Source of the DNA: a virus
Lineage: Duplodnaviria; Caudoviricetes
Reading direction: 5' to 3' (one strand)
Length of the DNA stretch: 24,703 nt
IMG/VR virus record: IMGVR_UViG_3300005325_000115
Coordinates: 1-24,703 of that record
Shown: piece after piece, positions 1 through 24,703 of the stretch
Numbering within the stretch: the first letter of the stretch is position 1
Layout: each line of letters starts with the position of its first letter
Made by a program: the position numbers and the translations under genes
Notes under the pieces: generated by a model
Told to the model about the DNA's origin: nothing
The model's database searches: none
The model's input: the letters and a program-made list of their open reading frames with translations, nothing else

Positions 1-1
1 T

Positions 2-577
2 TTAATCTCCGCAATCGCATTCGCTGCAGCACTGCTCTTGGCAGGTGCAGGTACAGGTGCAGGTACACGTGCAAGTGCAGGTACAAGTGCACTCACATTC
101 ACAGCAAACTATGTGCGTATGCCCTGCTAAGCTCTCCAAATGGCTTCTTAATTGTTCGTGAGCCGATGCCTTGATCCATGTAACAAGCGCTACAACCGGA
201 TCATCCTCAAAGGCAAAGCCTGGCGCATACGCATTGGAATTAATGCTATATGCCGGAACATAATGATAATGGCCGTTAAAAGCCTTAATAAAATTTATAA
301 CCTCATTAGTATGCGATGCCTTCGGCGGTGTTTCGTCAACAATAAGCTGCGCGTTTGATTCTGCCCATGCCACAGCTACATCCGGCAATTCTGCGTTTGA
401 ATTATTGCCGTTGAATACATGGTAATGACCGTCCAAAGCCTCTAAACAAGCCCGCAGCTCTACAATGTGAGTCTTTTTAATAGGCGTAACGTCCTGAATC
501 AGAGGGTCGTCCGTCCATGCCGCAGGTATTGGATTCCCGCCTGAACTTTTTGGGGGCCCGCTTGTGTAATTTCCCAT
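2..577 (-). CDS. Tail-fibre-like protein with three HxH-ending repeats and a Cys-rich C-terminus
   Basis: 191 aa with an AAGGGA RBS. Three ~51-aa-period repeats end in GHYH/GHYH/GHTH. The last 34 aa contain 16 Cys. It lies downstream of the tail tip genes. Confidence 0.7.
   Translation of the reverse strand: MGNYTSGPPKSSGGNPIPAAWTDDPLIQDVTPIKKTHIVELRACLEALDGHYHVFNGNNSNAELPDVAVAWAESNAQLIVDETPPKASHTNEVINFIKAFNGHYHYVPAYSINSNAYAPGFAFEDDPVVALVTWIKASAHEQLRSHLESLAGHTHIVCCECECTCTCTCTCTCTCTCTCQEQCCSECDCGD
41..88 (-). repeat. Eight degenerate hexamer units encoding (Thr-Cys)8
   Basis: Plus strand reads gcaggt gcaggt acaggt gcaggt acacgt gcaagt gcaggt acaagt. All variation falls at synonymous third positions. 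Confidence 0.95.
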
Positions 578-586
578 GTTTTCCCT

Positions 587-1159
587 TTATGCGTATACCG
601 CTCTAGGCGGCGCGTTTTCAAATCTCGAATTAGCGCTAATATACCTTAGGCCCTGACCGTCCTGAATCGAATCAAGGTGAACAGGAATGGTCTCATAGAA
701 CCCTTTAGCGCCAGCTGCGTTCGTTCCGTAACATTTATTATTCCCTGGTAACGCTGCCCCGCCTTCCAGCTTTTCAGTGCCGACTCCGCCATCTTTTAGC
801 TGCAGCTTATCGCCTGCTGAAATCTGAAATACCAGAGTATCGATCAGCCCGTCTAAATACTCCGGCGTTGTGTCGCTTACATCGGCTTTCAGCTTATTAG
901 GAGAATTGGCATCCGGCAGAACCCCGGCTGCAGTGGGAATGCTTGCCAGGCCGGTTAAAGCTGCGCCGATCACCTTATTCGGCGTAACTATCTGCGCAAG
1001 CTTTATGTCTTCAATACCTGCGCCGGGCGCTACCTTGGCATTCGTAATTAAAAGATTCGGGTCTGTGCCTAACTCTAAGGCTTCCCAGTTTGCCCTGCAG
1101 GCAGCCGGGAAGTTAATTAAAAGCATGTCATTTTCCGGCTTCGTTTTGTCCCAAGCCAT
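587..1159 (-). CDS. Putative tail fibre-associated structural protein
   Basis: 190 aa with a GGAGGT RBS. ITNAKV/VGTEKL-type repeats and DTTPEYL and GQGLRY...FEN segments resemble phage fibre proteins. Position after J agrees. Confidence 0.6.
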   Translation of the reverse strand: MAWDKTKPENDMLLINFPAACRANWEALELGTDPNLLITNAKVAPGAGIEDIKLAQIVTPNKVIGAALTGLASIPTAAGVLPDANSPNKLKADVSDTTPEYLDGLIDTLVFQISAGDKLQLKDGGVGTEKLEGGAALPGNNKCYGTNAAGAKGFYETIPVHLDSIQDGQGLRYISANSRFENAPPRAVYA

Positions 1160-1406
1160 CTGATACCTCCCTATTCTTGTATTGTTCTGCTACTTTATTC
1201 ATGTCGTAGAGATCTGCGCCATGTTCCCGCAAAGTCTCGATCCAGCAGACATCATGCATGAATAAAGCCTGCGCGTAATTAAACGCCTGCTCAATGCAGG
1301 TAAAGACTAAAGGCCGCTTCTTAGGAGTACGCAAAATAATGCTTCCTCTTATCAACACATAAGCCATGTCTTTGGGGATCTCCTGCTTGCATCTTGAACA
1401 AATCAT
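1128..1406 (-). CDS. Small hypothetical protein with CxxC ... HxxC putative metal-binding motif
   Basis: 92 aa. CSRC at the N-terminus and HDVC later. ATGA overlap with the upstream ORF. Confidence 0.65.
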   Translation of the reverse strand: MICSRCKQEIPKDMAYVLIRGSIILRTPKKRPLVFTCIEQAFNYAQALFMHDVCWIETLREHGADLYDMNKVAEQYKNREVSDGLGQNEAGK

Positions 1407-1618
1407 TCTTGAATTCCTTCCGCATCCTGCGCATGCTTAATAAACTTCTGAAGCAGCCCGTTAAGCAGCGGCTTGCTAAAATCAGCGTTCTTAATACCGA
1501 TTGTTTTTACCCGGCTTATTTCGCCGCTGTCATTGACTTTATAAAGAATGACGCCGCTTACAAAAACACCGTTATCAAACTCAATAATCACTTTATTCGG
1601 TATCAGTTTCTTTCCCAT
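1403..1618 (-). CDS. Small hypothetical phage protein
   Basis: 71 aa, packed 2 nt after the J stop and overlapping the next start. Confidence 0.65.
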   Translation of the reverse strand: MGKKLIPNKVIIEFDNGVFVSGVILYKVNDSGEISRVKTIGIKNADFSKPLLNGLLQKFIKHAQDAEGIQE

Positions 1619-1620
1619 TC

Positions 1621-4600
1621 TTAAACTCCATGGCTATGCCAGTCAAAAGTGCCGGTTTGGACAACACCTTGAGCATTGAATAATTTGACCTTGAAACTCG
1701 TCGTAGACTTATTAACAAACTGCGTATAAACGCCTCCCCCAGAAGTTATTTCAATATGCACATTCGGCTCCTCGTGATAAGTCTTGGTAAAAAATACCTC
1801 TTTGCCCTCATTTGCATCAGATACCGCGTCGCTCCCAAAATCATCTACGTCAGGAAGATCCCCGAGATATTGCAAAGTTGAACAGGTCACATAATCACCC
1901 AAGTTCTCCCGCGTCAAAATCATCTTAAGCTGAAAGTACCTGCAAAAATAATCGCCCGGCTGATAATCCAGCCATTCTGACCAGCTGATGTTATCCTCAG
2001 ATAAACGTATCTTGAAACTGGCCACATTTTGCGTCTCTTGTCCAGTGAACCGGTAAGAAAGACTGTCATTAAACCTCGCATCCGGATCACTGTTAAACCT
2101 TCTGCCTGTTGATAAGGAAACAATCGCCTCTATCTCAATAAAAACCGCTGCCACGTAGCCGATATCCCGCACAGGCGTATCGTATTCTCCGGATTGAAAT
2201 CCATCGGATATAACCAGCGTCTCAAAACTGACTTCAAGGTTTGTCTTTACGCCTTCCCATAAGGGATGCTCCTGATATTCAGCAACGACATTTCTAAACG
2301 GAATCTCCCCCACAGTAAGGACCGATTCCGTGGGGTTTTCGGAATAGTTACCTGAAGTATCAATGGCCTTGATCCAGAATTTCTGATCAATGCCTTTCTT
2401 AAGGCCCGTGGTTAGATAGTGTGTTCCCTGCTGAAATGTTATTACCTCGCCGCTTTCCCAGTCTACCCCGCGCCTGATTTCGTATCCCCAGACATCTACA
2501 TCAGGAATCTCGCTCCAGCCGAAATAGAGCTGATCCCTGTTCTGGTTAACCAAGAAAGTTGAAACATCGCTTGGCGGCGCAGATTTACCCACAACCGTGA
2601 TTGAGGATTCGGGCGCAGTGGCTAAAGAACTTTCCTCATCCATATCCGTAAGCGAGGTAACTTTGACTTTATAGGTGTGCCGGTCAACGATATCGCCGAT
2701 AATGCGGAAATACGATCCAGTAGTCTCCCCCCTGGCGCCCCAGCTTAAGCCGCCGTCATCGCTTAAGTAAATCTTCGCCTTGGCAAAGGATTTGACATAA
2801 TGGTCGACATACACCGGCCGGTCAAACCAAACATCAATCGCATTTTCAATTGTGCCGTCGGTTTTCTTAACCAAAGATTCGGTTAAAGTAAGATTTGCCA
2901 CAGGCGGAATTTCTCCTGACAAAGAGGAGTAATTATTCTGCGGCAGGATAATATCAGAGTCATCATAAACCGCCTCGTCATATTCCAGGGCCTGAATCTG
3001 CACTTCATTCTTGCCTTCTCTTTGGATCGCTACGACCCTAAAGTCTTTTTTAACCTTATTCGTCTCACCTATGGCGTAGACATTAAAATCCTGCGGCGTA
3101 TTTGTGAATGCCTGGCAGGTGATTTCTGTATAGGTCCCGGCGGGTGATATGATTAACCTTTCTTCAATTGCATCGTCGGAAAATCTGATTTGGATCTTGT
3201 AGGATTTGCCGTCCTCGATGGTCATCGGCCGGTCCAGCTTAATTAATACCGTTGTGGATCCGTCCTTAATTCTGCCCGAGAATCCCCATTGCGGCACATC
3301 ATGGGAAATAGAAATAATATCTCCGGCCTGGCAGGCAACTGCATCAATGCCTGCCTTAAAAACAATTGAGCGGTTAATATACTTTGCAACCTTTAAGGCA
3401 TAGCGCGCTGCGCGGATAGCATAGCTTGCCCCAGTGGTAAATAACCGGAGCTGGCTCTTGCGCATCGGCTCGCCGTTAGCCAACGCTTCTTCATCAATAT
3501 AAGCGATGGTTTCCTGGCGATAGTTCTTCTCTTTATCCGTAAACTGCACCTCGATCACATTCGGCACTTCTTTAATCGTCTTCCAGCTCTGAACAAAGCT
3601 GTCTTTGACGATATTGCCCATGCCGAAAAGCTGAGTCGGCATGGTTTGTTTATCTATCTTAAAAGTGATTCCGCCTGCGCTGTATAAAGGCATAGCATTA
3701 AATACAGCGCTTAACTGAATCAGTATATCCAGGGCTTTGTTGTTTGAGTCAATCACGACATCGAGCCTAAATCGTTTCTCAAATCCGCCTTTTCCGTCAG
3801 CAACCTTCTCTTCGCAATACTGCGACATCTCTAAGAGCGATGCATTATCCAGATGCGAAGTTAAGATAAACTCTCCCAGCCCGTAGCGGTTATTGACGAT
3901 AAAATCTCTGAGGCACCATACCGGATTGGCTGAGTATTTCTGAACATAGGTTATGCCGTCCCATTCAAGCAAAGTATCATCAGATAAGAGCCGGTAATTG
4001 CTTCCATCCCAGCAATAGTCTTCCCAGCTAACCGGCGCGCCTAAATTCCTGATGTCCGGCAGCAAAACCTTTTTGCCTTTTATAACCGCGGTAACATTCG
4101 GGGTTCCGCCGTTAAGCTGGTCTGTCGCCAAAAGCTGCAGGCCCAAAAGCGCAGTATTTGGATAGCTTAAGTCATCGGTCTTAAGCTCATCTATTTGAAA
4201 TAGCGTTAAATCTCCCTGGCGAAGCGGCGAAAGCGAGCTGTCATCCGAGGTGCGGGTTATCCTGATATCGTATTGCCCGGGAGTTAGTCCGACTTTACGA
4301 AACACCCGGCGTACTGTTGAGCGGGATTTTTCTGAAATGGTTGTCTCGCCTAAATCAATATAAGTACTTTCTGAGTGTAGTTTATACTCAACCCTGTAAG
4401 TAACGCTCCAGCTTTGGATATCGCCTGAACCTGAACTCTGCTGGTAAAGGCCGTTATTCAGCCTTAAGTGGATCTCAAAGCCTTCCACATCCAAATCCAC
4501 AGTGGTGTAAACATAAGGATTGTTTTTAACCAGGTTGGCGTTAACCGGATAAAGATTGTGCAGGTCCTCAAAGTTGCTGACAAGGCTCTGATAGTTTGCG

Positions 4601-5241
4601 CCAAAGCGTTTTGAAACCGTCACTCCGCCGAAGTTAGCAATAGGATTGTTATTAATCTCGATGCTCTCGATTGACTCGATCTCGCCTTCGCAAAGCGCAA
4701 GTAAAACATTTAAATAATGATTGTCTCCATCTTCCCAAAGGAATTGATTAATGATATTGCCGCCGATTCTGTGCTCGCCGTAAACAACCGCCACCGGCAC
4801 TCCCACCTCTTGGATAGTTTGAACTCCATCCCAGCCGTAAGTAGGCGATCCTTCATCTATGCCGGTTGCCGAGCCTAAATTGAAATCCGGCATCTTGGGC
4901 TGGTTCATATGCTGATAAATGGCATAACCCATGGAGAGCACAAAAAAGGTAAATAGGAACGGATGCGCTACAGCCACGGCCCATACTGCCGATACTATGG
5001 CAGAGATGATCGCAACCACCGGCGCTTTGACTTCCGGGATAATAGTAACCTCGTCCTCATTATCAAGATATGCTGATAAATTCTCGATGCGCTTGCCGCT
5101 GACAATAATGCGCTTATTCTCGTAATCAAATCCGGACTCAATTAAAACTTCCTGAAGCGTCTTATGGCGGGAATAAGGCACTTCCTTAACCTGAGCCTCT
5201 TCCAGTTTAAACGGATTATCTATGTTCCTTATAGTCAGCAT
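1621..5241 (-). CDS. Tail tip / host-specificity protein J with fused N-terminal gpI-like domain
   Basis: Likely start is ATG 5241 (MLTIRN, about 1206 aa). Ubiquitin-like N-terminus, hydrophobic stretch and GVPVAVVYGEHRIGG (gpI-like). Then YPNTALLGL, SANPVWCLRD..RYGLG and GDIISISHD (J-like), and FN3-like PPVANL/PPSDVS repeats. Confidence 0.88.
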   Translation of the reverse strand: MLTIRNIDNPFKLEEAQVKEVPYSRHKTLQEVLIESGFDYENKRIIVSGKRIENLSAYLDNEDEVTIIPEVKAPVVAIISAIVSAVWAVAVAHPFLFTFFVLSMGYAIYQHMNQPKMPDFNLGSATGIDEGSPTYGWDGVQTIQEVGVPVAVVYGEHRIGGNIINQFLWEDGDNHYLNVLLALCEGEIESIESIEINNNPIANFGGVTVSKRFGANYQSLVSNFEDLHNLYPVNANLVKNNPYVYTTVDLDVEGFEIHLRLNNGLYQQSSGSGDIQSWSVTYRVEYKLHSESTYIDLGETTISEKSRSTVRRVFRKVGLTPGQYDIRITRTSDDSSLSPLRQGDLTLFQIDELKTDDLSYPNTALLGLQLLATDQLNGGTPNVTAVIKGKKVLLPDIRNLGAPVSWEDYCWDGSNYRLLSDDTLLEWDGITYVQKYSANPVWCLRDFIVNNRYGLGEFILTSHLDNASLLEMSQYCEEKVADGKGGFEKRFRLDVVIDSNNKALDILIQLSAVFNAMPLYSAGGITFKIDKQTMPTQLFGMGNIVKDSFVQSWKTIKEVPNVIEVQFTDKEKNYRQETIAYIDEEALANGEPMRKSQLRLFTTGASYAIRAARYALKVAKYINRSIVFKAGIDAVACQAGDIISISHDVPQWGFSGRIKDGSTTVLIKLDRPMTIEDGKSYKIQIRFSDDAIEERLIISPAGTYTEITCQAFTNTPQDFNVYAIGETNKVKKDFRVVAIQREGKNEVQIQALEYDEAVYDDSDIILPQNNYSSLSGEIPPVANLTLTESLVKKTDGTIENAIDVWFDRPVYVDHYVKSFAKAKIYLSDDGGLSWGARGETTGSYFRIIGDIVDRHTYKVKVTSLTDMDEESSLATAPESSITVVGKSAPPSDVSTFLVNQNRDQLYFGWSEIPDVDVWGYEIRRGVDWESGEVITFQQGTHYLTTGLKKGIDQKFWIKAIDTSGNYSENPTESVLTVGEIPFRNVVAEYQEHPLWEGVKTNLEVSFETLVISDGFQSGEYDTPVRDIGYVAAVFIEIEAIVSLSTGRRFNSDPDARFNDSLSYRFTGQETQNVASFKIRLSEDNISWSEWLDYQPGDYFCRYFQLKMILTRENLGDYVTCSTLQYLGDLPDVDDFGSDAVSDANEGKEVFFTKTYHEEPNVHIEITSGGGVYTQFVNKSTTSFKVKLFNAQGVVQTGTFDWHSHGV

Positions 5242-5735
5242 ATTTTGTCTTTTAACCTGTAAAATCCCTCTATCCTTACCTGCCAAGAGAGATCATTTAT
5301 CCTTGAGATAATCACGCCCGGCCTTGCGCAATGGATAAATCTTCCCTTGCTCAAGATTATTCCTGCGTGATTGGCAATTCTTCTTGAATTAACAAACAAT
5401 ACTCCGTCAAGCATCTCGGGCGTCTTAACGCTCACCCAGTCATGGAAGTAATGCTCTTTAAAATAATCCTTCCCTTGCGTTCCCCAGATCTTGCTGTATT
5501 CAAGATCCTCAATATCAAACAGTCTCACGCCTAAGTCAGCGTAAACAAACTTCAAGAAACCCCAGCAGTCAAGCCCTTCTAAGGACCGGCCCCTATGCTG
5601 ATACGGCAGCCCAAGATACTTGTCAATGATGTATTGCTCTACATCACGTAGATGCGCCTTGCCGGTACCGACGGGAAAGCCCCGAATCTCTGATAATTGT
5701 TCAGCTGCTTGCATCTCTGTTTTGTCTTGTTGCAT
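5235..5735 (-). CDS. NlpC/P60 tail assembly protein (gpK-like, no JAB domain); start uncertain
   Basis: YLGLPY..GR...GLDCWG catalytic Cys, NHAGI His and FIHC. Lies between L and I-J. Confidence 0.85.
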   Translation of the reverse strand: MQQDKTEMQAAEQLSEIRGFPVGTGKAHLRDVEQYIIDKYLGLPYQHRGRSLEGLDCWGFLKFVYADLGVRLFDIEDLEYSKIWGTQGKDYFKEHYFHDWVSVKTPEMLDGVLFVNSRRIANHAGIILSKGRFIHCARPGVIISRINDLSWQVRIEGFYRLKDKIC

Positions 5736-6250
5736 GTAAGCTCAGCTCCTGCATATCCGCACTCTATCGATTTAAACTTCCAGCTGCAGTAATTCCGGGA
5801 GTAGCGTCTTGCCGGTAAATCCACTCCCAGGACATCGAACTTTCCTGTCAGGGTAAACTCCACGTTATTCTGGTCTGCTGTATAACTATCGATGTAAAAT
5901 ATGTCGTCCATAAAGGCATCCGGATCAGATAACTGATCCAGCCAGACCATGCGGATAGTTACTTTCTTGCCTCTAAAATCAAACTGCTCCAAGTAGAGCT
6001 GAATCAGCCTTGAGACATTGGCAAGCCGCACCTTAACTTGATCAATCTGCCCTTGGTTATTCTCGCCGACAAACTCATGGGTTATAGGAAACCGCGAATA
6101 AGTAACGCCGTTATAAATTACATCCTCGTCAAAACTCGCAAAACAGAGGTCATTTATCCCGTCATATTTTTCAAGTGTATACAAAAATATCGGCGTATTC
6201 TCGCGTTTTGCTTTCTCTTGTTTAAATGCGCTGTCTGTTTCCCGCGGCAT
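5639..6250 (-). CDS. Minor tail protein L-like (tail tip hub)
   Basis: C-terminal four-Cys pattern CSW...ECGY...TCNKT..RC..RFGAFP as in lambda gpL (Fe-S ligands). Synteny M-L-K. Confidence 0.85.
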   Translation of the reverse strand: MPRETDSAFKQEKAKRENTPIFLYTLEKYDGINDLCFASFDEDVIYNGVTYSRFPITHEFVGENNQGQIDQVKVRLANVSRLIQLYLEQFDFRGKKVTIRMVWLDQLSDPDAFMDDIFYIDSYTADQNNVEFTLTGKFDVLGVDLPARRYSRNYCSWKFKSIECGYAGAELTCNKTKQRCKQLNNYQRFGAFPSVPARRIYVM

Positions 6251-6588
6251 TATTTCACCTCAATAAATTCAAATTCAAAATCATACACGCCGTATGCCTT
6301 GCGGCTAAACTGAAAACTATCCTCAACAAAACGCACGGTATATTCAATTGAATCGTTGGGGTTTGTCCAGGTAAACGCCATAAACGCGCCAAACTTACCC
6401 TTAAAAAAGTCTGAAACCTCCGTCATTTCCATATGCGTCCTATTATTAAATCTAAGCGTCCATTTACGCTGAGGATTTGCCCATTTGCGCCGCCTCTGTT
6501 CTGCCCCGTTTTCAAACTCCGAGACAATCGTCTTATACTCAAGCGCCTCATCAATGAGAAAATCCGGCAAATAGCTAAAGTCGCTCAT
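6250..6588 (-). CDS. Minor tail protein M-like (distal tail protein)
   Basis: 112 aa directly after the tape measure. FENGAEQR, GKFGAFMAFTWTNP and VRF motifs. Confidence 0.8.
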   Translation of the reverse strand: MSDFSYLPDFLIDEALEYKTIVSEFENGAEQRRRKWANPQRKWTLRFNNRTHMEMTEVSDFFKGKFGAFMAFTWTNPNDSIEYTVRFVEDSFQFSRKAYGVYDFEFEFIEVK

Positions 6589-8129
6589 GTATAACTCCTG
6601 ATCACTGAACGAATCTTGCCGTTGTTATAAATATCGTCTGCAATCGCATTGGAAAGCATCTTGCGGTTACGCCAAACATCCTGAGCGTCCCATGCCTGTA
6701 TGACCTGATTCACATTTATGGTTATGCCCCCCTTTGCAGGTTTTCCTTCGTTGAGAGATTTCAAATTTTCTGATCCACCTAATGCGCGCATACCGCGCCT
6801 GGATAAAACCCCTTCTCCGGTCTGCGCAACTATCGGCACCTCTTCGGGCGCAAGGCCGGAATGCGCTCTTATAGGTAAAATCTGTCCGCCAGAGTGATAT
6901 ATCATGCCGCCTTGATGGAAAAATGGGATCATGCCCGGGAAAATCGAACCAATGGTCTTAACCAGGATCATCTTGGCCAAAACCTCAGCCAGGACTTCCA
7001 GCATCATATTGCCAAACTCTGCAAAATAATCTTTGATATCATCCATTTGGCCTTTAAAAACATCACTGAAAAAGTGCTTAAATACGCTCCCCAGAGATCG
7101 AGCTACGCCTTCCCCCATAGACTGAATTGCATCAAACTTCTGCGCCACCTCTTCAATCTTAATATCCTTGCCTAAGTTTTTAAGCGCATCGATGAATCCT
7201 GTTATCGCATTCTTTGCTTTATCATATCCTTTGACTAAGCTGCCTTCGCCAGTCACTAGGACATTTGATATCTTATTGCCGACTCTATCCATCTCCATAT
7301 CAGACGCTTTAATAAGGCCCTGAAGATTGTCCCGAAACGTCTTGATATGCTGTGACGCTTCGCGGTACGGCTCGCCGAGCTTCCCGGGGAGTTTACCCAG
7401 GACCTCATAAAACTTCTCTAAGCCAAGGGCAATCTTGTCAAAACCCACCAAAAGGTATTTGATGAGCTTCACAAAGCCGATGTAGACCATCTGGGCACCG
7501 ATCTCAACTGCGTTAAGGACCGGCACAGCCACATCTCTGAATTTAAGGAAAACGACGATAAGAATAGACACGGCGATAGCGATCCCGGCAATCCAGGGAT
7601 GCGCCAAGGCAAATAGGGCAAGCTTACCGACTAAATCAATAATAAGTCCGCCCAATCGTACCAATCGTCCTATCAAAGCGACTACTACACCGCTCAGCGT
7701 CATAAAAATACCGGTCACTGCTATAGTCTGCACAATCATCTGTTGCGTTGCCGGTGTTAGGCTATTCCAAAGATTAAGCAGATTGCCAAAGACGTTGGCC
7801 AATTTATGCGCCACCGGCACCAAAGCTTCAGCAATACTCACACGAAGCCCGATAAAGGCACTGTCAAGGCGCTTAAGCTCATTTGAGACGGAAAGCGAAT
7901 ATTTCTCTGCGGACTTAAAGGCAAGGGCAAGAGGCCCGGTCAATGCGCCTCCCATAAAAACAAGGTTCTGGCCGACCTGCGCTATCTCCCTGCCTACGTT
8001 ACGAAGCGTACCGCCAAGCTGTTTGCAGGAATTAGCAAACTTTTGCAAATTGCCTTCGATCCCCTGCAGGCGCTTTGAGACCTCGTCCTTTAACTTCATG
8101 ATGATTTCGAGTTCCCTATTTGTAGGCAT
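6585..8129 (-). CDS. Tail tape measure protein
   Basis: 514 aa, helical and Ala/Gly/Leu-rich with hydrophobic segments. C-terminal FHQGG...EEVPIVAQTGEGVLS motif. Follows the chaperone genes. Confidence 0.85.
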   Translation of the reverse strand: MPTNRELEIIMKLKDEVSKRLQGIEGNLQKFANSCKQLGGTLRNVGREIAQVGQNLVFMGGALTGPLALAFKSAEKYSLSVSNELKRLDSAFIGLRVSIAEALVPVAHKLANVFGNLLNLWNSLTPATQQMIVQTIAVTGIFMTLSGVVVALIGRLVRLGGLIIDLVGKLALFALAHPWIAGIAIAVSILIVVFLKFRDVAVPVLNAVEIGAQMVYIGFVKLIKYLLVGFDKIALGLEKFYEVLGKLPGKLGEPYREASQHIKTFRDNLQGLIKASDMEMDRVGNKISNVLVTGEGSLVKGYDKAKNAITGFIDALKNLGKDIKIEEVAQKFDAIQSMGEGVARSLGSVFKHFFSDVFKGQMDDIKDYFAEFGNMMLEVLAEVLAKMILVKTIGSIFPGMIPFFHQGGMIYHSGGQILPIRAHSGLAPEEVPIVAQTGEGVLSRRGMRALGGSENLKSLNEGKPAKGGITINVNQVIQAWDAQDVWRNRKMLSNAIADDIYNNGKIRSVIRSYT

Positions 8130-8440
8130 TAATCCTCTTTCTCTCTTGCCAAGGCAATCTCGCGCTCAATTATCTTTATTGCCTGGATAAATTTAAGCGG
8201 CTGTTCTAACCAGCCGCCGGGATTAGGCAAATATCCTTTCTCGAAAAAAAGATACGCGTTCAAATATTCAATGCTCGCTCTAGTAACAAGTTTCCTTGGA
8301 CATCGCCTAAACTCCCAGTCCTTTAATTTCCAGACGCCTTCAATCGGCGAATCTTCCTCGCAGCCGCGCTCTGCCTTTAAAACGTCCGGGCACTCCTGGC
8401 AGTCGAGCCTAAACCTATGCAGCCCGACCGCCAGGATTAG
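8129..8440 (-). CDS. Tail assembly chaperone T segment (-1 frame of a G-T fusion); missing from the ORF track
   Basis: Open 103-codon frame LILAVGLHRFRLDCQECPD...GYLPNPGGWLEQPLKF...REKED* beginning at the slippery site. Its TAA overlaps the tape measure ATG (TAATG). Confidence 0.85.
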   Translation of the reverse strand, partial: LILAVGLHRFRLDCQECPDVLKAERGCEEDSPIEGVWKLKDWEFRRCPRKLVTRASIEYLNAYLFFEKGYLPNPGGWLEQPLKFIQAIKIIEREIALAREKED

Positions 8441-8862
8441 TTTTTTTCTTCGTCCTCGCTCAAAAAATTCTCGGCTAAAACCACTTCGGAAAGTTCATCT
8501 ATTAATGACTTTGGCAGCAACGATATAATCTCATCTGTAACAGCCGAATAATTTTTCCCATTGATTGCTGTTGAGACCGTATCGAATTTAAGCGGTTTCT
8601 TGTCCCGCGGATCCAGAAAGTTGTCGAAACCTTTCAGCCCGAACTTGACCACTAAAAGGTTTCGCTTTGAGGCATTAATATTCGCCTTAGCCGGATCCTT
8701 GGGGTTCTTAGAACTGAATTCAAAAGATGTAGTTTGATCCTCAATAAAGGCCCTTAAATGAGAATCGAGAAGCCCGACGTGAAAAATCGTGGGATTATCT
8801 TTATCAGGATCAAGCTTTGACTTGTAAGGCTTAGTTTCGTAAATATTGATTCCTGTAAGCAT
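8437..8862 (-). CDS. Tail assembly chaperone G
   Basis: 141 aa with a GAGGAGG RBS. Lies between tail tube and tape measure and ends LSEDEEKN at a slippery sequence. Confidence 0.82.
   Translation of the reverse strand: MLTGINIYETKPYKSKLDPDKDNPTIFHVGLLDSHLRAFIEDQTTSFEFSSKNPKDPAKANINASKRNLLVVKFGLKGFDNFLDPRDKKPLKFDTVSTAINGKNYSAVTDEIISLLPKSLIDELSEVVLAENFLSEDEEKN
8440..8447 (-). promoter_or_regulatory. -1 programmed ribosomal frameshift slippery site (A AAA AAC)
   Basis: Minus strand GAA AAA AAC TAA at the end of chaperone G. The -1 frame stays open to the tape measure start. Confidence 0.85.
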
Positions 8863-8880
8863 GGCTTTTTCCTCCTCTTG

Positions 8881-10023
8881 TTAAAATACTAAGATTGATA
8901 CTTCGTCGTCGCCGTATAAAAGCGACCCGTTCAAACTAAAAGTGCTCTTGGCAATCGAAAGGCCGTCTCTATCCTCATCGTCGACTTTGGTATACTGCGC
9001 TTTCGACGCATAAAATCTAAACTTGTTGCCGGCTGTTTGGCCGATAGTAAAATCAATAACCATCTCGCTTCCGGAAAACCACTTGGAGTGAAAATCGTGT
9101 GCCGCGCAGGAAACCATCTCCGGATTGAATGAGCCGGAAACGCTTCTACCTGTAATGGCAAAAGACAAGATTCCTCTTGGGTCATTAACGTCATCGCGGA
9201 CGGCCAAGGCATTGCCTACATCGATATCCATCTCGCCTATCTTCGCCGAATAGGCATCCACTGAGAAAAGCGCGCTTAAGAATACCGGCGGTTTTGTGTT
9301 CTCGTAAGTAACATCCGCAAGAAAAGATAAATCGCTCACACCCGCTTCTACGCCTTGAAAATCAAAATCCAGAAGCACCGGCTCCCCTGATTTAAATCCG
9401 AATTTTACCTTGCCGCGGCAGCCTTTTAATAGCTTACGCACGCCGTCTTCGTAACTGCCTTGGGTAAGTGAAGGGATACTGTCTGATATAGGCTTAAGCT
9501 CATTACCAACAATTGTCGGTGCAGACGAGGTAGTTGCGGTTGCGCCTGACGTGCCGCCGGTAATTGTCTCGGCTGACTCAAATGTTCCTGAGACAGATAC
9601 AAAATAAATATTTGCTAATCCGTTTGCAGTGTTGATCACTACCCTGCCTTTTGCGCCGGAAGTCCCCCCGGTAATTGTTTCTCCATGCTGAAAAGGCCCG
9701 TTGGTAACTGCTCCTATATTCATTGATTTAAGCTGATTGACTCCGAATCCGCAGGCTTGTAAAATCTTCGCCCATTCAGGAACGGTGCCGGCAACGCCTG
9801 AGCCTCTTAATTCAAGCCGATATGACAGGCCTGCCGGCCGCTTGCCGGGAAGCTTGGCGATATTTGAGAATGACTGCCGCGCAGGGTTGCGTTCAAACAT
9901 GGCTATATCAAAACTCACCTTCGGGTTATAAACTAAAAGCCTGGCATCAGCCGCAGCCAGATTTTCAGCAGTGCCTTCTATCGTCTCTATTTTTGCGGCA
10001 AGTTGACGTTTACGCGTAAGCAT
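8881..10023 (-). CDS. Major tail (tube) protein
   Basis: 380 aa with a GAGGAGG RBS. Beta-rich and positioned after the tail terminator. Carries an internal duplicated ETITGGTSGA insert. Confidence 0.75.
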   Translation of the reverse strand: MLTRKRQLAAKIETIEGTAENLAAADARLLVYNPKVSFDIAMFERNPARQSFSNIAKLPGKRPAGLSYRLELRGSGVAGTVPEWAKILQACGFGVNQLKSMNIGAVTNGPFQHGETITGGTSGAKGRVVINTANGLANIYFVSVSGTFESAETITGGTSGATATTSSAPTIVGNELKPISDSIPSLTQGSYEDGVRKLLKGCRGKVKFGFKSGEPVLLDFDFQGVEAGVSDLSFLADVTYENTKPPVFLSALFSVDAYSAKIGEMDIDVGNALAVRDDVNDPRGILSFAITGRSVSGSFNPEMVSCAAHDFHSKWFSGSEMVIDFTIGQTAGNKFRFYASKAQYTKVDDEDRDGLSIAKSTFSLNGSLLYGDDEVSILVF

Positions 10024-10036
10024 GGTTTACCCTCCT

Positions 10037-10495
10037 CTATCCCGAAACTTCGGGATCATTTTGTTTATGCTGATAAATTATCTCCAGATCTATGATGATG
10101 CCCGCCTGTGGCTGGCCTTCCAAGGTTTCAAAAAGAACATTGGACTTGATATTTGTATCCTTGGCAAAGCCCCCGCGCGTGTAATCAACCATAAGCGCTT
10201 TTTCAATATCCCCTAGGAGGCTGTTTAAGAGCGTATCTGTCGACTGCGGATCGTCTTGCGCCTGCCTTATCCAAATATCAAGATAGACAGTAATCTTGCA
10301 GGTCGTAAAAGGATTAGGCGACGGCTCTTTTTCTTCGGGCCCGGCATTAATCACTATGCAGGGGATCAGAACGAGCGAATTCCCGGACTGCCGCCACCTT
10401 TGCACGCTGGCAATATCATTGTGATAGCCGTTTGCAACTGATATGGTCTCAAGCGTTATCTTTAAATTTTCCAAAATACTTTCTCTAACTGTCAT
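10037..10495 (-). CDS. Tail terminator protein (gpU-like)
   Basis: 152 aa acidic protein with RESIL...ANGY and PCIVI motifs. Position before the tail tube. Confidence 0.65.
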   Translation of the reverse strand: MTVRESILENLKITLETISVANGYHNDIASVQRWRQSGNSLVLIPCIVINAGPEEKEPSPNPFTTCKITVYLDIWIRQAQDDPQSTDTLLNSLLGDIEKALMVDYTRGGFAKDTNIKSNVLFETLEGQPQAGIIIDLEIIYQHKQNDPEVSG

Positions 10496-11097
10496 ACTTT
10501 ATTCAGCGCCTTTTCAATTGATTTGTTTAAGATATCTATCCGCTCATTTTGCATATCATCCCAGGTTTTGTAGAACATAAGCCTCGGGCGAATACGCACG
10601 CTATTTTTTAAAACAAAAATGGGGATAAGCTCGCGCAGTTTCTTTTTAACCTTGGCCAAGAATGTTTTGCCTTTTAATTGAATGGGAATAACATTCTTAA
10701 GCAGCCTGGGTTGTTTGTATTGCTTCTTAAGCCTGCCGTCGGATGTAAAAAGCTCTTTTCTTGCCGAAAGCGGCACAGCAAGCTTCCCGCCGCCTGGATT
10801 CTTAAGCGTCGCACCTTCTTCGTGCATGCGGGCAATTTTGGAATCTGAGAAAATCACCATACCCATGCCCTCGATATTCTGCGACACAAGGCTTGCTCTT
10901 TGAAAATGAGTAAATATCCCGTGTGTCCGCCCTCTGATTCCCGGCGGGCCCTGGAGTCTGGTTTGTTTAAAGATTTTCAAGAATTTCCTCGTGGCATGAT
11001 CCATCCCATCAGCAATTTCATATTTAAGCTCTTTGGGGAAAAGCCTGATTGCCCGCTCTAAATTCTTTGTATTAATCTCTAGTCTTAGTTCGCTCAT
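10492..11097 (-). CDS. Tail completion / neck protein (gpZ or HK97 gp10-like)
   Basis: Basic protein with ARMHEEGA and IRPRLMF motifs. Start placed at ATG 11097 from the ATGA overlap with the upstream stop. Confidence 0.65.
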   Translation of the reverse strand: MSELRLEINTKNLERAIRLFPKELKYEIADGMDHATRKFLKIFKQTRLQGPPGIRGRTHGIFTHFQRASLVSQNIEGMGMVIFSDSKIARMHEEGATLKNPGGGKLAVPLSARKELFTSDGRLKKQYKQPRLLKNVIPIQLKGKTFLAKVKKKLRELIPIFVLKNSVRIRPRLMFYKTWDDMQNERIDILNKSIEKALNKV

Positions 11098-11441
11098 TTT
11101 TGTAAAAGCAAATGCCATGCCCCTTCGTCTTGGCCTAAGATATCCGCTACTACCCAGTCAATTGAGATTCCACCGATAACCTCTGCAAGCGAAACCAGAT
11201 CCTCGCCTTTGTTAATGGATGCAACGCCTGATGTTTCGTCATTGGCTATGAATATCTCAAATTGGTTTAAAAGGACGCGGCCCGCATCCTCATAGGCAGG
11301 ATCTATACGCTTGCGGTTCACAAGCGCTTTAATAACTTTCGCGATGCCGCCTTTAGGCGTGTAGGTAATTTCTTCGGCAAACTCATCCGAGTTTAAAAAT
11401 GTCTTTGTCGCATCCTGCGCTAAATTATCTTTGAAAGCCAT
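11094..11441 (-). CDS. Head-tail joining protein (gpFII-like)
   Basis: 115 aa, FLNSDEFAEEITY, GGAG RBS. Immediately after the capsid gene. Confidence 0.65.
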   Translation of the reverse strand: MAFKDNLAQDATKTFLNSDEFAEEITYTPKGGIAKVIKALVNRKRIDPAYEDAGRVLLNQFEIFIANDETSGVASINKGEDLVSLAEVIGGISIDWVVADILGQDEGAWHLLLQK

Positions 11442-11462
11442 AAGCCTCGCTCTCCAAGCCTT

Positions 11463-11489
11463 GCCGGGAGGCTTTTAAAGCCTCCCGGC
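11463..11489 (-). terminator. Stem-loop after the major capsid gene (weak terminator or mRNA-stabilising hairpin)
   Basis: Perfect 12-bp stem gccgggaggctt-tta-aagcctcccggc with no downstream U-tract on the minus strand. Confidence 0.55.
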
Positions 11490-11512
11490 GCAGTGCTTGT
11501 TTAGACGCTTTC

Positions 11513-12472
11513 TTAGGCGTCGACTTTCATCAGATGCGCAAAAAACGGATCTATAATAATCTCGTCCACGTGCTGCCTTACGCGGAAGATATCGCTGCGG
11601 GCGGCATCGTCGCGGTATTGTTCAACCGTTGCATTCTCCGGGCTGTCGGCACTCCACAAAAACACCCTTCCAACGCTTGGATCGGAAAGCCGCTGAGAAT
11701 CTCCGATAGTTGCCACCATCGCGTAATCGTCGTTCCAGATATCCGCGCTGGCGAACGGCTTGCCTTCTTTGGCTGTGTTATAGATGCCTTTGCCTACAAG
11801 GATCCGGCGCACGCCAAGGATATCCGCGAGAGCGTTAAGCAGCTCTGCCTCGGTAAGTCTGGCCACATACTTAATCGCGTCCTTGATGCTATTATTAGCC
11901 AATAGGCGATCAATGTTGGCCTTGCTGCAGATAAGAGCGGTTGGATCGATCCCGCAATTGGCTCTTACTCTTTCTCTTGCCGCACGCACCTGAAGCGGAA
12001 CATCAGAACTTGGATTGTCCCAAGGAGCGCCGGAATTGTCGGTGTAGAGCGCGGGCCCGGCAAACGTGGTTGTGTTAAATACAATGCCGGCAATACGTCT
12101 TTCCTGAGCCTGTAAAACACGCCGCGTGATGATCTGCACCGTAGTAAGCTCTGCGTCGAAGTCCGTCGCGTAAAGGCTCCTCTCGCTGTCATCAAGAGGC
12201 CCTTCAAGGCCGTATTCCTCGCAGTTATACTGCTTATCCTTTGCCTGAAAGCCATCCCTGTTATAGTTGCCGCGCGGGGCACGCTTAGTGTCTGCTTCGC
12301 GCGTGATGCTTTCCCTGGTTATTGCGGGAAATATGCTTGCCTTTTTCTTAGTCGGAAATATCGGCAACACCTGTGTGCCGATAAATTCGTCCTGCTGCTG
12401 AATGAATTCCAAAGCCGCTTCGCCCAGCTCTAACCTCGGTACTGCCCTTGAACCCTGATAATCAACTCCCAT
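11513..12472 (-). CDS. Major capsid protein
   Basis: 319 aa with a CAGGAGG RBS. FIGTQVLP, RAPRG and ERRIA motifs typical of gpE-like capsids. Synteny agrees. Confidence 0.82.
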   Translation of the reverse strand: MGVDYQGSRAVPRLELGEAALEFIQQQDEFIGTQVLPIFPTKKKASIFPAITRESITREADTKRAPRGNYNRDGFQAKDKQYNCEEYGLEGPLDDSERSLYATDFDAELTTVQIITRRVLQAQERRIAGIVFNTTTFAGPALYTDNSGAPWDNPSSDVPLQVRAARERVRANCGIDPTALICSKANIDRLLANNSIKDAIKYVARLTEAELLNALADILGVRRILVGKGIYNTAKEGKPFASADIWNDDYAMVATIGDSQRLSDPSVGRVFLWSADSPENATVEQYRDDAARSDIFRVRQHVDEIIIDPFFAHLMKVDA

Positions 12473-12499
12473 TGTATCCTCCTGTCTTTAAATGGTTAC

Positions 12500-12853
12500 T
12501 TACAACAACAATCCTTCGATAATCTCGCCGTCTGAAGCAGCTGCTTCAAGCACGCGGCCCTGAATTGATCCGCTTACTGTGGCGCTCACCTTTCCGTCGT
12601 TGGCGCCGTAAAAATTACCGCCAACCGCAATAGCGCCGTTAGCCTCAACCTTAAACGTCCGGCCAGTAAACTTTAGATCAACGCTTACCATCTCCCCCAG
12701 CGCCGCCTTGGCCGCGGTAAAACCAATGAAGGCCTCTCCTGCGTCCGCATATTCAACCTGAGTGCCGCTTCCTGCGCTTAATTTAACCCGGCGGTAAGCC
12801 TCTAACGCTTCACCAGCCACAAATGCCTTTGACCCAATATTAAACTGTGACAT
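12500..12853 (-). CDS. Capsid decoration/cement protein (DUF2190-like)
   Basis: 117 aa, Gly/Ala-rich, GAIAVG and GRVLEAAASDGEII motifs. Lies between protease and capsid genes. Confidence 0.75.
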   Translation of the reverse strand: MSQFNIGSKAFVAGEALEAYRRVKLSAGSGTQVEYADAGEAFIGFTAAKAALGEMVSVDLKFTGRTFKVEANGAIAVGGNFYGANDGKVSATVSGSIQGRVLEAAASDGEIIEGLLL

Positions 12854-12871
12854 TTTTCTCCTCCTTCGTTT

Positions 12872-14005
12872 TTATTGTTTCTGTTTTTCTGCTGTAGCTT
12901 TTAATGCCTCGGTCATGCTACAGTTATGCTCTTGTTTGTAGGCACGAGCCCTTTCAAGATGAGTTGCGGGCTTTTTACCTTTATCCTCATCGTTATCAGG
13001 CCCGACATCCGGAGCTTGAGCATTTTGTAACCCAGCAAGCTGCTTATCCTGAAAACTGATTGTTGCCTGCTCTAAAGACAATCCGTTCTCAACCGCGGCA
13101 AGAGCAAGGGTATTCATATCTTTAAAAGCTTTCGCTTTCTTCAATATCGACACGACCCGCTCTCTTTCCTGTTTCTGTCCATACTCGCCACCCTTTTTGA
13201 CTCCCTCATCAAGACCTGATTTAAAGATGGAGTCAAAAACATCAGCTCGCTCCTTTTTCAGTTGTTCTACCGTTAAATTTTCAAACATGGTTTTCACCTC
13301 CTGTTTTTTTAAAATTGTTTGAAATTCGTCCTTATTCATTCGATACCTCTCCAAAAACGCGATTACCCGCTCAACGGAATCCGGCTGCTCTAAGAACTTA
13401 TCCAGGAATACCGTCATCTCCGCTGATGGCTTTACTGACTCAGAGAAAAACGGCATGCCGAAAAGGCCGTTATTCGCCGCCGGGTCATCGACGATATCTA
13501 CTGACATTAATTTCTTCACGCGGATAAGCGGCGGCAAAGCATTGCCCTTCTCATCCTTTGTCAATGATCCGTCTTTTTCCTGCCGGTACTCCTCGTCCCA
13601 ATGTATGACCATGGAAGAGCCGAATGCGTCGGGATCGCTTTCCGCAAGCTCCATGGTATAACCCGCCAAATCTCCATCCGGCGTTTTGTGCGCGGTTTGA
13701 TCAATATGCAAATCCGCCCGGACAATATTTCCATCCCGCCTAAAATTCTTGACTCTGCCCAAAAACGTACCCAGGGCGGTTGAACTCATATTGGGATGGC
13801 CAAACCTCGATTTGATCCCCATCTTTGGCTGATTCCCTAATTCAACAATTTTATCTAACGCTGCATCATCAAACTCCCCCCTTTCGTCATGTGTGACGCC
13901 TTTGGTGACAACTGCAAAGCCTTCAACCATCTCGTTATTCCTGCTGACCCGGACACCTCCGGCCCTTGCTATATCCGTGCGAAAAAGAATGTCCTTATTT
14001 GCCAT
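12872..14005 (-). CDS. Prohead protease-scaffold protein
   Basis: N-terminal RFGHP, AFGSS and SVDIVDDPA motifs of HK97/Mu-type maturation proteases, followed by a charged helical scaffold-like C-terminus. Confidence 0.72.
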   Translation of the reverse strand: MANKDILFRTDIARAGGVRVSRNNEMVEGFAVVTKGVTHDERGEFDDAALDKIVELGNQPKMGIKSRFGHPNMSSTALGTFLGRVKNFRRDGNIVRADLHIDQTAHKTPDGDLAGYTMELAESDPDAFGSSMVIHWDEEYRQEKDGSLTKDEKGNALPPLIRVKKLMSVDIVDDPAANNGLFGMPFFSESVKPSAEMTVFLDKFLEQPDSVERVIAFLERYRMNKDEFQTILKKQEVKTMFENLTVEQLKKERADVFDSIFKSGLDEGVKKGGEYGQKQERERVVSILKKAKAFKDMNTLALAAVENGLSLEQATISFQDKQLAGLQNAQAPDVGPDNDEDKGKKPATHLERARAYKQEHNCSMTEALKATAEKQKQ

Positions 14006-14055
14006 CTCGTTCTCCTATCCGAATATCCAACTCCTGCGGCATAGCCATCTGCGCT

Positions 14056-15642
14056 TTACTGCCGACTGTTATCTTCCTGATCGTTTGGATCTTTGGCTTC
14101 TTTTGGTTCTTTTGTTTTTTCATCGCTTGGAAACTCCAAATCCAATTCTTTCATTTTCGTGGCTTCGCGCTTACGCTGCTCAAAACTTTCTTCCCAGTCT
14201 TTGCCTTCCTGCGCGTAAAGGTCAGAGTAGGTGACAATGCCGTTCTTTAATCCAACCTCTGCGGCCTGTGCTTCCTTTAGCGGATCAACCCATTCCCATC
14301 CCGGAGCAATCCATGAGGCGTTTGTCCAATAACGCTTATTCTCATAAAATGTTTCAGCCATAATCTGACGGCTAAGATACGCTTCCTCTAAAAGCATTTC
14401 CCAAACCGGCTGGCAGAGTTTACGGCTAAGCCACTCCTGCCTCATCCTAAAATATCTGCGCGCCTCAAGTAACGCTGCCCGGGCGCTTGAATAATTTGTC
14501 TTTGAGAAATCCTTTGCCACAAGCTCATACGGCAGGCCAAGCGCGGCAGAGATCGCTTTTAATATCCTTTCCACAAACGGCTCAAAAGTAGCTCCCGGCC
14601 TTTGCGGATTAAACGAGGTAATGTTTTCTCCGGGCAGAAGATGTTTAATCATCCCCGGCTCTAATGACTCAATAAGCTGCCCAGAAGAATTTTTGTCATA
14701 AGCGGAATTAACTGCCACATCCATTGATGCTTCCGAAGTAATAAAAAGAGAAAAGCACGCTGCTATCCTCGCCGCTACAAGCTCGGCTTCGGCGTATTCT
14801 GCTAAATCCTTGAAATAAGTCAGGACCGGCGCAAAGAACGGAACACCCCTTGTCTGTCCTGAGCGCAAAACGAAATACAAATGAAAAATATTCCTTCGGC
14901 CGTATTCGTTCTTAACAGGTATCTCGACAAACTCTCTTTCCCCCCTTTTTGTAAACCTGATATCTCCGGGATGCGTCTTCTGAATGAAATACGAAATCGG
15001 CTCGCCTTTCTCACCAATTCGCACGCCTGACCTTATAGATTTATCCCCCTGCATGCCGGGCGGAGTATCGAGCCGGTCAGATTCGATAACTTGCAGCGCC
15101 AAAGAATAAGGCCTGCCGGACTCTTTAAGCATCTTCGGGATAATGATCGCTTCGCCGTTTTCTAAAATCTGCCTGTCCACCAGCTGCTGGATTTCATAAA
15201 AGTCCATGCGGTTTCCGGCATCAGCAAAAGGAAGCCAGTCCTTCCAAACTCTTTCAGCCTGTTTTTGAAAACTGCTCCCAGCCGCGTCATCTATGCCCAG
15301 TAATTCTTTATCAATTCTTGACTGCGGCCTTATCCCTGAACCGACAACATTTGTAGTCATGGTGCCGGTGATCCCTGAAGCATGCGCGTCGTTGCGGTTT
15401 AAGTCTCGGCTGCGCTCGCGGATATCTTTTAATTCCGGCAGTAAATCCTCATCTGCTGAACCGCCTCCGGGAAGCCAGCTAGATCTAAGCCTTGACCTCG
15501 AAGCGCCTTTGTAAGAACTAAACGATTCTGAAATATTGATAGCCTGCCGGAACATGCGTCTCTTAAAACCGGCTTTGGGCGAGAAAAAGGAAATAATATC
15601 ATCGAGCCTGCCTGCCAGTTTTTCGCCGATGCTTTTTTTCAT
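14056..15642 (-). CDS. Portal protein, lambda family
   Basis: 528 aa with RSRDLNRND, VVGSGI, QTRGVP, NYSSARAALLE and WVDPLKE motifs. Confidence 0.95.
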   Translation of the reverse strand: MKKSIGEKLAGRLDDIISFFSPKAGFKRRMFRQAINISESFSSYKGASRSRLRSSWLPGGGSADEDLLPELKDIRERSRDLNRNDAHASGITGTMTTNVVGSGIRPQSRIDKELLGIDDAAGSSFQKQAERVWKDWLPFADAGNRMDFYEIQQLVDRQILENGEAIIIPKMLKESGRPYSLALQVIESDRLDTPPGMQGDKSIRSGVRIGEKGEPISYFIQKTHPGDIRFTKRGEREFVEIPVKNEYGRRNIFHLYFVLRSGQTRGVPFFAPVLTYFKDLAEYAEAELVAARIAACFSLFITSEASMDVAVNSAYDKNSSGQLIESLEPGMIKHLLPGENITSFNPQRPGATFEPFVERILKAISAALGLPYELVAKDFSKTNYSSARAALLEARRYFRMRQEWLSRKLCQPVWEMLLEEAYLSRQIMAETFYENKRYWTNASWIAPGWEWVDPLKEAQAAEVGLKNGIVTYSDLYAQEGKDWEESFEQRKREATKMKELDLEFPSDEKTKEPKEAKDPNDQEDNSRQ

Positions 15643-15848
15643 GACGGATCCTTAAAAGAGGCGTATGTTGTGCGGTCTGCCGTAGGAGACATTTCCTTCT
15701 TGAGCTGGTCGCGCATTTGTTTGAGATCTGTGATATCGCGATAAGTCATAGTCCTGCCGTTTATGGTGTATGACTTCACGCCTGAACTTAAACCATTGAT
15801 AGCGGTTTCAATAGCATCGAGCATTTCCTGTTTTGTAGGCGCACTCAC
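15639..15848 (-). CDS. Head completion protein gpW-like
   Basis: Probable GTG start at 15848 with AAGGAG RBS. GVKSYTINGRTMTYRDITDL motif. Overlaps the portal start. Confidence 0.8.
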   Translation of the reverse strand: MSAPTKQEMLDAIETAINGLSSGVKSYTINGRTMTYRDITDLKQMRDQLKKEMSPTADRTTYASFKDPS

Positions 15849-15871
15849 AATGCACTCCTTTTTTGCCCAAT

Positions 15872-15908
15872 AAAAAAGCCCGCCACCGCCGTGCACGGTA
15901 ACGGGCTT
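15872..15908 (-). terminator. Intrinsic terminator in the leader of the head genes
   Basis: Minus strand aagcccgttaccg-tgcacgg-cggtggcgggctt followed by ttttatt. The two G-U pairs only form on the minus-strand RNA. Confidence 0.8.
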
Positions 15909-15968
15909 AATAAAACTATTGGGGCGCTGTAAAGGCGGCCAACCTTTAGCGCAAGATTCTTTAACTCT

Positions 15969-15996
15969 ATATTACCTAAAACCCTATAATTGACAA
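15969..15996 (-). promoter_or_regulatory. Possible promoter for head/tail genes
   Basis: TTGTCA-16 nt-TAATAT upstream of the structured leader. Imperfect match. Confidence 0.35.
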
Positions 15997-16024
15997 GATA
16001 GTCGTTACTACAAATTAGTAAAAA

Positions 16025-16282
16025 CTACCCATCATCCTCAGCCTCAACAGATTTGAAATTATGGCCGCATTTTTGGCAGATATGATATCTGACCGGCGGA
16101 TGGCTGGAATAACATTTAATATCTTTGCTTTTGCACCGAGGGCATTTTAATGGAATAAACCTAACGCCGTAATCTTTTGATTCATTCTGCGGCCTGCCGC
16201 CTAAATTTCTTTGCGGCTCAATAGCGTCGTTACGGTTTACATTTTTCAGCCAGTTAGGTTTTCTCTCAAGCCATCGCCCCAT
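16025..16282 (-). CDS. Small zinc-ribbon protein (Ogr/Delta-like pattern)
   Basis: Start ATG 16282 coupled to the terL stop (TAATG). CPRC...VRYHICQKCGHNFKSVE. Confidence 0.7.
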   Translation of the reverse strand: MGRWLERKPNWLKNVNRNDAIEPQRNLGGRPQNESKDYGVRFIPLKCPRCKSKDIKCYSSHPPVRYHICQKCGHNFKSVEAEDDG

Positions 16283-18132
16283 TAAAGCCAAGACCCTTCC
16301 CTTTTTCTTATCCAGCCTTCCCTTGAATGCCCTTGCTCATTAGCCTTTGGCTGATAAACTCTCGTGGCATCATCTTTACGGATATTTAAGGCACGAATGA
16401 TATCCGCGGCAGCTAAAGCGTAAACCTCAGCATCAAGAAAGTGATTTGCTGAGGCTTCTTTCTTCTTCTGCCAAACTTCTTTCGCCCGGCCGGTCGTACG
16501 GTTGCGTATCAATATCTTGTGCTCAGAAGTAAACTGAGTAAGATACTCCTCACTTGGATTTTTAAAGATGTGCCATTTAACCGGATCCCGAGAAGTAACA
16601 AGCCGGTTGATTTTGTCTTTATACTGCGTCACATTTAAATGCCACAAGACAAGGCCTCCGGGAATAACTGCACCGGTGCGCGAATTGATGTCTATTTTGT
16701 TTGCGCGGTAAAATCTGCCTCCGCTAATCTCTTCAACTCCCTTAATTGCCTTTGTCTTATCGGCCCAGTGCCGGCAAAAACGATACACCTCATCAGTCCG
16801 GAATCCTGAATCAACGCATGACATATAAATACTAAGAGTTTCATCTGAAGTTAACCTCTTGTATTCCGTCTTAAACAGGGTTTCTACCAGATCATCCCAA
16901 TATTCAACTCTTCCTGCACGGATAAGCCACGATTCCTCATAATATCCCCAGCCGCGTATTACAAAATAAAAGTGATCCTTCTGCACGTCCACGCCAGCGG
17001 TTAACACCAAAACCTCATCCGGAACAACTCCCTCATCATAGTCCCGGGCAAGGTTGCGTACTTTATCTACTGTTGTCTCCTCGATTTTCTCTTCCCAAAC
17101 TTCTGCCAGCCAGGAATTGACGAAATTCATTAGAAGCTCGATATAATCTTTTGATTTTAGAAACTCCGCCGCTATATCGCTCCAGGTAAGCCAAGGAGAA
17201 TAAAGAGAGCTTACCCAAAACCCGCGGTTTCTGCTTTTCTCTTTCTTCTCTGGGATCCATTCGCCGCTTAACATTATCTTCTGCTTCTGCGAGTCTTCTA
17301 TCTTCTTGCCGCAATAAAAGCATTCATACCAGGCCAGCCGTTCGTTTTTAATCCTCTCGGGAGAAGATTCCTCTCTCGGCCATTTGATCTGGCCGAATAA
17401 CAAAACCTGCAGCTTGCCGCAATGAGGGCAAGGGACATAAAACCGCCTTTGGTCTGATTTCTCATATTCCCTGAAGATATACCCTTCGCGCGTAGTGGGT
17501 GTTGAAACCTTAATCGTCTTCTTATTCCAAAAGGTCTTTTGCCTTTCTGAGGCAAGTTTTATCGGATCAGCCTCGCGGCCCGAGAATTTCGGATATTTAT
17601 CAACCTCATCCAAAAATAGATACCGGATAGGCCTTGACGCAAGATCAGCCGGGCTATTGGATCCAGCGAAATAAAGAATCATGCGGTCAAAGTGATATTC
17701 AAGTTTCGTGATATCATCGAGATTCTCAGGAAGATATTTATTTAATATAGGGGAAACTTCAATCATTGGACGAACTCTATTATACGAAACGCTCTTTGCA
17801 TCATCGGCCCGCGGTGAAACCATAAGCGTCGGCCCAGGATCCTGGTCAATGACATAGCCCAGCATGTTATACATTGCCTCTGTCTTGCCGACTTGAGACG
17901 CAGCCATAACCGTTATTTCATCAACGAACGGATCCGTGAACGCATCCATAATTCCTTTTAAGTAGGGCGTTCTTGTCGTTGACCATTGCCCGGGCTCTGC
18001 AGAGGTTTTGACGTCGAGCCGCCTGAATGTATCGGCCCATTCGCTCACCGTCATCTTATTCGGCAAAACCCATTCTTCCGCCGCATAAGGCAAAACAGTA
18101 TTAACTATTGCTCGGGCTATCTTTATTCTCAC
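16282..18132 (-). CDS. terL: Terminase large subunit, GpA family
   Basis: VSEWAD, TPYLKGIMD, Walker A ASQVGKTE, Walker B LFLDEVD, STPT, CPHC and nuclease AGVDVQ / NHFLDAEVYA motifs. GTG start with AGGAG RBS. Confidence 0.96.
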   Translation of the reverse strand: MRIKIARAIVNTVLPYAAEEWVLPNKMTVSEWADTFRRLDVKTSAEPGQWSTTRTPYLKGIMDAFTDPFVDEITVMAASQVGKTEAMYNMLGYVIDQDPGPTLMVSPRADDAKSVSYNRVRPMIEVSPILNKYLPENLDDITKLEYHFDRMILYFAGSNSPADLASRPIRYLFLDEVDKYPKFSGREADPIKLASERQKTFWNKKTIKVSTPTTREGYIFREYEKSDQRRFYVPCPHCGKLQVLLFGQIKWPREESSPERIKNERLAWYECFYCGKKIEDSQKQKIMLSGEWIPEKKEKSRNRGFWVSSLYSPWLTWSDIAAEFLKSKDYIELLMNFVNSWLAEVWEEKIEETTVDKVRNLARDYDEGVVPDEVLVLTAGVDVQKDHFYFVIRGWGYYEESWLIRAGRVEYWDDLVETLFKTEYKRLTSDETLSIYMSCVDSGFRTDEVYRFCRHWADKTKAIKGVEEISGGRFYRANKIDINSRTGAVIPGGLVLWHLNVTQYKDKINRLVTSRDPVKWHIFKNPSEEYLTQFTSEHKILIRNRTTGRAKEVWQKKKEASANHFLDAEVYALAAADIIRALNIRKDDATRVYQPKANEQGHSREGWIRKREGSWL

Positions 18133-18727
18133 TTTTCACTCCTGCAAACTGATTGATGATATAACGCAACTCCGCATCAAGCATCTCACAAATAACCTTT
18201 GGTTCTTGTTGATACAATTTAGGCGCAATGTATTTCGGTAATCTCAAGAAACCCGCCTTAATACCCCTAATCTGATTTTTGATTAATGAAGCGTGATCTG
18301 CGAAAGGAATAAGCTCGCCTTCTTTTTGCTTTAATTCAAGTTCGCTTAATTTGGCGCGGTTCTTGCGGTATTCGTTTTCCCAGTAATCTTTGCTTCCGTC
18401 TTCGGGATTTTGCGAAGCATAAAACCACTTGAAGACATCACTGACCTTAAAACGATAAATTTCCCCTTGTGAATCCCGGATAACCGGCAGCCCTTGCTTT
18501 ATGTAACGCCGGACCATGCGGGGTGACTTTTCTAAGAATACTGAAATTGTCCCGAGGTCAACCGTCCCGTCAAGTATATTGCTTTCTTTTCTCTGTTCGG
18601 ATCTTTCAAACTCCTCAAGCTCCTTAAGCTCCTTGGCGGACAGCGTCCCGCGCTGAAGCTTCTCAACGAGAGAAATGTAGCGTTTCTTTCGGGCGATCTC
18701 TATTAAGTTCTGGCCTTTTTCATCCAT
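18101..18727 (-). CDS. terS: Terminase small subunit (Nu1-like)
   Basis: Likely start ATG 18727 (MDEKGQ). Winged-HTH-like SPRMVRRYIKQGLP...VFKWF, then coiled coil ELELKQKEGELI. Directly upstream of terL. Confidence 0.8.
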   Translation of the reverse strand: MDEKGQNLIEIARKKRYISLVEKLQRGTLSAKELKELEEFERSEQRKESNILDGTVDLGTISVFLEKSPRMVRRYIKQGLPVIRDSQGEIYRFKVSDVFKWFYASQNPEDGSKDYWENEYRKNRAKLSELELKQKEGELIPFADHASLIKNQIRGIKAGFLRLPKYIAPKLYQQEPKVICEMLDAELRYIINQFAGVKSENKDSPSNS

Positions 18728-20027
18728 TGCTATTTTCTCTATGCGCCTTCCTTCCCGAGAATTCTTCCCACCTCTTGACAGCCACATCGCAAAAGATAGG
18801 CTCGATCTCCATTGCATAACAGCGCCTGTTCAACCGTTCAGCTGCAATGATCTGCGAACCAGACCCGCTAAACGGCTCGTAGCAGATTTCTCCGGGCGAC
18901 GTATGCACGCGCATAGGAATAGCGAATACCTCCGTAGGTTTAACTGTTGGATGATGCAACCCTGGGTTGCGTTTCTTGCCTTCCCAGTCAAGCTCCCAAA
19001 CATCCGTATGATATTCAGCTTGAGTAGGATCGCCTGAGCGCAAGAAATCAACCATCCACACGCTGCCGATAGATTTGTCTTTTGGCTTATAAGGCGGTTT
19101 TTGTCCTTTAACCCACATGAGAAGACAAGGCTCATGGCGCCAGGAGTAAAACGAATATGTTAATACCGCGCAGGGCTTAACCCATATAATCTGCTGATGA
19201 AGGAGAATCCCAAGGTTATCGCAGATTTCCTCAATCATGCCTCTTCGTTTTGAGGCATGCCAAAGATAGAGCGCAGTATTTTCTTTGATATGCTTAAGGC
19301 CCACCTCATAAAATTTCTTTATAAATTCCTTGGCATCCGGAATATCAACCTCGTGATAAACGCCGGACCAGTCATGACCGCCGGTAGGTCTGTCAGCTCC
19401 GGTGTAGTCAACGCAGTAAGGCGGATCTGTGGCAAACAAATTTGCTTTCTCGCCATTCATAAGCCGCGCCACATCATCTTCATTTGTTGAATCGCCGCAG
19501 AGAAGACGATGATTACCTAATATCCAAAGATTTCCTTTCTTGGTAATCGCCTCCTTGGGCGGTTCGGGGATGTCATCCGGAAGCGTCTTGCCGTCTCCAA
19601 GATTCTCAACTCCCATGTCGCCAACGCTGTCCCGTAAATTCTTGAGCCGAAGAGCGAGATAATCATCAGAAGCATCTTTGCGCAGTCTCTCTAAAAGTGG
19701 GATAAGCGCCTGTGTCCACTGCCCGGCAATCTCCTGGTTATTAAGCGTAACATTCATTGCCTGCTCCTGGATCTCGTCAACGTCAACCAAGATGGCAGGT
19801 GCAGTCTCAACACCCTCTGCCTGCATAATCTTATAGCGTTGATGCCCTGAAATGATATGCATGTTGCGCTTATTCACTACCAGCAAGTCTACATAGCCGA
19901 ACTTCTCCAAGCTATGCCGCAGACCCGAAAGTGCCTCATTCGTAATCTCCCGCGGATTATAAGGAGCCGGTCTTATTTGCGATAACTTTATGTCACTAAT
20001 TTCGGGCTTTATATTGATTTTTGCCAC
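18720..20027 (-). CDS. ParB-domain-fused N6/N4 DNA methyltransferase (beta class)
   Basis: N-terminal PAPYNPR...ISGHQR (ParB/Srx-like), then HRLLCGDST, catalytic DPPY, HPTVKP and SAM-binding EPFSGSGS. AAGGAGG RBS with GTG start. Confidence 0.93.
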   Translation of the reverse strand: MAKINIKPEISDIKLSQIRPAPYNPREITNEALSGLRHSLEKFGYVDLLVVNKRNMHIISGHQRYKIMQAEGVETAPAILVDVDEIQEQAMNVTLNNQEIAGQWTQALIPLLERLRKDASDDYLALRLKNLRDSVGDMGVENLGDGKTLPDDIPEPPKEAITKKGNLWILGNHRLLCGDSTNEDDVARLMNGEKANLFATDPPYCVDYTGADRPTGGHDWSGVYHEVDIPDAKEFIKKFYEVGLKHIKENTALYLWHASKRRGMIEEICDNLGILLHQQIIWVKPCAVLTYSFYSWRHEPCLLMWVKGQKPPYKPKDKSIGSVWMVDFLRSGDPTQAEYHTDVWELDWEGKKRNPGLHHPTVKPTEVFAIPMRVHTSPGEICYEPFSGSGSQIIAAERLNRRCYAMEIEPIFCDVAVKRWEEFSGRKAHRENSNG

Positions 20028-20150
20028 ACATTCCTCCTTTTTCTAACATATTGACCCATATTGAGTTAAATAAACAAAGGGACGCCCCGTTTTGCCCAAG
20101 GGGTGCCCATTTTCATTGACATTGACATCAATTTTTTAAGCCATAATCAC

Positions 20151-20203
20151 TGAAAGCCCGCGCCTCGCCCGACCCGCGCACCGACGCCCCCCTGGAAGGA
20201 CCC
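20151..20203 (-). other. Putative cos site (cosQ + cosN)
   Basis: Minus strand GGGTCCT-22 nt-GGTCGGGCGAGG-CGCGGGCTTTC parallels lambda GGGTCCT...GGGCGGCGACCT-CGCGGGTTTTC. Lies upstream of the GpA-type terminase operon. Confidence 0.7.
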
Positions 20204-20229
20204 ATAAGCTTTTTAAGCGCTTGCCAAAG

Positions 20230-20397
20230 TTATTCACAAAATTCACAACCTCTACTATTATTTTTTTAGTTATCTCTTATTAGAATATCTATTGTTAGGA
20301 TGACATCCCTGACACTACTGCTGGTGACGCTGGCGTCACCACTCCGGTGCCGTGAGCGTCACTGGTGACATCAATGTCACTACCTGCCTGTGGATAA
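20230..20397. other. Putative phage replication origin
   Basis: Four GTGAC-N6-GTCAC-type palindromes (starts 20300, 20324, 20347, 20365), an AT-rich tract at ~20250-20297, and DnaA boxes TTATTCACA (20230-20238) and TGTGGATAA (20389-20397). Confidence 0.7.
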
Positions 20398-20714
20398 CTC
20401 TGCGTCCTTGAGATGTTAAGCAGCTTATAAATGTTCGGCTTGCCCTTCTTTCTTTCAATCAAGACAGCCTTCATCTGCTCTAATTGTTTTACAGCCCGCA
20501 TGATTGTGCGCCGGGATACTCCGCAGTGATATGCCAATGTGGTAATAGACGGAAAACAATCCTGTGCCTTAAAATTAGCGTAATAACAAAGCCATGAATA
20601 TACGGCTACGGCCATAGTCCCGGCATTCTCACTGATAAGCCTTAATGCTGCCTTGTCTATCCAAAGAAAATTGCCGTCGCGCAGATCCCTGATTTCTATC
20701 TTTTCATTTCCCAT
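20295..20714 (-). CDS. HTH replication initiator-like protein (short)
   Basis: AVYSWLCYYAN...CFPSITTLAYHCGVSRRTIMRAVKQLEQ winged-HTH typical of phage initiators. The 3' part of the gene contains the iterons. Confidence 0.8.
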   Translation of the reverse strand: MGNEKIEIRDLRDGNFLWIDKAALRLISENAGTMAVAVYSWLCYYANFKAQDCFPSITTLAYHCGVSRRTIMRAVKQLEQMKAVLIERKKGKPNIYKLLNISRTQSYPQAGSDIDVTSDAHGTGVVTPASPAVVSGMSS

Positions 20715-20726
20715 GAAAAACCTGTC

Positions 20727-20846
20727 TTATTTCTTTTTGGGCTTTATTTTTTTCTTTCCGAAAGGCCGGTTAGCTTCAATCAGCTTCTGCCGGTTATACC
20801 AGCTAAGCCCTTTGTAAACTTTTTTTAAACCCTTGGTAACTTTCAT
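20727..20846 (-). CDS. 39-aa highly basic protein (not in ORF track)
   Basis: MKVTKGLKKVYKGLSWYNRQKLIEANRPFGKKKIKPKKK. ATGA-coupled to the upstream stop and fills the gap before the initiator. Confidence 0.6.
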   Translation of the reverse strand: MKVTKGLKKVYKGLSWYNRQKLIEANRPFGKKKIKPKKK

Positions 20847-21118
20847 AGCTCGTCGCTCCTTCTTATTCTTTCCACAGTAAATTTATCCTCGCCAAGTTTG
20901 CGGGTCATTAATCCGATAAATATCTGGGCGATGTATTCGCCGACTTCGCTTGAGGCATCGATAACCGCCTTGTCGTTTGTAGCCAGATATGCCGCGTGAA
21001 GTCTTACCTTGGCCTGGCCAAAGGCATATTCGGCAGTCTCAATTGCCCGGGCAATCTCTTTCTCGATTGTCTTCTTGCCTACCTTCTCGCAAAATTTAAA
21101 CTTGCACACATCGGTCAT
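20843..21118 (-). CDS. Hypothetical protein, first gene of the replication unit
   Basis: Likely start ATG 21118 (MTDVCK) with GGAGG RBS, 91 aa. Confidence 0.7.
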   Translation of the reverse strand: MTDVCKFKFCEKVGKKTIEKEIARAIETAEYAFGQAKVRLHAAYLATNDKAVIDASSEVGEYIAQIFIGLMTRKLGEDKFTVERIRRSDEL

Positions 21119-21137
21119 CTTTCTTGCCTCCACTGTA

Positions 21138-21168
21138 TGTATACCGATTTTTCTTTAAAACTGTCACA
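21138..21168 (-). promoter_or_regulatory. Bipartite motif copy 1 (TGTGACA-N15-CGGTATACA), putative phage-sigma promoter
   Basis: Lies just after the sigma stop and points at the RBS of the 91-aa gene. Same spacing as the two other copies. Confidence 0.65.
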
Positions 21169-21181
21169 CCTCTCTTAAAGA

Positions 21182-21754
21182 TTATTTCAAGTAATCCTTG
21201 AGCCCCTCCTTTTCAAAGAGCTCTCTTATCCGGGCTATCTCCCGATAAATAATCATTCTGTGTTTATCAAGCCGCTTAGAGGCCTCGCTGATGCTTAAGC
21301 CTTCTTCGCCTAAAAGAGTGCATAGTTTTTGTTGCTGCGGAGTGAGTTTTTGAAATACTCGGGAAAGTTCTATCTTGAGTTCTGATTTGGTCTGCGGCTG
21401 GATATCTTTACTTTCTGCGATTTTGTCTATTAGAGCAGGCTTATCTTCGTCGTCGCTAAGGGATCCATCCAATGATACGCTTTCGTAAATCGCTTTACGC
21501 TTATCTGCCGTGGCTTTCTCGGCAAGCTTACTAAGCATGTTTCTGACAACCTCTGCCATATAGGTCTTTTTGGAAGCGCCTCGCTTAGGATCGTAACGGT
21601 CGCGGACCTCAAGCCAGTGAATAAGGCATTCTTGCAATAAATCATCGAGCCCTTCGCGCTCCAGATATTTATGCTCTTTCCTGTAACCATTGATTACCTT
21701 CTTGGCAACTGCGATCTCCCAGCTTTCAAATAAACCTCCGTAATTGAAACTCAT
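21182..21754 (-). CDS. Sigma-70 family (ECF-like, regions 2 and 4) RNA polymerase sigma factor
   Basis: DDLLQECLIHW...RYDPKRGASKKTYM...RN (region 2), VSLD linker, and LTPQQQKL...GLSISEASKRL...IYREIARIR (region 4 HTH). Confidence 0.85.
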   Translation of the reverse strand: MSFNYGGLFESWEIAVAKKVINGYRKEHKYLEREGLDDLLQECLIHWLEVRDRYDPKRGASKKTYMAEVVRNMLSKLAEKATADKRKAIYESVSLDGSLSDDEDKPALIDKIAESKDIQPQTKSELKIELSRVFQKLTPQQQKLCTLLGEEGLSISEASKRLDKHRMIIYREIARIRELFEKEGLKDYLK

Positions 21755-21789
21755 GAGACACCTCCTTTTTTATTTCTTGAGGTGTCTCA
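21754..21789 (-). promoter_or_regulatory. Hairpin sequestering the sigma-factor RBS and start codon
   Basis: Perfect 11-bp inverted repeat tgagacacctc / gaggtgtctca with a 14-nt loop. The 3' arm on the mRNA contains GAGGTG and the A of ATG. Confidence 0.75.
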
Positions 21790-21868
21790 AATGAACCCTT
21801 ACTAACGATATGCTTTCAAAGATATGAAGTAAATCACGGAGGGCTCATAAATATTTGTGGAGATATCG

Positions 21869-22084
21869 CTATTTGCGTCTCTTCACCTTCGATAGATCAT
21901 CAATGCCGAATAATTCTCTTTGCGTGGGTTCCCTGCCCAGAATACCGGTCAAAACTTTTATAACTGCCTCGCAGAGTTTTTTATTCCGCAGCTCTCTTTC
22001 TGAAGGCGAAAGATTTTGCGCATAAACCACTTGTATCCGGTCTCCGAAACGCTTATTAAAATTACCTTTTATCCCGCGTGCCAT
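21869..22084 (-). CDS. 71-aa basic hypothetical protein
   Basis: Likely start ATG 22084 (MARGIKG) with AGGGGG RBS. The longer 148-aa version would cross the divergent promoter region. Confidence 0.65.
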   Translation of the reverse strand: MARGIKGNFNKRFGDRIQVVYAQNLSPSERELRNKKLCEAVIKVLTGILGREPTQRELFGIDDLSKVKRRK

Positions 22085-22101
22085 GATTTGCCCCCTACAT
22101 A

Positions 22102-22132
22102 TGTATATCGGTTTTTTTCTCAAACTGTCACA
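22102..22132 (-). promoter_or_regulatory. Bipartite motif copy 2 (TGTGACA-N15-CGATATACA), leftward
   Basis: Points at the 71-aa ORF and the sigma gene. Confidence 0.65.
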
Positions 22133-22137
22133 CCCCC

Positions 22138-22168
22138 TGTGACAAATTGTTAAAAAAACCGATATACA
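22138..22168 (+). promoter_or_regulatory. Bipartite motif copy 3 (TGTGACA-N15-CGATATACA), rightward
   Basis: Back-to-back with copy 2, 5 bp apart. Points at the Rho-N-like gene and the recombinase. Confidence 0.65.
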
Positions 22169-22255
22169 CATATAGAGGCATTGATTCCTCTTGACTTGTA
22201 GGGGTTTTGTTATAGGGTTGGGGTGTCCAAAAAACTGAAAGGGGGTGACTACCAC

Positions 22256-22600
22256 ATGACTGCAGAGCAGAAAAAGAAAAACAAAGAGTTTTTGAATAAA
22301 CTTCATGCCAAGCATTACGGCAAAAAGAAATCAAAAACTCAAAAGCCGAAAGCTCCGGCTGATAATTCTCCTTCGCCTAAGGAAGGCATTGTCTTGGCGG
22401 CAGGCAGCACGCGCAACGAGCTAATGCTGACGGCTAAACAGCGCGGAGTTAAGAATTTCCGGGTGCTTAATAAGCAGGAGCTCGCCGACGTACTCAAGAA
22501 CATCGGCGATCAAAAGGCTGTTGATGCTATTGTGGCCGGGGCCGTGACCAGATGGAAGGCCGGCTGGGGAAAAGGCAAAAAGCAGAAGACCCAGGCATAG
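22256..22600 (+). CDS. Basic protein with Rho N-terminal-like (helix-extended-helix) domain
   Basis: ATG 22256 with GGGGGTG RBS, 114 aa. TRNELMLTAKQRGVKNFRVLNKQELADVL matches the Rho_N pattern ELxxxAKxxGxxxxxxLxKxEL. Confidence 0.7.
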   Translation: MTAEQKKKNKEFLNKLHAKHYGKKKSKTQKPKAPADNSPSPKEGIVLAAGSTRNELMLTAKQRGVKNFRVLNKQELADVLKNIGDQKAVDAIVAGAVTRWKAGWGKGKKQKTQA

Positions 22601-22613
22601 CTGCTTTAGCGCT

Positions 22614-22642
22614 GCCAGGCGGAAGACGCTCTTCTGCCTGGC
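22614..22642 (+). other. Strong stem-loop between the Rho-N-like gene and the recombinase
   Basis: gccaggcggaaga-cgc-tcttctgcctggc, 13 bp with one G-U on the plus-strand RNA. No U-tract. Confidence 0.55.
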
Positions 22643-22680
22643 GGATGCCTGCACTCAAAAGTGGTAGAAATTCTATGATT

Positions 22681-24423
22681 ATGAATGCCAAAACAAATAA
22701 TACAAATAACAAAAAGCGCTACGTAATATATACCCGCTGCTCTACTGATGACCAGGCCCAGGGAGATTTTACAACCCTGGACTCGCAGGCCCATCACTGT
22801 AAAAACATGCTTGATGCCTTTGGATATGACCTTGCCAAAATAGGCAACAAAGGCCGAATAAATGATGACGGCTATTCCGGCAAGGATCTCAACAGGCCCG
22901 GTATCCAGATGATTATTGACCACGTACGTAAAGAAGCGCCGTTTGACGGAATAATCTTCTTCCGCCTTGACCGTTTGACCCGCAATACCCGGGACCTCTA
23001 CTGGCTTATTGACCTATTCAGAGAAAAGGAAATCGATTTTGTCTCGGTAAGAGAAAACTTAGACAGCTCAACCGCCATAGGCAGGGTAGTAATTGGCATA
23101 CTCGGGATTTTGTCAGCATTTGAACGGGAACTCACCGGCGAACGCGTGAAAGCATCTGCTATCGCGCGTGTGCGCCAAGGCAAATGGGTAGGCGGGATGC
23201 TGCCTTATGGATATAAGCTTATACCGGACGGAGAGCCTCTTCCTAACGGCCGCCAACCGCATAAAATTATCCTTGATGAAAAGATAACTACCCACCTTAA
23301 AGTTATCTGGGAGATGGCCGCGGATAACCGGTCGCTTACACAGGTAGGCCTTGAGCTTCATCGGCGCGGACTAAAAACTCTAAACGGCAAGGAATGGCGC
23401 AGGCAGGTCATCTCAAGGATCCTAAAAAATCCTTTCTACAAAGGCTATATCCAGTACAGCGGAGAATACCACAAAGGCAACCACCCTCCAATTGTTGATG
23501 AGAAACTCTGGGAGCGGGCCAATAAGATATTGAGCGCCAGGCTCCCCGGCCACAACTTCGTGCAGAAAGAGAGATTCTACGAATACCTCCTCGCAGGCAT
23601 TCTTAGATGCGGAGACTGTGGGAGCCACATGGTCTGCAATTTCTCTGGAGGCAGAGACAGAAGAAAATTCTTTTATTATGAATGCAGCCGCTCCAGGCAG
23701 GCGCTGGGATGCAAAGCCAGCCGCATCTCCGCCACCACTTTTGACAAGGCTATAATTGATTATTTTAAGCGGGCAGCTAAGGACCGAAGCATTATTATAA
23801 AGGCTCTTGGAGACGCAATGCTTGAATCCCAGGCAAAGCTTGAGAAGATAGACGCGGATCTCAAAGAAAAAGAATCAAAGCTAAACGGCTTCCGGCACCA
23901 GGCCAATAAACTGCTTGAATTGGCCATGGGCAACACAATCACCAAAGGCTCAACCTATAAAGACAAAATGAATGAATTGGAAACGGAGATTGCGAAGTTG
24001 GAAGACGAGATAGACAAGCTGCAGGCGCAAAAGAGAGTCGCCAGCATAAATGCCTGCTCCGGCGAGCTCGTATACCGCAGCATGAACTTTGCCATACAAC
24101 ATCTCGAAGACGCCCCTCCGGAAGCCCAGAAAAGCATTATACAGGCTCTGATCAAAGACATTTACGTGTATAGCGACAGGCTGGTAATCAATATGTATAT
24201 TGAAGAGCCGCTTGAGGGCATCCTCCCCGACGAAATAGCCGCTATAAACGAAAAGCGCCCTACAGAAGCCTGTAAGGCGCTTGTTGCCACTGCATCACTA
24301 CCCGGAGTTTCGGATAGTTGTCAACAATGGCTGCCCCGCATGGAATCGAACCATGATAGTCAGATCCAGAATCTGAAGTCCTACCGATTAGACGACAGGG
24401 CAAATAATTTACGAAGTGATTAA
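22681..24423 (+). CDS. Large serine recombinase (phage integrase)
   Basis: YTRCSTDDQ catalytic Ser, DDGYSGKDLNRPG, RLDRLTR, GGMLPYGY, ILKNPFYKG..HPPIV, Zn ribbon CGDC...YEC...C and a coiled coil. Start is ATG 22675 or 22681. Confidence 0.95.
   Translation: MNAKTNNTNNKKRYVIYTRCSTDDQAQGDFTTLDSQAHHCKNMLDAFGYDLAKIGNKGRINDDGYSGKDLNRPGIQMIIDHVRKEAPFDGIIFFRLDRLTRNTRDLYWLIDLFREKEIDFVSVRENLDSSTAIGRVVIGILGILSAFERELTGERVKASAIARVRQGKWVGGMLPYGYKLIPDGEPLPNGRQPHKIILDEKITTHLKVIWEMAADNRSLTQVGLELHRRGLKTLNGKEWRRQVISRILKNPFYKGYIQYSGEYHKGNHPPIVDEKLWERANKILSARLPGHNFVQKERFYEYLLAGILRCGDCGSHMVCNFSGGRDRRKFFYYECSRSRQALGCKASRISATTFDKAIIDYFKRAAKDRSIIIKALGDAMLESQAKLEKIDADLKEKESKLNGFRHQANKLLELAMGNTITKGSTYKDKMNELETEIAKLEDEIDKLQAQKRVASINACSGELVYRSMNFAIQHLEDAPPEAQKSIIQALIKDIYVYSDRLVINMYIEEPLEGILPDEIAAINEKRPTEACKALVATASLPGVSDSCQQWLPRMESNHDSQIQNLKSYRLDDRANNLRSD
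24248..24282 (-). terminator. Intrinsic terminator for the tRNA transcript, embedded in the integrase coding sequence
   Basis: Minus strand aagcgccttacag-gctt-ctgtagggcgctt-ttcgttt, 45 nt downstream of the CCA end. Confidence 0.7.
24328..24402 (-). tRNA. tRNA-Gln (anticodon CTG), integration target
   Basis: TGCCCTGTCGTCTAATCGGTAGGACTTCAGATTCTGGATCTGACTATCATGGTTCGATTCCATGCGGGGCAGCCA. Acceptor stem with U1-A72, TCAGA/TCTGA anticodon stem, GTTCGATTC T-loop and encoded CCA. Confidence 0.96.
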
Positions 24424-24451
24424 TTATATCCGATTTCACAAAACCTGTAAA
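24423..24451 (-). promoter_or_regulatory. Sigma-70 promoter of tRNA-Gln
   Basis: TTTACA-17 nt-TATAAT, 20 nt upstream of the tRNA 5' end. Confidence 0.85.
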
Positions 24452-24463
24452 GAAGCATCTATT

Positions 24464-24488
24464 AAAAAAGCCGGGATAAACCCGGCTT
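24464..24488 (-). terminator. Intrinsic terminator of the host lipoprotein gene
   Basis: aagccggg-tttat-cccggctt followed by a T run on the minus strand. Confidence 0.8.
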
Positions 24489-24526
24489 AACACGTTTAAA
24501 ATAGTGAAATAGACAGAATTTATCCG

Positions 24527-24703
24527 CTACCAGAGATTCTTTTTAAACCAGGCATCGGCATTTTTCAGGCAAGACCAATCTTCCCACGCGCCTTCTTTTA
24601 CTCCTTGCGCAAGCCCGCTGGCCCCTTTGTATAATGTGCCGCAGCCGCTCGTTAAGAAAATAAAGACCAGAAGAATGCCTGACAAAAGCACTTTTTTAAG
24701 CAT
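24527..24703 (-). CDS. Small host lipoprotein (58 aa, entericidin-like layout); not in ORF track
   Basis: MLKKVLLSGILLVFIFLTSG-CGTLYKGASGLAQGVKEGAWEDWSCLKNADAWFKKNLW. Basic N-terminus, hydrophobic core and lipobox. The ATG is at the window edge. Confidence 0.75.
   Translation of the reverse strand: MLKKVLLSGILLVFIFLTSGCGTLYKGASGLAQGVKEGAWEDWSCLKNADAWFKKNLW

Follow-up and report, generated by a model that had tools for sequence, protein, structure and literature searches.

A cysteine ladder in a phage tail operon and its radical SAM neighbours: a candidate enzyme-stapled fibre tip

Why would a phage tail protein end in a run of cysteines, and which enzyme, if any, acts on it? The window, the whole 24,703-nucleotide stretch of viral DNA analysed here, is a lambda-like prophage arm. 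Its minus strand encodes terminase, portal and tail proteins, among them a gpJ-like tip protein, and a serine recombinase and a tRNA-Gln lie at its far end. The gene nearest base 1 ends in the cysteine run. A first-pass annotation of the window proposed that the run is maintained as protein, that it is fused to a phage fibre protein, and that a radical SAM maturase is encoded left of position 1. The features needed at the outset are as follows.

Positions 2..577, minus strand: 191-aa gene, a three-repeat helical domain followed by the Cys ladder; putative fibre cap.
Positions 5..106, minus strand: Cys-X ladder, residues 158-191, with 16 Cys, 8 Thr, 6 Asp/Glu and 2 Gln; putative enzyme substrate.
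Positions 1621..5286, minus strand: gpJ-like central tail-tip protein (Pfam FNIII-A_GpJ, Phage-tail_3) of the lambda-like tail operon.

Is the ladder a real protein sequence? Read on the minus strand it is CCECEC(TC)8QEQCCSECDCGD, which places 16 Cys in the last 34 codons of the 191-aa protein of ORF 2..577, as had been described. Its Cys codons are mixed (TGC eleven times, TGT five times), as are its Thr codons (five ACC, two ACT and one ACG). In the 25 other main minus-strand genes of the window, Cys makes up 0.9% of the residues and never exceeds 5 in any 34; against these genes, the binomial probability of the ladder's Cys density is about 4e-24.

The repeat might still have arisen by slippage, as a microsatellite, or be a Pro-Ala repeat read out of frame. 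Many viral contigs with no radical SAM neighbour carry the DNA pattern, and a Pro-Ala-like stretch lies in a neighbouring frame of the ladder. The Cys-Thr DNA pattern alone matched 120 viral loci, mostly short stop-bounded frames, with no new ladder families among them; a radical SAM match was found at only one of the 120 (flanks were available for 80), and that one is a member of the ladder family. Because 119 of the 120 loci have no such match, the DNA pattern is uninformative by itself and a frame control is needed. This control used 14 distinct tail DNAs from 17 loci of equal tail length, with differences counted against the window. Third codon positions make up 30 of the 32 variable columns. 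The Cys frame has 163 synonymous differences and 1 non-synonymous difference, the two other same-strand frames have synonymous to non-synonymous ratios of 1:162 and 57:106, and the opposite strand reaches 151:12 at best. Selection on the ladder acts in the Cys frame, at the protein level, which upholds the view that the repeat is not the product of slippage. The 163:1 bias rules out a microsatellite or off-frame origin, whose probability we regard as negligible. The ladder is also in frame across 47 homologues with identities down to 31%, in which the X residues are 53% Thr, 21% Glu, 11% Gln and 6% Asp. Close relatives of the window ladder have 8 or 6 Cys-Thr units.

Where is the modifying enzyme? 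No radical SAM gene is present among the 28 main ORFs of the window, and the first-pass annotation had likewise seen no modifying enzyme there. Another contig, L028, is 100.000% identical to window positions 1..8577 and continues past base 1, and a contig from run X7, which belongs to a study not marked as a potential origin of this DNA, spans the junction between ladder and enzyme with 0 differences. The maturase that had been predicted left of position 1 starts right after base 1, and further cassette genes follow it.

Position 1..1, minus strand: single base separating the stop codon of the ladder gene from the start codon (ATG) of the radical SAM/SPASM gene.
L028 8578..9864: radical SAM/SPASM gene, 428 aa, outside the window and directly beyond base 1.
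L028 9868..11220: probable B12-type radical SAM gene, 450 aa, after the SPASM gene.
L028 11528..12082: Lcl_C (DUF1566) protein, in the cassette downstream of the enzymes.

The SPASM enzyme carries the CxxxCxxC motif at C14/C18/C21 and matches Pfam Radical_SAM at 47.3 bits (cut-off 29.5). The motif and seven auxiliary Cys, the latter aligned with those of CteB, are kept in 13 of 13 SPASM representatives, which are mostly 31-49% identical between clades. The Pfam SPASM model is passed by the L022 orthologue and not by the L028 enzyme. The top NCBIfam match is PapB (NF047865; 207.9 bits, cut-off 340; 154-215 bits in seven orthologues), followed by other thioether maturases. Scores are 128 bits for SCIFF/CteB (TIGR03974, cut-off 425) and 135.4 bits for the CXXX enzyme (TIGR04115, cut-off 350). 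Against the CrpC family (TIGR04463, cut-off 525), the orthologues from L002 and L012 reach 66 bits. With scores under the family cut-offs, membership of PapB, SCIFF, CXXX or CrpC was rejected. CteB is also the nearest solved structure (E 5.7e-26), and the enzyme is best described as ranthipeptide-maturase-like on these profile and structure matches. Its C-terminal extension has no match in the Atlas. Among 50,697 GenBank phage records the enzyme has 21 matches, all below 30% identity.

Six active-site positions, defined in PMC10288494, read Y-F-L-S-H-R in 13 of 13 SPASM representatives. CteB, the only enzyme compared, has F-F-T-S-H-Q, so that two of the six are clearly unlike it (L for T and R for Q). 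The identity across all 13 suggests one common reaction, although it does not name that reaction. In L063 (1569-3893) and L064 (712-1174) the SPASM gene contains a LAGLIDADG intein right after the CxxxCxxC-like motif region, a site that would be typical of essential genes.

How constant is the association between ladder and enzymes? Sixty-two ladder loci were counted, with 8 re-fetches dropped and some contigs still present in two collections. Both enzymes are found at all 42 loci with at least 2.5 kb of downstream sequence and at least one enzyme at all 49 loci with at least 1 kb, whereas the 10 loci with neither have no more than 805 bases of downstream sequence left. Co-occurrence with radical SAM genes, which the first-pass annotation had suggested as a check, holds at these loci; the 42 two-enzyme loci represent 8 clusters at 70% identity, and many loci are near-copies. 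The trio of ladder gene and two enzyme genes is found in both siphovirus-like and baseplate-bearing, myovirus-like (large phage) settings.

Do tail and enzymes also vary together? Tail types, a CC-motif end (the window type) or a plain ladder, were set by rule before any tree was built. For 35 loci, the tail-type label changes once on the SPASM tree as against twice on the N-domain tree, and it changes once on the B12 tree (14 rows). The CC clade is one side of a branch with support of only 87 in the SPASM tree (16 rows) and 93 in the B12 tree (14 rows), and a single CC clade is rejected for the N-domain of 16 representatives (AU p 0.0035). In these trees, the enzymes group by tail type and not by the remainder of the ladder protein. 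L042, a grouping named after the trees had been seen, has the sequence of a clear recombinant: its N-domain is 85% identical to that of the window, its enzymes are 31% and 34% identical, and the DNA match stops inside the ladder. Since the ladder adjoins the enzyme genes, part of this co-travel can be plain linkage. L022 suggests that it is not all linkage: there the SPASM gene lies upstream of the ladder gene and the tail type is still paired with the enzyme type (45% versus 32-35%).

Does the protein that carries the ladder belong to the fibre? The upstream gene is the fibre, with these features.

Positions 587..1159, minus strand: 190-aa tail-fibre base with a swappable C-terminus and an AVYA end; the first ~156 residues are common to relatives.
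Positions 590..601, minus strand: AVYA motif at the fibre C-terminus, a putative docking site for the helical-repeat protein.

Contrary to what had been proposed, ladder and fibre are not one protein: the ladder ends a separate 157-residue helical domain. About 156 residues of the fibre are common to 70 relatives, while the ends vary and include PHROG tail-collar and tail-fibre domains. AVYA is invariant in 25 of 25 rows, which were chosen for the motif. A model of the fibre folded alone reached a pLDDT of 43 and was set aside.

Fibre tips were surveyed at 41 loci, which represent a few clades and not independent events: 40 of 50 fibre-base loci, after dropping 10 in which the contig cuts the fibre gene, together with L264. 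At 8 of them the fibre has the AVYA end and is followed by the ladder protein. At 27, AVYA plus one residue is followed by a 241-aa helix-repeat protein with 17 Cys, at 4 a CxxxC repeat is fused to the fibre itself, and at 2 another fibre end precedes a Cys-poor protein. A helical-repeat gene follows the fibre at 35 of 35 loci with AVYA and at none of the 6 without it. Where at least 1.9 kb of downstream sequence is available, radical SAM genes accompany the ladder (7 of 7), the 241-aa tip (22 of 22) and the fused CxxxC repeat (3 of 3), that is, Cys-rich tips on the same fibre base at 32 of 32 loci. In this control, which covers fibre-base relatives with flanking DNA only, the Cys-poor tip has radical SAM genes at neither of its 2 loci, which are identical in gene content. 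Where an unrelated fibre precedes a ladder gene, it too can terminate in AVYA or something similar. An AVYA-like fibre end is absent in L022, L062, L063, L065, L066, L068 and L069; an AVYA-like motif does close a neighbouring gene in L022 and L063. Gene order and symmetry suggest that the helical-repeat protein may dock on the AVYA ends of the fibre.

The second, commoner module on the same fibre base (L205:5501-10075; L264, G001:C1 near 1,857,900-1,862,900) consists of the 241-aa helical-repeat protein with its 17 Cys, a 135-aa gene and three radical SAM/SPASM genes, and the Velamenicoccus genome carries both this module and the ladder module. In L215, L217, L223 and L231 (5001-8600), the fibre with its C-terminal CxxxC repeat is followed by a 263-aa gene and two radical SAM genes.

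Might the enzymes act elsewhere, on the Lcl-fold protein, a host molecule or a small molecule, so that their association with the ladder reflects adjacency only? Crossover can readily take place within a Cys-Thr repeat, and this is where the breakpoint of L042 falls. The L023 and L060 cassettes have inserted reductase, aminotransferase-like or glycosyltransferase genes. The persistence of the pairing in L022, with its upstream SPASM gene, and the presence of radical SAM genes beside each of three different Cys-rich tips and not beside the Cys-poor one make a target elsewhere quite improbable.

The helical domain in front of the ladder has three conserved motifs.

Positions 419..427, minus strand: HxH motif 1 (H51/H53), invariant in 47 of 47 homologues.
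Positions 263..271, minus strand: HxH motif 2 (H103/H105), invariant in 47 of 47 homologues.
Positions 113..121, minus strand: HxH motif 3 (H153/H155), immediately before the ladder, invariant in 47 of 47 homologues.

In addition to these six His, two Arg, C159, E162, C165 and C167 are invariant in the 47 homologues. AlphaFold2 predicts a confident domain over residues 1-160 and a tail of low confidence (pLDDT ~50 over the ladder); in the model, about residues 1-157 of a single chain form three similar repeats, in each of which a helix leads into HxH. The protein has no Pfam, NCBIfam or PHROG match and no relatives among the 50,697 GenBank phage records. Compared with solved and viral folds, the model gives no clear match and no Foldseek hit at E 0.001, and the best VIA match is a designed helical filament (Z 6.9, rmsd 3.4, 123 aligned). 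These failed searches do not show a new fold. The helix repeat (W-x-D ... IK-x-x-H-x-x-ELR, window 107-577; P0056-P0187) has 1,617 matches. The best 150 of these 1,617 were examined, and most have three copies at protein ends; many of the proteins are surface, RHS-like or phage proteins, and about ten are small helix-repeat proteins with other Cys-rich tails. Among the proteins scanned, the repeat has no family name in the libraries used. In one ladder gene (L009:10001-10603) one Cys is missing and, for want of the usual stop, the frame continues for 13 codons, either as a variant or through sequence error.

What, then, is the ladder protein? It is likely, at about even confidence, that the ladder is the substrate of the two radical SAM enzymes and that the protein caps the fibre tip. 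The gene order, the conservation of the trio, the selection in the Cys frame and the intact radical SAM and seven-Cys auxiliary motifs make a fibre-tip cap stapled by enzyme-made thioethers the best reading, one that we rate as evenly balanced between right and wrong. The pseudo-threefold helical domain would dock on the three AVYA ends of a fibre trimer, and a single metal ion may be bound by its six His. In T4-type fibres, HxH motifs hold a metal ion. The SPASM enzyme would link the sulfurs of ladder Cys to carbons in the side chains of neighbouring Thr, Glu, Asp or Gln, the links being ranthionine-type thioethers of -2 Da each. Such thioethers could make a stapled rod of an otherwise flexible tail with no oxygen required. 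In the weakest step, the B12-type enzyme might add C-methyl groups to the ladder tail. This methylation, the metal at HxH and the location in the virion are weaker inferences than thioether formation. The purpose of a stapled tail is a guess: it might add stability, make contact with the host, or serve as a mount for the Lcl-fold protein encoded downstream.

Alternatively, the enzymes might modify the tail of a protein that serves as a fibre-assembly chaperone (Tfa/gp38-like), or the tail might be cleaved off as a free peptide. Genes for assembly chaperones lie directly behind the fibre gene. The ladder gene sits in just this place, and its conserved N-terminal part and Cys-rich C-terminal part resemble a leader and a core. 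Against this, a Cys repeat is fused to the fibre itself at 4 of the 41 sibling loci, the N-domain is predicted to be well folded, and the 6 small genes that follow the enzymes in L028 include, by Pfam, neither a protease nor a peptide exporter; we consider both versions unlikely. The T-even gp38 adhesin and the Tfa proteins of lambda and Mu are single-chain proteins encoded after the fibre that bind its trimeric end. The 191-aa protein is likewise a single chain encoded after the fibre, and it would bind the fibre end in a similar way, but it has no sequence or fold match to them. We know of no enzymatic maturation of gp38/Tfa proteins.

Would a stapled cap be chemically reasonable? According to PMC8326336, CteB links Cys to the gamma carbon of Thr and QhpD links Cys to Asp and Glu. 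For PapB the acceptors are Asp or Glu at i+1 to i+7, with acidic side chains the only ones used (PMC12373016). Thr, Asp and Glu at the X positions of the ladder are thus documented ranthionine acceptors in these two sources, which supports the thioether reading. The limit of PapB to acidic side chains counts against it, since the Thr core of the ladder needs other chemistry. The SPASM enzyme has no N-terminal RRE, its motif starting at residue 14 and its alignment to CteB at CteB residue 98; this leaves the mode of tail recognition unexplained and also counts against the stapled-cap reading. So do its scores under every family cut-off, the two active-site residues clearly unlike CteB and the low B12-binding score of the second enzyme.

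The enzymes might also act on the ladder to yield something other than a thioether staple, for example through another oxidation or as a metallothionein-like metal or Fe-S tail with few residues altered. CxC and CC motifs are typical metal ligands. Both are found in the ladder, its 16 Cys are more than tight alternation easily staples, and the SPASM enzyme lies outside all named thioether families and shares its fold with anaerobic sulfatase maturases. However, thioether maturases are the top matches (213 bits as against 66 for a sulfatase maturase, in a close relative scanned), and the X residues of the ladder are mostly Thr, Glu, Gln and Asp, not Gly, Lys and Ala. A product of this kind is distinctly unlikely.

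What could the second enzyme contribute? It matches radical SAM at 71.9 bits, and the B12-binding Pfam at 25.8 bits of a 32.1 cut-off (E 1e-5); in its orthologues the B12-binding match is under the cut-off in 4 of 7 and absent in 3 of 7. It is probably a B12-type radical SAM enzyme, judging from these profiles. Against TIGR04014 it scores 55 of 360 bits. The nearest solved structure is MgmA (PDB 9CCB; E 2e-9), a remote match. Past base 1, the order in L028 is SPASM gene, B12-type gene, 96-aa gene, Lcl_C protein, small genes and then host-type genes. The C-terminal part of the Lcl_C protein (L028:11528-12082) varies among close relatives, as in a diversity-generating retroelement target; the protein is a candidate receptor binder. 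Other cassettes have extra genes: an aldo-keto reductase, a DegT-like gene and two more radical SAM-like genes in L023 (8592-15483), and a glycosyltransferase 61 in L060 (6839-7438).

How does the ladder system relate to known ones? The best profile and structure matches of the SPASM enzyme are with the ranthipeptide systems PapA/PapB (freyrasin), CteA/CteB (SCIFF) and QhpC/QhpD, in which substrate Cys also have Thr, Glu or Asp close by. The ladder system differs in its 191-aa substrate, its Cys at every second residue, its B12-type partner and its phage tail operon, and in an enzyme that falls under all cut-offs and has no N-terminal RRE. The CXXX-repeat system, whose features are given here from NCBIfam names, likewise pairs a periodic Cys target with a radical SAM/SPASM enzyme free of an RRE (TIGR04115; targets TIGR04114/04117/04118; PF27846), and sibling phages carry a CxxxC repeat on the same fibre base. 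PF27846 is found on 19% of the members of a look-alike Atlas cluster, as a lead only. In contrast to the period of 4 in CXXX targets, the ladder has a period of 2, and its enzyme scores 135 of 350 bits. The 191-aa protein (P0001) has no match to TIGR04114/04117/04118 at E up to 1, no CXXX target or helper model matches the ladder neighbours scanned, and the fused CxxxC repeat of a sibling (P0222) scores 16.7 of 35 against TIGR04118. The ladder system thus appears to work like a ranthipeptide or CXXX-repeat system yet misses the family cut-offs tested.

A precedent on a protein substrate comes from Methanococcus voltae, where ranthionine cross-links were shown in 2026 on the 29-kDa protein CrpA (CrpA/CrpC; TIGR04463; PMC13692751), and this supports the ladder reading. 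There, a radical SAM/SPASM enzyme with seven auxiliary Cys is again encoded beside a protein with a C-terminal Cys-rich region, although CrpC has an RRE, CrpA has a 17-residue repeat, and the system is cellular and not from a phage. The main text and three supplement files of PMC13692751 contain no phage term. For the second enzyme, MgmA (the MCR glutamine C-methyltransferase; PDB 9CCB; PMC11796369) is a B12 radical SAM enzyme that methylates a residue within a protein chain, but the ladder enzyme is only a remote match. By title, literature searches found no phage case of a ladder/radical SAM module, with most subscription journals outside the search, and the ladder module is unmentioned in the part of the Omnitrophota preprint 10.64898/2026.06.07.730766 that was available.

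More generally, phages of anaerobes might carry interchangeable Cys-rich fibre tips, each with its own radical SAM enzymes, that are stapled and methylated into a poly-thioether rod; this is a tentative idea that we hold to be possible, with the greater chance against it. If it is true, RiPP chemistry would make a part of the virion, as an oxygen-free substitute for disulfides, and the ladder would represent a new period-2 (Cys-Thr)n substrate class served by an RRE-less enzyme. Enzyme-made thioether cross-links in proteins are known in few cases (QhpC, and CrpA in 2026), and none was found on a virus particle. Were this confirmed, Fe-S and B12 enzymes could be needed to make phage fibre tips, which would have a bearing on phage assembly in strict anaerobes and on why some may resist reconstitution. 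A maturase that lacks an RRE and can staple a dense Cys-Thr ladder on a folded domain would also be a useful catalyst for protein engineering.

In which hosts do these phages live? Close relatives of the window are found in Omnitrophota genomes, including that of Ca. Velamenicoccus archaeovorus, so that this phylum is the likely host. At the far end of the window, the serine recombinase ORF (22552-24423, plus strand) runs at its 3' end across the tRNA-Gln (24328-24402, minus strand), and this overlap is probably the integration site; no duplicate of a tRNA-Gln 12-mer was found in the fetched parts of L028, L025 and L024. In lambda, G and GT form a frameshift-extended tail chaperone. The window has a gap at 8132-8440 (minus strand), between a 141-aa tail chaperone-like gene and a tape-measure-like gene, where L010 has a 105-aa ORF, and by analogy it is possible that this gap encodes the frameshift extension of a chaperone.
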